Shown here piece by piece: positions 1 to 64,000 of a stretch of DNA of 64,000 nucleotides. The position numbers and the translations under genes were made by a program. This DNA is from an uncultured Candidatus Bathyarchaeia archaeon (GTDB lineage Archaea > Thermoproteota > Bathyarchaeia > Bathyarchaeales > Bathyarchaeaceae), in contig CAZEBS010000004.1 in assembly GCA_964510635.1 (NCBI GenBank), positions 1,813 to 65,812 on the forward strand. The letters are read 5' to 3'. Under the pieces are notes generated by a model. That model saw nothing but the letters and a program-made list of their open reading frames with translations, was not told where the DNA came from and made no database searches. Position 1 is the first letter of the stretch. Every line of letters starts with the position of its first letter.

Positions 1-333
1 TTTGCTAGCCCAGAAGAAATCAAGGTTCCGTTCACTCCTTATGTGCTGGCTTTGGGGGACGTGATTGGGGAGCTCAGACGCAGGTCCCTTGATTTGATCA
101 GGAGAGGAAACGTGGAAGCCGCCGAGAAGACTCTGGAAAGGATGGAGCAAATCTACTCTGAATTAACGGCATTGGATGACGCATACGTGATAGTTAATGG
201 TCTCCGAAGAAAAGGCGACATTGCTAGGCGTCTCATCGAAATCACCCGAGGCGACATCACCAGCGAAGTTCGAAGAAGCGCCTTGGAACGTTCCATCTCA
301 AAGCTGGAAAAGACAGTTGGGAAGGGAACCTGA
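1..333 (+). CDS. translin-family protein, C-terminal fragment (5' end lies left of the window)
   Basis: Frame 1 is open from base 1 (FASPEEIKVPFTPYVLALGDVIGELRRR...) to TGA at 331-333. The GDxIGELRR / GLRRKGDIAR / TRGD pattern is recalled from archaeal translin-like proteins. Confidence 0.5.
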   Translation, partial: FASPEEIKVPFTPYVLALGDVIGELRRRSLDLIRRGNVEAAEKTLERMEQIYSELTALDDAYVIVNGLRRKGDIARRLIEITRGDITSEVRRSALERSISKLEKTVGKGT

Positions 334-375
334 GAAAGCCTGAAACCGTATACCGTTTGAGGGTTAAAGTGGGAG

Positions 376-1047
376 TTGCCGAATAAGGTTAGTCCAAAGT
401 TTTCCGTAAAGAAAGCTCATGAATTGCAGTTGAGGCTGTCCAAGAGGCTCATCTTTGAGGATGCTTTGCCTGAGGCTGTTGAGTATGTTGCTGGAGTGGA
501 TGTTGCGTATCTGGAAGGGACATCTGTCTGTGCAGCTGTTGTTCTGGACTGTAACACTTTTTCTCAGGTTGAGGCGCAGGTAGCTGTAGTTAAAACCTGT
601 TTTCCGTATATACCAACTCTTTTGTCCTTCAGAGAAATTCCCCCAGCCGTTTCGGCAGTAAGAAAGCTACAAACAAAGCCAGACGTTTTGATGGTTGATG
701 GACAAGGCTTTGCCCATCCCTATGGTTTGGGGTTTGCTTCTCATCTGGGGCTGATTCTGGATAAGCCCACAATTGGGGTGGCGAAGAGTCTGCTGTGTGG
801 CAACGTGGAACAGGCAGGCGAGGACGGCTGGAAGCCCCTTAAGTATCAGGGAGAGGTCGTAGGCGCCGAGGTTGTTACAAAGCAGGGAACAAAGCCAGTT
901 TACGTCAGTGTCGGTCACAGGACATCATTGAAGAGGGCAGTTGAAATTGTGCTGGAATGCTTGGGAAAATATAGGTTGCCTGAACCGATTCGAAGAGCAC
1001 ATATGATGGCGAATGAAGAAAAAAGAAGACTTCAATCTATTTGCTGA
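376..1047 (+). CDS. nfi: endonuclease V
   Basis: 223-aa ORF with a TTG start. Carries GVDVAY, SFREIPP, VDGQGFAHPYGLGFASHLG and IGVAKS motifs characteristic of endonuclease V. Confidence 0.9.
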   Translation: MPNKVSPKFSVKKAHELQLRLSKRLIFEDALPEAVEYVAGVDVAYLEGTSVCAAVVLDCNTFSQVEAQVAVVKTCFPYIPTLLSFREIPPAVSAVRKLQTKPDVLMVDGQGFAHPYGLGFASHLGLILDKPTIGVAKSLLCGNVEQAGEDGWKPLKYQGEVVGAEVVTKQGTKPVYVSVGHRTSLKRAVEIVLECLGKYRLPEPIRRAHMMANEEKRRLQSIC

Positions 1048-1181
1048 TGCCACGCAAGTTGAGGTTGTTTTGTTTGAAAATTTGGTTGAAGCTGTAGGTT
1101 TTTGGTAAGTACATGGAATGTTGAGCGTGGATTCATAAATCATTAATTAACGAAAGTTCCCCCTTTTTTCTGTTCCGACAG

Positions 1182-1913
1182 GTGTTATCTTTGACTACGA
1201 TTCCAGGAATTCCCGAAAATATAGCTCAGCGAAAGGTTATTGTCTACAAGTCTAGAGTAGACCCTGCTACGTTAAAGCAGAAAGCAGAAGAAATGAAGAA
1301 TGAACTGTTCATTAGACGATTCTCGAAGCCTAAACTCGAGGACATTCACGTGGTTTCGGTTGACAAACATTATGAACCCTATGTTCTTGTTGACGCAAAG
1401 TACCGAATTGAATACTTCACAAAGAAAACTTTCACCTTCGAGGTTACCGAGAAAGCAAAAGTGGTTAAGATTCTCGGGGAAACCTTCAAACCAAAAAGGG
1501 TACCTATTCCTGACACTGACCCTGAACAGTTCCGTAAAGTAATCAATCTTGAAGGTCAAGAATGGTCCTTCTACGAAGACAAAGCATACTTCATCCTTAA
1601 CAAGAGTGGAAACGAAATCTTACCTGACGAGGTTCCCATTGCTCCTTCGGAAGACAATCCCAGAAAAATCTTGAAGGAGTTTGCAAAGAATGCTGAAAAA
1701 GTGAAGATTTCTAATCGTGAGGTGCTGGCGATGGCTAAATCCAAGATCATCCAAAGACCCTCGGACGTGGACGAAGTTGACAGGGAGATATTTCAGGTCA
1801 CAGAGTATGCCATAATCTATAATCCAATCTACAAAATCACCTTCAGAAACGAGAAGACTAAAGAGGAAAAAACCGTCAGCATAGACGGCGTCTCCGGTGA
1901 AATAATCAGGTAA
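1182..1913 (+). CDS. hypothetical protein (K/E-rich, no recognised domain)
   Basis: 243-aa ORF preceded by a T-rich stretch. The antisense ORFs inside it are shorter and low-complexity. No family recognised. Confidence 0.5.
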   Translation: MLSLTTIPGIPENIAQRKVIVYKSRVDPATLKQKAEEMKNELFIRRFSKPKLEDIHVVSVDKHYEPYVLVDAKYRIEYFTKKTFTFEVTEKAKVVKILGETFKPKRVPIPDTDPEQFRKVINLEGQEWSFYEDKAYFILNKSGNEILPDEVPIAPSEDNPRKILKEFAKNAEKVKISNREVLAMAKSKIIQRPSDVDEVDREIFQVTEYAIIYNPIYKITFRNEKTKEEKTVSIDGVSGEIIR

Positions 1914-1950
1914 TCTGGCAGACATACAACATTTCCTTTTGCAGAGCAGT

Positions 1951-3231
1951 TCATTCATAGGCGAATAGCCACAGGTCTGCCACAACAAACACTTTGTCTT
2001 CTGCTGAGACTGGTGGAAAAGCATAATGTTCAAAAACATGTCTCAACCGTATGCTTCCATTGCCTGCGTCAAGACAGTACAAGTTATGGTTCTCAGTAAC
2101 GTAAAGTACGTTATCTAACATGGTCGCACCAACAAAATTCCAAGAAGTTTCGTTGGTAATTGGGTATGTCCATATTCTGTCGCCATCTGAAAGGTCTAAC
2201 GACAATATTGTTGCATTTGATGGTTGTGTTCCGTTGTAACTGACGATTACGCTCCAGAAAACTTCTTGATGCTGAGGGTCAGCTTGAACAGAGTATGCTT
2301 TCACATCTAGCACCGCTGTTTCTGTAGTGTTCTGGTCGTCAGCAGGTGTTTTCCAGTTCAAACTACCGTCTATAAAGTCTACTGCATACAAGTAGCCGTC
2401 TTCGGCTCCAAACATTACCATTCCATTTGATACTGTTGGCTGAAACATTCTAGCTCCTACATCAAAGCTCCAAGCTTCCTTTCCAGAAGATGCATCTACA
2501 CATAGAAGGATTTGTCCGTCTTCATGGTCCTCAAGTGGACTATAGTTCCAAAACAACACCTTGTCGTAGGCGGCAACTGGAGATTTGCTGTAGCTTCCTA
2601 GAACAGCCCACAAAGTACTCCCGTCGTTGAGGCTGACACGGGAACCATCCATGATATAGACGTAATCGCTTTCAGGCGCTGATGTGCTTGCGTTGACGGG
2701 CCTAGCGCCAAAATACGAAGAATAGTTCCATAACAGGTCTCCAGTATACGCATCATACACAGCAATGCCATTTTGTTCCGCAAACACTTTCCCGTCTGCA
2801 ACAAAGAATTCAGGAGCCCATTTATAGCCGTAACTGGTGCTTACTGGTGCCTGGTACGACAGCTCCACCTCGCCAGTATCCGTGTCCAATCGGTTCACCA
2901 CTGAGCCTCTGGTGCCAACATACAATTTGCCATCATAAAGTTCAAGGGGCAAACCATTATTCGAATAACCGCCTATGCTAGCGTTCCAAAGCGATTTCCC
3001 GCTCTCTGCATCAAAACAGTACACGTTAGCCCATGCATCAGAAGAAAAAACCTTCCCGTCAGCAACAGCAAAATCGGAGGCAAAACTTTCGATGTCAGTT
3101 TGCCACAAAATTCTTGGTGTTGACTCGGTTGAGTCGGTTAGATGCCCCCTCTCGTATAAAATTGACAACGAGGCTGAACCAACAATAAGAATCAACATCA
3201 CTGCAATAAACAATGAAGAACTTCGGTTCAA
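1951..3231 (-). CDS. membrane-anchored PQQ-like beta-propeller repeat protein
   Basis: N-terminal TM helix (LFIAVMLILIVGSASL). Repeated DGKV/DGKLY...G..LW blades (ADGKVFSSD, YDGKLYVGT, ADGKVFAEQ, GYLYAVD...GSLNW, LYCLDAGNG). Confidence 0.7.
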   Translation of the reverse strand: MNRSSSLFIAVMLILIVGSASLSILYERGHLTDSTESTPRILWQTDIESFASDFAVADGKVFSSDAWANVYCFDAESGKSLWNASIGGYSNNGLPLELYDGKLYVGTRGSVVNRLDTDTGEVELSYQAPVSTSYGYKWAPEFFVADGKVFAEQNGIAVYDAYTGDLLWNYSSYFGARPVNASTSAPESDYVYIMDGSRVSLNDGSTLWAVLGSYSKSPVAAYDKVLFWNYSPLEDHEDGQILLCVDASSGKEAWSFDVGARMFQPTVSNGMVMFGAEDGYLYAVDFIDGSLNWKTPADDQNTTETAVLDVKAYSVQADPQHQEVFWSVIVSYNGTQPSNATILSLDLSDGDRIWTYPITNETSWNFVGATMLDNVLYVTENHNLYCLDAGNGSIRLRHVFEHYAFPPVSAEDKVFVVADLWLFAYE

Positions 3232-3353
3232 CTTGCACCCCTACAACATCCAGAGTAACGTTGGCGCATTTAAACCCTCTTTTTACATGTTACATGTTAG
3301 ATGATGCATTTTAGCTTGGAAAAACTATTCACTTTATTCAGAATGAACATTGG

Positions 3354-4853
3354 TCATAATTTGAGCGTGGCGGCTAAAGTCTTCAGTTTGTCTCTGTTTG
3401 CCCAAAAAAGACTGAAAACAACAACTGTGAAGCCTAGCCACTGAATCCCCCAAGATACGGCAGCTACGCCGTTCAGGGCGACGTGCTCAAAGGCGTAACC
3501 CATTTCTCCTTCTACACTGAAGAGGACTCCAGTTTGGGTGACGTAGCCGTTCAAAACAAGAACATTCTGAATCATCGACACAACAATCAAAACCAATCCA
3601 ATGAGGGTTAAAAGAAATACCAGTTTGCGTCGTTTGTTCCCTACATTGGCTAGGTCCAGCGAGTAAAACTTGTTTAGCAGCGAAGCGGCAAGCAGACAGA
3701 ATAGAGGCAGAAACTGGTAATCATACTTGACGGGGTTGTTGTAGGCACATATCAGATTCCTCCCGAGCACCAAGTACATGTTCACACCTAGAATGGTGAC
3801 AACGGCAGCCAAACAAATCAGGTCAGACCCAAACACTTTGCCAAACTTTTTTGCGCGCAGAAAGGAGACCAGCAGAGACACGGCGCCTGAAGCCAAAAAG
3901 AACACGCCCACCGCGCCCAGAAGATATGAAAGAAGGAAAAAGGGCGAGGGCGGAGCGCCAGTAATTGGGAAGTTGAAGTCGTCATGGGTGAAGGCGGCAA
4001 AGAAGCCCCTATTCGTGATTAGTTCGTACCAGATGTAAGTGAAGATTAAGGCAGGCACAAAATATACTGCACCCATAAAAATGCGCCAGAGATTTCGTTG
4101 TCCAGCATAAAGGTAGTATATCGCAAGGGGAACCAGCATGAACACAGCAAATGCCTTAGTCAAGAAGGCAACACCAAAAAACACTCCAGACAACAAAATG
4201 AGCTTCGCCGAATTCCTTTTTGTTGCGTAAACACCCAACAACAAATAGAGCAAACTAAAGAAAAGGCACTGGGCATCAATGAGGAAACTTCTGGAGAGCA
4301 CAATATGCCAAGGAGTAACGGCGAAGATGGCTGCCGCAAGCAAACCTGTCCGCTTGTCATAGAGGGCTCTGCCGATTTCGTAAAGGAGGACTATGCATCC
4401 GGCACCAAACAGTGTTGGTACGACTATAGCCATAGCATAGGATGAACCGAGGACTCTGAGAAACAGGGCTCCTGTGTAGAAGCCGAGCGGCGGTTGGTTG
4501 ATGTAGTGACCAAACTCGTGGTAAGGCAGCCCCCACTCGTTAACTCCCAAAGCGGCAGCGTACTCCAACTCTGAATCGTAGTTGGTGAATTCTCCTGTGG
4601 CAACCGACAGAAAAATGAAACCAAGTAGAATCCCGAGCAAAGGCAAATTGCTTTTTAGAACAGTTTTCAAGTGTGCCCGATTCGGTTCACCTGAAAATTG
4701 TGCAGCATTCACAGCGGTTACTACTCCCTGACAGATTGACTGATTGTTAACTAGAGAACGGAAGAATACAGAAATAAAACTTTGTTTAGCCAAGAAGACA
4801 AAAAAAGAAAAAGAAGGATTTTTCATGATGCTTTCGCTATTTTCTTCTCGCAT
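3354..4853 (-). CDS. ArnT/PMT-type (GT-C fold, GT39/83-like) glycosyltransferase, polytopic membrane protein
   Basis: 499-aa ORF with about 12 hydrophobic segments. Has YINQPPLGFY and FAVTPWHIVLSRSFLIDA loops typical of dolichyl/undecaprenyl-phosphate-sugar transferases. An alternative ATG at 4826 (MKNPSF) would remove the 17-nt overlap with the upstream gene. Confidence 0.7.
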   Translation of the reverse strand: MREENSESIMKNPSFSFFVFLAKQSFISVFFRSLVNNQSICQGVVTAVNAAQFSGEPNRAHLKTVLKSNLPLLGILLGFIFLSVATGEFTNYDSELEYAAALGVNEWGLPYHEFGHYINQPPLGFYTGALFLRVLGSSYAMAIVVPTLFGAGCIVLLYEIGRALYDKRTGLLAAAIFAVTPWHIVLSRSFLIDAQCLFFSLLYLLLGVYATKRNSAKLILLSGVFFGVAFLTKAFAVFMLVPLAIYYLYAGQRNLWRIFMGAVYFVPALIFTYIWYELITNRGFFAAFTHDDFNFPITGAPPSPFFLLSYLLGAVGVFFLASGAVSLLVSFLRAKKFGKVFGSDLICLAAVVTILGVNMYLVLGRNLICAYNNPVKYDYQFLPLFCLLAASLLNKFYSLDLANVGNKRRKLVFLLTLIGLVLIVVSMIQNVLVLNGYVTQTGVLFSVEGEMGYAFEHVALNGVAAVSWGIQWLGFTVVVFSLFWANRDKLKTLAATLKL

Positions 4854-5616
4854 GCCAAATTACTTTCATGTTCTGAACTTCACTTTTGGATCGTCTGTAA
4901 TTTTCGGTTCCTTTGAATTCTGCATATATCTGAAGTTTGTTGTCCCAAAAGTCCTTTTGTTTAGCAACCCAGTCAATAGCGAAGGCCCCATCGTTATTTG
5001 TTGCTCCAGAAACTAAGAAATCGTCCCTCAGGAATGAACGGTCTTTTTCCATGATAACAATTTCAGCACAGCCCACGCCCTCAACTGTATCATGTACGGT
5101 TAAGTTTCCTCTGAAAGTTAATGTTGTATCAGATTCCACTGAAGCAGGCAATCGATCCAATAACAGGACAGTATCATTAACGCCAGCAGCTGGTTCCTTA
5201 CAAACTTCTTCAACAACTTCAGTTTCCTCTTCCTCAGCAACCTGGGTAACAGTTAAATCCTCGATTTCTGCATCACAACTCCTCTGAACAGCTTCAATTC
5301 CATTCAAAGCTCCATCTTTACTTTCGTATCCCTCACTTGCAGCAATAATTTCCCCATTGGCAGCCTTAAGATTGAACCTAAATTCAGAAGCAACATCAGT
5401 AAAAAGCTCATATTTTGGATTAGTCAATTTCTCCGTTTCTTTTGTCAGGTCTTCAACATGGGAACGACAGTTCTTCTGAACCGATTTGACGCCATTCATA
5501 CAACCAGCTTTGCTCTCATAAGCTTCACTTACTGCCACTATTTTGTTGTTTGCTGCTCGGAGCCGGAACCGAAATTTTCCTGCCATGTCCTTATAGATTT
5601 GATATTTTGCTTTCAA
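4837..5616 (-). CDS. tandem YegP/DUF1508 domains fused to an acidic linker and a C-terminal beta-sandwich-like domain
   Basis: Two internal repeats: KFRFRLRAANNKIVAVSEAYESKAGCMNGVKSVQ and EFRFNLKAANGEIIAASEGYESKDGALNGIEAVQ. These are followed by an EEEETEVVEE linker and about 110 aa more. Confidence 0.7.
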   Translation of the reverse strand: MKAKYQIYKDMAGKFRFRLRAANNKIVAVSEAYESKAGCMNGVKSVQKNCRSHVEDLTKETEKLTNPKYELFTDVASEFRFNLKAANGEIIAASEGYESKDGALNGIEAVQRSCDAEIEDLTVTQVAEEEETEVVEEVCKEPAAGVNDTVLLLDRLPASVESDTTLTFRGNLTVHDTVEGVGCAEIVIMEKDRSFLRDDFLVSGATNNDGAFAIDWVAKQKDFWDNKLQIYAEFKGTENYRRSKSEVQNMKVIWHARRK

Positions 5617-5725
5617 AATAATACCCCCAGATATCTTATACTAATATGTCCGAGATAAAATTTTTCAGGAAAAACATAATAATGGCAAGTTGGGGCCGTA
5701 ACGAATCCAAAAGAGGGAGAAACCA

Positions 5726-6670
5726 ATGAAGAAAACTGTTGCCTTGACCTTCTGTATGCTTCTTCTGGTCACATTAGTTTTTTCTATTCTTATTCTGTCC
5801 CTAGATGACGAGGCGGGTTATCAAGGAGGGCAAAATGGGGAGTCTGCCTTCATAATTTGGGGCACTCTGGACTACGCTAATGAAACGTTCATGGGCGGAG
5901 AACCTGAACTTAACGCATCCAGAGATGTCTGCGAAGCAATCTACAACACAGTCTTTGACTCTCAACAGTTTGGTTACTGCAAAAACTTTCGGGGAAACGA
6001 CACGCAGCCAGATCAGGTTTATGGTAACGTCAGTTATTGTGAAGAAAACTACGATTTTACGGCAGTTTTTTACAAGGGACACAGCATAGGCGGCTACTGT
6101 GACGTAGAGGGCTGCGAGTTTGGGGAACATTGGACCCTTTATGCTGCCGAAGGCTACGAAAACGAGTACATCATGGACTATCTGATACATGACAGGATGA
6201 GCTCTGGGACCCACGATTTTGTGTTCCTTTGGACCTGTGGCTACGGAGCAGAAGACCTGAAGGGAGACATAGATGAGAACGGTCACAGCGTTGGTATGCT
6301 GGCATCCTGGATGGATACCACAGACTTAGAGGCTGACGGCTACACATCCCCTGACGGCAGCAACCACTGCTTCATAGGCTTTGACATTTACTCGATTTTT
6401 TTCATCAACAAAACAGGCTATGGCAGCTTCGATTACGGCGATTTCGCGTCCCATTTCTTCCAGTATGCATTGATTGATGGCTGGACAATAAACGACGCTC
6501 TTGATGCAGCCGCAGAAGAGACCCATTGGCAATCATCTTTCGGAGACTGCCAACTTTACACAGGCTACCTCATGCTTGACCCCTATAATCCAGGTCAGAC
6601 TGTGACGTGTTACATGCGTGTGTGGGGCGACGGAAATCTCAAACTGGGAGGAGATGGAGCGAGCAGATGA
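5726..6670 (+). CDS. exported Cys-rich protein, putative clan-CD (caspase/gingipain-fold) peptidase-like
   Basis: GAGGGAG lies upstream of the ATG. N-terminal signal/TM (LTFCMLLLVTLVFSILIL). AVFYKGHS (His119) and FVFLWTCGYG (Cys171) resemble a His...Cys dyad after hydrophobic strands. The CDS call is solid; the family call is inference. Confidence 0.55.
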   Translation: MKKTVALTFCMLLLVTLVFSILILSLDDEAGYQGGQNGESAFIIWGTLDYANETFMGGEPELNASRDVCEAIYNTVFDSQQFGYCKNFRGNDTQPDQVYGNVSYCEENYDFTAVFYKGHSIGGYCDVEGCEFGEHWTLYAAEGYENEYIMDYLIHDRMSSGTHDFVFLWTCGYGAEDLKGDIDENGHSVGMLASWMDTTDLEADGYTSPDGSNHCFIGFDIYSIFFINKTGYGSFDYGDFASHFFQYALIDGWTINDALDAAAEETHWQSSFGDCQLYTGYLMLDPYNPGQTVTCYMRVWGDGNLKLGGDGASR

Positions 6671-7317
6671 ATCTGTGGACAAAAAAATTGTGTTTGCCAC
6701 TGATTCTTGTTGTTGTTTTGGCTGTTCTGTTTGCTTACTTGTCAACCTTGTACTCGACAGAAAGCTCTGAAGCAGATGAAGTGATGCTCTTTTTGGAAGA
6801 TGTTATCCGCATAGACTTGACAAAATATGATGTGACCCTGTTGGGAACTTCGGTGACTTACCCTAATTGGCTGGATGGTCTATCGCAGGTAGCTGGAAAA
6901 ATCAGTCTCGAGTCCGAAACGAGTAAGCTGGATGTGCTCTTCAAATTCAGGAATGGCACGTTGTCTTGGTGCCTTGTTCGGACCGTTGAAGGAACGCCAC
7001 ACTATCTCGATGTACAATCTGGGAACATTCGTGATTTAGCATCTGATTTTCTTGAAAGATATCAGGCTTACTGTGGGGATTCTGAGTTAGAAGCGATGAG
7101 GAACATGATAGACATTGTGGATGTTTCGAAGAACTCTACAAAAACTGTGGGTAACCTGAAGCTTACGGTATCAATCACCTCGTTTTCGTCCTATTTCGAT
7201 TGGAGGTACACCTATGATGATACAGACCTTGGGGGAGTTGATGTGAGTTTCCGTAACGGGCACTTCTACGCCTTCGGCGACCACAGGCTGTACTATCCAA
7301 TAGCTATTACGCGGTGA
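6667..7317 (+). CDS. membrane-anchored hypothetical protein, translationally coupled to the preceding gene
   Basis: ATG at 6667 overlaps the TGA of the upstream gene (ATGA). MNLWTKKLCLPLILVVVLAVLFAYL is a signal anchor. The track start at 6607 would add 20 non-hydrophobic residues. Confidence 0.6.
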   Translation: MNLWTKKLCLPLILVVVLAVLFAYLSTLYSTESSEADEVMLFLEDVIRIDLTKYDVTLLGTSVTYPNWLDGLSQVAGKISLESETSKLDVLFKFRNGTLSWCLVRTVEGTPHYLDVQSGNIRDLASDFLERYQAYCGDSELEAMRNMIDIVDVSKNSTKTVGNLKLTVSITSFSSYFDWRYTYDDTDLGGVDVSFRNGHFYAFGDHRLYYPIAITR

Positions 7318-7398
7318 AGGAGAACGAAAAAAAGTGACAGCCTATCACGTATTTATTTTCGGATAACGCCATAGAAAACTGAAGTTACGTGATGTAAG

Positions 7399-8256
7399 GT
7401 GGCTGGAAAATACAAGGCTGCTGCGATTGAATGCCATTATTGGAAGCCGGGAGACGATTACATCCAAGACATAATCGAATCCATAAGACACATAGTAGCC
7501 GACGGAGACGTCGTAACAGTCTCTGAAAAAGCAGTCTCCACAGCCCTCGGCAACCTAATCGATGAAAAAACCGTCAAACCAAGCAGTCTTGCACGGTTCA
7601 TAGCTAAATACTGGATGCCCCTTGCATGGCCCTACATTCTGGGACCAATATGTCACCTGAGACAGAAAACCATAGACTATCTACGCTCATACCCAGCTGA
7701 GGAAGGGAGCCGCCACAAACAGTTAGCCCTAGAACAGGGCGGTTTTTTGCAAGCCCTCATGCATGGGTCAGAGGCTGGTATCGACGGAAGCAACATTGCC
7801 TTCTTCTACGTGAGCCTTCCCTTAGAAAATGCCCAAGAAATTGCCCAGAAACTGAGGGAACAAATCAGAGCCAAGCTAGGAAAGAGCGTGTCCGTTGTTG
7901 TTGTGGACACAGACAAAACCTACTCGCTGAAAGGATTCCATTTCACTCCCCGCCCAAAACCAATAAAGGGAATACATTCCCGCGGAGGCTTCCTAGCATA
8001 TGTCGTGGGCAGGTCACTTAAACTGAAGAAGCGAGCTACTCCCTTGGCGGTTGCTGGACTTCAGATAACTACCGAGGAAGCCATTGAGCTGGCTAAAATA
8101 GCTAACCGAACCAGGGGAAGCGGTGCAGGTCGAACCGTTTGGGATATGGCAAAAACTTTCGACGTTACTTTGACGGACGTGACATGGAAGATGCTTGACA
8201 GTGTAAAGCACCGTCCCATAGTAATTATAAGACCCAAAACGCAAATGAGACAGTAA
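7399..8256 (+). CDS. CofE-like (F420-0:gamma-glutamyl ligase family) protein
   Basis: DGDVVTVSEKAVSTALG and GSEAGIDGSN resemble the CofE (GD..vvs.K.vs.aeG / aGiD.SN) pattern. The assignment is tentative. Confidence 0.5.
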   Translation: MAGKYKAAAIECHYWKPGDDYIQDIIESIRHIVADGDVVTVSEKAVSTALGNLIDEKTVKPSSLARFIAKYWMPLAWPYILGPICHLRQKTIDYLRSYPAEEGSRHKQLALEQGGFLQALMHGSEAGIDGSNIAFFYVSLPLENAQEIAQKLREQIRAKLGKSVSVVVVDTDKTYSLKGFHFTPRPKPIKGIHSRGGFLAYVVGRSLKLKKRATPLAVAGLQITTEEAIELAKIANRTRGSGAGRTVWDMAKTFDVTLTDVTWKMLDSVKHRPIVIIRPKTQMRQ

Positions 8257-8289
8257 CATGGAGTTATCCTGTTCAGGAGAAGAAAAAAG

Positions 8290-9783
8290 ATGGACGCGAC
8301 CGTAGAACAGATGAATACATTCTTTGAACCGAAAGCAGTTGCGGTGATAGGTGCCTCCCGCAGAACCATGAAAGCAGGGCACGTTATCTTCAAAAACTTC
8401 GTCATCAACCAACGAAGAAACCTCTTCAAAGCAAAACTGTACCCCGTCAACCCCAACGAAAAAACCATCCAAGGCCTCCCATGTTACCCCTCAATACTGG
8501 ACATAAAAGATGAAGTAGATTTGGTCGTTATAGTTGTTCCAGCCAAAATCGTTCCAACAGTCATGAAAGAAGCCGCAGAAAAAGGAGTGAAAGCGGCAGT
8601 AATCATCACCTCAGGCTTCAGCGAAGTAGGAAACCACGAATTAGAAAAAGAAGTAACCGAAATCGCCAAAAAGGCTGGAATCCGTGTTCTCGGTCCAAAC
8701 TGCCTAGGCGTCTTCGACTCCAAAACTGGCGTGGACATGCTGTTTCTTCCAGAAACAAAGACCCTAACCACAGGAGACGAAGTGGTTGCCACACCCCGCC
8801 CACGGGCAGGTCCCATAGCAATCGTCACCCAGAGCGGTGCCTTCGGCGCTGCCGCCCTAGATTATCTGACAGGAAAACAGATGGGTGTAAGCAAGTTTGT
8901 AAGCTTTGGAAACAAGGCAGACGTCACCGCTTCTGAGATGCTTAATTTCCTGTTGCATGATCCCTTGACTCAGGTTATTCTATTCTACTCGGAAAGCATA
9001 GACAATGGGAGAGAATTCATGGAAGTTGCACGGAAAGTTACCTGCAAGAAGCCAATTGTTGCTTTGAAGGTGGGGCGGTCCGAGGCGGGAGCCCGTGCAG
9101 CCGCATCCCACACTGGCTCCATTGCGGGTTCTGACGAAATTTACTCCAGTGCCTTCAAGCAGGTTGGTGTTTTAAGGGCAAACGACCTTGAAGAATTCTT
9201 TGACATGGGTAAAGCTTTGTCTTTTCAGCCTCCAGTGTCCGGAAACAACATTGCGATAATCACTGACGCGGGTGGACCTGGAATCATGGCTGTTGACGAG
9301 TGCGTGAAACAAGGACTAAATGTGAAAAAGTTTTCTGACTCCACTATTGCCAAGTATGAAGCTCTTAAGAAGGAAGGAAAAATTCCCCGTTTTGCAACTA
9401 ACTACAATCCTGTTGACTTAACGGGTTCTGTGACATCCGAAATGTTTGAGGAAGGTATACGGATTCTTTTCGAAGACCCAGAAATAGACGGCATCATCGT
9501 TTTGGGTTTGCATCATCTTCCAGCCCTTCAAGAGGATTTCGTTGACCGCGTGGCAGAGCTGAGAAAAAAATACAACAAGTCAGTTGTTGCCTGCGATGTG
9601 GGCGAAACAGAAATGGCTCTGCACATCCGCTCAAGATTTGATAAACTAGGAATCCCTGCATACTTTTCACCTGAAGATGCAGCTCGTGGCATGGCATCCC
9701 TAGTAAAGTATGGAACGTATTTGAAGAAGTGCAGAAAGTTTGATCAATACGTGAAGTCCTTCATGGAACGAAAGAATGCTTGA
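8290..9783 (+). CDS. ADP-forming acyl-CoA synthetase, alpha (CoA-binding/succinyl-CoA-ligase-like) subunit
   Basis: FFEPKAVAVIGASRR, YPVNP, ITSGFSEVG, LGPNCLGV, IVTQSGAFG, VSFGNKAD and AASHTGSIAGS (phospho-His loop) match ACD alpha subunits. No beta (ATP-grasp) gene is adjacent. Confidence 0.85.
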   Translation: MDATVEQMNTFFEPKAVAVIGASRRTMKAGHVIFKNFVINQRRNLFKAKLYPVNPNEKTIQGLPCYPSILDIKDEVDLVVIVVPAKIVPTVMKEAAEKGVKAAVIITSGFSEVGNHELEKEVTEIAKKAGIRVLGPNCLGVFDSKTGVDMLFLPETKTLTTGDEVVATPRPRAGPIAIVTQSGAFGAAALDYLTGKQMGVSKFVSFGNKADVTASEMLNFLLHDPLTQVILFYSESIDNGREFMEVARKVTCKKPIVALKVGRSEAGARAAASHTGSIAGSDEIYSSAFKQVGVLRANDLEEFFDMGKALSFQPPVSGNNIAIITDAGGPGIMAVDECVKQGLNVKKFSDSTIAKYEALKKEGKIPRFATNYNPVDLTGSVTSEMFEEGIRILFEDPEIDGIIVLGLHHLPALQEDFVDRVAELRKKYNKSVVACDVGETEMALHIRSRFDKLGIPAYFSPEDAARGMASLVKYGTYLKKCRKFDQYVKSFMERKNA

Positions 9784-9813
9784 GACGCGAAAGACTCGTT
9801 GGTCCAAAACAGT

Positions 9814-10176
9814 TTAGGGCTGCTTTTTTAGCCAGTCTGCAACCATCTTGAACAGGTTGCTGGTGCTCATGTCGATTACTGGAACCATGATTCGTTCTTT
9901 TGTCTCTATTATTGGTTGGTACTTTGGCATGAGGGCGTAACTTACGAATGCCCAGTAGACCTTTCTTTCTTCGATAAGAGCCTTGGCGGCTACTTCGGTT
10001 GATGTGGGTAGTGGATAGTAGATGAAGACGACTCCATTTGCCCAGTAGACTCCTGTTGTTTTTCCTCCCACTGCAATGCTTACGAAACGTGCCAAATCGT
10101 CGACGCCATTGAAGCGGGTGTGCTCTAGAATAACGATTTCTTTGAAGGCTTCGCCTTTAATTGTTGGACCGCCCAT
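9814..10176 (-). CDS. hypothetical protein
   Basis: 120-aa ORF with no recognised motif. It is the only long ORF in this interval. Confidence 0.45.
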   Translation of the reverse strand: MGGPTIKGEAFKEIVILEHTRFNGVDDLARFVSIAVGGKTTGVYWANGVVFIYYPLPTSTEVAAKALIEERKVYWAFVSYALMPKYQPIIETKERIMVPVIDMSTSNLFKMVADWLKKQP

Positions 10177-10300
10177 ACATCAACCTTCCCAAACCAGATT
10201 CTCGTTAGACAAGATAATAAGAATTTGGGTAAACACAAACCATCGATTTTGCTTGCCTCTACATGCGATTAGAATTTCAAGGTGAATAAATCAAATTCTG

Positions 10301-11182
10301 TTATGCTGGAGCAGCTTTGGCAGGGATTTTCAGCCTTTCTTCGATTTCTTTTGCGAAGATTCTGGCTGCCTCGGAACGGTACTTGTCGGTTATGACCATT
10401 TTTGGGTTGCATCGCTCAACATATTGAAGCAGTTCATTAAAGTCAGAGTGGTCACTCAAGGCAACCACATACTCGTTTGCTCCCACTCTTCGGCAGGGTT
10501 TCCTGAATTCCCAGCCGCTTGCACGAATCTTCAAAGCTTCGCTATCGACCCTTTTCCGAGAATACGAGTGATAGAAGACAACGGATGGCTCATTTTGGGT
10601 CAGCATCGATTGAGCTTCTTCGTCCTCGAAGGGGAGGAGCTGTTTGCCCAGTTTCATTCCATGCTTTTCACAAACCTTTGAAACTTGGTGAATCTTTTCT
10701 GGAACAATAAAGGGCGTTTTAATTTTTGCCTCGTACAGTATCCGCATCATCTTCTGGAGTTTACCGTGATACCCAAAAACGTAGACTGGTCCCCGCTTCA
10801 GCCCCTGCTCCACTAAAGAAATGAGGATGCCCTCAGTCATCATTCCGAAGGGTCTAACTCTGACTGGGTCCCCGTACGTAGCCTCCATAACCAGTATATC
10901 TGCTTCAACGCGGGGAGTTCGGGAATACCTGAAGTCACTGGTGTATAGTATCCGCGTCTGCTCCTTATCCTCCACCAGAGCCTGAGCCGTTCCCAGTATA
11001 TGATCCGCGTAATGCAAGGTCAGGGTCTCATCCCCATACGCGAACTCTTCGCCATAATCAAGGGTCTTCACAGTTCCCTTTGACAGAAAGCGGGGACCCT
11101 TCAGCGCGTCTATCATGTCCTTCGTGGCTGGCGTCATGATTGTTACTTCACAGTTCTTCAGGCTCTTTCCCAGACCCACCAT
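10301..11182 (-). CDS. MBL-fold / beta-CASP-like exonuclease (COG1236-like); true N-terminus uncertain
   Basis: C-terminal DHSDFNELLQYVERCNPKMVITDK resembles the beta-CASP motif C region. The frame stays open upstream to 11329 and encodes ...VVTHAHADH immediately before the first ATG, so the metal-binding HxHxDH motif lies outside the ATG-defined ORF. Confidence 0.65.
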   Translation of the reverse strand: MVGLGKSLKNCEVTIMTPATKDMIDALKGPRFLSKGTVKTLDYGEEFAYGDETLTLHYADHILGTAQALVEDKEQTRILYTSDFRYSRTPRVEADILVMEATYGDPVRVRPFGMMTEGILISLVEQGLKRGPVYVFGYHGKLQKMMRILYEAKIKTPFIVPEKIHQVSKVCEKHGMKLGKQLLPFEDEEAQSMLTQNEPSVVFYHSYSRKRVDSEALKIRASGWEFRKPCRRVGANEYVVALSDHSDFNELLQYVERCNPKMVITDKYRSEAARIFAKEIEERLKIPAKAAPA

Positions 11183-11463
11183 GTGGTCTGCGTGAGCGTG
11201 AGTGACAACTCTGATGGGTCTAGCTTCATTGTAGGCGTCGCAGGCAACATGTTGTCCCAGAAGAACTGCACCTAAATTGGTTACATTAGCTTTTGACTGA
11301 ATACGCGACGCCTCCAGAAGTTCAGTTACTCAATTGAATGAAACTGTTTCCTGCGGAAGCTATTAAGCTTCTTGAAATGTTTGTGCCTATCTTTCTGGCT
11401 TCAGCTAACTTGGGTTGTATGTTGCAAAAAAATTGCTTCTAACAAAGCCGTAGATTAGTCTGT

Positions 11464-12129
11464 TTACTCGTCTCTTGGGCTCAGCATGCAGTCAACCATT
11501 TTTGGGCAGACCAGGCACTGGGAAGGGATTGGAGTGTCTGGGGGGCGGTTAGCCAAATATCCGAACTCGTCGGGGCAACCTGAGGATTCGCCCTCTTTTG
11601 TTTCGGTCTCTTCACTTTTTGGTGCTTCTTCCGGCTCTTCAGGTTCTTCAGGCTCTTCCTTGACAAGAGGTTCCATTTCTGGCGCCTCTTCAGCTTCTTC
11701 TACGACTAGGGGTTCGGGTGTAGGCTCCTCTTTCGTTACCATTTCTTCTTCTATGGCAACGGGTTCAGTTGGAAGCTCCTCAACTTCTTCCTTCTCTTCT
11801 GTCAGGGCGTCGCCAGATCCAGGAATCAAAGATTTAACTCTCTCAAAGAAACTGGGACCGGCCTTAACCTTTTCTAGAACAGGTGGCTCGGATTTTGTGG
11901 AGGTTACAGGTTCCTCTATCTCATCCAGAACTTCTTCATCTTCAACAGTAGGCTCTGGAACTTCCTCTTTTTCAATCTGCGGTTCTGGTGTTAGGTCGGT
12001 GAAACAGTATGGGCAGGCTTCGTATTCTTTTGGCGGCGTGGCTGAAAGGATAGACAATAGAATGGGCTCTTGGATTTCTCTTCTGCATTTTGGATTTGGA
12101 CAAATAACCACTACAGTTTCTTCTGACAA
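11464..12129 (-). CDS. zinc-ribbon protein with a long acidic E/P-rich low-complexity centre
   Basis: N-terminal CPNPKC...CPYC. Central (E/P/V/T)n including EEPEEPEEPEEAP. C-terminal CPDEFGYL...CLVCPKMVDC. Confidence 0.6.
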   Translation of the reverse strand: MSEETVVVICPNPKCRREIQEPILLSILSATPPKEYEACPYCFTDLTPEPQIEKEEVPEPTVEDEEVLDEIEEPVTSTKSEPPVLEKVKAGPSFFERVKSLIPGSGDALTEEKEEVEELPTEPVAIEEEMVTKEEPTPEPLVVEEAEEAPEMEPLVKEEPEEPEEPEEAPKSEETETKEGESSGCPDEFGYLANRPPDTPIPSQCLVCPKMVDCMLSPRDE

Positions 12130-12431
12130 TCTTGATGCATCTCGACGTTTCTTTGATAGATGTTCCTCAGTTCAATATATTTAGCTTTAATGAATCCAAA
12201 ATCTAGACACACAATCTCCCGAAAAAACCGTCTTCTGCTCATTTTACCCTTTTTCGGGGATTATTTTCTAGTGTGAAAAACATGGTTTTCTGCATGTCCA
12301 GCATTACTTTGTAAACAAGAAAAAACACGCTGGATAATCTCTGATTAAACTTAAATCAGGGGTAGCATCTAGTTTCTGTTTAAGGACTTGGTCATCAATT
12401 AATGCTTGAAAGGTTTGTTTATGGGTGAAGT

Positions 12432-13889
12432 GTGATGGTTTTGCGGGTTTTCAACACGATGAGCGGACAGATGGAAGAGTTTAAGCCATTAAAGGCTAAG
12501 CAGGTTGGGGTGTATGTCTGTGGACCCACAGTTTATGATTGGGCTCATCTGGGACACGCCAGAACATACATCGCCTTTGATGTTATTGTTCGCTGGCTGG
12601 AGTTTAAGGGCTACTCAGTCTTCTATGTCCAGAACATCACTGATGTGGGTCATCTAACAATGGACACGGCTGAGGACAAGATTGGGAAAAGGGCGAAGGA
12701 AAGGAGTGTTGAGCCTATGCAGCTGGTGGAGCTTTACATGCGAGAATACTTCCGTGACCTTGACGCTCTTGGAGTGAAACGTCCAGACATTTCTCCCAGA
12801 GCAACAGGACACCTAATCGAAATGATTGAGGCAATACAGACTCTGATACAGAAGGGATACGCCTATGAGGTTAACGGAAACGTGTTCTTTGACGTGACCA
12901 AACTGGACGACTACGGGAAACTCTCAAAAATCAAACTTGAAGCCATGCTTGAGGGCTCCAGATTTGAGGTTCATCCAGACAAGAGGAACGCTAGAGACTT
13001 TGCCCTTTGGAAACGGGCTGAACCTGACACGGTCCTGAAGTGGTGGAGTCCATGGGGCACAGGTTTTCCGGGCTGGCACATCGAATGCGCGATTATGGGC
13101 TTGAAGTATCTGGGAAAACAGTTTGACATCCACGGCGGAGCGCGGGACCTGATTTTTCCTCATCATGAAAACGAGATTGCCCAGAGCGAAGCCGTGACAG
13201 GAGAGAAACCTTTTGTCAAGTACTGGCTACACACTGGTTTTCTGAAGATTAATGGAGAGAAGATGGCGAAGTCGTTAGGCAACTTCATTACAGTCCGAGA
13301 GGCGCTGAAGAAGTATGATGCTGAGGCTATCAGGCTCTTTGTTTTGTCCACTCATTACCGAAGCGAGATAGATTTCACTGACGAGCGTCTCAAGGGCGCT
13401 GAAACCAGCTTGAATAGGCTCTATAACAGTTTAGAGGCGTTGGAAGATACAAAGAAAAATTCAGTTACGCGAGAGCCAAATGAAGAGGAACAGTTGTTCG
13501 GAGACAACGTAAAGAAGCTTAGAAACGAATTCGTGGACGCTATGGATGAAGATTTCAACACTCCACGAGCCTTAGCTGCCCTCTTTGAGATGTCGAAAGA
13601 GATTAACAGGTTTCTGGATGAACATAAGCAAGTTAGCGCCAAGATTCTAGAAACAGCCTGTGACGACTTTTCAGATTTAGGCAAAGCACTGGGTCTCTTC
13701 CAACAGGAGAAAACCAAAGAGATTGGTGGGCAGTTGGCTGATGATTTGGTGCAGCTTCTGTTTGATTTAAGGGAGCAGCTACGCAAGAAGGGTGAATACG
13801 GTTTGTCGGATGAGATCAGGTCAAAACTGAAAGATTTAGGTTTGGTAATAGAAGACACAGCTGAGGGACCCAAGTGGAAGCTGCCCTAA
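12432..13889 (+). CDS. cysS: cysteine--tRNA ligase
   Basis: [17 protein letters not shown] (HIGH region), [20 protein letters not shown] and KMAKSLGNF (KMSKS). GTG at 12432 or ATG at 12435. Confidence 0.95.
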
Positions 13890-15067
13890 ACAAAGTCTAT
13901 GATACAGTTATCATTCGCTTCAGCGGAGAACTGTGGCTCAAAAAAGTTTGGACCAGAAAACAGTACGAGAAGCGCCTTGCCAGAAACCTGAAGCAAACAC
14001 TGAAGCATCACCAAGTTCCCTACAGTGAGCTGGTTCGTAGACACGGTAGATTCTACCTCAAAACAAGTTCGGCAGTGGATGCAGCGCAGACGCTGACAAG
14101 AGTTTTTGGAATTTCTTCGGTTTCTCCTGCGAGTGAAGTCTCCCCTAACCTTGATGAAGTGATCGAGAGGAGCCTGTTCTTGGCAGGGAGTGTGTTAAAG
14201 GAGGGAGACCGTTTTGCTGTCAGATGCAAACGTGTGGGAAAACAAGACTACTCTAGCTCTGATGTCCGCAAGCTGCTGGGTCAATGTGTCCTAGAAGAGT
14301 TTGGTGAGAAACTCGGTTTAAGTGTTGATTTGGGCGCTCCTGACGTTGTTTTGGGCGTTGAGGTTAGGGACGAGCAAGCTTTCGTTTATTCGCAAACAAT
14401 TGATGCTGTTGGCGGAATGCCCTTGGGTGTGCAGCCGAAGCTTGTTGGTTTGCTTAGTGGGGGAATAGATTCGGCGGTTGGGCTGTGGCTGGTTATGAAG
14501 CGGGGCAGCCCAGTTATTCCAGTCTATTTTGACAACAGTCCCTTCACGGATGATGCTGCGACAGAGAGAGCTTTGAATGTTGCCAAAGTGCTGTTTGAGT
14601 GGGCAGTTGGGTTCCCCAGAAAAGTTTACGTTGTTCAGCACGGCGAAAACCTAAAACAAATCATGAAAACCCACAGAAAATACTCGTGTCTACTCTGTAA
14701 ACGTATGATGTATCGGGTTGCTGAGCGGCTGGCAGAACAGTACAGGGCAGAGGGAATCGTCACTGGAGAAGCCATAGGCGAGCAAGCTAGCCAAACCTTA
14801 ACCAACCTGAAGGTGCTCAGTGCCTCAGTCAAGGAGTATCCTGTTCATAGACCCCTGCTGGGTTTTGACAAAGCAGAAACCGAGGCTTTAGCAAGGAAGA
14901 TTGGAACGTACAAAGTTTCGATCACTAAAGCGGCATCTTGCGGCGCAGTTCCCTATCAGCCATCCACAAAAGCGAAACTAGAAGACGTAATTAGGGCTGA
15001 GGAGAAGCTGGATATAGAATCGATGGTTGAAAGGTCCCTAGAGTCCATCAAAATCATTGAACTGTAA
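13874..15067 (+). CDS. thiI: tRNA sulfurtransferase ThiI (THUMP + PP-loop ATPase)
   Basis: IRFSGELWLK at the N-terminus and an LLSGGIDSAV PP-loop. GTG start overlaps the cysS 3' end by 16 nt. Confidence 0.85.
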   Translation: MEAALNKVYDTVIIRFSGELWLKKVWTRKQYEKRLARNLKQTLKHHQVPYSELVRRHGRFYLKTSSAVDAAQTLTRVFGISSVSPASEVSPNLDEVIERSLFLAGSVLKEGDRFAVRCKRVGKQDYSSSDVRKLLGQCVLEEFGEKLGLSVDLGAPDVVLGVEVRDEQAFVYSQTIDAVGGMPLGVQPKLVGLLSGGIDSAVGLWLVMKRGSPVIPVYFDNSPFTDDAATERALNVAKVLFEWAVGFPRKVYVVQHGENLKQIMKTHRKYSCLLCKRMMYRVAERLAEQYRAEGIVTGEAIGEQASQTLTNLKVLSASVKEYPVHRPLLGFDKAETEALARKIGTYKVSITKAASCGAVPYQPSTKAKLEDVIRAEEKLDIESMVERSLESIKIIEL

Positions 15068-15069
15068 GG

Positions 15070-15504
15070 TTAGGCTGCCGCCTCTTTTTCCTTAAGCCAT
15101 TGCTCTGTTCCAATTTCCCGTCTTCTCTTGAGGTCGTTTTGTCGCGCAACAAGAGCCTTCTCTGCCTCTTCATCGCTTAAATTTGGGTCACGTAAATCCA
15201 GGAACGTTGCACAGGGAAGTTCACTGCATAAACCGCAATGTTCTAGCTGTTTGGTGTTAACGCAACAGTCGTATAACGGGCAGGATTCAACGTTCATTAT
15301 GGCTGTCCAGAAGGGCTTTCCTTTCTGCAGTCCACAGCCGCCACATTTTTCGCCTAAATGTTCGCAGGCTCCGCAAAATAGCCCGCACGCTGCTGCCAAA
15401 TTTTTGTTGACCAAGTCTTTCACCAGTTTGTTTAATATAACTGGTTCTTCTACATAGAAAAGCACTACGGTGGGATATAGTATGGAGTTTAAGGATTGCA
15501 TCAA
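15070..15504 (-). CDS. DUF3795-type Cys-rich protein
   Basis: CGLFCGACEHLGEKCGGCG...CPLYDCC...HCGLCSELPC. The real start is probably an internal GTG/TTG (VKDLVNKNL...), since the 15504 start overlaps the divergent gene. Confidence 0.65.
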   Translation of the reverse strand: MMQSLNSILYPTVVLFYVEEPVILNKLVKDLVNKNLAAACGLFCGACEHLGEKCGGCGLQKGKPFWTAIMNVESCPLYDCCVNTKQLEHCGLCSELPCATFLDLRDPNLSDEEAEKALVARQNDLKRRREIGTEQWLKEKEAAA

Positions 15505-15907
15505 GTTTGCTAACGAAAACCCGTCTAGTTACATAGCAACTGTTGAAGGTGATCAGCCACGTGTAAGAGGTTTCTGGATGTGGTTTGCCGATGAAACTGG
15601 CTTCTATTATCATACAGGAGCCACAAAATCTGTGTATAGTCAGCTGAAAAAGAATCCTAAGATTGAAGTATGCTTCTATCATGCGGCGGATGATGGCGGG
15701 GTTATGATGAGAGTAGCGGGGAAGGCTGAATTCTTGGATGACGTGAAATTGAGGGGGAGGCTGGTTGAAGAGCGGCAATTCTTGAAGGCGTGGGGCTTTA
15801 ATGCCGAAAGCACTGACTTAGTTATTTTCAGGATTGCTAAAGGAGAAGCTTACTTCTGGACCATGAAAACCAACTTTGAGCCTAAGAAAGCAATCAAGTT
15901 TGGATGA
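15482..15907 (+). CDS. pyridoxamine 5'-phosphate oxidase-family (FMN-binding split barrel) protein
   Basis: MEFKDCIKFANENPSSYIATVEGDQPRVRGF...IEVCFY...MRVAGKAEF matches the PNPOx-like fold pattern. The track also allows GTG at 15470. Confidence 0.7.
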   Translation: MEFKDCIKFANENPSSYIATVEGDQPRVRGFWMWFADETGFYYHTGATKSVYSQLKKNPKIEVCFYHAADDGGVMMRVAGKAEFLDDVKLRGRLVEERQFLKAWGFNAESTDLVIFRIAKGEAYFWTMKTNFEPKKAIKFG

Positions 15908-15983
15908 ACTGAAAACCTGAAAACGGACAAAACATGACCAAAGTCTTTTATTATTTTAAGAAAAACTGTTTTTTAATTGGGGT

Positions 15984-16193
15984 TTACGCGGTTACGCAGA
16001 CGGTCCACAAGGTTTCTATTCGTCCGCAGACGTCACACTTGTATTGCTTCATGTAGCCGCATTCTTTGTCTACGTTCATTTCTGAATTACAGTCAGAGCA
16101 TCTCATTCTTCCTTTTTCACCTCCAACTGTTTCCATTTCTGTTTTTTGCATGATTATGACAGACATATCGGAGGATATATAGGTATAGCACAT
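15984..16193 (-). CDS. small zinc-ribbon protein
   Basis: CSDC...17 aa...CDVC pair. TATATA-rich sequence at 16200-16225 suggests the start is the internal ATG at 16151 (MQKTEMETV...). Confidence 0.4.
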   Translation of the reverse strand: MCYTYISSDMSVIIMQKTEMETVGGEKGRMRCSDCNSEMNVDKECGYMKQYKCDVCGRIETLWTVCVTA

Positions 16194-16306
16194 AGTCTAT
16201 ATAGAATATATATGTTTTATGAAATATTACGACACAGTCAGAACAGAAGATGGAGTAATCGGTTCTAAAACCAATCTGGTAGCAGCATGATCACTGTTCA
16301 AGCGGC

Positions 16307-16744
16307 TCAAACGAAGTTCAGCTTGAAAGTTATGGGTACATCTTCTCCCCAAGACTGTCTAAGCGGGCATATCTTCTGGGCAATCTGGTAAACCCTGTCG
16401 GCTTTTTTCTGTTCACGTTCATCATTGTTTAGTAGACCGATGTTCATGACGAAGTGTATGTGCGTGAAAATCAGCTTCTCTAGACCCTCAACATTCATTG
16501 TGACGGCGGCTTTTGTTTGAAGACTCTTAAGCCCCAACTTAGAATTACCAGCAACCAATAGAAAAATTGTGTTCATGCACGAAGCTAAAGACGCTGCAAA
16601 AACCTCTTCAGGAACACAGTATCCTGGTTTTCCACCGAACTCCGGAGGAGGACTAACAGTAGCTATCGTTTTGTCGCCAATTGTCAAATTGCATTCTGTT
16701 GCGCCAGCCCAAGTGGCAGCACCTTCAAAAACCATTTCAGGCAT
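16307..16744 (-). CDS. OsmC/Ohr-family peroxiredoxin-like protein
   Basis: PPPEFGGKPGYCVPEEVFAASLASCMNT and the C-terminal KICPL motif are typical of the OsmC family. Confidence 0.85.
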   Translation of the reverse strand: MPEMVFEGAATWAGATECNLTIGDKTIATVSPPPEFGGKPGYCVPEEVFAASLASCMNTIFLLVAGNSKLGLKSLQTKAAVTMNVEGLEKLIFTHIHFVMNIGLLNNDEREQKKADRVYQIAQKICPLRQSWGEDVPITFKLNFV

Positions 16745-16868
16745 AAAATATTCCTCACAAAAACAGGGCTAACCGAGCAATTTAATGCTTACGAAAATTC
16801 AACAAATCACTAAATTTTACGATGCGGCAAACTCCTTTAAGCTGATTCTCAACATTAATTGTCTGGTT

Positions 16869-17768
16869 ATGTCAGCGGTTGATATTGCTGTGCAAGTGTT
16901 TCGTGAGCTTGAGCCTGAGGACCTTCAGCTACTGCAAGCCATCGAGCAGCAGATGAGAAATTACGAGTATGCTCCATCTGAGGCTATCCAAAAGCAGTCA
17001 GAGCTTCCGCCCTCAGAAATTGACTATCGGGTTCCCATTCTCATAAAAAAGGGTTTACTGCAAGGTAGGCGGGGACAATACACTGGCTACAGCCTCACAA
17101 CAGCAGGATATGACACACTAGCCATAAACGCTCTAGTGCAAGCAAACGTAATCGAGGCTTTCGGCAAACCCTTAGGCGTAGGAAAAGAATCAGACGTCTA
17201 CGACGCCCTTACACCAGACAAACAGCAGGTAGCACTCAAATTCCATCGCCTAGGACGAACCAGCTTCAAAAAAACCAAACTCAAACGAAACTACACAATC
17301 AAATACAGTTATACTCCGGACTGGCACCAGCAGTCCAGAATCGCAGCCAAAAAAGAGTACAAAACCCTGAAACTTCTTTATCCTAAAGGAGTGGCGGTTC
17401 CTGAGCCAATCAAACAGACCCGCCACTTGTTGGTCATGGGCATGATAGAAGGCGTAGAACTTTACCACCACCAGAAGCTGTCAGACCCTCAAGCAGTCTA
17501 TAACGAGATATTAGTTAACGTAAGACGAGCTTACAGAGACGCCCACATTATCCACGGTGACCTCAGCCCCTTCAACATTATTCTCCAGCAGAACCAACAC
17601 ATACTCATAATAGATTGGCCCCAAAGCGTCACCACAAAACACCCAAACGCAGAGGAACTTCTAGAAAGAGACCTACGAAATGTCCTAACATTTTTCCAAA
17701 GAAAACATGGACTGAAAAACAGGCTAAAAGATGACTTGGCGTATGTTACAGAGGATTCCAAGAACTAA
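16869..17768 (+). CDS. rio2: RIO-type serine/threonine kinase, Rio2 (N-terminal wHTH + RIO domain)
   Basis: LLQAIEQQMRNYEYAP...YTGYSLTTAGYDTLAINAL (wHTH), GVGKESDVY, LKFHRLGRTSF and IIHGDLSPFNI. ATG at 16869 is preferred over the track start at 16785. Confidence 0.85.
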   Translation: MSAVDIAVQVFRELEPEDLQLLQAIEQQMRNYEYAPSEAIQKQSELPPSEIDYRVPILIKKGLLQGRRGQYTGYSLTTAGYDTLAINALVQANVIEAFGKPLGVGKESDVYDALTPDKQQVALKFHRLGRTSFKKTKLKRNYTIKYSYTPDWHQQSRIAAKKEYKTLKLLYPKGVAVPEPIKQTRHLLVMGMIEGVELYHHQKLSDPQAVYNEILVNVRRAYRDAHIIHGDLSPFNIILQQNQHILIIDWPQSVTTKHPNAEELLERDLRNVLTFFQRKHGLKNRLKDDLAYVTEDSKN

Positions 17769-17810
17769 GTTGACGGCACGAGACTGAACGGTAAACCCTG
17801 AAAACATAGC

Positions 17811-18071
17811 TTATTTTTCGCGGGGCACGTCTGTGCAGATGTACAATATGTTGTTTCCTCTGAGGAGGATGCTTCCGTAGTTGGCAACCAACTTATCTTT
17901 AACTCGTTCCGTGGCTTTCTCCAGCAACAAGTTCATGTGGCTGTCACAGCGGACCATTGTGCCTCTGTATTCAACTCCGTTCTTCAGGACAATGGCTACA
18001 TAGTTGTTCAACTGTTTTGTTAAAGTATTCAAAGGCTTTCTACTTGGCTCCAATGAATCACCAGCAACCAA
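17811..18071 (-). CDS. Sm-like (LSm) archaeal protein
   Basis: VAIVLKNGVEYRGTMVRCDSHMNLLL (Sm1) and ILLRGNNILYI (Sm2). Confidence 0.85.
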   Translation of the reverse strand: MVAGDSLEPSRKPLNTLTKQLNNYVAIVLKNGVEYRGTMVRCDSHMNLLLEKATERVKDKLVANYGSILLRGNNILYICTDVPREK

Positions 18072-18124
18072 CTACTAACAAATATCACGGTTTATAAAAG
18101 TTATGAACAACCAACAATCAACGG

Positions 18125-18877
18125 TCATCCTAGAATCTCTCTGAAAGTTTCATCGACAAGCTGAGGGTCCAATTTTTCAAGGGCTTCTGTGCTGAGGACA
18201 TCATACCAGAAAGCATTTGAAACGTAGCCATAGACTGGTTTGCCGACTTTCAGAAGATGAGGGAATACTTCTCCCATCAGATCAAGTTCTGGTTTTTCTC
18301 CCTTCAAAAGTTTCATCTGTTCAAGGAGTTCTCCCTTCAAAACAGAAATTCCTATGCTCACGGGTTTCTTTAATGTGGGCTTCTCTTCAAATCCAAGGAC
18401 TTTTCCTTCAAGGTCCAGATTTGCTAGCCCAACGCGGACTTGGAATCCTGAAGATAATGCAACAGTTCCCCATGCCTTTTTGTCTCCGTGATACTGTAAC
18501 AGGCTTGTGAGGTTCATGTTTGTTATGATGTCACCATAATACACAAGCAAAGTTTCCACGTTATCCAGTTCACCCTTATTGTAGGCAGTCAATACGGCGC
18601 CGCCAGTTCCCTTTGAATTGGGATCATCCTCCACGTAGGAGATTTTCACGCCGAACCGGGAACCATCCCCGAAGTAGTTCATGATTTGTTCTGCTTTGTA
18701 GTTGACCAGAAAAACCAGCTCTTTGATTCCATGAAACTTGAACAGTTGAACCACGTACTCTAGAAGCGGCTTCTGCTTCACTCCCACAGGAACCATAGTT
18801 TTCTGAATATAATGTGTAAGGGGACGAAGCCTAGTGCCTTTTCCGCCACAAAGAACAATGCCCTTAACTTTGCTCAT
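18125..18877 (-). CDS. sugar-phosphate nucleotidyltransferase (NDP-sugar pyrophosphorylase)
   Basis: MSKVKGIVLCGGKGTRLRPLT signature at the internal ATG 18877. The track start at 18955 adds an implausible leader. Confidence 0.85.
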   Translation of the reverse strand: MSKVKGIVLCGGKGTRLRPLTHYIQKTMVPVGVKQKPLLEYVVQLFKFHGIKELVFLVNYKAEQIMNYFGDGSRFGVKISYVEDDPNSKGTGGAVLTAYNKGELDNVETLLVYYGDIITNMNLTSLLQYHGDKKAWGTVALSSGFQVRVGLANLDLEGKVLGFEEKPTLKKPVSIGISVLKGELLEQMKLLKGEKPELDLMGEVFPHLLKVGKPVYGYVSNAFWYDVLSTEALEKLDPQLVDETFREILG

Positions 18878-18929
18878 TTGAATCACTACCAAAATATGAA
18901 AGAAAAGGAAGAGAATAATTGTTTCCCTT

Positions 18930-19205
18930 TTATTCTGTTGTGCTTTCGGATTCAATCTCTTCTATTGGTCGCGGAGGCGGAGTGGTACCCATTGTCCAAC
19001 CGATCCACGCACCTATAGCTAAGACTGCGACAAAAGCGATCAACACAGGGATTGCAATAAGCCAGAATTGAACAGCAGATGTTTCTCCCAAGTCTATTAT
19101 TGGCTTAATGACTGGTTCGTATGCAAAGAGTGCAACAATGTATCCGACGATGACTATAGCACAGACCAGAAAGATTAACCATCCAATTGCTTGATCTTTA
19201 CTCAT
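18930..19205 (-). CDS. small two-TM membrane protein
   Basis: 91 aa with two hydrophobic helices (IGWLIFLVCAIVIVGYIVALF and FWLIAIPVLIAFVAVLAIGAWIGW) and an acidic tail. Confidence 0.5.
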   Translation of the reverse strand: MSKDQAIGWLIFLVCAIVIVGYIVALFAYEPVIKPIIDLGETSAVQFWLIAIPVLIAFVAVLAIGAWIGWTMGTTPPPRPIEEIESESTTE

Positions 19206-19267
19206 ATCTTATTCACCACAATGTAGCCATCTCTATCTAATACCCTATTATAAGCTTTATTGTTAAA

Positions 19268-20524
19268 TCAGATGGTTCCTTCATCCCAAGTAGCTAAGTA
19301 TTTTTTCTGTTCTTGAGTGAGTTCATCAATTTCCACATCTAATGCCTTCAATTTCAGGCCTGCAACCAGTTCATCTATCTCTTTTGGCACCCGATAAACC
19401 TTAACTTTCATTCTTTCTTGTTTTGTCAGATATTCAGTAGACAAAGCTTGGTTCGCGAAGGACATGTCCATGACCTCTGATGGATGACCCTCTGCCGCGG
19501 CAAGGTTCACGAGTCTCCCCTCAGCCAGCAAACAAAGCTTTCTTCCATCCTTCAAGCTGTACTCTTCAAGATTCGGTCGCACAGTCCTTTTTGAGACAGA
19601 CATCTTCTCCAGCTCGGGTATGTTGATTTCAACGTTGAAGTGGCCACTGTTGGCGATTATGGCGCCATTTTTCATCTTCTCCATGTGTTCGCCTCGGATG
19701 ACATGAATGTCTCCAGTGAGTGTTACGAAGAAGTCTCCGATCTTCGCTGCCTCACTCATGGGCATCACACGGAAACCGTCCATAATGGCTTCCAAAGCTT
19801 TTGTCGGGTCAACCTCGGTTACTATGACTTGGGCGCCCATGCCCTTGGCGCGCATGGCTAAGCCTCTGCCACACCAGCCGTAACCTACTACAACAAAGTT
19901 TTTTCCTGCAATCATGAGACTTGTGGCGCGGAGAATCCCGTCTATTGTGCTCTGTCCAGTGCCGTATCGGTTGTCAAAGAGATATTTTGTGTATGCGTCG
20001 TTTACGGCGATGATTGGATATTTGAGGGCTCCATCTGCTTCCATGGCTCTTAATCGGATTACGCCTGTGGTTGTCTCTTCTGTTCCTCCAGTTACGTTAT
20101 CTAGCAGTTCTGTTCTATCCTTATGCAGTGTGCCCACTAGGTCGGCTCCGTCATCTAAGGTGACTTGGGGCTTATAGTCAAGTACCTTGTTTATACACCA
20201 GAAATACTCGTCGGTTTTTTGTTCGCGCCAAGCATACACATGTATTCCTTTGGTGGCAAGGTACGCTGCCACTTCGTCTTGAGTGGAGAGGGGGTTGGAG
20301 CCGCAGAGGGCAACTGTTGCGCCTCCTGCTTTGAGGGTTTCTGCGAGAACAGCTGTCTCTTTGGTGACGTGAAGGCATGCGCCTAATGTGACATTTTTTA
20401 GGGGTTGTTCTTTTTCGAAGCGTTTTCTGACTTGGGCTAATACGGGCATGTGTTTTGCTGCCCATTCAACAAGTAGTGCTCCCTGTGGAGCCAAGTTTAT
20501 GTCTTTAACTTTGTAATCTGCCAT
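19268..20524 (-). CDS. ahcY: adenosylhomocysteinase
   Basis: [49 protein letters not shown] and [21 protein letters not shown] at 20524 is chosen by homology. Confidence 0.95.
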
Positions 20525-20672
20525 CGGAGATATCTCCTTCCCGTTTCTACTACAGGGTAATTCATAACTATTATTGTTGTTTTCGGCCTGTGAAACATAA
20601 AAATCTTGGAGATTACCCATTGTGCTATTCAAGACGGTTGATTGTATGTTATCCGAGACTTCTTGCTCTATT

Positions 20673-21992
20673 CTAATCCGCTAAGGACAGCCTCCTTTTA
20701 CAGATTATTGCCACCAAGGTCGCACCCAGAAACAACGGCGGAACAAGCCATGAGGGAAACTCTGGGATCATATTTACTAGCGGATAGTTGTCTTGATTGT
20801 TTACGTCTATAACGTGTGGTGTATCACCTATTCCGTCCCCGTCGCTGTCTGTGCCATTGTAGCTGGTCCAGTAGTTGCCTTCAGCTCCGCTGTCCCAGAT
20901 GCTGGATGAGGCTCCCACAGTGTAGACGTGGTTTGTGTTGTCAATGAAGTTGTTATTGAAGAAGCGGCTATTCTCAGAGTAGTACAGGTAGATGCCGTTT
21001 GCTGCGTTTCTGCTTATGTTGTTGCCGGAGACAGCGTTGTCGGAAGAGCCGCACAGGTAGATGCCGTGAATGTTCTCTGTGATGTTGTTTTGCATTATCG
21101 TAGAATCTGTCGTGTAAGCTAGCAGCAAACCCTGTCCATTGCGGCTGAGGTTAAGGTTTTGGACGGTTATGCCTGAGCAGTCTACGAGAGCCACATATCC
21201 TGCGTCAAGAGGAACAGTCTCGTCTTGTCGGTTAACCCAGTAGCAGATTTGTTTTCCGTTCACAGTGTTTGATTCATCTATGTCCTGGAGGAATTCAGGA
21301 AGATATGAGCCGAATACGCCAAAGTTGCATCCGTTGTCTCTCAAATCGTTGTCTCTAAGTATATTGTTTGAATAGTCGTCAATGCGGATGCCGAACCCAT
21401 TCCCACTAACGGTGTTTCCAATAACGCGGTTATCGTCTGAAGATGTAGAGAGCCAGATTCCATCCTGACTGTTTCCAGTTATTCTGTTTTCTTTTATTTC
21501 ATTGTTTGAAGAACTGCGAAGCCAGACACCAGGATAGTCGTTTCCGATGATGGTGCTGCAGATAACTGTGTTGTTGGAGGATGCGAACAGGTAGACACCA
21601 TAGAAGTTACCAGTTACGTTGCTGTTTGATAGGCGGTTGCTATGAGAAGAATTAAGATAAATACCATAAAAGAAGCCGCTGACGTCTATGTTCTGGACTG
21701 TCACATTTGTTCTTCCATTCAGATTTATTCCTGTTCCAACACCTGTCCCTTGAAGACGGTAGCCTGCCCCATCAACTACAACATCGTCTTTTTCCATAAC
21801 AATAGACTCGAAAATGTCGTCAGTGAAGGAGTAGAGGTTTCCGTCTCGAAGAAGTTTGTTTGTTCCATCTACTGTTCCGTCAGCTCGGATGTAGATGGCT
21901 CCGTCTGCTTCTACGGGCAGGATAATCTGAGCAGCCACCGACAACACACACAGACCCAGCAACAAAGCGCACAGGAAGGGCAGCTTGTCCAT
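20673..21992 (-). CDS. secreted right-handed parallel beta-helix (PbH1/NosD-like) protein with a PEF-CTERM-like anchor
   Basis: Signal peptide. More than 10 repeats of N..I..N..GI.L ([42 protein letters not shown]...). DSDGDGIGD motif. C-terminal [25 protein letters not shown]. Confidence 0.8.
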
Positions 21993-22154
21993 TTGGAATT
22001 TCTCAACTCTTCAGGCTCATTTAATGTTGATTGCGCAAAAAGGGTTTTGGGTAGAAAATCCCATCTGGACTCTGAACGATTATGCAGTGCCTACTGCTCT
22101 TTTTGATTCACAAAAATCTTATTTTCTTATCCGCATACCCTACATAGAGTCTCG

Positions 22155-23297
22155 ATGAAAATAACATGGCTGATTCTAACAATCATTTTGTTGACTGCCA
22201 TCTTTTCAGTCATAGCATATAACCACTACAAAATAGAGACTGAAGTTTCTGAGGAAGACTTCTTTTTCGGCGTCTCTTTTGGCGGAAAAACAAGCAGCCA
22301 AGCGAAGCAACTTATCGACAAAGTGAAAGGATACACCAACCTCTTTCTCATCAATTCTTGGGACATCACTACAAATGAAACTGCCCTCAACGAAGTCTGC
22401 AAATATGCTGCTGAAGCTGACCTAGATTTCATGGTCTTTTTTGACTTCGTCTCACATACTGGCTATCCGTGGCACCTCACAGGATGGCTTGACACTGCAA
22501 AAGAAAGGTGGAAAAACCAGTTCTTGGGTGTTTACCTCTACGATGAACCTGGGGGACGACAAATCGTTTCAGGACAATGGGACGAAGGAATAGCTCCTAG
22601 AAACAGTTCCGATTATGGTGAAGCAGCCGAATTTTTTGTCACCAGCATCTCTTCTACTTGGAGCATGCGAGACCTCAAAAACAGGGGCATTAGCGCCTTT
22701 ACCTCCGATTTTGCATTGTACTGGTTTGATTATTTGGCTGGATACGATGCCGTTTTTGTTGAGTTTGGCTGGAACCACAGTAGACCACAGCAGATAGCCC
22801 TTGGCAGGGGAGCAGCAACCGTGCAAAACAAAGAGTGGGGAGTCATAATCACATGGACTTTTCAGCAGCCGCCTTACTTGGAGGATGAAACACGGTTTCT
22901 AGAAGACCTGAAAACAGCCTACCAAGCAGGAGCTAAGTACCTTATTGTATTCAATTACCCTACATACCCTCAAGACAACCCCTACGGGATACTAGCAGAT
23001 GAACACTTCGACGCCATGGAAACATTCTGGAACATGATGCGTTCGTCCCAAAGTTCTCTTGAGAAGGTGGAGGCAGAAGCAGCCTTTGTTCTTCCCAAGG
23101 ATTACGGCTGGGGCATGCGACGACCAGATGACAACATCTGGTTCCCAGAATGGGGTCCAGACAACAAATCCGCTTTGATTTGGGAAAACATGAACAAGCT
23201 CATCGCGAAGTATGGGCTGAAGTTAGACATAATCTACGATGACCCACGCTTCGGCTTTGAAGAAAAATACTCGAACAGCTACTTTTGGAATGACTAA
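22155..23297 (+). CDS. membrane-anchored uncharacterised protein, paralog of 58552-59793
   Basis: N-terminal TM. Long collinear identity with the other copy, for example YTNLFLINS/YTNLFVLQS, NETALNEVCKYA/NETATNEVCDYA, FALYWFDYLAGYD, NPYGILADEHFDAME/NPYGILTDEHFEAMQ and DYGWGMRR. Confidence 0.7.
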   Translation: MKITWLILTIILLTAIFSVIAYNHYKIETEVSEEDFFFGVSFGGKTSSQAKQLIDKVKGYTNLFLINSWDITTNETALNEVCKYAAEADLDFMVFFDFVSHTGYPWHLTGWLDTAKERWKNQFLGVYLYDEPGGRQIVSGQWDEGIAPRNSSDYGEAAEFFVTSISSTWSMRDLKNRGISAFTSDFALYWFDYLAGYDAVFVEFGWNHSRPQQIALGRGAATVQNKEWGVIITWTFQQPPYLEDETRFLEDLKTAYQAGAKYLIVFNYPTYPQDNPYGILADEHFDAMETFWNMMRSSQSSLEKVEAEAAFVLPKDYGWGMRRPDDNIWFPEWGPDNKSALIWENMNKLIAKYGLKLDIIYDDPRFGFEEKYSNSYFWND

Positions 23298-23324
23298 ATA
23301 GACTGAAATTCACGTAATTTTGGA

Positions 23325-23804
23325 TTAACCAACAAACTCCAGTATGCAACAGTCCGATTTGCCGCATTTTTGGGACTTGAGCGTAAACTCCATGTTTGGT
23401 GCTAGTTCAGAAACCCAGACCTTATATTCAGTTGTGCAGACCTTTTTTCCTACCTTTTCAGCGAGGTGTTCTCGCCCGCTTTTAATCATCAAATTATACC
23501 AAGGGCAATCCGTTATCGAGATTCGAAAGCCATTTGCTGTCTTTTCTGCCGTGAACTTGAAGCCCTCCAACCTAAGCCTTGTTTTCAAGCCCTCAAAAAG
23601 CACCTTTGGTCCCTCTTCAAGTCCCAAAAACTTTTTGATCATTCTAGCCTGAATCTTCGGCAATACTTTCCACACTTCATCGTCCACTTCGAGGGCAGCG
23701 TCAAAGCCGTAATTTTCTTCCACTTTCATGAACCATAATCCATCGACAGCCGTATAGCTGCGACTGAAATACTCGGCAATCTGCTGTGAACTCAATTCTG
23801 TCAT
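23325..23804 (-). CDS. hypothetical protein (possibly ATC-hydrolase/DUF6125-like)
   Basis: 159-aa ORF with AVDGLWFMKVEE...DCPWYNLM...CGKSDCCILEF. The family recollection is weak. Confidence 0.45.
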   Translation of the reverse strand: MTELSSQQIAEYFSRSYTAVDGLWFMKVEENYGFDAALEVDDEVWKVLPKIQARMIKKFLGLEEGPKVLFEGLKTRLRLEGFKFTAEKTANGFRISITDCPWYNLMIKSGREHLAEKVGKKVCTTEYKVWVSELAPNMEFTLKSQKCGKSDCCILEFVG

Positions 23805-23883
23805 GTAACCACATTCAGTTCATAGAAGCCTACTTGTAAATTAGACTTTTCTAGAAGATGCTAGAACAAGCAAAAACTGCGAA

Positions 23884-25278
23884 TTAGTTGGTTTTGTTCA
23901 TTTCGGGTCGTTTAGCGTGGATGGCTGCAACGGTTGCTGCAACCTGATTTTCGTCTACCAACAGGATAATCTGGGAGGTGTGAGGCGCAAAAATTCCTCG
24001 TTTGATGTTTATTTGGGGTATCGCCCCGATGGCAATTGAGGCAACTCCAGAAGAGTACTTCATTCCGTCTCCGATAAGGGTGACAACACCAACGCCGTAC
24101 TCTATCGTTAACTCTTCATCAAAGCCTTTGAGCCGTTTTTCATTTTTTCTCAGAAACTCTGAATCCAGAAACAAAAAGTCGCGGATTCTTTTTCCTGTTT
24201 CAAGGGTTTCAGTGCCTAAGTCCAGAAAATCGTTACGGTTTTCCCAGATTCTCAAGGCATCCTCAAAAGAGCGGCTGTACATATCGTCCATCGAAAGAAT
24301 CGCGCAGCCCTTTTTTCCAGTAACACATTTCACTGTTTGGTCATCGTCGCTTTCAGGATGAATCATCGTATACTCCTCAGGCTTAACTATAGACATGACC
24401 TTAATCTGCTGCCCAAACTGCTTTGCCATCGAGATTGCGTCGCCCTGAACAATCTTCATTCCCATCCTCGACGCTTTATGAGCCTCATTATACGTCAAAG
24501 AAGTAAGCTGCTCAGTTGCCTGACCTTTAACCATGTTCGGGTCAGCACTCTGAATGGGCAGTTCCTTGAAAAGAACTGTCTCAACATTGAATTTCCGCTT
24601 CAGTAAGCATGAAACAAAAACTGCTGAAAGGTCAGAGCCGCCCCTTCCAAGGATGGTCTCTAAGCCGTCACTCGTTATTCCAAGGAAGCCGCCTAAAACA
24701 ACAGTTTTTCCTGCTTCAATGGATTTGATGAGAGGGTCAGTTCGTTTTTTGCTTAACTTTAGGCTTGGGGTAGAATTTTCGAAGTTGTCGTCAGTTACAA
24801 TAGGCCAGTCTTCCTTGGTGACATGGCAAGAATCTAGACCATTGCTTTTCATGATGTAATCCATAAGCACAGAAGTTGGGAGTTCTCCGCCGTGGGTAAG
24901 AAACTTCGCTTTAACAGTCCCGTGAAACCGTTTGTTTATCAAAGTCGTAGTTTCTTTTAGTTGACGACGATACTTTGACAACTCATCAAGAGCCTGCTTC
25001 AGGTACTCGCCTTTAACGAATTTCTTGGCCAAGCTCTCATACACATCAAAGATGGAATCTACGGAAAGCGGTTCAGAGTGAGTATAGGATTCGCCGATTG
25101 TGATTAGCTTGTCTGTGAATCCGTTTGGCGCAGAAAATACAACTACTGGACCACAGCCATTCTGGTTTTTGAGAGCGGCTACATGCTCCAGAATGGCTGG
25201 TATGTTCTCGCCTTCGTGACTCAGGAGGCTTCCGCCAAATTTTGCAACTGAAAGCGTTTTTATGCTCTTCACCCTCAT
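23884..25278 (-). CDS. aspartate kinase (amino-acid kinase domain + C-terminal ACT domains)
   Basis: VAKFGGSLL, GRGGSDLSA, and tandem ACT-like C-terminal segments (AILSMDD..., VGVVTLIGDGM...). ATG at 25278 (MRVKSIK). Confidence 0.8.
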   Translation of the reverse strand: MRVKSIKTLSVAKFGGSLLSHEGENIPAILEHVAALKNQNGCGPVVVFSAPNGFTDKLITIGESYTHSEPLSVDSIFDVYESLAKKFVKGEYLKQALDELSKYRRQLKETTTLINKRFHGTVKAKFLTHGGELPTSVLMDYIMKSNGLDSCHVTKEDWPIVTDDNFENSTPSLKLSKKRTDPLIKSIEAGKTVVLGGFLGITSDGLETILGRGGSDLSAVFVSCLLKRKFNVETVLFKELPIQSADPNMVKGQATEQLTSLTYNEAHKASRMGMKIVQGDAISMAKQFGQQIKVMSIVKPEEYTMIHPESDDDQTVKCVTGKKGCAILSMDDMYSRSFEDALRIWENRNDFLDLGTETLETGKRIRDFLFLDSEFLRKNEKRLKGFDEELTIEYGVGVVTLIGDGMKYSSGVASIAIGAIPQINIKRGIFAPHTSQIILLVDENQVAATVAAIHAKRPEMNKTN

Positions 25279-25337
25279 ACTCAGCCATACAGGAAACACA
25301 ATACTATTTTAAGCCTTTTTATGCGCCAAAAAATGTT

Positions 25338-25718
25338 TCAATCTTTTTTGTCAGGCTGAATCTTGTACGCCAACCCCGAAAACATCGCCACATCCTTGTC
25401 CCCTTTCTTGATCACTACGCTGCACAGCGCCAAAGTTTTTTTGTCCGAAACAGTTGTTGCCTCAGCAATCAAAACATCACCCTCCGCGGTTGGACGCAAA
25501 TAGTTAATGCTGACTTGAATAGCAACCGCTTTCCTGTCGCCAAAGTTTACGGCTTCAGCAAAAGCACAGTCAGCCAAGGCAAACAATACGCCTCCGTGGG
25601 TGAAGCCTACAGCGTTGGTGTGTTTCTTGGTGATTTCGATGGACATTCTTGCGTATCCATCTTTTATTTCATGAACTTTGATTCCCAAGAGTTCTCTAAA
25701 ATAGTCTGTTCCTTTCAA
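25338..25718 (-). CDS. paaI: PaaI-family hotdog-fold thioesterase
   Basis: LGIKVHEIKDGYARMSIEITKKHTNAVGFTHGGVLFALADCAFAEA matches the PaaI/4HBT-type thioesterase pattern. Its 4-nt overlap with livM suggests co-translation. Confidence 0.8.
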   Translation of the reverse strand: MKGTDYFRELLGIKVHEIKDGYARMSIEITKKHTNAVGFTHGGVLFALADCAFAEAVNFGDRKAVAIQVSINYLRPTAEGDVLIAEATTVSDKKTLALCSVVIKKGDKDVAMFSGLAYKIQPDKKD

Positions 25719-26743
25719 GGTTGCTCACTTTTGATTATTTCTGTGCGTACGTAATGATACAGCTTACGCAGTAACGAGGTTACTCCCTTTGGTAAGAGAA
25801 TAACGACTATAACAAGGAAGATGCCTAAGCCAACTAGCCGTATTGCGGGGCCAACATTACTTACGGCAGGAAATAGTGGACTTAGGGCAGAATTCAGAAA
25901 CGGATCTATGTTTATCAGGAAATGGTCAATGAAAACCATTATAACCGAACCGATGACGGGCCCTTCAATTGTGCCCAATCCTCCGATTACGGACATCATC
26001 AAGGGCATAAACGAGTTGTCTGCAGAAAATATTGAGATATGTATGTATCTTTGGAAGTGGGCATAGATGGCTCCAGATAGACCAGCAAAAAATGTGCTAA
26101 GCACAAAGGCGTAGAGCTTGTATTTGGCTGTGTTTATGCCAATCATACGTGCTTCAGCTTGATTCTGGTGTATAGCTCTGAAAGCCAAACCCATTTTTGA
26201 CTTCATTATGAAATACATTGCAGCCACACATGCTATGCTGATTAAAACTGCAAAATAGTAAAACGGCAGCCTTGAAGAAAACAGTAGAGGCGGAGTTCGG
26301 AAGCCGAGAATGGCGTGTGTAATGTCATCGAATTCGCTGAATAATGTTGCGGCAATAATCGAAAAGCCGAAGGTTACCATGGCGAGGAACCAAGCTTTCA
26401 GTCTCACGCATGTGATGCCTATCAAGAATCCGATTGCTGCGGATAAGGCGCCCGCTAAGAAGATTCCGATTATTGGGGGTATGCCCAAGTTTATTGCAAG
26501 GAGTGAGGACGTGAAGCCGCCCATTCCTAGGAATGCTGCGTGCCCAAGGGAACCTTGTCCTGAGCTGGCTAACAGATTCCAGCTTGATGCATATATTGTG
26601 AAGATTGCGATGAGCGTTAAGATGTGAAGCATGTAATTGTCACTTAATACAAGGGGGATAACCAAAGCAAATGCGATTGCGATTAGGGCTAGTCTACCTT
26701 TTGTGGTTTGCAGAAGTTTTAGTAGATTTTCTTTTGTGAGCAT
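25715..26743 (-). CDS. livM: branched-chain amino acid ABC transporter permease
   Basis: Polytopic. SGQGSLGHAAFLGMGGF and LGTIEGPVIGS motifs. Start overlaps the livH stop (ATGA-type junction at 26743). Confidence 0.9.
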   Translation of the reverse strand: MLTKENLLKLLQTTKGRLALIAIAFALVIPLVLSDNYMLHILTLIAIFTIYASSWNLLASSGQGSLGHAAFLGMGGFTSSLLAINLGIPPIIGIFLAGALSAAIGFLIGITCVRLKAWFLAMVTFGFSIIAATLFSEFDDITHAILGFRTPPLLFSSRLPFYYFAVLISIACVAAMYFIMKSKMGLAFRAIHQNQAEARMIGINTAKYKLYAFVLSTFFAGLSGAIYAHFQRYIHISIFSADNSFMPLMMSVIGGLGTIEGPVIGSVIMVFIDHFLINIDPFLNSALSPLFPAVSNVGPAIRLVGLGIFLVIVVILLPKGVTSLLRKLYHYVRTEIIKSEQP

Positions 26744-27606
26744 TAGTCGCCTTTCTCTCCAAAAAGTCCTTCAGGTCTAAGAATTAGAACAGTTATCAGA
26801 AGTGCAAATGCAACGGCGTCTCCCCAGATGCCGCCGAGGGTAGCAGATGCAAGATTTTCTGCGATTCCAAACAATAGACCACCGATTATGGCGCCTTTTA
26901 TGCTTCCCAGTCCACCTAAAATTATGATGGCAAATGTTTTGATGGTTGGCAGTGCCCCGATATATGGGTTGAAGGGAAAGATTATGCCAAACAGTGTACC
27001 TGCAGCACCAGCTAAGGCAGCACCTAGCACAAAAGTGAAGATGTAAATGTGTTCAATGTTTATTCCCATGAGCATTGCGGCTTGGCTTTTTTGGCTAGTT
27101 GCCCTCATAGCCATGCCAATTTTAGTTTTGTTAATCAGGAATAATAACCCAACAAGTATGGCAACCACAACTCCAAAAGCAATTAGCAAATCATAACGGA
27201 GGAACACGTCACCCAATTGCAAGCCCATTCCCTTGAATGGACTGGTGAGCCATTTGGAGTCTTCACCCCATATCAAAACAGCTACATTGTCAAAAATTAG
27301 AATCAATCCAAGGCTTACAAAAATTTCATTGAGTTTGTCTGCACCCAAAACCCTGCGGAAAGCCAGCCGTTCTACGCCTAATCCAATTAATGCAATCACT
27401 CCCATGGACACAAAAATTGATAGATAGACATCTAATCCTAATCCGGTAGAAACTGAGTAGCTCACATAAGCGCCCAACATCAAAAGTTCACCGTGGGCAA
27501 AATTCACCAGTTTCATTACACCAAAAATTAGATTCAATCCGGTTGCTAACAAAACGTAAATTGAACCGATAGCAACGCCCCAAATCAGAATTGTGGCATC
27601 AACCAT
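26743..27606 (-). CDS. livH: branched-chain amino acid ABC transporter permease
   Basis: LIFGVMKLVNFAHGELLMLGAY and LGGLGSIKGAIIGG motifs. Confidence 0.9.
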   Translation of the reverse strand: MVDATILIWGVAIGSIYVLLATGLNLIFGVMKLVNFAHGELLMLGAYVSYSVSTGLGLDVYLSIFVSMGVIALIGLGVERLAFRRVLGADKLNEIFVSLGLILIFDNVAVLIWGEDSKWLTSPFKGMGLQLGDVFLRYDLLIAFGVVVAILVGLLFLINKTKIGMAMRATSQKSQAAMLMGINIEHIYIFTFVLGAALAGAAGTLFGIIFPFNPYIGALPTIKTFAIIILGGLGSIKGAIIGGLLFGIAENLASATLGGIWGDAVAFALLITVLILRPEGLFGEKGD

Positions 27607-27732
27607 TTGTGTTTCAACCGTGTTTTTAGCTATATTTTACCGCAAACATCGGTTATAAGGGTAATTCACGAGGAAATATGAAAATAAAGAAAAAAGGATG
27701 GTTGGGAAGTTCCATTTTGACTGAAGTCATTC

Positions 27733-29094
27733 TCATGGACTTCCTGGCTCGTAGTTGTCTGGAAAGACAAAGTCTGCTTGCTTTATGTCGCCCACTACTG
27801 GAGCAGTCGCAGGCCAGATTACTTTTGGTCTACATTCGCCAACAGTTTCATCATAGTATAGCTGTTCCACGAAAGTAAATGGCGCAATTTCATGGTAGTT
27901 GTCTTCACCTGTGCCGAATTCGATTTTGCCTGTTTCAGTTATGATTAGCATCTGGTCTAAACTGCAATCTTCTAGGGCATCTCTAACTGCACTCTTCTCT
28001 AGTGTTCCTGCTCGTTCGATAGCATCTTTTACGATGTAGAATGCGTCGTATGTGTCAGCTCCCATCATTCCTGGAATTGTATTATGCTTTGCTTCGTAGT
28101 CTGCAACGTAGGTGTCCATCATTGACAGGTAGAAGGGTGGTCCAGCGTAGGAGGCAAATTTGGATTCTAGCAGTTGGCCATCACCATATTCGCCTAGTGC
28201 GGTGTAGAATTCTGGCTCTTCACAGCATTCAACAGCTATGTAAACGCTGTTTAATCCAACATCGGTTTGTCCTTGTGTGTAGATGACTGCAGTGTTTGTT
28301 GTGAAATCTACAACATATACGGCGTCAGGCTCAGCGTCTTTGACGGTATTTAGTTCTGTTTGGAATGTTGTTTTTGTTGTTTCGTAGTTTACTTCAGCAA
28401 CAATGTCAATTGGAAGGTTGTCATCTTCTATGAAGCCTTTGGTTGCTTCCCAGACTCCTTGTCCGTACGCGTCGTTACGGTACAAGACTGCAAGCCTGAG
28501 ATTCCTTGTCAACCCGTATTCGCTCTCAAGTAGCGGTTTCATGGCTTCAGCGAAGAAATGTGCAACTGTTTCTGAATAGTGGTAAACGGTGGTGCAGTAG
28601 TGGAACATGTAACTCATTCCTTCTGCATCGTCAATCTTCAGAGCATGTCCATCTGGTAGAAATCCTCTTCTTGTTACAAGATGAGTTGAAGCACCTGTTA
28701 TTACAAAGGGAACCTTTTGTTCTATGGCATATACTTGACCTGCAAGGGTTGCGCTGCTTCCGAATCCGCCTATAAGGACGTCAACGCCTTGGTCCACAAC
28801 TCGTGTGACCTCACCTGGCGAAACCTCAGGATTTGCAGTTTCTGTGTCAGCGACTACAATTTCTACTTTAAGTTTTTTACCTAAAGATTCAACGTAAATT
28901 CCGCCATCGGCATTGATTTCCTCAGCTGCCATTTTGGCGGCTCTGTCCATGTCCTGTCCTACAGGTATTGAAAGAGGGGCAACGAGACCAATTTTGATAG
29001 TTTCTTCAGCGGGCATGAATTGCCAGACAGCAACAGCTGCGGCGACAACAACAATCACGATAACGACTGCGGCAACTAATTTAGTATTTACCAT
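27733..29094 (-). CDS. ABC transporter substrate-binding protein (LivK/type I PBP fold), membrane-anchored
   Basis: N-terminal TM (LVAAVVIVIVVVAAAVAV), then IKIGLVAPLSIPVGQD...IGGFGSSATLA, typical of Leu/Ile/Val-type binding proteins. Confidence 0.85.
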   Translation of the reverse strand: MVNTKLVAAVVIVIVVVAAAVAVWQFMPAEETIKIGLVAPLSIPVGQDMDRAAKMAAEEINADGGIYVESLGKKLKVEIVVADTETANPEVSPGEVTRVVDQGVDVLIGGFGSSATLAGQVYAIEQKVPFVITGASTHLVTRRGFLPDGHALKIDDAEGMSYMFHYCTTVYHYSETVAHFFAEAMKPLLESEYGLTRNLRLAVLYRNDAYGQGVWEATKGFIEDDNLPIDIVAEVNYETTKTTFQTELNTVKDAEPDAVYVVDFTTNTAVIYTQGQTDVGLNSVYIAVECCEEPEFYTALGEYGDGQLLESKFASYAGPPFYLSMMDTYVADYEAKHNTIPGMMGADTYDAFYIVKDAIERAGTLEKSAVRDALEDCSLDQMLIITETGKIEFGTGEDNYHEIAPFTFVEQLYYDETVGECRPKVIWPATAPVVGDIKQADFVFPDNYEPGSP

Positions 29095-29143
29095 CTTAGT
29101 TTCCTCTAAGTTCGTAAGTATTGTAATTAAAGTGTTAATAAGA

Positions 29144-29734
29144 TTAACCCAAATTAACCTGTTTAGTGCCCATTTTGAAGGCTTTTAGGTTAAGTTCCAC
29201 ATATTTTTGCTTGAGTCTGCCGCTAATAGCCTTCTCAAGCGACTCAGGGGTTACGAGATTCTCTGGAATAGCTGAAAGGGCGCCCAGAAGGACTGTGTTG
29301 ACTACAAGAATGTTTCCAAGTTTTGTGGCGATGTCCAGTCCATCAACCTCATACACCTTTTGTGCCCTAGCTCTGATAATATCTAAAATCTTTTCAGCAT
29401 TCAAATCAGCTGATGCGGCAGCTGATGTGCTAGGCTGAATATATTTGGTGTTCACTATTACTGTCCCATCTTTTTTCAGCATTGGAAGAACTCGTGCAGC
29501 CTCAAGCAACTCAAAACCCAGTATTACATCAGCTTTTCCAGTTTCTATCAATGGAGCCTGAACCTTTTTGCCAACCCGAACATGAGCAACAATGGAACCT
29601 CCCCTCTGAGCCATACCATGAACCTCCGCCTTCGCTACGTCCCAGCCGTCAAGAAGAGCAGCTTCACAAAAGATGTCACTCGCAACCACAATGCCTTGCC
29701 CGCCTATACCCGAAAAAACAATATTCAGCACCAT
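29144..29734 (-). CDS. iorB: indolepyruvate:ferredoxin oxidoreductase subunit beta
   Basis: NIVFSGIGGQGIVVASDIF...EVHGMAQRGGSV-like (HGMAQRGGSIVAHVR) gamma-domain signature. Lies 4 nt downstream of iorA. Confidence 0.85.
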   Translation of the reverse strand: MVLNIVFSGIGGQGIVVASDIFCEAALLDGWDVAKAEVHGMAQRGGSIVAHVRVGKKVQAPLIETGKADVILGFELLEAARVLPMLKKDGTVIVNTKYIQPSTSAAASADLNAEKILDIIRARAQKVYEVDGLDIATKLGNILVVNTVLLGALSAIPENLVTPESLEKAISGRLKQKYVELNLKAFKMGTKQVNLG

Positions 29735-29738
29735 TTCT

Positions 29739-31925
29739 TCACATGCTCCCTATCGCATCAAACGGACAAATCGCTTCACAGACGCCACAACCATAACAGA
29801 GAGTTGGGTCAATTTCAGCACTCTCAGAGGTTAAGGAAATTGCAGGACAACCAAACTGTTCAACGCACACCCCACAAGCGTTACATTCCTCCAAAACCGT
29901 CCTCCTTGGTCCCTTTTTGACCAGAAGAGGACAAGGTCTCCGAGATATGATAACAGAGGGTCCGCGATAATCCATAATTTCTTTTATGACCTTCCGGGTT
30001 GCTTCAACATCGTATGGGTCAACAATTTCCACCTTCTCGATTCCCACACTTCGCGCAACATCAGCCAACTCGATTACCTTTGTTTGCTCACCTAAAGCAT
30101 TCTTTCCCGAACCCGGGGTCGGCTGATGCCCAGTCATCGCCACAGTGCTGTTATCCAGTATGACTACACAAACATTCGATTTGTTGTAGGCAATATTGAG
30201 TAAACCAGGCATTCCACCATGGAAGAATGTTGAATCGCCTATAACCGCAAAAACTTTGTCCTTTACTCCAGCGTGAATCATGCCTGCAGCCTGGGAAATT
30301 CCTGCGCCCATACAGAGGCAAGTTTGAACTGTGTTAACAGGCGCCATGAATCCGAGGGTATAGCAGCCAATATCGCCTGTGACGATTTTGTCTTCGCTGC
30401 TTCCTTTGAGGCTCAGTGCACTTTCTGGGCACCATTTAACACACGCTGGCTCGCCATCACATGTGTCACACACTAACGCGTTCAGAGTCTCTGGGTGCAA
30501 GGTTATTGCCCCATACTTACAGGCTTCGATACACCAACCACACCCATTGCATTTTTCCTCATCAACAATTATTCTCCTATCTTTGACTGTCTGCCTTAGG
30601 GCATCCTTTGGACAGGCTGAAACACACGGCGCATCCTCACAGGCTCTGCAAGCCAGCGCCATATTAGATATTGTATCAAGCCGCACAGTCCTTATCCTAG
30701 ACTTGACAGGATTGAAGGTTGCCTCCTTCTCCATAGAGCAAGCATATTCACATACAATGCATCCATTACACTTTTTGGGGTTGCAGTCAACAAACTGGTT
30801 AACAGTATTCAGGGCATAATAGAATGCTCTGTGGGGACATCCGGGACACAGCATAGGAGGACGAGACGGCAAATCTAACTCATTTTGTAGTTCAGCCTTT
30901 TTACAATAACCCAAATCAACAAAAGCGTCCCTGATGACGTCGGGAGTGAACTCGCCGACGTCACTCAACTTCGTGTTGCTTTTTCCCAGAATATCGGGAT
31001 GCAGAAACTTGATGCTGTTTTCGATGTAGGGCTTTAGCTCTTCCACTACAATGACCTTCTTGACTTTGGAAGCAAACTTCTTGAACACTTCCTTGGGAAA
31101 GGGATAAACAAAGCCCAGTTTCAGCCAAGAAAACTTGGTTGTATCCAACACTGACCGAGCATAATAGTAGCCTATGCCGCTACCTACAATCCCGATGTCA
31201 CTTCTATTATCCTCAATCACATTGAATTCTGAGTCGTTAACAAGCTCGGTTGCCTCTTTCAGTTTCTCTTTAAGAACAGCATGCCGTTTAATCGCATTGG
31301 AGGGAACCATAACCCATCTTGAGCCATCCTTATCAAACTCAGCGTCTCGAGAGCCATCAGCAATCTTCTTGATTCTGACGCGCCCTTTTCCGTGAGCCAC
31401 ACGAGTAGTCAACCGAACAATCACTGGCAACTGAAGACGTTCACTTATCCTGAAGGCTTCACGGGTCATATCCATGGCTTCTTGAGGATTGCCCGCATCC
31501 AGAAGAGGAATGTCCGAGTGAAGCGAAAAATATCGTGTGTCCTGTTCATTCTGGCTACTATACATCGCAGGATCGTCACAGACGGCAATAACCAGCCCGC
31601 CTTTAACGCCAGTGTAGGCAAGGGTCATTGCGGCGTCAGCAGCAACGTTCAATCCAACATGCTTCATGGAAACGATGGAGCGTACGCCAGCCATGGATGC
31701 GCCTGTAGCCACTTCCATGGCAACTATTTCGTTTATGCTCCATTCTGCGTATATCCCAAAAGTTTTTGCTGCCTCAGCGATGGTTTCAAGAATTTCTGTG
31801 GAGGGAGTTCCAGGGTATGCTGTTGCTACGTTGACGCCTGCTTCTACTGCACCTCTTGCTACTGCCTCGTCTCCATTGAGAAGAAGGAAACTGTTAGGTT
31901 TGTCAACAGCTATCTTCGCGTTCAT
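29739..31925 (-). CDS. iorA: indolepyruvate:ferredoxin oxidoreductase subunit alpha, with an inserted poly-ferredoxin module
   Basis: LLNGDEAVARGAVEAGV..AYPGTPSTEI, CPGCPHRA, GDIGCYTLG, GDSTFFHGG, and C-terminal CNACGVC...CYGCGVCEAICP. The ATG at 31925 (MNAKIAV) sits 13 nt after the paaK stop; the track start at 31988 would overlap paaK by 50 nt. Confidence 0.9.
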   Translation of the reverse strand: MNAKIAVDKPNSFLLLNGDEAVARGAVEAGVNVATAYPGTPSTEILETIAEAAKTFGIYAEWSINEIVAMEVATGASMAGVRSIVSMKHVGLNVAADAAMTLAYTGVKGGLVIAVCDDPAMYSSQNEQDTRYFSLHSDIPLLDAGNPQEAMDMTREAFRISERLQLPVIVRLTTRVAHGKGRVRIKKIADGSRDAEFDKDGSRWVMVPSNAIKRHAVLKEKLKEATELVNDSEFNVIEDNRSDIGIVGSGIGYYYARSVLDTTKFSWLKLGFVYPFPKEVFKKFASKVKKVIVVEELKPYIENSIKFLHPDILGKSNTKLSDVGEFTPDVIRDAFVDLGYCKKAELQNELDLPSRPPMLCPGCPHRAFYYALNTVNQFVDCNPKKCNGCIVCEYACSMEKEATFNPVKSRIRTVRLDTISNMALACRACEDAPCVSACPKDALRQTVKDRRIIVDEEKCNGCGWCIEACKYGAITLHPETLNALVCDTCDGEPACVKWCPESALSLKGSSEDKIVTGDIGCYTLGFMAPVNTVQTCLCMGAGISQAAGMIHAGVKDKVFAVIGDSTFFHGGMPGLLNIAYNKSNVCVVILDNSTVAMTGHQPTPGSGKNALGEQTKVIELADVARSVGIEKVEIVDPYDVEATRKVIKEIMDYRGPSVIISRRPCPLLVKKGPRRTVLEECNACGVCVEQFGCPAISLTSESAEIDPTLCYGCGVCEAICPFDAIGSM

Positions 31926-31938
31926 GCCACCAAAGCCT

Positions 31939-33255
31939 TCAAATCTTGCCTGAACGCATGTCCAAAACCCGTTTTGCTTTTCCGACACTTCTGGGGATTT
32001 CGCCAGGTTTCACGAGTTCGACAAGTGGCGAGATACCCGTTACATTGTTTACTTTATGTCTGATGCTGAGCTTCAGTTTTTCCAGTTCGTTTTGGCTCAG
32101 TTTCATGCTTGTTTCGGTTAATTCCGCTTTTATGGTGAAAACGTCCAATGCATCGGGTCTTTCAACTATTATCTGATATTGTGCCTCTAGCTCTGGAAAG
32201 CCCATTATGACAAATTCTATCTGTGAGGGAAACACGTTGACGCCTCTTATTATCAGCATGTCGTCTGATCTTCCTGTTACCCTCAGCATTCTGGAGTGAG
32301 TTCTTCCACAAGCACATGGTTCAGTTTCAATAACCGAGATGTCTCGGGTTCTGAACCGCAGAATCGGAAGCCCCGTTTTGGTGAGTGTCGTGAAAACAAG
32401 TTCACCTTCTTCTCCAGCAGGCAACACCTCACCAGTTTTGGGGTCAATCGTTTCGATAAGGAAGTGGTCCTCCCAGATGTGCAAGCCGCTATGTTCACTG
32501 CATTCTACCGAAACACCTGGACCACACAATTCAGTCAATCCATAAATGTCGAAGGCCTCGATTTGGAGTTTGTCTTCGATTCTTTCCCTTATCCGTTCTG
32601 ACCAAGGCTCTGCCCCAAAGAGTCCCATCCTAATTTTAAGGTCCTTTTTAGGGTTGATTCCTAGTTGTGCCATGGCTTCGGCAAGATAGATCGCATAACT
32701 GGGTGTGCAGCATAGAACTGTGGAGCCAAAATCTTTCATGAGTTTTATTTGTCTCTCTGTCATTCCGCCGCTGATGGGCAGGACTGTTGTTCCGATTTTT
32801 TGGGCTCCATAGTGGAAGCCGAGTCCGCCCGTGAATAGGCCGTAGCCGTAGGCGTTGTGTATTATGTCTTCTTTTCTGACGCCTGTTGTATAGAGGGAGC
32901 GTGCCATTAGTTCTGTCCAAACATCCATGTCATTTTGGGTGTATGCTCCAACCACAGGGTTTCCTGTTGTTCCGCTTGATGCATGTAATTCTACAATGTC
33001 TGCAAGAGGAACTGTTACCATGCCGAAGGGGTAATTGTCTCTTAAATCAAACTTGGATGTGAAAGGAATCTTTTGTGCATCACCCAGCGTCTTTATGTCA
33101 TCAGGTTTTATTCCTGCGGTTTTGAATTTGTTGCGGTAAAATGTTGAATTGTCGTAGCAGTAGTTTACGAGGTTCTTGAGGAGTTTAAACTGATGTTTTT
33201 TTAGTTCGTCTCTGGTGGTTGTTTCGATTTTTTTGTTCCAGTACATATTAGCCAT
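31939..33255 (-). CDS. paaK: phenylacetate--CoA ligase (PaaK / F390-synthetase family)
   Basis: FTSKFDLRDNYPFGM, SSGTTGNPV, YGLTE and IIRGVNVFPSQIE are typical of PaaK. Confidence 0.9.
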   Translation of the reverse strand: MANMYWNKKIETTTRDELKKHQFKLLKNLVNYCYDNSTFYRNKFKTAGIKPDDIKTLGDAQKIPFTSKFDLRDNYPFGMVTVPLADIVELHASSGTTGNPVVGAYTQNDMDVWTELMARSLYTTGVRKEDIIHNAYGYGLFTGGLGFHYGAQKIGTTVLPISGGMTERQIKLMKDFGSTVLCCTPSYAIYLAEAMAQLGINPKKDLKIRMGLFGAEPWSERIRERIEDKLQIEAFDIYGLTELCGPGVSVECSEHSGLHIWEDHFLIETIDPKTGEVLPAGEEGELVFTTLTKTGLPILRFRTRDISVIETEPCACGRTHSRMLRVTGRSDDMLIIRGVNVFPSQIEFVIMGFPELEAQYQIIVERPDALDVFTIKAELTETSMKLSQNELEKLKLSIRHKVNNVTGISPLVELVKPGEIPRSVGKAKRVLDMRSGKI

Positions 33256-33269
33256 AGTAAACTCTCCAA

Positions 33270-33977
33270 TTAAAGACCCAAATACACTTCTATTATGTGG
33301 TCATTTGACAAAAGTTCTCTGCCTTCCCCTTCTATTATAATCTTGCCTTCTTCCAGAACGTAGCCTCTGTCGGCAATATTTAGTGAATCGCGGATGTTCT
33401 GTTCAACCAGAAGGATAGCAACGCCCTCTTCATTTATCTGCCGCAGAGTGTCCAGCACCTTGGCTACGATTATGGGCGCTAAACCCAAAGAAGGCTCATC
33501 AAGTATCAGGAGTTCAGGGTTTGACATCAGACTTCTGCCAATAACCAGCATCTGCTGTTCTCCGCCGCTGAGAGTCTGAGCCAGCACCTTCTCTTTCTTG
33601 TGTAGAACAGGGAAAATTTGGTAAATACGTTCCTGCGATTCCTTAACCTGCTGTTTATCTTTCAGCGTGTAAGCACCCAAAAGTATGTTTTCTTCAACAG
33701 TCAACTTGGGAAAGATGTCTCTTCCTTCAGGAATTAAACTGATTTTTTTCTTTACAATTTCGTAGGGGGGTAGGTTTTCGATGTGTTCGCCTTTGAATTT
33801 GATTGTGCCGCTTTTTGCTGGCAGTATTCCCATGATTGTTTTGACGAGGGTTGTTTTGCCTGCGCCGTTTGGACCGATTATGCTAACTATTTCCTTTTGC
33901 TTGATTTTGAAGGAGACATCCCAAAGTATTTGAATCAGGCCATAGCCAGCGGAAACATTTTCGATTTCTAGCATCAT
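33270..33977 (-). CDS. livF: branched-chain amino acid ABC transporter ATP-binding protein
   Basis: GPNGAGKTT (Walker A), LSGGEQQML (signature) and LILDEPSLGLAP (Walker B). Confidence 0.9.
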   Translation of the reverse strand: MMLEIENVSAGYGLIQILWDVSFKIKQKEIVSIIGPNGAGKTTLVKTIMGILPAKSGTIKFKGEHIENLPPYEIVKKKISLIPEGRDIFPKLTVEENILLGAYTLKDKQQVKESQERIYQIFPVLHKKEKVLAQTLSGGEQQMLVIGRSLMSNPELLILDEPSLGLAPIIVAKVLDTLRQINEEGVAILLVEQNIRDSLNIADRGYVLEEGKIIIEGEGRELLSNDHIIEVYLGL

Positions 33978-34744
33978 AACTCCTCATCAAAAGAGAATTT
34001 CTTGCCCAAATACACTTTTATCACGTTCTCGTCATTGCAGACTTCTTTAGGTTTTCCTTCACAGATTTTTTCGCCATGATGAAGAACAGCCACGCTGTCA
34101 CACAGGCCCATAATGACTCTCATGACATGTTCTACTATGAGGACAGTTACGCCCTGTTTGTTGATGCGTTTCACTAAAGCAATCGCTTCATCGCTCTCTT
34201 TCGGCGTCAAACCTGTAAGAAGTTCATCCAGCAGAAGCAGTTTCGGTGATGTGGCTAAGGCTCTTGCGAGCTGAACTCGCCTCAATTCTATTACATTCAA
34301 TTTTTTGGCTGGAACATTGAACTTGTCTTTGTCTAAGCCCACGAAACCTAGAAGTTCTGTAGCTCTGTCCATTGGGTCTGCTTCTTCTTTCCTGCCAAAA
34401 AGTGCGCCTATTAACACATTTTGTAGGGCAGTCATGTCGGGAAACGATTGGACAGTTTGAGAAGTTTTTGTTATTCCCCTGTAACAGATTTGATGGGGAG
34501 GAAGTTTCGAAATGTCTTCATTCAGAAACTCGACTTTTCCAGAGTCTGGTTTGTAAACTCCGCTAATCACATTCAGAAGGGTTGACTTTCCAGAGCCGTT
34601 AGGGCCAACAAGTCCCGTGATTTCGTTTTCGTTTACTGTGAAATTTACGCTCTTTAGTGCTTTAAGGCCTCCGAACTCTTTTGAGACGTCAATACAGCGA
34701 AGCAAAGTTGGGTTCTCCACAGTAAAGAAGGAAATGTTAGCCAT
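33974..34744 (-). CDS. livG: branched-chain amino acid ABC transporter ATP-binding protein
   Basis: GPNGSGKST and LLLDELLTGL. The 4-nt overlap with livF suggests coupling. ATG at 34744 (MANISFF) is preferred. Confidence 0.9.
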   Translation of the reverse strand: MANISFFTVENPTLLRCIDVSKEFGGLKALKSVNFTVNENEITGLVGPNGSGKSTLLNVISGVYKPDSGKVEFLNEDISKLPPHQICYRGITKTSQTVQSFPDMTALQNVLIGALFGRKEEADPMDRATELLGFVGLDKDKFNVPAKKLNVIELRRVQLARALATSPKLLLLDELLTGLTPKESDEAIALVKRINKQGVTVLIVEHVMRVIMGLCDSVAVLHHGEKICEGKPKEVCNDENVIKVYLGKKFSFDEEL

Positions 34745-34791
34745 ATGAAAATATAAATATTGTTTGCAACCTCTTAGATTTGGGGTTTGGG

Positions 34792-35238
34792 ATGCCAATA
34801 AAGCAAGTCAGCGTCTTTCTAGATAACCGACCAGGCGCATTATCGGAAGTAATCGAGCATATTGACAAGTTTCGGATGAAAATTTTCGCGTTGTCAATCG
34901 CTGATGCTGGAGAATTCGGGTTAGTCCGGATGATAACTGAGGACCCTGAAAGAGCTGTGAAAGATTTGGAGGATTCAGACTTTATCCTCGCAAAGTCGAA
35001 GAAGAACAGTGAAGTGATAGCTATTCTGATAACCGAAGGCGGCAAGGTGTCTGAGATTGCGAAGATGCTTGGGGATGAGGACCTGAACATTGAGTATGCT
35101 TATTCGTCGGCGGTTCTGATTGATGGAAAACTTGCTGTCATATTGAGGGTTAATGATTTGGATAAAGCTGAGAAGATTCTTCGTGCAAACAGTATTCCCA
35201 TCCTTTCCTTGGATGAAATCAAAAAGAGCTTTGCATAA
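34792..35238 (+). CDS. tandem ACT-domain protein (the type usually linked to paaK)
   Basis: MPIKQVSVFLDNRPGALSEVIEHI...FALSIAD, and a second half with NIEYAYS...LAVILRVND. Divergent from livG across a 47-bp A/T-rich spacer. Confidence 0.8.
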   Translation: MPIKQVSVFLDNRPGALSEVIEHIDKFRMKIFALSIADAGEFGLVRMITEDPERAVKDLEDSDFILAKSKKNSEVIAILITEGGKVSEIAKMLGDEDLNIEYAYSSAVLIDGKLAVILRVNDLDKAEKILRANSIPILSLDEIKKSFA

Positions 35239-35365
35239 TCAGCTGCCTGTTACGTGACTACGTCGTTTGGTAATAATCGGCAAAAAGCGACCAATCAATC
35301 GTGTGCAAAATTTTTTAAGCACTGACAGAGTAGAAAAGGAGTATACCTAAAGGGAGAAAAACCCG

Positions 35366-36202
35366 ATGAAAAAAACAGGTATAGTTATATTTTGTATGCT
35401 TTTGCTATTCGTGCTAGCATTTGCAGGAAATGTAAGCGCTTACAACGCCGCCTATACACACACCCTTTACCAGAGCACAGTCGTACCAGTGATTGATGGA
35501 ACATACATCGTTGACGCTGACTGGATCGCCAGTGGAAGAGAAGACTTCGGGGATGGCGCTGCTTTCCATGACCAATGGGTTATGGATCCAAATCTATTAT
35601 GCCTTATCGTTGAAGTTACTGACAACACAGACGACGCAGGCGACAAGTTGACAATATGTTTTGACGGAACCTCTGCTGGTGGTGCAACCGAGCCTGATGG
35701 AGGTCCAAATCCTACACAGTACGATAAAAAGTTGGAAGTCACAGGACACGGTGGCTCTACGACTATTCAATGGTTCGTAGGAGATGGCCCAGGCTGGGTT
35801 GTATCTGGTGTTTCAAGTGCTGGATTCTTGGAGTTAGCTCAAGCCTTGACTTCGACTCCGACAATAGCGGCTGAACACTACGTATACGAAATGAACATTA
35901 TGAAGTTAGACGAAAGTTTTGGAAGTCCTCTAATAGGCTATACGTGGGCAGAGTTTGTCTCATACTATGATGAAGATACTGGCGAAACTCAACAATGGCC
36001 TCCAGCAGACGCAACTCCAGCAGGCAGCCCAGACGTTCCAGACAGTTGGGGATACATCCCATACGCACAAGAACCGAATCCCGAGACAACTATTCCTGAA
36101 GGCACAGGCTTCGTTGTTATGTTAGCGGTATCTTCGGTCGCCGCGGCTGGAGCACTGCTTCTACGCAAACGAAAAAAATACCGAATCTCAACTAAAAACT
36201 AG
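35366..36202 (+). CDS. secreted surface protein with a C-terminal TM anchor
   Basis: Signal peptide (IVIFCMLLLFVLAFAGNVSA). C-terminal PEGTGFVVMLAVSSVAAAGALLLRKRKK. GGGAG lies upstream of the ATG. Confidence 0.6.
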   Translation: MKKTGIVIFCMLLLFVLAFAGNVSAYNAAYTHTLYQSTVVPVIDGTYIVDADWIASGREDFGDGAAFHDQWVMDPNLLCLIVEVTDNTDDAGDKLTICFDGTSAGGATEPDGGPNPTQYDKKLEVTGHGGSTTIQWFVGDGPGWVVSGVSSAGFLELAQALTSTPTIAAEHYVYEMNIMKLDESFGSPLIGYTWAEFVSYYDEDTGETQQWPPADATPAGSPDVPDSWGYIPYAQEPNPETTIPEGTGFVVMLAVSSVAAAGALLLRKRKKYRISTKN

Positions 36203-36212
36203 ACAACCTCCC

Positions 36213-36220
36213 TTTTTTTT
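36213..36220 (+). terminator. oligo-T tract (T8) 10 nt after the stop of 35366-36202
   Basis: cctccc-TTTTTTTT directly after TAG at 36200-36202. Archaeal RNAP terminates at oligo-T tracts. Confidence 0.35.
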
Positions 36221-36544
36221 ATAATTTAAAGATTTGTTTTTGAGCCTGCAAACAGAAATTTGAGGCTACTCTAGCCGTTTGATTATGTGTTATACGAACA
36301 GATAGTTCGGATATTATTTGGGGTTAACAGGATTCAGCCTCGTTCTTAGAACTAATACAGCTATCTGTGAAGAAAGTGGGTTTGCTGAGGCTTCTGCATG
36401 TTGTCAAAATTTGGGAATGAAAAACAATGGAACATATCTACCACTATTGCTTTTTGCGATTTTGATTTCGTGCATGAGCCTTTTCAGCCCCCTTTTCTTC
36501 AGTTAAGTTTTACTCCCAAAAAAAGAAGGGAGGGAAATGGTTGG

Positions 36545-39274
36545 TTATTTCTTCTTGAAGATGCAGCAGTATAGTCCGATGATTAGTACGACGACAACGA
36601 GTATTATGATGACGAGGTCGATTGTCTGGTATGCTGGAACTTCTGGGCAAGTGGTATCTGGGTATTGTGGAAGCATGTTGATAGTCCGTTGAGCAGCATC
36701 AGCAGCAATCTCCTCAGCAGTAGGAACGTATGGATATTGTGGAAGCATGGCAATAGTTCTCGCAGCAGATTCAGCAGCAATTTCCTCTACAGTTGGAGAC
36801 TCCGGATATTCTGGCGCTGGATCTACAACAAAACTGGTTGTGGCGTATGAAGCATAGTAGGCTTTGGAGCCCTCGAATATCACGGTTACCTCGTACACTC
36901 CGACAATTGTAGGAGCCCATACCATCTTGAAAGCGCCAGTACTATCGGCTGTAACAGTCTCTGAGTAATAGTCGCCATTCGGGTCTTGTATTTTCACAAA
37001 TACGTCAACACCTTGGACGTCAGCTGGACACTCAAACTGCTTGTACACGTATAGCATCCAATCGCTCATGCTTTCATCGGATACAGCGGGAACACCGTCT
37101 CGGAAACGTACTCTTATATTAGAATCCTCAGTGCCTGGTGATACATCAGTCACCTTGCCCTGTATTAGTATACTATTTCCCTGTGTGATAACATTGTTTT
37201 GAATCCATGCTTTGGTGTGGCTTGCGCCTCTACCGATAGCATACATACGCTGGTCGTAGGTATCCATTGTTGCTATTATGCTGTCGCCAATAATTGCTAA
37301 TCCTCCCCAGCCAGTTTGACGGAACAAACCATTGGCTCTCCATATTACATCTCCAGTTATAGCGTTGAGACAAAGGAACGGTGCACCGCGGGGTAACGGT
37401 TGATTGCCAGAGTGTTCTGCAGAGCCTACGTACAGTTTGCCTTCGGTAATGAAAGTTATTCCGAGCCACCAATTACTCGAAAAGGGGCTTTCAGTGTAGG
37501 GGTCTCTTGCCTCGTATGTCCATAGCAAGTCGCCTGTCGTAACATTGTAACAGTATAGTATTCCTGCGACTCCACAAGCGTAGAGCCTGCCATAAGCAAT
37601 CAGATGAGACGTAAGCATTGTGCCTTCATATATGTCCAAATAATACTGTGAGTCACTTTGAGTCCAAATCATCTCTCCTGTTTCAAGGCTAACACCGTAA
37701 TGTTTTCTAAGCTCTTTTGACCATAGAACACCAACTTTGTCTTCTGCACTCCAAGCTGCCCAGCTTATACTTTGGTTGCCTGAAATCCAATCAGAAGGAG
37801 GCAGCCATGATTCATTGAATAGCACTTGTCCTTCTTCTCCCTGCTTCAAGCTTATGCCCCAGACCTGGACGCTACTTGGTACAACCCCGCCCCCAAAACC
37901 ACCGACAAGGTTTGAACCAATTACTCTGTCGCCAAAAAAGCTTGCTACGACGCTTCCCTGTAATTCTGCTGGTATCGTTACGTTCCAATCCCATCCTTCT
38001 GCGGCTGCTTCTGTGTCTGCTCCCGCATCAAATGTCATTCCGTTGACTACGTTTCCCCAGCTACCGCCGTATTCATAATATCCTGTGGCTGACGCTGCTA
38101 TAAATGAAGGCATGCTCCACAGACCCATCCAACCATTTTGATCGGTATGTAGTACATAGAGTGCGCCATTGGAATCGCGTAAAGTGGTGCCTGACGGAAC
38201 ATTCTCAATAGTGAACGCCCAGTTTCCAGTGTAGGCGTTAAACGCAGTCCAAGTTCCTGGCAGATATGTACCTGTAAAGAAATCATATCCACCTTCTGTT
38301 ACCCATAAGTACGCATAAGCGCCCATGTAGTTGAAGCCTTGATAGTATAATATTTGCGCGAAAGCTATCGTTTGGTTGTCCATAAAAACCTTAGTCCAAA
38401 GTTCTTCTCCAGTATGTAGGTCTACGCAGTGATATTCAACTGGCTCAGGAAAACTGCCCAATATCATGCCAGCCGCATAGGTCGCGTAGTAAAGTTTTCC
38501 TGCAATGATAAATCGGCTGCTCCATATGCCCTCGTATGCGTCTCCTGTTCCGAATCCAACAGCGCCTTGGTTTATTGATTCAGCAAGGCCTACATCTCCT
38601 CCAACGAGTCCTCCCATGGTTAGTGGCTCTGTCCACAATATATGTGCAGTTTCTGGTGCATATTCGTTGTTAGTAGCGATGCGGTTATCCGGATCGTACG
38701 GCCAGCTTCCTGCGATTGTGTACCATTCTCTAGCTTGTGAGTCTATTGGGCGAGTCCAGTATTCGGCTGGAAGTGGCACGCCAGGATAATCGGGTATCGG
38801 TTCCGCTTGTACGACAAGCGTTAACTCTTCGCTGTCACTAGCCATATAAAGTGTGTGAGTTTCAACGGGACCAAACATAGTAAATCCAGTAAAGTTGTAC
38901 CACTGCTCTGGGAAATGGGTTTGCAAAACATATTCGCCAACCATGTTAGGCGTATAAATATCGCCTGCTCCACCTGTTGAGTCGGTTTCGTAAGGTCCTA
39001 ACGTTTCAGTATTGCCGTTTGGAAGTTTAACTGTTACAGTTATGTCCTTCCAACTTTCATATGCGAGAGTAAGTGGGTCTGTAATTCCGAAGTGCAGCAG
39101 AACGTCTTGTCCAACACCAACAGGATTAGGGTTAGCACCAACGAAGGCATAGGTTTCTTTCGTTTCCGTTTCCTGTGCGTTAGTGATTGGTAAAGAAATT
39201 AACATAGCAGATGCTGTTAACACCAGAATTAGCGTGATAGTAGAAATTTTTGTTTTCAAATATAGTTTTTCCAT
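36545..39274 (-). CDS. large secreted PQQ-like beta-propeller protein with Ig-like C-terminal region, tandem repeat and TM anchor
   Basis: 909 aa. Signal anchor. Propeller-type blades (GKLYYATY, GRLYACGVAGILYCYNVTTGDLLWTY, GKLYVGS...GDVIWR). C-terminal LVIIILVVVVLIIGLYCCIFKKK. Confidence 0.75.
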   Translation of the reverse strand: MEKLYLKTKISTITLILVLTASAMLISLPITNAQETETKETYAFVGANPNPVGVGQDVLLHFGITDPLTLAYESWKDITVTVKLPNGNTETLGPYETDSTGGAGDIYTPNMVGEYVLQTHFPEQWYNFTGFTMFGPVETHTLYMASDSEELTLVVQAEPIPDYPGVPLPAEYWTRPIDSQAREWYTIAGSWPYDPDNRIATNNEYAPETAHILWTEPLTMGGLVGGDVGLAESINQGAVGFGTGDAYEGIWSSRFIIAGKLYYATYAAGMILGSFPEPVEYHCVDLHTGEELWTKVFMDNQTIAFAQILYYQGFNYMGAYAYLWVTEGGYDFFTGTYLPGTWTAFNAYTGNWAFTIENVPSGTTLRDSNGALYVLHTDQNGWMGLWSMPSFIAASATGYYEYGGSWGNVVNGMTFDAGADTEAAAEGWDWNVTIPAELQGSVVASFFGDRVIGSNLVGGFGGGVVPSSVQVWGISLKQGEEGQVLFNESWLPPSDWISGNQSISWAAWSAEDKVGVLWSKELRKHYGVSLETGEMIWTQSDSQYYLDIYEGTMLTSHLIAYGRLYACGVAGILYCYNVTTGDLLWTYEARDPYTESPFSSNWWLGITFITEGKLYVGSAEHSGNQPLPRGAPFLCLNAITGDVIWRANGLFRQTGWGGLAIIGDSIIATMDTYDQRMYAIGRGASHTKAWIQNNVITQGNSILIQGKVTDVSPGTEDSNIRVRFRDGVPAVSDESMSDWMLYVYKQFECPADVQGVDVFVKIQDPNGDYYSETVTADSTGAFKMVWAPTIVGVYEVTVIFEGSKAYYASYATTSFVVDPAPEYPESPTVEEIAAESAARTIAMLPQYPYVPTAEEIAADAAQRTINMLPQYPDTTCPEVPAYQTIDLVIIILVVVVLIIGLYCCIFKKK
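36655..36798 (-). repeat. 2 x 72-bp in-frame tandem repeat inside the 909-aa gene
   Basis: ggtattgtggaagcatg at 36661 and atattgtggaagcatgg at 36733. Encodes T(V/A)EEIAA(E/D)(S/A)A(A/Q)RTI(A/N)MLPQYP twice. Confidence 0.75.
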
Positions 39275-39465
39275 TTATTTTCCTCTTTTATTTTACGAGT
39301 TCGGGATGCCTTTTGCAGCCATTCTGCCGGCAACATTTGAACTCAATACTGAACCAAACATTTAGTTGAATGCTATGACTAGCATTACAGACCAGCTGTT
39401 AAGACTCCCCCAGCTCGACAGAGAACATCTTTTGGTTTCATCTTAAAAAATTTGCCATTCCGTTT

Positions 39466-39484
39466 GGGGTTAAAATTTAACCCC
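39466..39484. repeat. palindromic GGGGTTAAAATTTAACCCC motif (copy 1 of 3), terminator-like hairpin
   Basis: 8-bp stem with a 3-nt loop. Ends 3 nt from the parvulin stop codon (39488-39490). Related copies lie at 43973-44002 and 45481-45504. Confidence 0.6.
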
Positions 39485-39487
39485 AGT

Positions 39488-39763
39488 TTATTCAAGACGT
39501 TTAAGTATGTGGTAGCCGAACTGGGTTTTCACTATTCCCGAGATTTGTCCTTTGTCGAGGGCGAAGGCTGCTTTTTCGAATTCTTTTACCATTTGTCCTC
39601 TGCCGAATGTTCCAAGGTCTCCGCCACGTTTTTTGGAGGGGCAAAGTGAAACGTCTTTGGCTATGGCCGAAAACTTTTCTCCCTTCTTCAGGCGTTCCAA
39701 AACGTTGTTTACTTCTTTTTCTGTTTTCACAAGAATGTGAGCACAATGAACTTTGTTTGACAT
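39488..39763 (-). CDS. parvulin-type peptidyl-prolyl cis-trans isomerase
   Basis: CAHILVKTEKE...GGDLGTFGRGQMVKEFEKAAF...IVKTQFGYHILK matches the single-domain archaeal parvulin pattern. Confidence 0.85.
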   Translation of the reverse strand: MSNKVHCAHILVKTEKEVNNVLERLKKGEKFSAIAKDVSLCPSKKRGGDLGTFGRGQMVKEFEKAAFALDKGQISGIVKTQFGYHILKRLE

Positions 39764-39885
39764 AAAGAACCCTTACCATAGATGCTTTATAACAATTATG
39801 GGCTAGCATCCATCACCACTGAATCATAAAACGAAGACTGTCAGTAGGGCTTAAATACAAAGAACACCTTGTCTACTCTGTAAGG

Positions 39886-39976
39886 TGCATGGGGAGCTGG
39901 GTGAACCCGGCTGAGAGGACAACTACCTTGTTGTCGACCCTACGAACCTGATCCAGGTAATGCTGGCGGAGGGAAA
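39886..39976 (+). promoter_or_regulatory. TPP (THI-box) riboswitch aptamer
   Basis: GGGGAGC...GGCTGAGAGG-(GACAAC/GTTGTC hairpin)-ACCCTACGAACCTGATCCAGGTAATGCTGGCGGAGGGA reproduces the conserved CUGAGA, ACCUGAUC.GG.UAAUGC..GCG.AGGGA core. A TTAAATA box lies at 39851-39857. Confidence 0.85.
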
Positions 39977-39983
39977 AGAAAAG

Positions 39984-40511
39984 TTGAAAACAAGTAATTA
40001 TAATCTATCAACAAAAATAATTGCAGAGGCAGTTATGTTTGTGGCTCTTGCCACAGTTTTAAGTTTCTTCAAAATTTTTGAGATGCCACAAGGAGGCTCC
40101 GTAACCTTGGCTTCGATGGTGCCGATTCTGTGGCTAGCCATACGGAGAGGACCCATAGTAGGATTATTCGCAGCTATATTGTACGGCGTAGTCCAGCTGG
40201 TAGTTGACCCCAGTGGAGTATATTATCCCGCACAGGCGCTGCTAGATTATCCAGTCGCGTTTGGTTTGCTGGGGCTTGCAGGCTTCTTCCAGAAACATCC
40301 CTTTATTGGCGTAAACGTGGGAATACTCGGGCGTTTTGTGGCCCATTTCTTTTCAGGCATAATCTTCTTTGCTCAGTACACACCAGAAGGAATGCACCCT
40401 GCGATATACTCGGCTGCATACAATGGAGGCTATCTGCTAGCCGAGCTTGTGATAACAATCTACATATTTTACTTGCTGCAAGAAAGCAAAGTGTTGAAAA
40501 TCTACTTGTGA
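39984..40511 (+). CDS. thiT: thiamine transporter ThiT (ECF S-component-like)
   Basis: FKIFEMPQGGSVTLASMVPILWLAIRRGP and six hydrophobic helices. TTG at 39984 lies 9 nt after the GGAGGG at 39969-39974. The track ATG at 39960 sits inside the riboswitch aptamer. Confidence 0.75.
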   Translation: MKTSNYNLSTKIIAEAVMFVALATVLSFFKIFEMPQGGSVTLASMVPILWLAIRRGPIVGLFAAILYGVVQLVVDPSGVYYPAQALLDYPVAFGLLGLAGFFQKHPFIGVNVGILGRFVAHFFSGIIFFAQYTPEGMHPAIYSAAYNGGYLLAELVITIYIFYLLQESKVLKIYL

Positions 40512-40524
40512 GGGAGAAAACAGG

Positions 40525-41529
40525 GTGGGGAAGCTCCCAAACGAAGACCTCAAAAAACTATTGAAATGCATCAAAAAGGATTCTCGTGTGGTTGTTTCGC
40601 CTCAGCTTGGTTTCGACGCTGGAGTCCACATGCTAGACGATGGCAGGTACCTTGTTGTCTCTACAGACCCATGCATTGGAGTTCCTGAAGAGTGGTTCGG
40701 CTGGTTTCTAATCAATTACGTAGCCTCTGACAATGCCCTCTTCGGAGCCAAAACCGAGTTCTGCACAATCAATCTACTGGGGTCCCCATCAACAACACCT
40801 TCAGTTTTCCACAGGACTATGCAGCAAGCATGCGACGCTGCCAACGAACATGGAACAGCTATCGTAACGGGGCACACAGGAACATACGCTGGCGTGTCAA
40901 CTCTGGTTGGAGTATGCACAGGCTACGGTTACGTTGACAAAGAACGGCTGAAAACGCCTGGAGACGCCAGACCAGACGACCACATAGTATGTGTCAAACC
41001 CATCGGCTTAGAAACTGCAGTGAATTTTGCTTTAACCCATGAGACATTGGCTGAAAAACTCTTTGGAACAAAACAAACCAGAAAACTTGCGAAACTTGTT
41101 ACTATGCAAAGTTGCGTTAAAGAGGCGCTGCTCCTCGCGGAAATCGAGGGAGTACATGCTATGCATGATGCCACTGAAGGCGGATTAACGGCTGCATTGA
41201 ATGAGATGGCTGAAGCATCAGGTGTGGGCTTCAGGGTTGAGTGGGAGAAAATCTTGTTTACCGAAGAAGTTAAGGATTTGAGAGCATTTTATCGGTTGTC
41301 CGACAAACAGGTGCTGTCTATGTCCTCCACTGGCACGTTCGTGGCTGCTGTCAGTCCTGAAGACAGAAACAGGGTGGAGACGGTTCTGCGACAAAACAGT
41401 ATCGAAGCGAGGTTCATTGGTTCCTTCACAGAAGATATGGAGCGTGTTCTAGTCAAAAGCGGGGAAGAAGCAATGTTTCCGAGGACTGCTGATGATCCCT
41501 ACGCTAAAGTAATGTCTGGAGAATTGTAG
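40525..41529 (+). CDS. AIR-synthase-related (PurM/HypE/ThiL superfamily) protein
   Basis: MGKLPNEDLKKLL, GFDAGVHMLDDGRYLVVSTDP, NYVASDNALFGAKTEF and AMHDATEGGL. GTG start 13 nt after the thiT stop. Confidence 0.75.
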   Translation: MGKLPNEDLKKLLKCIKKDSRVVVSPQLGFDAGVHMLDDGRYLVVSTDPCIGVPEEWFGWFLINYVASDNALFGAKTEFCTINLLGSPSTTPSVFHRTMQQACDAANEHGTAIVTGHTGTYAGVSTLVGVCTGYGYVDKERLKTPGDARPDDHIVCVKPIGLETAVNFALTHETLAEKLFGTKQTRKLAKLVTMQSCVKEALLLAEIEGVHAMHDATEGGLTAALNEMAEASGVGFRVEWEKILFTEEVKDLRAFYRLSDKQVLSMSSTGTFVAAVSPEDRNRVETVLRQNSIEARFIGSFTEDMERVLVKSGEEAMFPRTADDPYAKVMSGEL

Positions 41530-41558
41530 AATTTATCTGCTGTTAAGCTCTGCAGTTT

Positions 41559-42359
41559 CTATTTGTTTACTATGGTAATTTCTTTGCCTACGCTTAGTTT
41601 CATTCCGTCAAAGGCGGCTACTGTCGTGACACCTGTTTTTTCTTCGATCAGTTTTATTTCGCGGTTTGGTCCGCTGAAGAGCATTTTCATTCCGAAGTGG
41701 GTTGCTACAGCCATTTCAGGCTTTACAGCTTCAACGATTTTTATGGCTTCTTCTGGTGTCATGTGCCCTGTCCATGGGCTTCCTAGGGGTCTCATAACGG
41801 AAATGATAAGGATTCTAACGCCCATGTATTCTTTTTCGATGCCTTCGAAATATTCTGTGTCCGCTGTGTATCCTATGGCTCCGACCTCTGGGATTTCGAA
41901 CCTGAAACCAACCGATTCGGAGTCAGTGTGTTTGGCTTCTGTTGCAACTATTTCTGTGTCGCCCACCGTGAAGTTGACTCCAGGCTTAACGGTTATCACA
42001 TTTTCTATCATCCGTTGATGGTATGTGGAGATTGCGGGTCCAGTTTCTGCGTTTCCGAGGAGGATGTTGGGGGGTGCAGCTATTACTCCCCGTTTCTTTA
42101 GCATGCCTCGGGTCATGGCTTCAATTAGGATTTCTGCGTCGCTGTAGTGGTCTGGGTGTCTGTGAGAAACCAGCACTGCCTCAAGTTTTTGGGGATTCAA
42201 GCCCGCGTTTAGGGAGTATATGAGGGCGCCTGGACCTGGGTCAACGTGGATGTTGAGGCGGTTGGATAGGATGCGTATTCCTCCAGTTTGTCTTTTCTGG
42301 GTTATGGTGGTGAATCTTCCGCCTCCTGTTCCCAAAAACACAATTTCAGTTTCGCTCAT
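41559..42359 (-). CDS. MBL-fold metallo-hydrolase
   Basis: IVFLGTGGG...IHVDPGPG...VLVSHRHPDHYSD (HxHxDH) ...ATHFG. Confidence 0.8.
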   Translation of the reverse strand: MSETEIVFLGTGGGRFTTITQKRQTGGIRILSNRLNIHVDPGPGALIYSLNAGLNPQKLEAVLVSHRHPDHYSDAEILIEAMTRGMLKKRGVIAAPPNILLGNAETGPAISTYHQRMIENVITVKPGVNFTVGDTEIVATEAKHTDSESVGFRFEIPEVGAIGYTADTEYFEGIEKEYMGVRILIISVMRPLGSPWTGHMTPEEAIKIVEAVKPEMAVATHFGMKMLFSGPNREIKLIEEKTGVTTVAAFDGMKLSVGKEITIVNK

Positions 42360-42496
42360 TTTTTTGCACCGAGGATACGGTAAGTGAGGGGCAATTGTTG
42401 TTAATTATTGGTGCTGAGTCGTTATAAGGCTTTGAATTGTTTGGAGCAGAGAATGTTATATTCTATTGCTGTGAAGTATCTTGTGAGGTTTCAGCT

Positions 42497-43171
42497 GTGA
42501 AGGTTGTGGTTCGTGTTGGCGGCTCGGTTGTGGGTTCCCCACTTAACGCTTCAATGATGAACAGATACGTTAGTTTATTGAAGGATTTGAAAAATCAGGG
42601 ACATGATGTCGCGGCGGTTGTGGGCGGTGGTTCCTTGGCTCGGGAGTTCATCAAAGTGGCTGCTTATCTTGGATTAGAGGAAGAGCGTAGAGACTGGGTG
42701 GCGATTCATGTTTCGCGAGTGTTTGCTCAGTTGTTTGTGTTGGGTTTGGGTGAAGCTGGCTGTGGAGTGGTGCCTGTTAGTTTGGATGAGGCTGAGGATT
42801 GCCTAAAGAAAGGGAAGATTGTTGTTATGGGCGGTTTGCGTCCTGGAATGACGACGGACACTGTGGCTGCACTACTTGGGGAACGTGTGAAGGCTGATTT
42901 GCTGGTGAAGGGCTCGAACGTGGACGGCATATACACGAAGGACCCGCGGAAGTATTCTGATGCAAAAAAAGTGGACAAGCTAATGTTTGAGGAGCTTGCG
43001 GGTCTGTTTGACGAAAAACAGCACAAGGCGGGAATTAACCAGATTATTGACCCTGAGGCTGTGAGGATTCTAGCCAAAATCAGGTTGAAGACAATAGTTG
43101 TGGACGGCTATGACACTGCCAATCTTGTGTTTGCTGTTGAGGGCAGACAGGTTGGGACAGTAATCGAGTGA
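42497..43171 (+). CDS. pyrH: UMP kinase, archaeal type
   Basis: VKVVVRVGGSVV, VVGGGSLAREF, VVMGGLRPGMTTD and DGIYTKDP. GTG at 42497 gives the expected length of about 224 aa. Confidence 0.9.
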   Translation: MKVVVRVGGSVVGSPLNASMMNRYVSLLKDLKNQGHDVAAVVGGGSLAREFIKVAAYLGLEEERRDWVAIHVSRVFAQLFVLGLGEAGCGVVPVSLDEAEDCLKKGKIVVMGGLRPGMTTDTVAALLGERVKADLLVKGSNVDGIYTKDPRKYSDAKKVDKLMFEELAGLFDEKQHKAGINQIIDPEAVRILAKIRLKTIVVDGYDTANLVFAVEGRQVGTVIE

Positions 43172-43224
43172 CGGCTGATAAGTAAGGCTTAAATCCGCTA
43201 TTTCATGTTTCTTTTGAGGGATGG

Positions 43225-43330
43225 GCGGCGGTAGCGAAGTCAGGTCAAACGCGGAGGACTCAAGATCAGCGTCTGATGAGCAATCCTTTCCCATAGGGGT
43301 TCGCAGGTTCGATTCCTGCCCGCCGCACCA
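43225..43330 (+). tRNA. tRNA-Leu(CAA) with an 18-nt canonical 37/38 intron and encoded CCA
   Basis: Acceptor GCGGCGG/CCGCCGC. D arm GCG-AAGTCAGGTCAAA-CGC. Anticodon stem GAGGA/TCCTT with loop CTCAAGA. Long variable arm CCCATAGGGG. T arm GCAGG-TTCGATT-CCTGC. A73 plus CCA. The intron at 43265-43282 forms a textbook BHB (CTCA/TGAG central helix, bulges AGA and CAA, inner TCAG/CTGA). Confidence 0.9.
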
Positions 43331-43502
43331 CCATTAAATTTCTGGCTTTAGCTTGAGCAAGTATGTGTGTATGCAAGAGATTTTTTCCCGTTTATATTGT
43401 ATTTCTTCTCATTGTTGTGGTTTAGGTTTGGAGTTTTATTATTAATTTTATAGAGAATTTTAGAGGAAGGTTTATCTGGACACATGCATACGGGAGCTTT
43501 TC

Positions 43503-43949
43503 ATGAACACAGAATTAAGGTTTGCTTCACAGCCGACTCTAATAGACGAACAGCCAGCAGTAAATGGTTACGTAACCAAAGAGGAATATGAGCTTTCCAA
43601 AGCATGGGGGCTCTCCACTGCCATCGACCTTCATGACTGCGACCCTGACCTACTGAAAAACGCTGAAGCAATAAAAGAATATGCTGCAAAGGTTTGTGCA
43701 CTAATAGACGCGAAACCGTGGGGTCCATGCCACGTTCAACACTTTGGAGTTAATCCAGACGTTGCAGGATATTCTATGATGCAACTTGTCGAAACTTCTT
43801 TAGTCTCTGGCCATTTCGCAAATAAGACAAACAGAATCTTCTTGGATATATTCAGTTGCAAATACTATGATGCCATCAAAGCTGCCGAATTCTCAAAAGA
43901 ATTCTTCAGAGCAAAAGATGCCACTTTCAAATGCCTTATGAGAAAGTAA
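43503..43949 (+). CDS. S-adenosylmethionine decarboxylase-family (SpeH-like pyruvoyl) proenzyme
   Basis: AIDLHDCDP...MQLVETSLVSGHFA...IFLDIFSCK matches the class 1b AdoMetDC layout (E-S processing site, DiFsC). Confidence 0.65.
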   Translation: MNTELRFASQPTLIDEQPAVNGYVTKEEYELSKAWGLSTAIDLHDCDPDLLKNAEAIKEYAAKVCALIDAKPWGPCHVQHFGVNPDVAGYSMMQLVETSLVSGHFANKTNRIFLDIFSCKYYDAIKAAEFSKEFFRAKDATFKCLMRK

Positions 43950-43972
43950 TTAGGCGCCATTAATTGTGTGTA

Positions 43973-44002
43973 CGGGTTTAGGCTAAAATTTAATCCCAAA
44001 CC
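43973..44002. repeat. GGGTTTAGGCTAAAATTTAATCCCAAACCC motif (copy 2 of 3)
   Basis: Arms GGGTTTAGG / CCCAAACCC (8 of 9 complementary) around CTAAAATTTAAT. Lies 24 nt after the stop at 43949. Confidence 0.6.
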
Positions 44003-44080
44003 CAAACTATTTATCTAGACTTTCTTTCAAAACAACGTCTACTCGTAAATCTTAGTAATTCTCTCTTTCTTCGCGTGCGC

Positions 44081-44215
44081 ATTTGAGGGTACTCTTTTTA
44101 AATGGTGCTGAGAATTAGCAAATTGAGGGGCGCGCACCAGTTCCTTAGGTTAACCACCTATTGGAACGTTATTGTATCTTTTACAGGAAATACCTCGTTT
44201 GTGTGCGTCCCTGCC
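44081..44215 (+). repeat. diverged direct repeat, copy A (partner 44950-45075)
   Basis: Collinear anchors shared with copy B: gtgctgagaatt (44104), cagttcctt (44137), ttattgt (44169) and gtttgtgtg (44196). A further aattaggcgc anchor is at 43947. Confidence 0.55.
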
Positions 44216-44247
44216 CCCATTTAGCACACAAGATTAAAAAACTCAAT

Positions 44248-44823
44248 CTAGTCCTTCAATTCTCTCTCGATTACCAAAAGCTTGACCAAATCTCTTTCTA
44301 GGAAACTTACCCACTCCTTCTCATGATGAAAGTCAGCATTATCACTAACTAATCGAATAGCACAAGAATAGTTACCATTAACAAATCCCTTGCAATCAGA
44401 ATCCTTTGCAGGAATTTTGCCGCATTTTGCCTTACACAATTTCTCCACGTAACTACATAATGTAGAGTAAACTCTTTCTGGCTTAAAATCAGGTGAATAA
44501 TTCTCTGAAAAAAGTTCAATGTTAGCTCTCTTCATCTCTCTTTTAGCCCCATTAGTGAATTTTTTTCCGATCAAGATTCCCTTGTCGTAAGCGTTAGTCT
44601 CTAAAAAGTCAATCATTTCCCGAACAGCATCTACGCCGACATAACCTGATTTAGATCTGGCTTCTGTTATTGCACGTATCAAGATTTTCTTATCGTTTTT
44701 GGAAGATGAAACAGTGAAATCTACACTTCGCTCTTTTATCTTAGTTCGTTTTCTATCATAATCTCTCATAACCGAAATCAAGTTAGCTTTCTTTACAGGT
44801 TCTTGAATCATTTTGGAATCCAC
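44248..44823 (-). CDS. restriction-endonuclease-like (Mrr-cat-type) protein with a Cys-rich C-terminal domain
   Basis: DFTVSS...KKILIRAITEARSKSGYVGVDAVREMIDFL...YDKGILIGKKFTNGAKREM resembles the Mrr/restriction-endonuclease core. Visibly more AT-rich than its neighbours. Confidence 0.5.
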   Translation of the reverse strand: MDSKMIQEPVKKANLISVMRDYDRKRTKIKERSVDFTVSSSKNDKKILIRAITEARSKSGYVGVDAVREMIDFLETNAYDKGILIGKKFTNGAKREMKRANIELFSENYSPDFKPERVYSTLCSYVEKLCKAKCGKIPAKDSDCKGFVNGNYSCAIRLVSDNADFHHEKEWVSFLERDLVKLLVIERELKD

Positions 44824-44949
44824 TTAAAACTATGTCAAAACACAAAAACGTGGATTAACAAAGCACATAAATTATATTCTCACCATCACAGATAAACACT
44901 TGGTTTCAATTAGGCGCTTTTTTCCTTCTGTAATTATGTCACTTAATGG

Positions 44950-45075
44950 CGGGATGTAGGGTTTATAAAGAGTGTTGAGAATTGAGAAGAAGGCGTACAC
45001 AGCAGTTCCTTTAACATTATTGTGTGTTTTGTTTTAGAGACTGGCTCTATGAGTTTGTGTGGACCACTTTTCCAT
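44950..45075 (+). repeat. diverged direct repeat, copy B (partner 44081-44215)
   Basis: Anchors gtgttgagaatt (44972), cagttcctt (45003), ttattgt (45018) and gtttgtgtg (45053), plus aattaggcgc at 44908. Order and spacing match copy A. Confidence 0.55.
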
Positions 45076-45134
45076 ACGCGTGTGCTCCCAGCAAATCATA
45101 AACTGATGCCACATGTCAAATAGGAGGTGAATTT

Positions 45135-45320
45135 ATGCCTTCACATGGTTCGTTATCCAAAGCAGGTAAAATCCGTAACCTAACTCCCAAAGTAGAGGGA
45201 AAAGAGAGACACAACGATGGACCAAGAGTCACCAATCGCAACAATTATCACAAAAGGTTTGTCCTAGACCGAGGAAATGGCCAATACAAACCTGGAAAAA
45301 GACGCCGACGCCGCAGATAA
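45135..45320 (+). CDS. rps30e: 30S ribosomal protein eS30
   Basis: MPSHGSLSKAGKIRNLTPKVE...RRRRRR. GGAGGTGA lies 5 nt upstream of the ATG. Confidence 0.85.
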   Translation: MPSHGSLSKAGKIRNLTPKVEGKERHNDGPRVTNRNNYHKRFVLDRGNGQYKPGKRRRRRR

Positions 45321-45480
45321 ATAAAAATACTTTAGAATATGAAACCAATTAAACAATCAATTATTTTCTTCTATCTATTTTCGTTTTTCTTTTTGTTCCT
45401 CATAGAGCGAGAGACAGAGAGAGGGGACCTGTGGGCACACACACGCGCACGCGGGCACAAGAGCAGGTATGAATGGGTGT

Positions 45481-45504
45481 GGGTTTGGGGCTAAAATTTA
45501 ATCC
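45481..45504. repeat. GGGTTTGGGGCTAAAATTTAATCC motif (copy 3 of 3)
   Basis: Same 24-nt core as the copies at 39462 and 43973. Preceded by a 19-nt strictly alternating purine/pyrimidine tract at 45435-45453. Confidence 0.6.
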
Positions 45505-45632
45505 AAGCCAATTTTTTTCAATTTAAGGGTCTCCATTAAGCCATGCTTGACTGCCCGCTACACCACCAATTAGTTTCAGGTGTGCGAATTTTTATATGAA
45601 AAGTCGGTGCATACGGTATAGGGGGTGCTTTT

Positions 45633-46400
45633 GTGGTGTTGAACAGGACAGTTTTCTTTCAGGTCGTTAATGTTGTTGCCTTTGTACTGATGATTGTTGT
45701 GAATGGGTTGGCTGGAAGCACAACAGTGCTCGGCGGCGTGACGAGCGCTGATGTTTCTGACATGTACCCGACCCTGATTACTCCTGCAGGCTTCACCTTC
45801 GCCATCTGGGGTATCATCTACATTCTTCTGCTGCTTTTCACGGTTTATCAGCTTCTGCCCAAAAACAGGGACAAGCCCTTCCTGCAGCAGATTGGCTTGT
45901 TTTTTGCCTTAAGCAGTGTATTCAATATTTCTTGGCTGTTCCTTTGGCACTACGATTATGTTACTTACAGTCTGGTTTTGATGGCTGCGCTGTTGGCGTC
46001 CCTGATTCTCGTCTATCTGCGGCTGGGCATCGGCAAAACTACTGTCTCCCTTAAAGAGATGGCTTTTGTTCAGTTGCCCTTCAGCGTCTACTTGGGGTGG
46101 ATTAGCATCGCAACCATAGCAAACGTGTCTGTGGCTTTGACGGCTGTTGGCTGGGACGGATGGGGCATTGAAGCGTCTGCGTGGGCTGTGGCTATAATCT
46201 GTGTGGCCCTGCTTCTGTCTTTGGCTGTGCTTGTGACAAGAAAGGACGTAGCATACTGTTTCGTGGTTGTCTGGGCTCTGCTGGGCATACTAATTAAACA
46301 GAGTGAACAAGAATCCATTGTTTTGGCTTCAGAGATAGGTATTGTGCTTCTTCTTGCTGCCATCGGAGTAACAGTTGCCTCTTCAAGACTTAAACGATAA
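45633..46400 (+). CDS. polytopic membrane protein, possibly a TspO/MBR-related tryptophan-rich protein
   Basis: Seven hydrophobic segments. YPTLITPAGFTFAIWGIIYILL and NISWLFLWHY resemble long TspO-like proteins. The assignment is weak. Confidence 0.5.
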   Translation: MVLNRTVFFQVVNVVAFVLMIVVNGLAGSTTVLGGVTSADVSDMYPTLITPAGFTFAIWGIIYILLLLFTVYQLLPKNRDKPFLQQIGLFFALSSVFNISWLFLWHYDYVTYSLVLMAALLASLILVYLRLGIGKTTVSLKEMAFVQLPFSVYLGWISIATIANVSVALTAVGWDGWGIEASAWAVAIICVALLLSLAVLVTRKDVAYCFVVVWALLGILIKQSEQESIVLASEIGIVLLLAAIGVTVASSRLKR

Positions 46401-46442
46401 AACAGCCATCCTATTCAATGGTTCATGGGTGACAGCTGCTTG

Positions 46443-47822
46443 ATGAAGAAAACCAAGATTGTGTGCACGATTGGTCCCGCCAGCCTGCAGGTTGAGACAT
46501 TGGAGCAGATGACTCGGGCGGGTATGAACTGTGCCAGAATAAACACTGCCTATGGAGAATTTGACCGCTACCAGACAGTAGTGGAAAATGTCAGGGAAGT
46601 AGCCGATATTCCTGTGATGATTGACCTTAAGGGTCCAGAAATCAGGCTTCGAACAGACGAAGAACTGGTTGTAGATGAGGGGGATGTTCTGGAGGTCGGC
46701 TTCAACAAAGAAGCAGTCAGCTTCAGCCACAACTTCATCGACCAAATGAAGGTCGGCGACGTGATTTTCATAGATAACGGCAGAATCAGAACAGAAGTCA
46801 CCAAAAAAGGCGACGAAACCATCAGCCTGACAATGAAAAACGGTGGAGAAATATCCAACGGCAAAGGCATCAACATCCCCAACAAGCAACTTACGCTGCC
46901 AACCCTCTCACAGAGGGACCTGAAGATTATCGAATTTGCGAAAAAACATGAAATCGAAATCTTGGCTCTTTCATTCACAAGAAACGCCAAAGACATACAA
47001 AACCTGCGGTCAGCTGCTGAAGGATTTGAGGGTACAGTTGTTGCCAAAATCGAAAACTTTGAGGGAATCAGAAACTTCGGCGAAATCTTGGACTCATCAG
47101 ACGCAATCATGGTTGCACGGGGCGACTTAGGCGTCGAAATAGAGCCTGAACGAGTTCCTCTGGTTCAGAAGTCTCTTATCCGCAGATGCAACCAACAGGG
47201 AAAACCTGTTGTAACCGCCACAGAAATGCTGGAATCCATGATGCATCAGCCCAACCCAACCAGAGCCGAAGTCAGCGACGTAGCAAACGCCATACTAGAC
47301 GGAACCGACGCAACCATGCTCTCCGGAGAAACTGCAGTCGGCAAATACCCAACAAAATCCACTGCCATGATGGCACGCATCGCCTTGGAAACAGAAAAAG
47401 CAACAAAAAGCACTGTAGAGGACAGGGGCTTCGTCAACATCTCAGACACAGTAAGCAGGTCCATCCAAAGCATCTGCCAAAACATGCCCCTAGCAAAAGT
47501 AGTCACATTGACCAGGTCAGGCTACACAGCAAAGATGATATCCCGATTCAAAATCAAACAACCAATAATCGCCGTTACGTCAAGCCCAATGTCAAAGAAG
47601 CAACTGGAAATAGTGTATGGAGTAGTCCCAGTACACTATGACTACCGCCAAGAAACCGACCGAATACATGCAGTAGCAAACAAACTCCACAACATGAAAC
47701 TGCTAGACTATGAAGATACGGTGCTCTTCACAGCCGCCTTCAGAACACACAAAAAACATGCAAGCAACCTCATCGAAATCCACCAAATCAAAGAACTACT
47801 AAACACAACAAAAGAAAACTGA
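46443..47822 (+). CDS. pyk: pyruvate kinase
   Basis: MKKTKIVCTIGPAS, MNCARINTAYG, DLKGPEIR, MVARGDLGVEI and ATEMLESM. Confidence 0.9.
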   Translation: MKKTKIVCTIGPASLQVETLEQMTRAGMNCARINTAYGEFDRYQTVVENVREVADIPVMIDLKGPEIRLRTDEELVVDEGDVLEVGFNKEAVSFSHNFIDQMKVGDVIFIDNGRIRTEVTKKGDETISLTMKNGGEISNGKGINIPNKQLTLPTLSQRDLKIIEFAKKHEIEILALSFTRNAKDIQNLRSAAEGFEGTVVAKIENFEGIRNFGEILDSSDAIMVARGDLGVEIEPERVPLVQKSLIRRCNQQGKPVVTATEMLESMMHQPNPTRAEVSDVANAILDGTDATMLSGETAVGKYPTKSTAMMARIALETEKATKSTVEDRGFVNISDTVSRSIQSICQNMPLAKVVTLTRSGYTAKMISRFKIKQPIIAVTSSPMSKKQLEIVYGVVPVHYDYRQETDRIHAVANKLHNMKLLDYEDTVLFTAAFRTHKKHASNLIEIHQIKELLNTTKEN

Positions 47823-48008
47823 ACCAGCCCCGTCATATTAGGAGCCTAATAGAGGTACATTGTTGAAAACAGTATTTTTTCAGAAAACTCGCAGCAGCAC
47901 CAATTTTTTGCCTAAAATAAGTTCATCAGAAGAGTGAGGGCTCTAAACTCCCCTACAGAACTTCACCAATTGCTACTCTTTTGGTAGCTGGGACGCATAT
48001 GAAGTGTT

Positions 48009-48278
48009 TTATCTGCACCATCTTTTCAGATAAGGAAACTTCGTTTTCAGCTGGGCTTTAGCCTGCTCGACAGTCATGTTTGGGACTTTTTCTGCCCACA
48101 CTTTTGCAGAAATGTCTAACATCATCTCCAAGGTTGCGTCAGGCTGAGTAAATGCGCCATCCTTATAGCAACGTACACAATAATGTTTGCTTCTTGTGCC
48201 GTCAGCTTCAGTACCACAAACTTCAGGGCTATCCAACGGCATGCAACAACTTTGACAAACTGGACCTTCAGCTTGCAT
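48009..48278 (-). CDS. zinc-ribbon domain protein (PF12674-like)
   Basis: CQSCCMPL...YCVRCYKDGAFT pattern of the putative zinc-ribbon family. Confidence 0.65.
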   Translation of the reverse strand: MQAEGPVCQSCCMPLDSPEVCGTEADGTRSKHYCVRCYKDGAFTQPDATLEMMLDISAKVWAEKVPNMTVEQAKAQLKTKFPYLKRWCR

Positions 48279-48442
48279 AACAAATCATCACTCAACAATG
48301 GGTCACGGTACTACTTAAAATAATCATTCTAGTGACGCTCTAAATTAGATGAAGTTCATAATCATCAACTGACTGTTTACCTAAAAGCTAAATTAGTTCG
48401 CCGTTAATTTTACGGTAAAACAGACTTCGTTGAGGCTGACTG

Positions 48443-50896
48443 ATGAAGAAGTTCCCCAAAAAATTCAATTTACTTGCCATCGAGGAGAAGTGGCAGCAGA
48501 ACTGGGAAAACATGGGCATCTACGTTTTCGACCGAACAGACAGCAGCCGCCCAGTCTTCACAATAGACACTCCTCCTCCATACCCTTCAGGCAACTTTCA
48601 CATGGGAAACGTCCTCAACTGGACATATATAGACGCCCTAGCCCGATACAAACGCATGAAAGGCTACAACGTCCTCTTTCCACAAGGCTGGGACTGCCAC
48701 GGACTCCCCACAGAAGTCAAAACCGAAGAAATACACAAAATCAAAAAAACTGATGTGCCCCCACAGGAATTCGTTAAGCTGTGCAAGCAGGTCATCAACA
48801 AGTACATAGCCATAATGAAGAAAGCCATCATCAGGCTCGGCTGCAGCGTAGACTGGACAACCGAATACAAAACCATGAACCCCAGCTACTGGAAAAACAC
48901 TCAGCTCAGCTTCATTATGCTTCACAAGAAGGGTTTAATCTACAAGGGAACGCATCCAATCAGCTGGTGCACAAGCTGCGAAACAGCAATCGCAGACGCA
49001 GAAGTTGAACATGAACAAAAAGAAGGCACCCTACACTACATAAAATTCATGCTGGAAGACGGCAACCATCTGACCATAGCTACAAGCCGACCTGAACTCT
49101 TGCAGGCTTGTGTAACCGTAGCCGTCAATCCCGAAGATGAACGATACAGCAAATACGTCGGCAAAAACATCACAGTTCCAGTAGCCAACCGCCAAGTCAA
49201 AATCATAGCCGAAAAAGAGGTAGACCCCGAATTCGGCACAGGCGTACTCATGATTTGCACATACGGCGACAAGGCTGACGTGCAAGCCGTTTCAACCCTC
49301 AAACTTACTCCCATCATTCTCATTGACGACAAAGGAAGAATGAACGAAAATGCAGGAAAATATGAGGGAATGACAGCTACAGAGGCACGAAAAGCCGTAG
49401 TCGCAGACCTAGAATCTGAGGGGCTGCTGGAAAAAACTGAGCCTCTACATCAAGAGGTTGGATGCTGCTGGAGATGCAAACATCCAATCGAAATACTGGA
49501 GCATGAACAGTGGTTCATGAAAACCAGAATCTTCACAGAACAAGTCAAAAAGAACACCCTAGATGTCACTTGGTATCCAGACTATATGAAAAAACGGATG
49601 ATAGACTGGACAAACAGCCTAGACTGGGACTGGGTAATCTCACGCCAAAGAATCTTCGCGACCCCAATCCCCGTATGGTACTGCAAAGAATGCCAAGAAA
49701 TCATCTTAGCCGAACCTGACTGGGTGCCCATAGACCCAAGAATCAACCCCCCAAAAATTGACCAGTGCCCCAAATGTGGCAGCACCGAGTTTATCCCCGA
49801 AACGGACGTGCTGGACACATGGTTTGACTCCTCCATAACCTGTGCAGTTCATGCGGGCTGGCCAGACAAACAGGACTGGCACAAACTGTATCCTGCTGAT
49901 GTGCATCCCTCAGGCTACGACATTATCCGCACATGGGCATACTATCTTATGGTCCGTCACCTTGCCCTCTTCGACGAGAAACCCTACAAGAGCGTCCTCA
50001 TCAATGGCATGGTCCTCGGAATCGACGGCAGAAAAATGAGCAAAAGCCTCGGCAACTTCGTAGCCACCCCTGACGTCTTCCAGAAGTATGGAGCTGATGC
50101 TCCCCGTCAATGGGCTACAGGCGGAGGCGCCACAGGCTCAGACATTCCCTTCAGATGGGAAGACGTAGAATACGCATGGAGATACCTACGCAAACTGTGG
50201 AACGCCTCAAAATTCGCCTCCATGCACCTAAAAGACTACAACACAGACAAGAAACCACCGAAACTTGAACTCATAGACTGCTGGCTGCTAAGCAAGATGG
50301 AGCAGGTCACCAAAAAGGTAACCGATGCAATGGACAACTGCCAATTTAACGTAGCCACTTACGAAATCAGGAAATTCACTTGGCACAGCTTCTGCGACAA
50401 CTACATCGAAGCCGTAAAACATCGGCTTTACCAGCCTGAAATTTATGGCAAAGAAAAGAGAACTGCTGCCCAATACACCCTTTACACTGCAATTTACCGA
50501 ATCATCCAGCTTCTTGCCCCAATTTCGCCCCACATCGCTGAAGAACTCTATCAGATTATGTATGCTGATGACAAGAGCCTTGAGAGCATTCACGTTTCTT
50601 TGTGGCCTCTCCTACAAGAGGAGCTGGTTGATGAAGCTGCAGAGGAGAAGGGTGACTTGATTGTTGCTGTGATGGGGGAAATTCGGAGAGACAAAGCGGA
50701 GAACCAGAAGCCCTTGAATGCGCCTATCCAGAAGCTAATTTTATACACTGAAGACAAACAAAAAGCAGCTATCCTAGCAGACGCAAAAGAGGACCTTTCG
50801 GGAACCCTCAAAGTAGAGCAAATGTACATCCAATCAAAAGGAAAAGGACGAGAAGTAAAAGGATACACAGACGTCTACTTTGATGCCAAATATTAG
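48443..50896 (+). CDS. valS: valine--tRNA ligase
   Basis: PPPYPSGNFHMGN (HIGH), GWDCHGLPTE, WCTSCETAIADAEVE, DVLDTWFDSS and GRKMSKSLGN. The 817-aa length fits archaeal ValRS rather than IleRS or LeuRS. Confidence 0.8.
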   Translation: MKKFPKKFNLLAIEEKWQQNWENMGIYVFDRTDSSRPVFTIDTPPPYPSGNFHMGNVLNWTYIDALARYKRMKGYNVLFPQGWDCHGLPTEVKTEEIHKIKKTDVPPQEFVKLCKQVINKYIAIMKKAIIRLGCSVDWTTEYKTMNPSYWKNTQLSFIMLHKKGLIYKGTHPISWCTSCETAIADAEVEHEQKEGTLHYIKFMLEDGNHLTIATSRPELLQACVTVAVNPEDERYSKYVGKNITVPVANRQVKIIAEKEVDPEFGTGVLMICTYGDKADVQAVSTLKLTPIILIDDKGRMNENAGKYEGMTATEARKAVVADLESEGLLEKTEPLHQEVGCCWRCKHPIEILEHEQWFMKTRIFTEQVKKNTLDVTWYPDYMKKRMIDWTNSLDWDWVISRQRIFATPIPVWYCKECQEIILAEPDWVPIDPRINPPKIDQCPKCGSTEFIPETDVLDTWFDSSITCAVHAGWPDKQDWHKLYPADVHPSGYDIIRTWAYYLMVRHLALFDEKPYKSVLINGMVLGIDGRKMSKSLGNFVATPDVFQKYGADAPRQWATGGGATGSDIPFRWEDVEYAWRYLRKLWNASKFASMHLKDYNTDKKPPKLELIDCWLLSKMEQVTKKVTDAMDNCQFNVATYEIRKFTWHSFCDNYIEAVKHRLYQPEIYGKEKRTAAQYTLYTAIYRIIQLLAPISPHIAEELYQIMYADDKSLESIHVSLWPLLQEELVDEAAEEKGDLIVAVMGEIRRDKAENQKPLNAPIQKLILYTEDKQKAAILADAKEDLSGTLKVEQMYIQSKGKGREVKGYTDVYFDAKY

Positions 50897-52152
50897 GCTG
50901 CAGCCTTGTAACGTAGAATCGCGGCTACTCCGCCAAAAGATTTCTTTAGCATCTGACCTTCTTCCGTGTCGCCAGACAAAACCTCTACAGTTGTTCCTGC
51001 CAGTTCGGCTGTTTCTGCCAGTTCGTCAATGAGCTCCTTGTTCTCCTCTACTGCGAGAGTTGGAACGCTACATTTTGGGCATGCGGCACCGTTTGTTTGT
51101 TGCTCAAACCCTTGAACCTCATGCAGTTTCATGGTTTCTTCTTTGGTGTAGTCGCAGGAGCCACACTTGACTGTGACTCGGACGTTTTCTAGGTCTTCGG
51201 AGAGCAGAAGTGTGTCTACGATGCCGTTGTTCAGGTATTTTCTTACCTCTTCTTCGCCGTATGTGGCTAAGCCTGTGTCTTGACCGATTTCGCGGAGAAA
51301 CTTCTGCATAATCTTCTTTTCTGCAACATAACGTATCCGCCGCAGAATCTCCTCAGATTTCTCCACAACCTCCTCCACTCCCCTGTCATTCACATAAGAG
51401 GTGTCAATAACAGCCACAATCTTCTCCTTCAAAGTATACTGAAGATAGTTGCCCTTCTCAAAATCAAATTTTGTGGGTCCAGGACCACCCAAAAGCAGGC
51501 TCTTAAGATTCTCAATGGGAAGAAAGATTTCGTTGGCATGTTCTCCCACCCGATTGAAGAACTCCTGCATCTTTGCCTCTCTTTGCCGGTCAAACCTTCT
51601 AGCAGACTGTCCTCCAGCCCTGAACTTTCCAGGAATACCTGAGCTAATCTGTTTCACAATCTCGAGACGTTTTCCTCTAACCGTAGCAAAAACTGCATTT
51701 GAAGCATCCAAAACAATAATTCCGAATGTTTCCTTTTCTTTCAGGAACTCTGCTAGATGTTCAGTGTGGAATCTGGCATCACAGCGATACAGGTAAATCT
51801 GAATCGGCTCAGGAGGCGATATTATGTACAATTCGATTTTTTCGCTTCCCGGACCATTCTGGGGGATTGCTCCGCAGAAGAGCACCAATCCATTTTCGGG
51901 CACCTTCTTAAACATCTTCATTCGCTGCGTGACTCTGGTTATGGCGTCCTGAACGTTCTTTCTTGTGGTGTTAGATTTGATATTGGAGGCTGTTCCATAC
52001 TCGTTATTTAGCATCGTCACTACTTCGCTGACCTGACGCCCTGGGGGCACATAGAGTGAGACCAGTTCTGTTCCTCTGCCTTCTCTGGCTGCTAGTCTCT
52101 GTAGATTCCGTTTTAGGCGAAACCGTAGCAGAGAATCTTGTTTAGTGCTCAA
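50893..52152 (-). CDS. prf1: peptide chain release factor aRF1
   Basis: TASNIKSNTTRKNV (NIKS) and FRAGGQSARRF (GGQ). C-terminal zinc-knuckle-like CGSC...CPKC insertion. Confidence 0.95.
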   Translation of the reverse strand: MSTKQDSLLRFRLKRNLQRLAAREGRGTELVSLYVPPGRQVSEVVTMLNNEYGTASNIKSNTTRKNVQDAITRVTQRMKMFKKVPENGLVLFCGAIPQNGPGSEKIELYIISPPEPIQIYLYRCDARFHTEHLAEFLKEKETFGIIVLDASNAVFATVRGKRLEIVKQISSGIPGKFRAGGQSARRFDRQREAKMQEFFNRVGEHANEIFLPIENLKSLLLGGPGPTKFDFEKGNYLQYTLKEKIVAVIDTSYVNDRGVEEVVEKSEEILRRIRYVAEKKIMQKFLREIGQDTGLATYGEEEVRKYLNNGIVDTLLLSEDLENVRVTVKCGSCDYTKEETMKLHEVQGFEQQTNGAACPKCSVPTLAVEENKELIDELAETAELAGTTVEVLSGDTEEGQMLKKSFGGVAAILRYKAAA

Positions 52153-52338
52153 CGTTCATTACGCTCTCTGATTATATCGCTATTCAATGTAGCATATCTG
52201 ATAAAAGTTGTCTTTTAGGTCTGCAGAACAGTTGACTTTGTGTTTCGCTAAAACTTGCTTCAGGGTTTAAGGGCAAGATTATTCAAATCGAACCTTACTA
52301 TCTGTGTGAGTAGAAAAGGGATTATGTGATGCTTAGGG

Positions 52339-53289
52339 GTGGAGTGTAGGCTGTTAGCTCAAAGACTGGTGTTTGTTGGTCACATTTCTGTTGACAAGGT
52401 CGAAAACGTCAACGGCACCCGACTACAGCCAGGAGGCGCAGCCCTGTACGCGGCGATGGCAGCCAGAACCCTGTCCCCAAACGTCACCTTGATTTCAGCC
52501 ACTGGAAAAGACAACCAGTTCCTTGATGCCCTGAATCTTCTGCCATACAAGGACGTGAAAATCTATGATGCTCCATCCACACGTTTTCACATCAGGTATG
52601 ACCGCCGCTGGGAAGCCCATTACCTGAAAGCATCTCACGGCGCTGGCTCCAGAATAACGTCCCGCATGATATCAGCCAAGTGGCTTAGGCACAAGAGCAT
52701 ATTCCATATTTCGCCTATGCAGCCTTCAAAGGTTGCCAAAATAGTAGACAAGATAAAACAGAAGTCTCCAGAAACCAAAGTTTCCGTTAACACATGGATA
52801 GACTACATCAGAGAGAGACGGAGAAACAGGAAAATCCTTAAGGACGTTGCCTTGAAGGCGGACTTTTTTGTTGTAAACGACACGGAAGCCAAAGCGTTAG
52901 CCCAAACAGATTCCCTCTCTTCCGCAGTCAGACTTCTCAAAGCCAAAAGGCTGATTGTCACCTTAGGAAGCTTGGGAGCCATAATCAGTGAAGAAAACGG
53001 TAACCTGCAGATGGTTCCCGCCTTGACTCTGCCTCCAGACAAGGTTGTTGACACCACTGGAGCAGGAGACGTGTGGTGCGGAGCCTTTCTAGCCACCTAC
53101 AACCTCACCGAAGATTTCGCCAAATCAGTTAGCGCCGCATCAACCATTTCCCGCATAAAATGTTCAGATTGGGGATTCCAGAGCCTAATCAAGTTGCGGT
53201 TCAGGGAACCCAACGATGTGGTAGAGTTTGTTATGGGGTTGAAAGATGGGGGCATTCAAAAAAGAATGCTTGATTACATGGAAAACTGA
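52339..53289 (+). CDS. PfkB-family carbohydrate/nucleoside kinase
   Basis: GGAALYAAMAA at the N-terminus and the VDTTGAGDVWCGAFLA anion-hole motif. Confidence 0.8.
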   Translation: MECRLLAQRLVFVGHISVDKVENVNGTRLQPGGAALYAAMAARTLSPNVTLISATGKDNQFLDALNLLPYKDVKIYDAPSTRFHIRYDRRWEAHYLKASHGAGSRITSRMISAKWLRHKSIFHISPMQPSKVAKIVDKIKQKSPETKVSVNTWIDYIRERRRNRKILKDVALKADFFVVNDTEAKALAQTDSLSSAVRLLKAKRLIVTLGSLGAIISEENGNLQMVPALTLPPDKVVDTTGAGDVWCGAFLATYNLTEDFAKSVSAASTISRIKCSDWGFQSLIKLRFREPNDVVEFVMGLKDGGIQKRMLDYMEN

Positions 53290-53421
53290 ACCTATCATCT
53301 TGTTCCCATTTTTCCCTGTGTCACTGCAAAAAATTAGGTGTGCCGTCAAATCTGCGTGTTCGTTTAGAAAAGAAACATTATTTAGTGTATTCTACCCGCA
53401 TTAGATGTGGAGAGATTTGTA

Positions 53422-53661
53422 ATGCCTATGGCTTATGTGTTGATCAACACCGAACCAAAATTCATGGAAAAAGTCGTAGAAACTTTGGAAACACTTGATT
53501 CTGTTGTGGAAATATTTCCTGTCTACGGAGTCTACGATGTAGTTGCCAAAGTTAAAGCAGACAGCATGGACAAACTCAAAGAAATTGTCACATGGAAAGT
53601 GCGAAGCCTAGACGAGGTCAGGTCAACCATAACCATGCTAATCCTTGATGAAAAGAAGTAG
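53422..53661 (+). CDS. stand-alone Lrp/AsnC ligand-binding (RAM) domain protein
   Basis: MPMAYVLINTEP...VVEIFPVYGVYDVVAKVKADSMDKLKEIV... Confidence 0.7.
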   Translation: MPMAYVLINTEPKFMEKVVETLETLDSVVEIFPVYGVYDVVAKVKADSMDKLKEIVTWKVRSLDEVRSTITMLILDEKK

Positions 53662-53711
53662 CATAACTAGTCTTTCGTTTCATTTCCTACCAAAACGAGG
53701 CGTGAACCACT

Positions 53712-54248
53712 GTGAAGCGTGCTCTAGTGCTCTACTGGTCTAACACCGGAAACACCGAAAAAGTGGCATTTGCGATAAAAGAGGGCTTAGAGGCTGCAGG
53801 AGTAAACGTTTCTCTGAAGCGAACAACAGAAGCAGATGACGTAGACTATTTTGATTATGATCTTGTCTGTGTTGGTGCTCCTTCTATTCAGTGGCATCCG
53901 CCCAAACAGGTTACAGAGTTTTTGCTCAAAAAATTCAACGAAAACAGAAAACAAGAAAGAATCAAGACCGGTGCATCAAAAGTTCCCGGAAAACACGCCC
54001 TGATGTTCTGCACCTATTCTGGACCCCATACAGGACTCCGCGAGGCAACGCCTGTGGGCTTGTATATGGGTCAGTTCTTTGAGCACATCGGATTCACAGT
54101 AGTGGATGAATGGTATGTTCTCAGCGAATTCATCGGCAATGAGGAACGCAGCACAAAAGGCAGAATGGGCGACATCAGAGGAAAGCCTACAAAAGAGGAA
54201 CTGCAAAAAATAATGATGGACGCCAAAAAATTGGCTTCCAAAATTTGA
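53712..54248 (+). CDS. flavodoxin-family protein
   Basis: ALVLYWSNTGNTEKVAFAI (FMN phosphate loop) ...VGAPS. Confidence 0.75.
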   Translation: MKRALVLYWSNTGNTEKVAFAIKEGLEAAGVNVSLKRTTEADDVDYFDYDLVCVGAPSIQWHPPKQVTEFLLKKFNENRKQERIKTGASKVPGKHALMFCTYSGPHTGLREATPVGLYMGQFFEHIGFTVVDEWYVLSEFIGNEERSTKGRMGDIRGKPTKEELQKIMMDAKKLASKI

Positions 54249-54250
54249 GT

Positions 54251-54637
54251 CTATTCGACTGTGATTTCTTTTGGTTTTCCTTCCCAGACTCCGTGTAGGT
54301 TACAGAACTCCTGTGCCCGTAGGGCGGCTGATTCTTTCAATGTTACGTTGATTGTTAGGACGTAGCCGTCTGACAACTCAGCACCAAAGGCTGTTCTGCT
54401 TATCAATCGGTCTCCAGCAAAGAGGGCAACCCAGTTTATCCAGTGGCTCAAAGTGTTTGGGTGCTCAACGCCGTCGATTCCACCAACCTTGATCTTCACG
54501 GCAAATGACTCGTTGGCTTTTACTTTGCTGGGCGCTTCGATAATGGGCGTGTGCTTCTTTGCCATTACGGTAAGATTAGTCCAGTCTGCTGGTTTATTCA
54601 GTTTGGTCAATGAGAAATCTTCACTCAAAACATTCAC
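54251..54637 (-). CDS. superoxide reductase (neelaredoxin / class II desulfoferrodoxin)
   Basis: KHTPIIEAP, GVEHPNTLSHWINWV and FCNLHGVW (Cys-x2-His ligands). Confidence 0.85.
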   Translation of the reverse strand: MNVLSEDFSLTKLNKPADWTNLTVMAKKHTPIIEAPSKVKANESFAVKIKVGGIDGVEHPNTLSHWINWVALFAGDRLISRTAFGAELSDGYVLTINVTLKESAALRAQEFCNLHGVWEGKPKEITVE

Positions 54638-54678
54638 AACTCCAGAATAAACTGTTTTTCGGGCTCTAAAAAACCTTA

Positions 54679-56232
54679 TTATATTTTCTTTTCTGCGCCT
54701 TTTTCGGGTATGTGAATTGTGCCTGCAGGGTTCCTGAACAGTTCAGGATGTTCAGTGTGCACGGGAATTAGGAGCTTAGGCTTGATCTTGTTTATCATTT
54801 CCTGTATTTCTGGACCAGACGCGTGACCGCTAGCGTGAATCTGGTATGGTCTGCACTCATTCTCGACGTTGATTTTGAAGTGCTTCAGCCATCGTATCAT
54901 CCGTTCGTGAGAGAGCTCCATTTTGGGATTGAATGGTTCACATTGTGCCCTCACAAACACGGAGCCTTCAGGAAGAACAAAGTCTAAGATGTTTTTGAAC
55001 CTGAAATAGTCCAGATGCAACACGTAGCTGGATGGGTTCTCGCTGAGCTCGAGGGCGGATATTCCCTTTTCCAAGTGCTTCGTGTCCACCACTATGTTGG
55101 GTTTGCTGCTCCATTCCGAAAGGGGCATGTCCCCAGCTTTGTGCTTGGAGTTGCTGTAATCGCCCGGAGAATAGAGCATAGACCCGCATCTTTCAAGGAA
55201 CACTCTGGCGCCCTCGTCATAGGTGCTTCTTCCAATCTTGGCTAGCAAGTAGGCTAGCCGCGGATCAAAAACTGGGATTCTGCCGCTTTTTATTGCTGCG
55301 TCCCGAACAGTTTCGTACCTGTCTATGTCCTTCCAAGTGAAGCCGACCATAACTAGTCCTTCACATTTTGATATTATGTCGGTGAGGTCTGTTTCCACCT
55401 TTTTTTCGTCGTCTGGTTCAGTTTTGTCGATGCGGGTTCCTTCACAAAACATCACGTCTGGCGCAAGCCCATTCAGTTCCTCTCCCAGATTGTAGCCAGA
55501 TTTGCCATGGAATCGTATGTCTCCAGTGTACAGGACCTGTGAGTCTTCTGATTCAACGAGACAAGCCATAGAACCTGGTATCGAATGGTCAACATTGAAT
55601 CCTGTAATCGTTAAACCGTTCTCGATTGCGCGAGGTTTCTTATGCTCTAAATTACGGAATTCCCGCTCTTCCTCATCCTTCGAATAGCCTACTTTTGGTT
55701 CACCTGCAAAAAAGCCCGTCTTCAGCATCCCCATTTCACGTCTTTTAACAGCCGTCAACTGCCTATCCAAACCCTGCAAATTCCCAATCTCAGCCACAGC
55801 CTCCATCAGGTTCTGCGTCATCTCGGAACACAAAAACGGCACATCTCCCAAATATGGAGCATACCCACAATGATCCAGATGGGCATGAGAAATAAACAGG
55901 GCATCAGGATGCCAAGAACTTGCCTTCACTGCCTCCTCAAAACTTTGTACATCCAATTTCCACAAGTTTTTTGCCTTAACTTTGTAATTTTCGAAATCCT
56001 TTGGGCAAAGGGCATCATGCCTGTAGACCCCATCTATGTTTGGTAACAAACCCAGATTCAGCAGGTCATGTATTTTGCATGCTGAACGAGGCTGCAGAAA
56101 CTCTTCAAAAAACAGGCTCTCTTCACTGTATGACAGCCCAAAATCTAGGAAGATTGACCCCTTATCGAATTTGACAAGAAGCTTGTTTCCTCCAATGTCA
56201 TTCACTCCCCCATAACAAGCAATCCTGATCAT
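54679..56232 (-). CDS. beta-CASP metallo-beta-lactamase ribonuclease (archaeal RNase J-like)
   Basis: YGGVNDIGGNKLL, ISHAHLDHCG and HASGHASGPEIQEMINKIKPKLLIPVHTEHP. Confidence 0.75.
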   Translation of the reverse strand: MIRIACYGGVNDIGGNKLLVKFDKGSIFLDFGLSYSEESLFFEEFLQPRSACKIHDLLNLGLLPNIDGVYRHDALCPKDFENYKVKAKNLWKLDVQSFEEAVKASSWHPDALFISHAHLDHCGYAPYLGDVPFLCSEMTQNLMEAVAEIGNLQGLDRQLTAVKRREMGMLKTGFFAGEPKVGYSKDEEEREFRNLEHKKPRAIENGLTITGFNVDHSIPGSMACLVESEDSQVLYTGDIRFHGKSGYNLGEELNGLAPDVMFCEGTRIDKTEPDDEKKVETDLTDIISKCEGLVMVGFTWKDIDRYETVRDAAIKSGRIPVFDPRLAYLLAKIGRSTYDEGARVFLERCGSMLYSPGDYSNSKHKAGDMPLSEWSSKPNIVVDTKHLEKGISALELSENPSSYVLHLDYFRFKNILDFVLPEGSVFVRAQCEPFNPKMELSHERMIRWLKHFKINVENECRPYQIHASGHASGPEIQEMINKIKPKLLIPVHTEHPELFRNPAGTIHIPEKGAEKKI

Positions 56233-56308
56233 CAGATAGACCCCGCAACAAAAGTTACTTCTCAGAGCCGAATATAAAACGTCTCCACAAGATCAGGAAC
56301 TGGATGAT

Positions 56309-56905
56309 TCAGGGAGACGCTTCTAGGAACCTGTGGATTGCCGAGTCGTATCTTGCGGTTTCTTTGAAGGCTTCCACAGCCAAAGCCTTTCTCGTTTCAA
56401 CAGTTATGTTGCCGTTCTTTTTGTATTCGTTGAGAATTTGATCGTATCTGCTGGGGTTAACGACTACAACTACGTTTTCAAAATTCTTTGCCGCCGCCCG
56501 AATCATGTTGGGTCCACCTATGTCAATGTTCTCTAGGGCGGTTTTCATGTCTGCTCCTCTAGCCGTTACCTTTTCGAAGGGATACAGATTGCAGACAACC
56601 AAGTCAACCGCTTCTATTCCATGTCTTTCAAGGTCCCTCACATGATCTTCCTTGTCTCTTAGGGCAAGTATGCCGCCAATCAGCTTTGGATGCTCGGTCT
56701 TAACTCTGCCCTTCAGTATCTCAGGAAACCCCGTGACTTCAGAAACATGTTTCACAGACTGGATTCCTGCATTCTTCAAAGTTTCATAGGTTCCGCCTGT
56801 CGAAATTATTTCAATTCCCATTTTGTCTAGTTCTCTGGCAAAATCAGTGATGCCTGTCTTGTCATACACCGAGATTAGGGCACGTTTCACAGTAGTCAAC
56901 ACCAT
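56309..56905 (-). CDS. IMP cyclohydrolase, stand-alone PurH N-terminal (MGS-like) domain
   Basis: RALISVYDKTGI, STGGTYETL, GFPEILKGRVKTEHPKLIGGIL, VCNLYPF and IDIGGPNMIRAAAKN. ATG at 56905. No AICAR-transformylase domain follows. Confidence 0.85.
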   Translation of the reverse strand: MVLTTVKRALISVYDKTGITDFARELDKMGIEIISTGGTYETLKNAGIQSVKHVSEVTGFPEILKGRVKTEHPKLIGGILALRDKEDHVRDLERHGIEAVDLVVCNLYPFEKVTARGADMKTALENIDIGGPNMIRAAAKNFENVVVVVNPSRYDQILNEYKKNGNITVETRKALAVEAFKETARYDSAIHRFLEASP

Positions 56906-57074
56906 CAATGCTATCCTGTTAATGGGACTAATGAAACAAAAGTCTTTCAACCTCATTTTTGCCAAAAATTAAAAAGGAAACCGAACGAAAATAGCAGAGT
57001 GGAAACAGGTTCACGTATGAATTTGATTCCAGACAAGCAAAACAAAGGAGACAACAAAAAGAGGAGGTGTCTGT

Positions 57075-57347
57075 GTGCCAGAGGATAACACAATCTATGT
57101 TGGAACAAAACCTGTAATGAGCTACGTTATGGCAGTGATTACACACTTCAATTCAGCTGACGTCAAAGAAGTTTCTTTGAAGGCTCGGGGACGTGCAATC
57201 ACGACAGCTGTTGACACTGCTGAAATAGTTCGCCGCAAGTTCCTGAAAGACCTGAAAGCCGACAAAATCACCATAGGAACCGAAGAGCTGCAGCGAGAAG
57301 ATGGAACAAAAAACGTTTCAACAATCGAGATAAGCCTGAAGCGCTGA
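57075..57347 (+). CDS. albA: DNA/RNA-binding protein Alba
   Basis: [15 protein letters not shown]...[30 protein letters not shown] precedes the GTG start. Confidence 0.9.
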
Positions 57348-57384
57348 GAATTCGGCAGCTTCAACTTGAACTTGGCAAACCCCG

Positions 57385-57404
57385 TTTTTTCTTTTCTCTT
57401 TTTC
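57385..57404. terminator. T-rich tract between convergent alba and DUF2095 genes
   Basis: cccgTTTTTTcTTTTcTcTTTTTc lies between the two stop codons at 57347 and 57409. Confidence 0.3.
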
Positions 57405-57408
57405 TGGT

Positions 57409-57753
57409 TTAGAATCCGTCTTGTTTTAGGTAGTAGTCGTCTTCTTTTTTTGACCCAAAGCTTCTGACGCCTTTGTTCTTCAGCTGTTTTCTGAGTTTTG
57501 TGGCATATTCACAGCTTATCTCTTTCCTCTTCTCCATGTAATCGATTATCTCTTCCGCCTGCTCCGCCTTGTCACACCTGCGGAGAAAATCAATCACATC
57601 TGGTGTGTAATCAACAAATTTTTTTGAGACCGCTTTTTCGCCAGTAGTTGGGTCGGAACGCACAGAGTTGATTTTTGTTCCGCAGTTTCCGTTCTCCAGT
57701 TCTTGAGCCAAGTTCGGAAACATTCTTCGAAACCTTTTCTTTTCAACATCCAT
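57409..57753 (-). CDS. DUF2095-like archaeal protein
   Basis: MDVEKKRFRRMFPNLAQEL...YTPDVIDFLRRC...VRSFGSKKEDDYY resembles the conserved archaeal DUF2095 pattern. ATG at 57753. Confidence 0.55.
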   Translation of the reverse strand: MDVEKKRFRRMFPNLAQELENGNCGTKINSVRSDPTTGEKAVSKKFVDYTPDVIDFLRRCDKAEQAEEIIDYMEKRKEISCEYATKLRKQLKNKGVRSFGSKKEDDYYLKQDGF

Positions 57754-57875
57754 TTCTAAGCGTTCTCCTTTCACTGTCTATTGTTTCTGCTGAGCGGGTT
57801 TCTCCTTACTATATTTTCCTTTGAACAGTCATCTATTTAAATTATGATTAGCCGCTTTTCCCAGAAAACGTCAGT

Positions 57876-58496
57876 TTATGTTGGCACAAACTTCTGAAGG
57901 GGATTTTCCTTGAGGACTTTTGTGAGTTGATTTAGGCTCAGTCCTGTTTTAATGTCTCCATATGTTTCACATCTTTCTTGTTTCCCCAAACTGCTGAGGC
58001 TTCGAACAACAACCTCCGCCTCGTCTCCAGACGGAAAAGAGATGTGAATGTGAAAAGATGACTCTTTTTCTCCCTCTTTGGTTACTGAAAGCCGCTCCGA
58101 ACGGGAAACCTCGAAATTTTGTTTCTGAATCTGCCTTAAAACCTGAAGATGATCTTGGGAAAATGCGATTATATCTATGTCGCTGCCTTGGCGGGCTGTT
58201 CCTCTCCAAACGCTTCCTACAAGACGCGGACTAAACTCTTCAAGTGCCTCCATTATTTCTTTGGCTTCTTTTCGCATTCGCAGAAGCCGCTCCTTTCTTT
58301 GTGTGCCCTCCCGCTCTTCTGCTATTTGGTCCAGTTCATCTGCAACCTCATGATTGCTGGGAAGAACTCTGGCGCCCAGTGTTTCTGCGGCTCTTTTTTT
58401 GGCTTGTTTGTACTCTTTTTCTTGAGATGTATAGAGGAGCAATGCAGCTTCTTGGGCAACCCTGTTTCTCAGCAATTTTGTGCGGTTGCCCTTCAA
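57876..58496 (-). CDS. Pol-beta-superfamily nucleotidyltransferase domain protein
   Basis: LVGSVWRGTARQGSDIDIIAF (GS...DxD) after a helical K/E-rich N-terminus. Confidence 0.6.
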   Translation of the reverse strand: MKGNRTKLLRNRVAQEAALLLYTSQEKEYKQAKKRAAETLGARVLPSNHEVADELDQIAEEREGTQRKERLLRMRKEAKEIMEALEEFSPRLVGSVWRGTARQGSDIDIIAFSQDHLQVLRQIQKQNFEVSRSERLSVTKEGEKESSFHIHISFPSGDEAEVVVRSLSSLGKQERCETYGDIKTGLSLNQLTKVLKENPLQKFVPT

Positions 58497-58551
58497 AACA
58501 ATCCCTCAAAACATTACGTGTGGAAGTAACTTTTGGATGTTGTTGTCTGTT

Positions 58552-59793
58552 TTATCCTGTGTAATTCCAGTAATAAATCTCTTGATACACGCCTTCTAAC
58601 GGAAAGTTTGGACCATCATAAACAATGTCTAAGGAATAGCTGTACTGGACAAGCAGTTTGTGGTATAAAGTCCAGATTTGCTGTGACAGTTCGTCTGGTC
58701 CCCAATATCCCCACATTCTGTCATCTAGGCGCCGCATACCCCACCCATAATTCTCAGGAAGAACTAAGGCGGCTTGAGCCGTAATTTTTCCATACTCTTC
58801 GGGATGATGTTGCATGTAATTCCAGAATTTCTGCATCGCCTCAAAGTGCTCATCTGTCAGTATGCCGTAAGGGTTGCCCGGAGGGTCTGTAGGGTAGTTA
58901 AAGATAATTATGTAGTCTGCTCCTGCCTCGTATGAAACTAGCATATCATAGAGCATTTCTGGTCCCGTCTTGTATGTTCCACTGTTAGTTTCTGGGTTTC
59001 GGTCCCTCCATACGATGATTGTGCCCCAGTCTTTCTGCTGAACGTTCGCTGCGCCTCTGCAAAGCCCGATGTGTTTCTGTAAATTGTGGTCCCATCCAAG
59101 TTCAACGAAGATTGTGTCGTAGCCTGCAAGGTAATCAAACCAGTATAGCGCATAATCAGCCGTGAAAGATGTGATCGAGCGGTCAATTATCTCGTTGAGT
59201 TGCATATGAACTAAGAGATACTCAACATACCTTTTTTTCGCTTCTTCGTAATCTCGGGTAACTGTCTGGTCGGCGGTTTCTTGGATATACTCTTCTATTG
59301 TTTGATAAAATTCTGGAAAAAGTTCTTCGACGCGGTGAAAAAAACTTGTCCAGTTAGAGTCAGTTTGAATTCCACCCGGCTCGTCAAAGAAGTAAATGCC
59401 CAAGAAATCTTCACTCCATCGATTCTTAGCATAGTCGAGCCATGGAATCTGCCATGGATAATCAGGGTCAAACCAGCCAAAAAACACGATAACATCTAAG
59501 CCGGCGTCAACAGCATAATCGCAGACTTCGTTTGTGGCTGTTTCATTCTTGCTTATTGGTCCTGACTGCAGCACAAACAGGTTGGTGTAGTCTTTGGTTT
59601 TGTCAATTAGCATTTTTGCCTCCGCAGCTGTGTCGCCGCAGAAAGAAATCCCGAAATAAGGCTCCACAGGATATGTTGCGCCATTTTCGGGATTGTTCGG
59701 AAGTTGGATTACCACCGTCAACATTAGAGAAACAAGTAGTATGAGGAGAAAAACCCATTTCAGGCTAGAAATTGATTTTCGTATTGAGCTCAA
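58552..59793 (-). CDS. membrane-anchored uncharacterised protein, paralog of 22155-23297
   Basis: N-terminal TM (WVFLLILLVSLMLTVVI). See the shared blocks listed for 22155-23297. Confidence 0.7.
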   Translation of the reverse strand: MSSIRKSISSLKWVFLLILLVSLMLTVVIQLPNNPENGATYPVEPYFGISFCGDTAAEAKMLIDKTKDYTNLFVLQSGPISKNETATNEVCDYAVDAGLDVIVFFGWFDPDYPWQIPWLDYAKNRWSEDFLGIYFFDEPGGIQTDSNWTSFFHRVEELFPEFYQTIEEYIQETADQTVTRDYEEAKKRYVEYLLVHMQLNEIIDRSITSFTADYALYWFDYLAGYDTIFVELGWDHNLQKHIGLCRGAANVQQKDWGTIIVWRDRNPETNSGTYKTGPEMLYDMLVSYEAGADYIIIFNYPTDPPGNPYGILTDEHFEAMQKFWNYMQHHPEEYGKITAQAALVLPENYGWGMRRLDDRMWGYWGPDELSQQIWTLYHKLLVQYSYSLDIVYDGPNFPLEGVYQEIYYWNYTG

Positions 59794-59853
59794 CTTGATA
59801 TACTAAACATCTTAGTTACTTATGTAAGTAATGATTTTCCAACCGGTTATCTG

Positions 59854-61308
59854 CTAGTTTTTTGTGAAAAAAAGCCTTGTTTGCCCCATAGTTTTAATGT
59901 CCAGTGCTTTAACCTTCACCATCACAGGAAAGTCTTTCACTGCGTTTCCGATGAGTAGGCAGTGGTGAGGCGGAAGCTCTTGGGCAATAGATTTCACGGT
60001 TTCAGCGTCCACCCTTGCAGCTTTTGACACGGTTTCGAGGTCCCGTTCGTTGGTGAAGTTGAAGAGGAAGATGCTGTCGGCTTGACGGTAGATGTTCTCT
60101 TTTATTGTGTCCGGTTGGTTAGTAACGAAGTTTGTGAATAAGCCGAAGTGCCTCATGCGGGTAACGATGTCTTCCCAGTATGTTTCCCTAAGGTAGAGGT
60201 GTGCTTCTTCAGCGAAAAGGAAAACGGATTTGATTTTCCATTGCCCCAGAAGCTTCACTAGATTCCCGAGGGTATACTCTAAGACGATTTGGCGGTCAAC
60301 CGATGAAACATCCTTCAAGTTGATGATTAGGGCTCCTCCGTCTTTCTTGGTTTTTTCGAAAAGCTTCTCAAAACTTGTTGCCATTTCGTCGTTGTCTGTG
60401 AAAAATCCCGAGTTCACTAGACTGTAATAGCGGGAGAAGAGGGCGTCCCGCACATGCATGTTGCAACTGCTTTTTCTGATGGCGTCTCCAAGGTCCTGAA
60501 GAGTAAACCTTCCTTGCTGGCATAACGATTTCCATATGTGCTTAAACTCTCGGGTTGACGTTCCGGGAAGAGCAAGAGCATGAACCAGAATCTTCAACAT
60601 GACACCCAAGTCCATTTTGGACAAGGAAACCCTGAAGTTGGCCCCGGGAGTAAGCACATGCACCCTGTCACTATACTTGTTGCCACCTCCCTTAACGGAA
60701 AGACCTAATCCAGTGTATTCGCCGTTGAGGTCAAGAACCACAACCGTAGCCTTGTAATCTACCAGACCTAAGACCAGCAACTTTGAAAGATGAGATTTTC
60801 CTGTTCCCTTCTTTCCAGTTATGATGTTCAGTCTCCCGTCAAGATCATGGGCTGTGATGTTTAACGGAGAATCATCCTTAGTTTCGCCGATGTTTATGGG
60901 AAGACCCTTGTTGATGCCCACATGTGCCAGCAACGAGTTGATGGGGATTTTTGTGATTCCTGACTTGGAGCGGGAAGGAAGCCATGATGAATTCACTCGG
61001 AGCCTGTCATTTAGCATGGTTCCTCGAATTTTGCAGATGAGCATTCGAGCGTCTTGAATGTTGTTTATGTGGGATGAGACGCCTAGAGGGTCAAAGTTGT
61101 TGCCGTAAATCTGCTCTTCGGTTGTGGAGTCGCGAAGTAGTTCTTCAAGAAGCCCTGGAACGCTGGCGAACTGGACATCGATTACTTGCGTGATCAGCTT
61201 TCTGTTAACGTTACTGTCTTCTACGAGGAGATAGTCGCCCTTTTCCACTTCGTCATTTGGAAAGCTGAGAATCTGAAGACTGCTTCCCTCCTTCTTGTAG
61301 AGCCTCAT
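59854..61308 (-). CDS. herA: HerA-like (FtsK/HerA superfamily) ATPase
   Basis: N-terminal barrel-like GDYLLVED...ITQVIDV. Walker A ITGKKGTGKSHL. Walker B VFLFAEEAHLY. NQPDTI and LIGNAV blocks near the C-terminus. Confidence 0.75.
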   Translation of the reverse strand: MRLYKKEGSSLQILSFPNDEVEKGDYLLVEDSNVNRKLITQVIDVQFASVPGLLEELLRDSTTEEQIYGNNFDPLGVSSHINNIQDARMLICKIRGTMLNDRLRVNSSWLPSRSKSGITKIPINSLLAHVGINKGLPINIGETKDDSPLNITAHDLDGRLNIITGKKGTGKSHLSKLLVLGLVDYKATVVVLDLNGEYTGLGLSVKGGGNKYSDRVHVLTPGANFRVSLSKMDLGVMLKILVHALALPGTSTREFKHIWKSLCQQGRFTLQDLGDAIRKSSCNMHVRDALFSRYYSLVNSGFFTDNDEMATSFEKLFEKTKKDGGALIINLKDVSSVDRQIVLEYTLGNLVKLLGQWKIKSVFLFAEEAHLYLRETYWEDIVTRMRHFGLFTNFVTNQPDTIKENIYRQADSIFLFNFTNERDLETVSKAARVDAETVKSIAQELPPHHCLLIGNAVKDFPVMVKVKALDIKTMGQTRLFFTKN

Positions 61309-62387
61309 TGGTATCCCTCCGCGCCTTTTCCGAAGGGCCCAAAAAGCAGCCGACGCACATTCGGTCTTGTAACTATCTTGAGTCCATACTGCTGAGCTAT
61401 GAAACGTTGGATGCCAATCACTTCAGTGGCAGTGAAGGTTGAGTATATGTGAGCCAAACGTAAAGTTTCAGGATAGCTTTGAATAAGGAGATCGCTTCCA
61501 AGAAGACTTTGAACAGCTTCTATTGCCCGTTCTCGTGGGACCTTTCTGTCAATATCTAACCTGAAAGAGCATACTCCGGGAGTTAGTTTTGCAACATAAA
61601 CGTTTCCAAGTAGGAAAACTGGACCTGACGAAATGGGAAAACCATTTATCTGAAGAAGACAAGGTGGCTCAGCTTTTTCTGCATAATCGGTTAGCTTGTG
61701 ACCGGAAAACCTTAGGGTCGTGTTCTTGGAGAAAGCCAAAACGGTACTGAGGCGATTTCTCGCTATCTCTAGGAGCCTTGCCACCTCATCTACTGGACTG
61801 TCAGCCATTCCAGCAGTCATTGAGCCGTCCCATAGGATGATGGTGCCGTAGGCTGAGCATGAGATTCCTAGCTGTAGCCAGCGTTCAAGAAGATTGCCCA
61901 TTCTGGCTTGTATGTTGGCTATGTTTGGGATTCTGTTGTCTTCTGAGATTTCGAAGTTGTGGTTTCTGAAAAGTTTGTGGATTTCTTTTTTGTTTTGTTC
62001 TGTTATGTGGAATGGGAAGGGCCCTATTCTTTGATACTTGTATCGGTTTTTTTCTTTCCAGACTATTGCTCCTCTTATTGCGCAGAGTATGCCTGTTTCG
62101 GTTTCTCCTATTCTTATGCTTGAAACGTCGACGGCGACAACTGGCTTCTCGTATTGGTTGCGTTCTAGGGAGATTGTCTTTATTGTTGAGGGGTGTTGAA
62201 TCTTCATGAATGGTGTTGCGTCTGCAACATGTTCTGTTAGGGATTGGTTGGGCTGTAGATAGCTGCTTTCTATGTTTTTCATGCTGTTTAGGCTTAGTTC
62301 TATGAATGTTTGTGGGAGTTGCAGTTCCTCTATTTGGGGTGGAAAGTTATATGTTGGTGTTGTTGTATAGTTATGTTGCCCAATCAA
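61305..62387 (-). CDS. nurA: NurA-like nuclease
   Basis: VVAVDVSS, ILWDGSM, AFSKNTTL and SYPETLRLAHIYSTFTATE resemble NurA catalytic and structural motifs. Its stop overlaps the herA ATG (ATGA at 61305-61308). Confidence 0.65.
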   Translation of the reverse strand: MIGQHNYTTTPTYNFPPQIEELQLPQTFIELSLNSMKNIESSYLQPNQSLTEHVADATPFMKIQHPSTIKTISLERNQYEKPVVAVDVSSIRIGETETGILCAIRGAIVWKEKNRYKYQRIGPFPFHITEQNKKEIHKLFRNHNFEISEDNRIPNIANIQARMGNLLERWLQLGISCSAYGTIILWDGSMTAGMADSPVDEVARLLEIARNRLSTVLAFSKNTTLRFSGHKLTDYAEKAEPPCLLQINGFPISSGPVFLLGNVYVAKLTPGVCSFRLDIDRKVPRERAIEAVQSLLGSDLLIQSYPETLRLAHIYSTFTATEVIGIQRFIAQQYGLKIVTRPNVRRLLFGPFGKGAEGYQ

Positions 62388-62482
62388 TAAGATTCACCAA
62401 TATGGAAATGATTTGCGTGCAACAATATTTAAATGTTGTGCATGTGCATCATGAACAATACAATATACAATAAGGGAGAACA

Positions 62483-62884
62483 ATGACAGAAGACACACCA
62501 CCGCCAATCCGCCTAAAGATGAAAGTAGGCAACCTAGAATTCGAAATAGAATGCCAAGAAGAACAACTAGAATCAGCAGTAAAACGAATCCTAGGAACTA
62601 TAACAGCATACTCAAAAGAACCCGCAATCATGCAAGAACGCCCCCTTCCCCCACCAAGAGCAGAAACCTGCAAAAGCCTCATACAACAGCTCTGGACAGA
62701 AGGATGGTTCGCGTCTCCTCATGGACTGGGGGAAGTCCACAGCGAAATGGCACGCAGAGGCTTCCATTACGACCGAACAGCAGTCGCCCACGCGCTGGTA
62801 GATTTGGTAAAAGAGGGCTTGTTGACAAGAGAGGGGCAGCCTCGCCGTTATCGTTATGCCCAAAAGAAACCGCCCAGAACATGA
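62483..62884 (+). CDS. hypothetical protein with a C-terminal winged-helix-like domain
   Basis: AGGGAG lies 6 nt upstream of the ATG. C-terminal RTAVAHALVDLVKEGLLTREGQPRRYRY looks like a wHTH wing. Divergent from nurA. Confidence 0.5.
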   Translation: MTEDTPPPIRLKMKVGNLEFEIECQEEQLESAVKRILGTITAYSKEPAIMQERPLPPPRAETCKSLIQQLWTEGWFASPHGLGEVHSEMARRGFHYDRTAVAHALVDLVKEGLLTREGQPRRYRYAQKKPPRT

Positions 62885-62911
62885 AGTTGAAAACGTTTTG
62901 TGTTGCGTAGG

Positions 62912-63151
62912 TTAGAGGAGCTGTTGCAGCTCTCTCCATTTCTCCAAGAATTCCCGTCCTCTCTTGGTTGCTACGTATCGGGTTGAATTGTCGTGGACTT
63001 CCAAGAGTCCCAGCGTTTGCAATTCAGAGAGATAATGCTGGAGCATCTTCCATGACAGGTTTGTTCCGTACATGACGTGTGTCTTGGTTCTCGGTTCTGA
63101 ACACAAATCGAGAATTTCTGCCATGATTTCTATACGATCTCTCTTAACCAT
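62912..63151 (-). CDS. small winged-helix DNA-binding protein (HTH_45-like)
   Basis: RDRIEIMAEILDLC...KTHVMYGTNLSWKMLQHYLSELQTLGLLE.... Confidence 0.7.
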   Translation of the reverse strand: MVKRDRIEIMAEILDLCSEPRTKTHVMYGTNLSWKMLQHYLSELQTLGLLEVHDNSTRYVATKRGREFLEKWRELQQLL

Positions 63152-63314
63152 CAGTCATCACGAGGAACAACATTCCTTTGTCATTGAAACGTTTTTAATG
63201 TATCTGTTCTGTATCCCTGTTGAACAACATTTTTTCGCTAGATAACCCTGTTTTGCATCCTTTCCAAGCACTGGAATTGCGTAAAACAACAGTTTACCAG
63301 AAACAGAAGTTGTA

Positions 63315-63458
63315 ATGGCGCCGAGGGAGGGATTTGAACCCTCGCGACCCAATGGATCACAGGCTTTCCGTAGTCGCAGGTTCCAGGCTTATGCTTCCAA
63401 AGTTGGAATCTGCTCCCTACCAGATTTCCCGCAACATGGTTGCTCTAGGAGACCTCGG
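63315..63458 (-). tRNA. tRNA-Ser(GGA) with three introns (D-loop, 29/30, 37/38) and encoded CCA
   Basis: 7-bp acceptor GCCGAGG/CCTCGGC, G73, T arm GAGGG-TTCAAAT-CCCTC, class II variable arm GATCC-ATT-GGGTC. Removing 63424-63443, 63388-63408 and 63365-63379 gives an 85-nt cloverleaf with D arm TCC-TAGTCTGGTAG-GGA, anticodon stem CAGGC/GCCTG and loop CTGGAAA. Each junction falls after the second nucleotide of a 3-nt bulge. Confidence 0.8.
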
Positions 63459-63513
63459 CACAACAGTAGAATAGCAACAGACCTGTTTTTTAGGCTTTTC
63501 GAATGGTGGGCGC

Positions 63514-64000
63514 CTACTGCTGAGTCTTGCGCCACATTTTAGGGTACATACCCCGCGGCATCATGACCCTTTTGGTTTTTGCTACAAAACCGTGGTCCAT
63601 CTTCAGCATCTTTTCAGAAGAGACAGTGGCTTCGGCTAGCGTTACAGCTTCTCCTTTCTGTGTGAACGCTGCAACTGTGTCGCCGATTTTGATTCCAGAG
63701 TCTAGTGACAGCACTCCAGGAGCGGTTAGGTGGGCTCCGTGGCAGAGGGCATCAACTGCAGAGTCTCGCACATAGATTTTCGGGATTAGCTCTAGGGCTT
63801 TTTCCATGGGGTAAACAAATTTTCTAAGAAGTTTTTCGTCTTTTGTTTCTTGCCACTGGCTAAAGAGGTAAGAAATGTCGTGTAGGGTGACCAGGCTTTC
63901 ATCTTCTGTGAAGGGGCCAACCCGTGTTCTGCGAAGCTCTTGCATGTGAGCGCCACAGCCCAGAACCTCGCCGATGTCGTAGCAGAGCTTCCGTATGTAG
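63514..64000 (-). CDS. cbf5: H/ACA RNP pseudouridine synthase Cbf5, C-terminal part with PUA domain (5' end right of the window)
   Basis: The frame is open to base 64000 (...YIRKLCYDIGEVLGCGAHMQELRRTRVGPF...), followed by a PUA-like region (IYVRDSAVDALCHGAHLTAPGV). Confidence 0.9.
   Translation of the reverse strand, partial: YIRKLCYDIGEVLGCGAHMQELRRTRVGPFTEDESLVTLHDISYLFSQWQETKDEKLLRKFVYPMEKALELIPKIYVRDSAVDALCHGAHLTAPGVLSLDSGIKIGDTVAAFTQKGEAVTLAEATVSSEKMLKMDHGFVAKTKRVMMPRGMYPKMWRKTQQ

Follow-up and report, generated by a model that had tools for sequence, protein, structure and literature searches.

A TPP-family aptamer upstream of thiT and of a candidate thiamine-pathway kinase of the PurM superfamily in Bathyarchaeia

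How would a thiamine transporter gene be controlled in an archaeon when its leader resembles a TPP riboswitch, and what is the function of the protein encoded directly behind it? The locus that raises these questions lies in a window of 64,000 nucleotides (the whole stretch of DNA that was analysed), for which a sequence-only reading had proposed a TPP riboswitch in an archaeal genome, upstream of thiT and of a second gene with a PurM-type fold, here called X. The organism is indeed an archaeon and belongs to the class Bathyarchaeia. Few riboswitches occur in archaea, where their mode of action is barely understood; the steps that lead from imported thiamine to TPP are also incompletely assigned in many archaea. 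The features of the locus are collected in Table 1.

Table 1. Features of the thiT-X locus, in positions of the window
Feature	Position	Strand	Basis or remark
Inferred archaeal promoter: A-rich BRE-like stretch and TATA box TTAAATA (39851-39857)	39846..39857	+	Sequence and leader composition
TPP riboswitch aptamer (THI element)	39880..39993	+	RF00059 and covariation; conserved core 39891-39974
5'-flank AGGU motif, candidate anti-sequestor competing for the P4 ACCU strand	39883..39886	+	Fold prediction
Shine-Dalgarno-like GGAGG	39968..39972	+	Includes the 3' strand of aptamer helix P4 (AGG, 39970-39972)
thiT, thiamine-specific S component of ECF transporter; TTG start, 175 aa	39984..40511	+	PF09515, TIGR02357
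Shine-Dalgarno-like GAGGGAG, 8 nt before the GTG of X, overlapping the thiT stop codon	40510..40516	+	Sequence
X, PurM-superfamily ("AIR synthase family") protein, 334 aa; candidate thiamine-pathway kinase	40525..41529	+	AIRS and AIRS_C

Judged from its sequence, the leader RNA is a TPP-family aptamer. When RF00059 (a curated covariance model with a gathering score of 54.3 bits) was compared with both strands of the whole 64 kb, the leader was matched with 58.5 bits (E = 6.6e-9), which is far above chance level. All the THI-box elements named in the sequence-only reading are found, with GGGGAGC at 39891-39897, GCTGAGA at 39910-39916, a GACCC motif and GAACCTGATCCAGGTAATGCTGGCGGAGGGA, which ends at 39974, and so are the variable P3 hairpin (GACAAC/GTTGTC) and the upstream TTAAATA. 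The ligand-contacting motifs, CUGAGA in J3-2 and ACCUGAUC...UAAU...GCGnAGGGA in P4/P5, are present in the window and are unchanged across 71 homologous leaders. In these 71 leaders, 93.6% of the cells in the aptamer helices are paired and compensatory changes are seen at nine aptamer pairs; P2a, P3 and P5 covary, with five of the six P3 pairs doing so. The observed values were reached by none of 500 shuffles, and pairing falls to 32-55% in controls in which the frame was slid. A motif search finds the TPP element upstream of thiT in 70 other loci, and among the loci checked with Rfam ten further leaders are above the RF00059 threshold, the homologous leaders scoring 55-74 bits.

The proposed P1-P5 fold holds only in part. 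Whereas P2, P2a/P3, P4 and P5 are supported by covariation, P1, which is normally the switching helix of a TPP riboswitch, is not formed in the window, where four of its five pairs in the Rfam alignment are non-canonical and no alternative partner was found. P1 is missing in the window's own clade; elsewhere, many loci have a P1 of 4-5 bp (GGUUU/AAACC) that abuts the start codon. A small upstream open reading frame, starting from the ATG at 39889, was also considered and ruled out, since this ATG is missing in two close relatives (loci L012 and L046).

The geometry of the putative ribosome-binding site is also conserved. The variable position of GCGnAGGGA, a "u" in the Rfam consensus, is a G in 69 of the 71 leaders, which creates GGAGG, and the start codon follows 6-11 nt past GGAGG in 64 of 66 leaders, the codon itself varying between ATG, GTG and TTG. 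When the spacing of the homologous leaders is applied to the window, thiT starts at the TTG at 39984-39986 and not at the ATG at 39960 of the open reading frame track, which sits in an aptamer loop, inside the aptamer as had been pointed out. The earlier proposal that the sole Shine-Dalgarno-like sequence is the 3' part of the aptamer, followed by a TTG start, is retained, with GGAGGG placed at 39968-39973 instead of 39969-39974 and its distance to the TTG corrected from 9 to 10 nt. From the aptamer to the start codon there are only 10 A-rich nucleotides, in which no terminator, hairpin or oligo-U/T run is found. Upstream, the A/T content of 70 homologous leaders is 86-94% between -40 and -34, counted from GGGG, and a run rich in A precedes this part at -46 to -42; given the usual archaeal distance from TATA box to transcription start, transcription would begin near 39880.

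The minimum-free-energy fold of 39880-40000 pairs the AGGU of the 5' flank with the ACCU strand of P4 and leaves GGAGG unpaired. In 49 of the 71 leaders an AGGU is found no further than 16 nt before GGGG, and AGGU:ACCU pairing is predicted in 42 of the 71. The ACCU strand is invariant across the leaders, and this alternative thus rests on predicted pairing, not on covariation; the energy difference between the folds with free Shine-Dalgarno sequence and with enforced P4 is 1.0 +/- 2.0 kcal/mol.

The first gene of the operon is ThiT according to its profile matches, the 183-aa open reading frame reaching 157 bits with PF09515 over residues 22-176 and 127.4 with TIGR02357, for which the equivalog cut-off is 108.45; these scores bear out the earlier ThiT assignment. 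No ECF energising module (EcfAA'T) is encoded in the thiT-X operon. X begins 13 nt past thiT, and it is probable, as one part of the overall explanation given below, that the two genes form one operon, whose leader of about 105 nt is almost all TPP aptamer. Among 80 species loci examined in Bathyarchaeia, seven are truncated on the upstream side, and in two a different membrane protein is encoded where ThiT would be expected; the order riboswitch-thiT-(KaiC-like ATPase)-X is thus found in 71 of 73 informative loci, each from a different species. The KaiC-like partner of X is 68% identical between Bathyarchaeia and Hodarchaeota, and no KaiC-like gene was found in the 64-kb window. A strict Shine-Dalgarno-like motif precedes X in just 10 of the 74 homologous loci, although cores of a weaker kind, AGG or GGT, are common.

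There are no hyp or sel genes near X, and the Bathyarchaeia thiT-X operon has neither ThiE nor ThiN. MBL-fold proteins are encoded close to X in the window and in one locus each of Hodarchaeota and Promethearchaeota, and a conserved trio was considered; the three proteins are no orthologues, their identity being only about 30% over about 50 residues, and the MBL-fold neighbour of the window is conserved in only seven loci. Elsewhere in the window, an intron-containing tRNA was matched by Rfam; none was matched by ARAGORN.

X has both domains of the AIR-synthase/PurM superfamily above threshold (PF00586, AIRS, 41.8 bits; PF02769, AIRS_C, 82.9 bits), as the sequence-only reading had assigned it. 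The comparison with ThiL, HypE and SelD that had been suggested places it below the cut-offs of all three families: TIGR01379 (ThiL) gives 71.7 against 184.15, with X relatives at 76-106, TIGR02124 (HypE) gives 71.2 against 251.6, and TIGR00476 (SelD) gives 82.6 against 125. In hhalign, HypE (E 3.9e-23) precedes SelD (E 1.8e-20) and E. coli ThiL (E 3.9e-16), and the best solved-structure relative is HypE (E 7e-14). By these comparisons X is not a member of the ThiL family and is somewhat nearer to HypE and SelD than to ThiL. Across the wider family, residues D31, D48, D69, H117 and D215 do not vary, and the motif MHDxTEGGL is found where ThiL has DxSDGL. The C-terminus, ...DDPYAKVMSGEL, has no cysteine, the tail of the X family being FP..DPY. 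The N-terminal Cys/Sec of the SelD loop is also missing, and an N-terminal Gly-Lys is present, of which the lysine is aligned to Lys20 (K20) of SelD. In public annotation the family is called HypE, hydrogenase maturation factor, HupF or "AIR synthase-related"; the hydrogenase-maturation label is probably a misannotation. A metal site formed by five cysteines that are invariant in the Bathyarchaeia proteins was ruled out, as these cysteines vary in the wider family. The AlphaFold2 model of X, calculated from a 24-sequence alignment, is poor (mean pLDDT 51.4).

For the gene context of X, leaders and neighbours of X homologues were checked for THI-boxes and thiamine genes; besides the 71 Bathyarchaeia leaders, six further, independent TPP riboswitches precede X operons. 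ThiN is adjacent to or fused with X relatives in 27 of 80 metagenome loci and ThiE is adjacent in 8 of 80. L106 is a ThiN-X fusion, in L088 ThiN overlaps X, and L170, with an X that is 42% identical, has the order ThiN-methyltransferase-X. The operons behind TPP riboswitches include [TPP]-X-thiD-thiE, thiE-X-thiDN, X-thiE and [TPP]-S13-methyltransferase-X-thiE. Some X relatives are near thiBPQ-like transporters, two Asgard loci having thiB-like genes above the TIGR01254 cut-off near X. X is also located immediately behind vitamin-type ECF S components, which belong to three different families (ThiT, S13 and S16). A UbiE-like methyltransferase repeatedly adjoins X. The relatives linked to thiamine genes are 28-43% identical to X, and the linkage recurs in Bathyarchaeia, Asgard archaea, other archaeal contigs and bacteria. 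No thiamine neighbour was seen for the X relatives of Thermococcus, Promethearchaeota, Nitrososphaeria, L171 and L172, the Thermococcus homologue adjoining a PP-loop ATPase. The suggestion that the PurM-fold gene is thiamine-related is thus strongly supported by gene context conserved in many lineages. The ties of X relatives to thiamine-phosphate synthases, thiBPQ-like transporters and independent TPP riboswitches are new here. In the literature, no paper was found that joins AIR-synthase-like proteins to ThiT or Bathyarchaeia to thiamine riboswitches, and thiamine is not mentioned in the B. tardum paper and its supplement.

Because of the ThiN/ThiE adjacency and fusion, the thiBPQ-like neighbours and the six TPP riboswitches, X is very probably a thiamine-pathway enzyme. 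It is probably a so far unrecognised kinase of this pathway, and most likely an analogue of TMP kinase: the X operons behind TPP riboswitches already encode HMP-P kinase and TMP synthase, and TMP kinase is therefore the missing step. ThiL is a precedent, being a member of the PurM superfamily that is able to phosphorylate TMP. On balance, the best explanation of the locus as a whole, which we regard as reasonably probable, is a TPP-controlled operon with its ribosome-binding site in P4 and with X as the TMP kinase analogue. The leader would bind TPP and control translation by TPP-dependent occlusion of the ribosome-binding site. When TPP is plentiful, the aptamer would be locked and GGAGG kept within helix P4; where the short P1 (GGUUU/AAACC) exists, as in many relatives, the spacer up to the start codon would be held as well. 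With GGAGG sequestered, translation of thiT would be blocked and that of X, 13 nt downstream, would drop too. When TPP is scarce, the AGGU of the 5' end may pair with the ACCU strand of P4, by which GGAGG would be freed. X would then use ATP to phosphorylate a thiamine compound, such that the imported or newly made vitamin is converted into TPP; its reaction would most likely be TMP to TPP, catalysed by a functional ThiL analogue whose origin would lie on the HypE/SelD side of the superfamily.

Several observations count against this explanation. A TMP kinase alone cannot turn imported thiamine into TPP, for which a thiamine kinase is also needed; X is, by sequence comparison, nearer to HypE and SelD than to ThiL; the position of X in bacterial thiamine operons is usually taken by ThiM, not ThiL; P1 is missing in the window's clade; strict Shine-Dalgarno-like motifs precede only 10 of 74 X genes; and some X relatives have no thiamine neighbours.

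A serious although unlikely alternative is that X is not a TMP kinase but a kinase or pyrophosphokinase of thiamine itself, which would trap the imported vitamin by turning it into TMP or directly into TPP. This would agree with the position of X right after the S components ThiT, S13 and S16 and with the ThiT score above the thiamine-specific equivalog cut-off (TIGR02357), and operons of a transporter and a kinase are a known trapping design, of which PnuT with thiamine pyrophosphokinase is reportedly an example (described, it is said, by Rodionov et al. 2002). The SelD-like Gly-Lys of X may be relevant here, as the ATP to AMP conversion of SelD would suit diphosphoryl transfer, and the ThiN/ThiE adjacency also fits a eukaryote-like route from TMP via thiamine to TPP. 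However, we know of no PurM-superfamily enzyme that phosphorylates an alcohol or transfers diphosphate, and the X-ThiN fusions and the thiE-X-thiDN order are more simply explained by the consecutive step from TMP to TPP.

With regard to the leader, it is improbable that the riboswitch is real but controls transcription elongation or mRNA stability and not translation initiation. The fixed spacing of 6-11 nt between GGAGG and the start codon, together with the selected G, is hard to explain otherwise, and the 10 A-rich nucleotides before the start codon hold no oligo-T run or hairpin, even if archaeal riboswitch mechanisms are largely uncharted, strict Shine-Dalgarno-like motifs precede X in only 10 of 74 loci and P1 is absent in the window's clade.

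Still less probable is that the substrate of X is a precursor or a breakdown product of thiamine. X would then be an analogue of hydroxyethylthiazole kinase that replaces ThiM, or it would catalyse an ATP-dependent reaction of a pyrimidine or thiazole that is formylated or ring-opened. PurM, PurL and HypE activate amide or formyl oxygens, the recurring UbiE-like methyltransferase hints at chemistry beyond that of a simple kinase, and the orders [TPP]-X-thiD-thiE and [TPP]-S13-methyltransferase-X-thiE correspond to the classical orders thiM-thiD-thiE and thiW-thiM-thiE; yet the partner in the window's clade is a ThiT that scores as a transporter of intact thiamine, and in the Bathyarchaeia operon, lacking ThiE and ThiN, a precursor enzyme would have no co-encoded downstream partner. 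Finally, that X is a HypE- or SelD-like maturation enzyme merely co-transcribed with thiT, as suggested by its public labels, its best structural match, its pairing with the highly conserved KaiC-like ATPase and the PP-loop ATPase beside the Thermococcus homologue, is very improbable, given that X lacks the characteristic cysteines of both families and nearby hyp or sel genes, and that its linkage to thiamine recurs independently in several lineages, including the ThiN fusions and six separate TPP riboswitches.

In the preferred reading, with X as a TMP kinase analogue under translational control, this TPP switch, which is conserved in over 70 species of Bathyarchaeia and would carry its ribosome-binding site within the aptamer, offers a simple and testable model of archaeal translational control by RNA. 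The X family, being found in thiamine operons, fusions and TPP regulons, is a concrete candidate for a missing step between imported thiamine and TPP, and with a thiamine role for X the "hydrogenase maturation" entries in reconstructed metabolisms of abundant sediment archaea would be corrected. In its widest form the proposal is that X founds a widespread, non-ThiL family of PurM-superfamily thiamine-pathway kinases in archaea and some bacteria, annotated as HypE or "AIR synthase-related", which supplies the missing phosphorylation(s) of imported thiamine or TMP to TPP, and which in Bathyarchaeia is controlled by a minimal TPP riboswitch with the ribosome-binding site inside the aptamer; this is quite possible, if not quite probable. 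Bathyarchaeia rely on partners for cofactors (PMC10477458), and vitamin uptake systems therefore bear on their possible cultivation.

The Bathyarchaeia leader shares with the bacterial TPP riboswitches (RF00059; E. coli thiM and thiC) the aptamer core, helices P2 to P5 and the ligand-binding motifs, as well as the logic by which TPP represses thiamine uptake or synthesis. The arrangement of thiT behind a TPP riboswitch is also standard in bacteria, as in the thiT leader of Lactococcus lactis (PMC8862789). Unlike the bacterial riboswitches, the Bathyarchaeia leader has no separate expression platform, the Shine-Dalgarno sequence being in P4 and the start codon about 8 nt further on; its P1 is short or absent, and its promoter is of the archaeal TATA type. 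Whereas the three bacterial-type riboswitches of the X regulon have a T at the variable position of GCGnAGGGA and intrinsic terminators downstream, the Bathyarchaeia leader has the G that creates the Shine-Dalgarno sequence. Rodionov et al. 2017 reportedly stated that, among archaea, TPP riboswitches occur only in Thermoplasmatales. The riboswitch classes known in archaea are TPP and fluoride, and the TPP riboswitches of Thermoplasmatales are the nearest archaeal systems (Rodionov 2002; McCown 2017, PMC5473149). The leader described here is of the same class; its lineage is Bathyarchaeia, with at least 71 species-level genomes.

ThiL (TIGR01379) and X have in common the superfamily, the two-domain fold and the conserved ATP/Mg-binding Asp motifs, and the X relatives are found beside TMP synthase genes, as expected of the following step. 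X differs from ThiL by its N-terminal Gly-Lys segment and, when compared with the ThiL of most bacteria, by belonging to TPP regulons. By sequence, the families nearest to X are HypE, a carbamoyl dehydratase, and SelD, the selenide, water dikinase. In HypE, the C-terminal cysteine carries the carbamoyl or cyano group; X, below both cut-offs, has neither this cysteine nor the N-terminal Cys/Sec of SelD, and has no hyp or sel neighbours. The closest parallel in reasoning is OarX, which, like other salvage genes, was assigned from its TPP-riboswitch context (PMC11223231): here too, a protein of another superfamily is connected with thiamine by its gene cluster and by a TPP riboswitch, although X belongs to a different protein family and is known from gene context.

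The TPP riboswitch family (RF00059) is matched in the thiT leader when the whole 64 kb is searched with Rfam (58.5 bits, E 6.6e-9; gathering score 54.3), and every motif of the THI box listed in the sequence-only reading is found in the window sequence. The only other Rfam match in the window is an intron-containing tRNA (48.1 bits), in which an insertion of about 21 nt in the anticodon region looks like an archaeal intron; ARAGORN reports no tRNA anywhere in the window. When the TPP secondary structure is overlaid on an alignment of 71 distinct leaders, 93.6% of the cells are paired and nine pairs are changed on both sides. The observed values are reached by none of 500 shuffled controls, and pairing falls to 32–55% when the 3' partners are slid by 1–3 columns. 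Covariation is observed at five of the six pairs of P3, in P2a and in P5, where A-U and G-C are exchanged in 11 sequences. Four of the five model pairs of P1 are non-canonical in the window, and a search for a substitute partner there found none; in many other loci P1 is a GGUUU/AAACC helix of 4–5 bp, with a 3' strand that ends at the start codon. It is practically certain that the leader RNA is a TPP aptamer.

The first ORF after the aptamer is ThiT, as had been proposed (PF09515, 157 bits; TIGR02357, 127.4 against a cut-off of 108.45). The PurM-superfamily protein encoded by the second gene, here called X, starts 13 nt past the thiT stop codon and has 334 residues, with AIRS and AIRS_C domains; the unit has two genes, because the gene downstream of X is on the opposite strand. 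The source organism belongs to the Bathyarchaeia; Bathyarchaeota/Bathyarchaeum assemblies contain an identical X as well as close relatives of it. The MBL-fold hydrolase gene convergent with X is kept in the seven closest loci only, and MBL-fold genes are rejected as a shared neighbor of X, since the one in the window is not orthologous to those beside X in two Asgard contigs. The minus strand also carries a 909-aa ORF with an N-terminal signal-like segment, a hydrophobic tail, weak PQQ/beta-propeller matches and two C-terminal repeat segments (EEIAA..AQRTI.MLPQYP), which looks like a surface protein.

A scan with one genome per species gives 80 X loci (53–86% identity), nearly all labeled Bathyarchaeia. 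The THI element, thiT and X follow each other on the same strand in 70 of these by motif search and tblastn, and in one more (L052) by Rfam, which agrees with the expectation that THI boxes precede the homologues in related genomes. In seven loci the contig breaks off before it reaches the expected element site, each keeping a fragment of thiT or of the KaiC-like gene. The remaining two (L036 and L042) are without riboswitch, and the ThiT position is taken by another, unannotated membrane protein of 196 residues, having no Pfam or NCBIfam match. Its identity to S13, an ECF-S-like membrane protein of TPP-riboswitch operons, is 32–40%, and it probably represents a not yet described S component that takes up thiamine or one of its precursors. 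X is the last gene of the operon in every locus. In 38 of the 80 loci, thiT and X are separated by the gene of a single-domain KaiC-like ATPase (PF06745, 235 aa). This gene was searched for in the window, where it is absent; the ATPase is 77–92% identical among the Bathyarchaeia loci, being conserved far more than ThiT or X.

The variable nucleotide of GCGnAGGGA, which in the Rfam consensus is a 'u' paired with the G of CCUG, is a G in 69 of the 71 leaders, and this creates GGAGG. The first in-frame start of thiT lies 6–11 nt (mode 8) past GGAGG in 64 of 66 leaders (ATG 31, GTG 20, TTG 15), and by this spacing the start in the window is TTG 39984; the ORF-list ATG at 39960, already noted as being inside the aptamer, is located in the P5 loop. 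Between aptamer and start the sequence is rich in A and has no T-run, and an expression platform is essentially absent from the Bathyarchaeia leader. Three bacterial-type riboswitches before X homologues have a T at the variable position, followed by hairpin and oligo-T terminators, whereas the archaeal-type riboswitches of L119 and L135 again have GGAGGGA, with a start about 9 nt further on. For this reason the G looks selected, with GGAGG doubling as a putative ribosome-binding site and as the 3' strand of P4. Further upstream, the A/T content peaks (86–94%) at -40 to -34 from GGGG, preceded by an A-rich stretch. TTAAATA is the counterpart of this peak in the window, and from its position transcription would be predicted to begin some 11 nt 5' of GGGG.

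When 39880-40000 is folded for minimum free energy, AGGU in the 5' flank pairs with the ACCU strand of P4, leaving GGAGG single-stranded. Of the 71 leaders, 49 have an AGGU no more than 16 nt 5' of GGGG, and 42 are predicted to adopt the alternative pairing as their optimal fold; the ACCU strand is invariant. The folds with P4 forced and with GGAGG free differ by 1.0 +/- 2.0 kcal/mol, and such a small gap is what a ligand-tipped switch would need. In this model, the ligand would tip the leader from the AGGU:ACCU fold to the P4 fold, in which GGAGG is paired. Control at translation initiation is the likely mode of this riboswitch.

X scores below every NCBIfam equivalog cut-off (SelD 82.6 versus 125, ThiL 71.7 versus 184, HypE 71.2 versus 252), and public pipelines label it HypE, hydrogenase maturation factor, HupF or 'AIR synthase-related'. 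Compared with solved structures, the Bathyarchaeia-clade profile matches HypE (E 7e-14), SelD (1e-10), PurM (6e-9) and ThiL (3e-4); with the wider family profile, hhalign gives E 3.9e-23, 1.8e-20 and 3.9e-16 for E. coli HypE, SelD and ThiL, respectively. The Asp/His motifs of the superfamily are invariant. The family has signatures of its own, namely an N-terminal Gly-Lys, MHDxTEGGL and a C-terminal FP...DPY tail, and lacks both the C-terminal Cys of HypE and the Cys/Sec of SelD, although Gly-Lys aligns with SelD Lys20; by these sequence features X is a member of a distinct PurM-superfamily clade. Five cysteines (C50, C103, C131, C156 and C197) are invariant in Bathyarchaeia and are not kept in Asgard, Thermococcus or other relatives.

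The gene neighborhoods of X relatives of 28–43% identity, and of 80 metagenome loci obtained with non-Bathyarchaeia members as seeds, point to thiamine. ThiN, a thiamine-phosphate synthase, is adjacent or fused to X in 27 of the metagenome loci (the fusions being single ORFs of about 545–553 aa with ThiN N-terminal), ThiE is adjacent in eight, and ECF-S-like membrane proteins (PF07155) adjoin X in eight. Six more TPP riboswitches are detected by Rfam ahead of X operons. A UbiE-type SAM methyltransferase occurs in two settings, S13-MT-X-thiE and ThiN-MT-X-MFS; thiamine salvage is not known to include a methylation step. A third layout, seen at L132, L136, L148 and L155, has X immediately behind an ECF S component (PF07155, 100 bits), and no TPP riboswitch is detected there. 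The Thermococcus camini homologue overlaps a QueC-like PP-loop ATPase (DUF7411) with no thiamine gene nearby, and the neighbors of several further relatives are uninformative; the family may be functionally non-uniform. X is very probably thiamine-related, and a new thiamine-pathway enzyme family is probable. The initial observation is confirmed and its interpretation supported.

Features of the window and of homologous X loci
Locus	Coordinates	Strand	Feature
Window	36545-39274	-	909-aa ORF
Window	39851-39857		TTAAATA
Window	39880-39993	+	TPP element
Window	39883-39886		AGGU
Window	39968-39972		GGAGG
Window	39984-40511	+	thiT
Window	40525-41529	+	X
Window	41559-42359	-	MBL-fold hydrolase gene
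Window	43225-43327	+	tRNA gene
L010	4276-4983		KaiC-like ATPase
L036	4111-4701		ThiT-replacing membrane protein
L042	4116-4700		ThiT-replacing membrane protein
L081 (T. camini)	5205-6999		X homologue (40% identical) and QueC-like gene
L084 (Hodarchaeota, X 43%)	2299-3009		KaiC-like ATPase directly upstream of X, 68% identical to the Bathyarchaeia one; thiB-like (TIGR01254 179.8 vs 93.4) and thiP-like genes ~1.5 kb downstream of X
L088 (X 34%)			stand-alone ThiN gene overlapping X
L089 (Asgardarchaeia, X 35%)			X convergent with 309-aa ThiN-domain protein, then thiB-like (TIGR01254 190.4 vs 93.4), then ThiP/ThiQ-like ABC-transporter genes under equivalog cut-offs
L106	5401-7062		ThiN-X fusion
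L107, L109, L112, L145			ThiN-X fusions
L116			[TPP]-thiE-X-thiDN
L119			[TPP]-S13-methyltransferase-X-thiE
L119	2103-2576		S13, weak PF07155 match
L119	2577-3260		methyltransferase directly upstream of X
L127			methyltransferase directly upstream of X
L132	5137-7818		ECF S component-X; ComB-like 2-phosphosulfolactate phosphatase after X
L135			[TPP]-S13-methyltransferase-X-thiE
L135	4783-5310		S13, weak PF07155 match
L136, L148, L155			ECF S component-X
L139			[TPP]-X-thiD-thiE
L156			[TPP]-X-thiE
L169			[TPP]-S13-X
L169	2903-3568		S13, weak PF07155 match
L170 (X 42%)			ThiN-methyltransferase-X-MFS transporter
L170	3341-4111		methyltransferase

With respect to the reaction, a ThiL analogue is the first choice, because TMP kinase is the one step missing from the X operons that already encode HMP-P kinase and TMP synthase, and because ThiL demonstrates that the PurM superfamily can do this chemistry. 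That X is specifically a TMP kinase is nevertheless a tentative assignment. TMP kinase alone would not activate imported thiamine, and the repeated pairing of X with vitamin transporters recalls trapping kinases, which keeps a thiamine (pyro)phosphokinase as a live alternative. X also occupies the usual ThiM position of bacterial operons, which argues against TMP kinase and keeps a precursor-salvage enzyme in play as well.

Archaeal TPP riboswitches are reportedly confined to Thermoplasmatales (Rodionov et al. 2017). A literature search found no published link between the X family and thiamine, and the B. tardum genome paper describes multiple cofactor deficiencies, with thiamine not mentioned. 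The riboswitch classes known in archaea are TPP and fluoride, which are sparingly used (PMC5473149), and a TPP riboswitch ahead of thiT is ordinary in Firmicutes (PMC8862789). The Bathyarchaeia riboswitch is a lineage-wide addition to the known TPP class, with an unusually minimal design in which the SD-like sequence is embedded in the aptamer.

Follow-up and report, generated by a model that had tools for sequence, protein, structure and literature searches.

Evidence for a tRNA-Ser(GGA) gene with three BHB-type introns in Bathyarchaeia

Bathyarchaeia are among the most abundant archaea of sediments. Near one end of the window (the whole 64,000-nt stretch of archaeal DNA that was analyzed), the minus strand holds a sequence that raises the question of whether a tRNA gene interrupted three times can be a working gene and, if so, where its exons meet. 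A sequence-only reading had proposed a tRNA-Ser(GGA) carrying three introns and had named an acceptor stem, G73, a T arm, and an encoded CCA, each of which we found in the sequence. The gene covers 141 nt (minus strand, 63459..63319) and is followed by the encoded CCA at 63318..63316. Its acceptor stem (GCCGAGG/CCUCGGC) and T arm (GAGGG-UUCAAAU-CCCUC) are shared with 19 natural tRNA-Ser genes, and the discriminator, G73, is in place.

Segment by segment, minus-strand positions 63459..63316 read GCCGAGGTCTCCTAG / AGCAACCATGTTGCGGGAAA / TCTGGTAGGGAGCAG / ATTCCAACTTTGGAAGCATAA / GCCTGGAA / CCTGCGACTACGGAA / AGCCTGTGATCCATTGGGTCGCGAGGGTTCAAATCCCTCCCTCGGCG / CCA. When we removed 63444..63425, 63409..63389, and 63380..63366 in silico, the remaining 85 nt formed a class II tRNA-Ser(GGA), and ARAGORN identified the spliced sequence as such. 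The product has the variable arm (GAUCC-AUU-GGGUC), the anticodon (GGA), and the discriminator (G73) of a class II tRNA-Ser. The coordinates first proposed were all one too low; the gene and intron limits given here reproduce the mature sequence that had been claimed, whereas the proposed numbers taken literally lead to a product that differs slightly and has a mismatch in the anticodon stem, although ARAGORN again reports Ser(GGA). The features of the locus are listed in Table 1.

Table 1. Features of the tRNA-Ser(GGA) locus, in transcript order
Feature	Position in window	Strand	Length (nt)	Description
Putative promoter	63486..63501	(-)		BRE-like CGAAAAG then TATA-like CCTAAAAAA; -42 to -27 from tRNA position 1
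Leader element	63466..63475	(-)		GCTATTCTAC; -17 to -8; near-invariant in 17/17 orthologues
Exon 1	63445..63459	(-)	15	GCCGAGGUCUCCUAG; tRNA positions 1-15: acceptor 5' strand, U8, N9, D-stem 5' strand, A14, G15; constant save position 9 (C/G/A) in 66 genes
Intron 1	63425..63444	(-)	20	AGCAACCAUGUUGCGGGAAA; predicted; D-loop site 15/16; relaxed HBh' motif
Exon 2	63410..63424	(-)	15	UCUGGUAGGGAGCAG; positions 16-29 including 17a; invariant in 66 genes
Intron 2	63389..63409	(-)	21	AUUCCAACUUUGGAAGCAUAA; predicted; anticodon-stem site 29/30; full hBHBh' motif
Exon 3	63381..63388	(-)	8	GCCUGGAA; positions 30-37, anticodon G34 G35 A36; invariant in 66 genes
Intron 3	63366..63380	(-)	15	CCUGCGACUACGGAA; predicted; canonical site 37/38; hBH/BHL-type motif
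Exon 4	63319..63365	(-)	47	Positions 38-73: anticodon stem 3' strand, GAUCC-AUU-GGGUC variable arm, T arm, acceptor 3' strand, G73; invariant in 66 genes
CCA end	63316..63318	(-)	3	Genomically encoded; also encoded in all Bathyarchaeia and Methanomethylicia orthologues

Standard tools passed over the gene in its unspliced form. ARAGORN, with its intron mode included, predicted no tRNA in the window and none in the unspliced gene, and the Rfam tRNA model left the gene unmatched both at the gathering threshold and at E values up to 10. Across the whole window, Rfam matches at the gathering threshold were limited to a TPP riboswitch and one tRNA, located at 43225-43327, and a permissive Rfam scan of the gene region returned T-arm fragments only, under unrelated families. 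A covariance model derived from 19 natural intronless tRNA-Ser genes of archaea gave the unspliced gene only 33 bits, with a false 5' half; since the model is unable to span three insertions and the alignment is forced, this score holds no information on the positions of the introns. Together, the ARAGORN, Rfam, and covariance-model outcomes indicate that the gene is unreadable as a contiguous tRNA. Self-splicing group I or group II introns were rejected as an explanation of the inserts, which are 15 to 21 nt long and gave no Rfam intron matches. We likewise rejected a split or permuted tRNA gene, as all exons lie in collinear order in one contiguous 141-nt stretch.

We then compared the spliced product with those of other Ser(GGA) genes. 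The spliced products of 18 distinct Ser(GGA) genes share one cloverleaf in which 98.5% of cells are paired, and compensatory change occurs at nine cloverleaf pairs; one of these, pair 29-41, lies across the junction left by intron 2. In 500 shuffles, neither the pairing nor the covariation of the real alignment was ever equalled, and pairing fell to 56 to 59% when the partners were slid by one column. The alignment of the spliced product to natural intronless archaeal Ser(GGA) genes contains three gap columns only, located in the D-loop and the variable-arm loop. Counting covariation among the 17 Bathyarchaeia genomic genes by themselves was uninformative because their helices are nearly constant.

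To describe the distribution of the gene, we scanned one genome per archaeal species with the T-arm and acceptor sequence as the pattern and obtained 120 loci. Sixteen of them, from Bathyarchaeia or close relatives, hold a gene of 137 to 146 nt (without CCA) with the same three inserts. In the alignment of the Bathyarchaeia genome loci, every exon column is constant except the unpaired tRNA position 9. All other substitutions and all indels are intronic; most affect the hairpin loops of introns 1 and 2 or, in intron 3, the 5' part and the last two bases. A scan of metagenome contigs, using the 3' exon as the pattern, added 52 loci, 49 of which were complete enough to parse. All 49 have the three introns; exons 2, 3, and 4 are the same in each, position 9 is the sole difference in exon 1, and the introns are represented by 15, 16, and 12 distinct sequences (introns 1, 2, and 3, respectively). 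The three unparsed loci comprise two that are cut off at a contig end (L125 and L173) and one with three G-to-A changes in its exons (L161). The gene of the window, the 16 genome loci, and the 49 metagenome loci make up the 66 copies referred to below. The flanking DNA of the genomes carrying the gene is only 70 to 88% identical. Among orthologues, intron 1 varies between 15 and 23 nt, with all length differences in its loop. We also searched the metagenome contigs for a copy without introns 2 and 3, for a spliced junction, and for a cDNA-like copy and found none.

Outside this group, the D-loop is uninterrupted in orthologues of the type found in Methanomethylicia, whose sequence there, GCCGAGGTCTCCTAGTCTGGTAGGGAGCAG, corresponds exactly to exon 1 joined to exon 2 of the window, with CCUAG|UCUGG at the join. 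The 29/30 intron occurs in all 20 parsable orthologues of this type and the 37/38 intron in all but one (L088). Ser(GGA) genes of Euryarchaea and DPANN are either intronless or contain a canonical intron only. Conserved exons combined with variable or absent introns among orthologues, as observed here, are the pattern of BHB-intron tRNA genes. The variation also bears on where intron 3 ends: its last two bases differ among orthologues (AA, UA, UG, CA, or UC) next to an invariant A38, which removes the sliding ambiguity of the window sequence and fixes the 3' junction.

The intron boundaries were placed in a register of 3-nt bulges 4 bp apart, with the cut after the second bulge base, and the geometry was measured in all 37 parsable genes. 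As a control for this register, we used the tRNA-Leu(CAA) gene of the window (43225-43327), in which an 18-nt canonical intron lies in a perfect hBHBh' motif (H helix CUCA/UGAG, inner helix UCAG/CUGA). In the Ser gene, all three introns have their boundaries in 3-nt bulges, within motifs of the HBh' (intron 1), hBHBh' (intron 2), and hBH/BHL (intron 3) types. Intron 1 has bulges AGA/AAU, an H helix formed by U10-U13 and intronic GGGA (UCCU/GGGA, four of four pairs), and an inner helix h' (GCAAC/GUUGC); it has no exon-side (outer) helix. The fifth h' pair swaps between C-G and G-C among metagenome copies, and MFE folding of the complete precursor produces both H and h'.

Intron 2 has bulges AGA/AAG, the inner helix UUCCA/UGGAA, and an outer helix in which U20A21G22G23 pairs with C31C32U33G34 (four of four). 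Its H helix, G24A25G26C27 with GCAU, has three of four pairs in the window and one A.A mismatch; in many orthologues the intronic strand is GUUC or GCUC and all four pairs form. One orthologue (L014) has a compensatory GGGC/GUCC combination in this helix, which tracks a change of the D-stem pair 10-25. Intron 3 has bulges AAC/AAA and an H helix of C32U33G34G35 with ACGG, consisting of three pairs and one G.A; there is no inner helix, and the anticodon stem serves as the exon-side helix. Its sequence GACUACGG recurs in all metagenome variants of intron 3 and in 16 of the 17 genomic copies, the exception being L033 with AACUACGG; the H helix accounts only for the ACGG within it. The mismatches in the H helices of introns 2 and 3, together with the missing inner helix of intron 3, suggest that a broad-specificity endonuclease would be required. 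MFE folding of the complete precursor did not produce the motifs of introns 2 and 3, and MFE folds of the partly spliced intermediates recovered neither these motifs nor the mature cloverleaf, so MFE results were given no weight either way for these two motifs.

The bulges and helices described in the sequence-only reading were thus all present, and its main proposal held as well: splicing gives a tRNA, the exon/intron pattern recurs in 66 genes, orthologues exist without intron 1 (some also without intron 3), and the stems covary. Overall, these comparisons support a tRNA-Ser(GGA) gene that BHB-type introns interrupt at three sites, 15/16, 29/30, and 37/38.

The surroundings of the gene were also conserved. 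The window is archaeal, with an Alba gene and a HerA-like ATPase gene near the tRNA gene. The 3' part of cbf5 precedes the tRNA, ending 55 nt upstream at 63514. Positions 59542-64000 are syntenic with a contig of Candidatus Bathyarchaeum sp. (the source of L033; 87.6% identity over 4.5 kb) and 81 to 85% identical to other Bathyarchaeia contigs, and the cbf5-tRNA junction is kept in all aligned Bathyarchaeia contigs. The putative promoter begins 13 nt past the cbf5 stop codon, and CGAAAAG-NCTAAAAA is equally spaced from the gene in 17 of 17 Bathyarchaeia orthologues. From this position and conservation, we infer a promoter function for the CGAAAAG/TATA-like element. The element GCTATTCTAC probably represents the transcription start region and the 5' leader. 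On the downstream side, a T-run lies no more than about 25 nt from the gene in most orthologues; the window has TGTTTCT only. Short of proof, these signals support an independently transcribed gene.

Three other accounts of the locus have to be weighed. The gene could be a decayed pseudogene, left behind when a tRNA-Ser gene took up three insertions and fell out of use, as the failure of standard detectors and the three G-to-A exon changes of L161 might suggest. We consider this highly improbable: apart from position 9 the exons are identical in 66 copies despite flanks of 70 to 88% identity, the variation is confined to the inserts, and these inserts retain BHB geometry with compensatory changes. 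The promoter is conserved, too, and the metagenome contigs yielded no copy without introns 2 and 3. A chance resemblance, in which a T-arm-like hairpin and unrelated sequence are forced into a cloverleaf by three free deletions, deserves mention because three free deletions can make many sequences look like a tRNA and because the original claim was made without tools to check for this. It is scarcely credible given the near-gapless alignment of the spliced product to natural intronless archaeal Ser(GGA) genes, a cloverleaf that holds against shuffles and slid controls, and the same architecture in 65 independent loci.

The remaining account accepts a real gene and disputes its junctions or intron count: the mature tRNA might keep the D-loop insert and so have an enlarged D-arm, or the true splice sites might lie one or two bases away. 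Several observations leave room for it, namely, the intron 1 motif without an exon-side helix, an intron 3 junction that can slide within GGAA...GGAA in the window sequence, and coordinates shifted by one base that still yield an ARAGORN tRNA-Ser. Each is countered by the comparisons. At the place of the D-loop insert, Methanomethylicia orthologues read CCUAGUCUGG without any insert, exactly as the exon 1/exon 2 join; orthologues in which intron 3 ends in UG, UC, or UA place the junction before A38; pair 29-41, which bridges the intron 2 junction, shows covariation; and the product shifted by one base is mismatched in the anticodon stem. Other junctions or another intron count are therefore very unlikely, and we retain the three-intron gene with the junctions of Table 1.

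In our assessment, the locus is very probably a functional Ser(GGA) gene of an archaeon near Candidatus Bathyarchaeum, matured through transcription, cleavage by a splicing endonuclease, and ligation. In the proposed pathway, the gene's own BRE/TATA promoter would drive a transcript, giving a precursor of about 150 to 160 nt. The archaeal tRNA splicing endonuclease (EndA) would cut after the second base of each 3-nt bulge in the three BHB-type motifs, which would remove 20, 21, and 15 nt at 15/16, 29/30, and 37/38. An RtcB-type ligase would then join the four exons into the 85-nt class II tRNA with its encoded CCA. Excision at these junctions is predicted from the motifs and the comparison of orthologues. 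Among the 37 scanned of the 57 non-overlapping window ORFs of at least 110 aa, we found no EndA or RtcB gene.

The order of excision had been described as implied by the sequence, as the anticodon stem exists only once intron 2 is removed. The motifs of introns 1 and 2 could form together in the primary transcript, the former borrowing the 5' strand of the D-stem and the latter its 3' strand plus C27 and C31-G34. The intron 3 motif needs the whole anticodon stem and C32-G35, and it would form most simply after the removal of intron 2. The motifs of introns 2 and 3 are mutually exclusive because both use C31-G34 and because intron 2 interrupts the anticodon stem, which fits the idea of ordered splicing. 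The implied strictness did not hold: a conformer that forms the anticodon stem and the intron 3 motif while the hairpin of intron 2 is looped out has a computed energy of -38.7 kcal/mol, compared with -39.9 kcal/mol for motifs 1 and 2 together, and because the two are similar in computed energy, a strict order is not forced. Splicing of intron 2 before intron 3 seems plausible.

A further-reaching interpretation is that the three introns are an obligatory feature of Ser(GGA), fixed across Bathyarchaeia and acting as a folding and processing programme, in which splicing would follow a checkpointed order instead of removing three introns independently. Introns 1 and 2 would keep the strands of the D-arm apart, and pairing of GACUACGG with U13-C17 would couple the removal of intron 3 to the prior removal of introns 1 and 2. 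The GACUA of intron 3 is complementary to U13-C17, a stretch created by the removal of intron 1, and the MFE fold of the intermediate contains this pairing. As GACUA and U13-C17 are both invariant, no covariation test is possible, and a 5-nt match of this kind is likely to arise by chance. We regard the interpretation as a whole as unlikely.

How does the gene relate to known systems? Archaeal tRNA genes hold up to three introns (PMC4090602, PMC8450103, PMC4033280), and published accounts bear out the claim that multi-intron tRNAs characterize a few lineages of archaea (PMC4090602, PMC8450103). Non-canonical sites listed in reviews are 20/21, 22/23, 25/26, 29/30, 30/31, 45/46, 53/54, 56/57, 59/60, and 3/4, with relaxed hBH or HBh' motifs at such sites (PMC4090602, PMC4033280, PMC8450103). 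Introns of this kind go together with endonucleases of the (alpha-beta)2 or epsilon2 type and are known chiefly from Nanoarchaeota, Thaumarchaeota, and Crenarchaeota, among the last particularly Thermoproteales (PMC4090602, PMC4033280, PMC8450103). The need to remove one intron before the motif of the next can form has been described already (PMC4090602, PMC8450103, PMC4033280), and D-arm introns have been reported in Caldiarchaeum (PMC3293823). The D-loop site 15/16 is absent from the list of positions in PMC4090602; as that list ends with "etc.," the absence is no evidence of a new site. In the literature searched, we found no description of tRNA introns in Bathyarchaeia, Bathyarchaeota, or MCG. 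Judged by its sequence features, the locus is a member of the known class of multi-intron archaeal tRNAs.

The closest parallels are the tRNAs of Thermoproteales (Pyrobaculum calidifontis and Thermofilum pendens; Sugahara et al. 2007/2008 as cited in PMC4090602, PMC4033280, and PMC8450103). They resemble the Ser gene in having short introns, at most three per gene, that a protein enzyme removes, at the canonical 37/38 site plus non-canonical sites that include 29/30, with strict or relaxed (hBH or HBh') BHB motifs; their motifs also overlap, so that a second motif can form only once one intron has left. Thermoproteales already provide examples of three introns in one tRNA, of the 29/30 site, and of intron removal that depends on a previous excision. 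The Ser gene differs in its host, since Bathyarchaeia are another class of Thermoproteota with mesophilic to moderately thermophilic sediment lineages, and, unlike the situation in Thermoproteales, its three-intron state is found in 66 of 66 copies. For Thermoproteales, recent intron transposition has been described, whereas here the 29/30 and 37/38 introns are common to Bathyarchaeia and Methanomethylicia, which points to old inherited introns. The host lineage, the fixation of three introns in 66 copies, and the two introns in common with Methanomethylicia are what is new.

Other systems share some of these properties. The tRNA-Leu(CAA) of the window (43225-43327) follows the same register, and in both genes position 32 pairs with the third-last intron base. 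In contrast to the Leu intron, however, intron 3 of the Ser gene has a G.A in its H helix and no inner helix, and introns 1 and 2 lie outside the anticodon loop; unlike a canonical 37/38 intron, these two would require the D-arm and the anticodon arm to refold before their motifs form. Aigarchaeota (Caldiarchaeum subterraneum; PMC3293823) and Thaumarchaeota (PMC8450103) are described as TACK lineages with introns in the D-arm, variable arm, or T arm, sometimes several per gene. Their positions and isoacceptors differ from those of the Ser gene, and in the text consulted we found no three-intron gene described for those groups. Split and permuted tRNA genes (Nanoarchaeum equitans and Caldivirga maquilingensis) likewise depend on BHB motifs and the same endonuclease and have breakpoints that include 29/30 and 37/38; the four exons of the Ser gene, on the other hand, are contiguous, in normal order, on one strand, and in one transcription unit.

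These observations extend tri-intronic tRNAs from Thermoproteales to another class, and the introns common to Bathyarchaeia and Methanomethylicia suggest an old origin and stable inheritance for some tRNA introns at non-canonical sites. A broad-specificity splicing endonuclease is predicted for Bathyarchaeia. The current understanding of archaeal tRNA splicing is unchanged, and the interest of the gene lies mainly in the annotation of Bathyarchaeia and in the history of non-canonical introns. The UCC/UCU codon family in Bathyarchaeia would be read by a tRNA whose gene escapes ARAGORN and the Rfam tRNA model, and without an intron-aware search, the completeness and tRNA counts of Bathyarchaeia MAGs would come out too low.

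The window's tRNA-Leu(CAA) gene has A73, an encoded CCA at 43328-43330 and an 18-nt intron at the canonical position 37/38 (ATCAGCGTCTGATGAGCA). This intron forms a perfect hBHBh' (full bulge-helix-bulge) motif, with CUCA/UGAG as the central helix H and UCAG/CUGA as the inner helix. Introns are therefore present in both tRNA genes of the window, tRNA-Leu and tRNA-Ser. In its default mode, ARAGORN missed the tRNA-Leu(CAA) gene, which was matched by Rfam.

Features of the window outside the tRNA-Ser gene
Feature	Position	Strand	Remarks
TPP riboswitch	39880-39993	+	Rfam, 58.5 bits
ThiT/YuaJ-type thiamine transporter gene	39960-40508		start overlapped by TPP riboswitch
ThiL-like AIR-synthase-family gene	40525-41526		next after transporter gene
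tRNA-Leu(CAA)	43225-43327	+	Rfam, 48 bits
54-nt intergenic element, TCATATTAGGAGCCTAATAGAGGTACATTGTTGAAAACAGTATTTTTTTCAGAA	47834-47887	+	immediately follows pyruvate kinase gene
Gene cluster between purH and tRNA-Ser	57876-62387	-	comprises the four rows below
Nucleotidyltransferase	57876-58496	-	weak HalB-like match
ORF	58552-59793	-	no family match
HerA/DUF87-type ATPase	59854-61308	-
ORF	61305-62387	-	no family match

Many tRNA-Ser genes of DPANN and other archaea, at 111-224 nt, share the acceptor and T arm of the window's tRNA-Ser gene and have inserts in the stem or loop of the anticodon arm or within the variable arm. These loci (L004, L058, L023, L027, L057, L063, L111, L043, L017, L078, L007, L037, L107 and L116) belong to Woesearchaeota, Aenigmatarchaeota, Nanoarchaeota, Iainarchaeota and unclassified archaea. 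Some of the inserts are long and A/T rich, with internal repeats (L007, L107 and L116).

A single metagenome copy of the three-intron tRNA-Ser gene (L161, contig Ga0307434_1059793) has three G-to-A exon changes, located in TCTGATAGGAAGCAG (exon 2) and AAACCTG (exon 4); elsewhere, the exons are invariant. The changes could stem from DNA damage, sequencing error or decay of the copy.

The layout of the TPP riboswitch and thiamine genes is ordinary, here in a Bathyarchaeia genome. The 54-nt element matched no Rfam family. It is ~90% identical to elements on three other Bathyarchaeia contigs (L032, L039 and L072), whereas the flanking DNA is only 70 to 85% identical. The element lies ~1 to 2 kb from the tRNA-Ser gene in L032 and L039 and 15 kb from it in the window. 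It includes a hairpin (ATTAGG-AG-CCTAAT) and a T-run. A conserved terminator and a small RNA are both possible identities for it. The synteny of the cluster between purH and tRNA-Ser is kept in L033 (a Candidatus Bathyarchaeum sp. contig), L095 and L039. By its appearance, this cluster is possibly a defence or DNA-translocation module.
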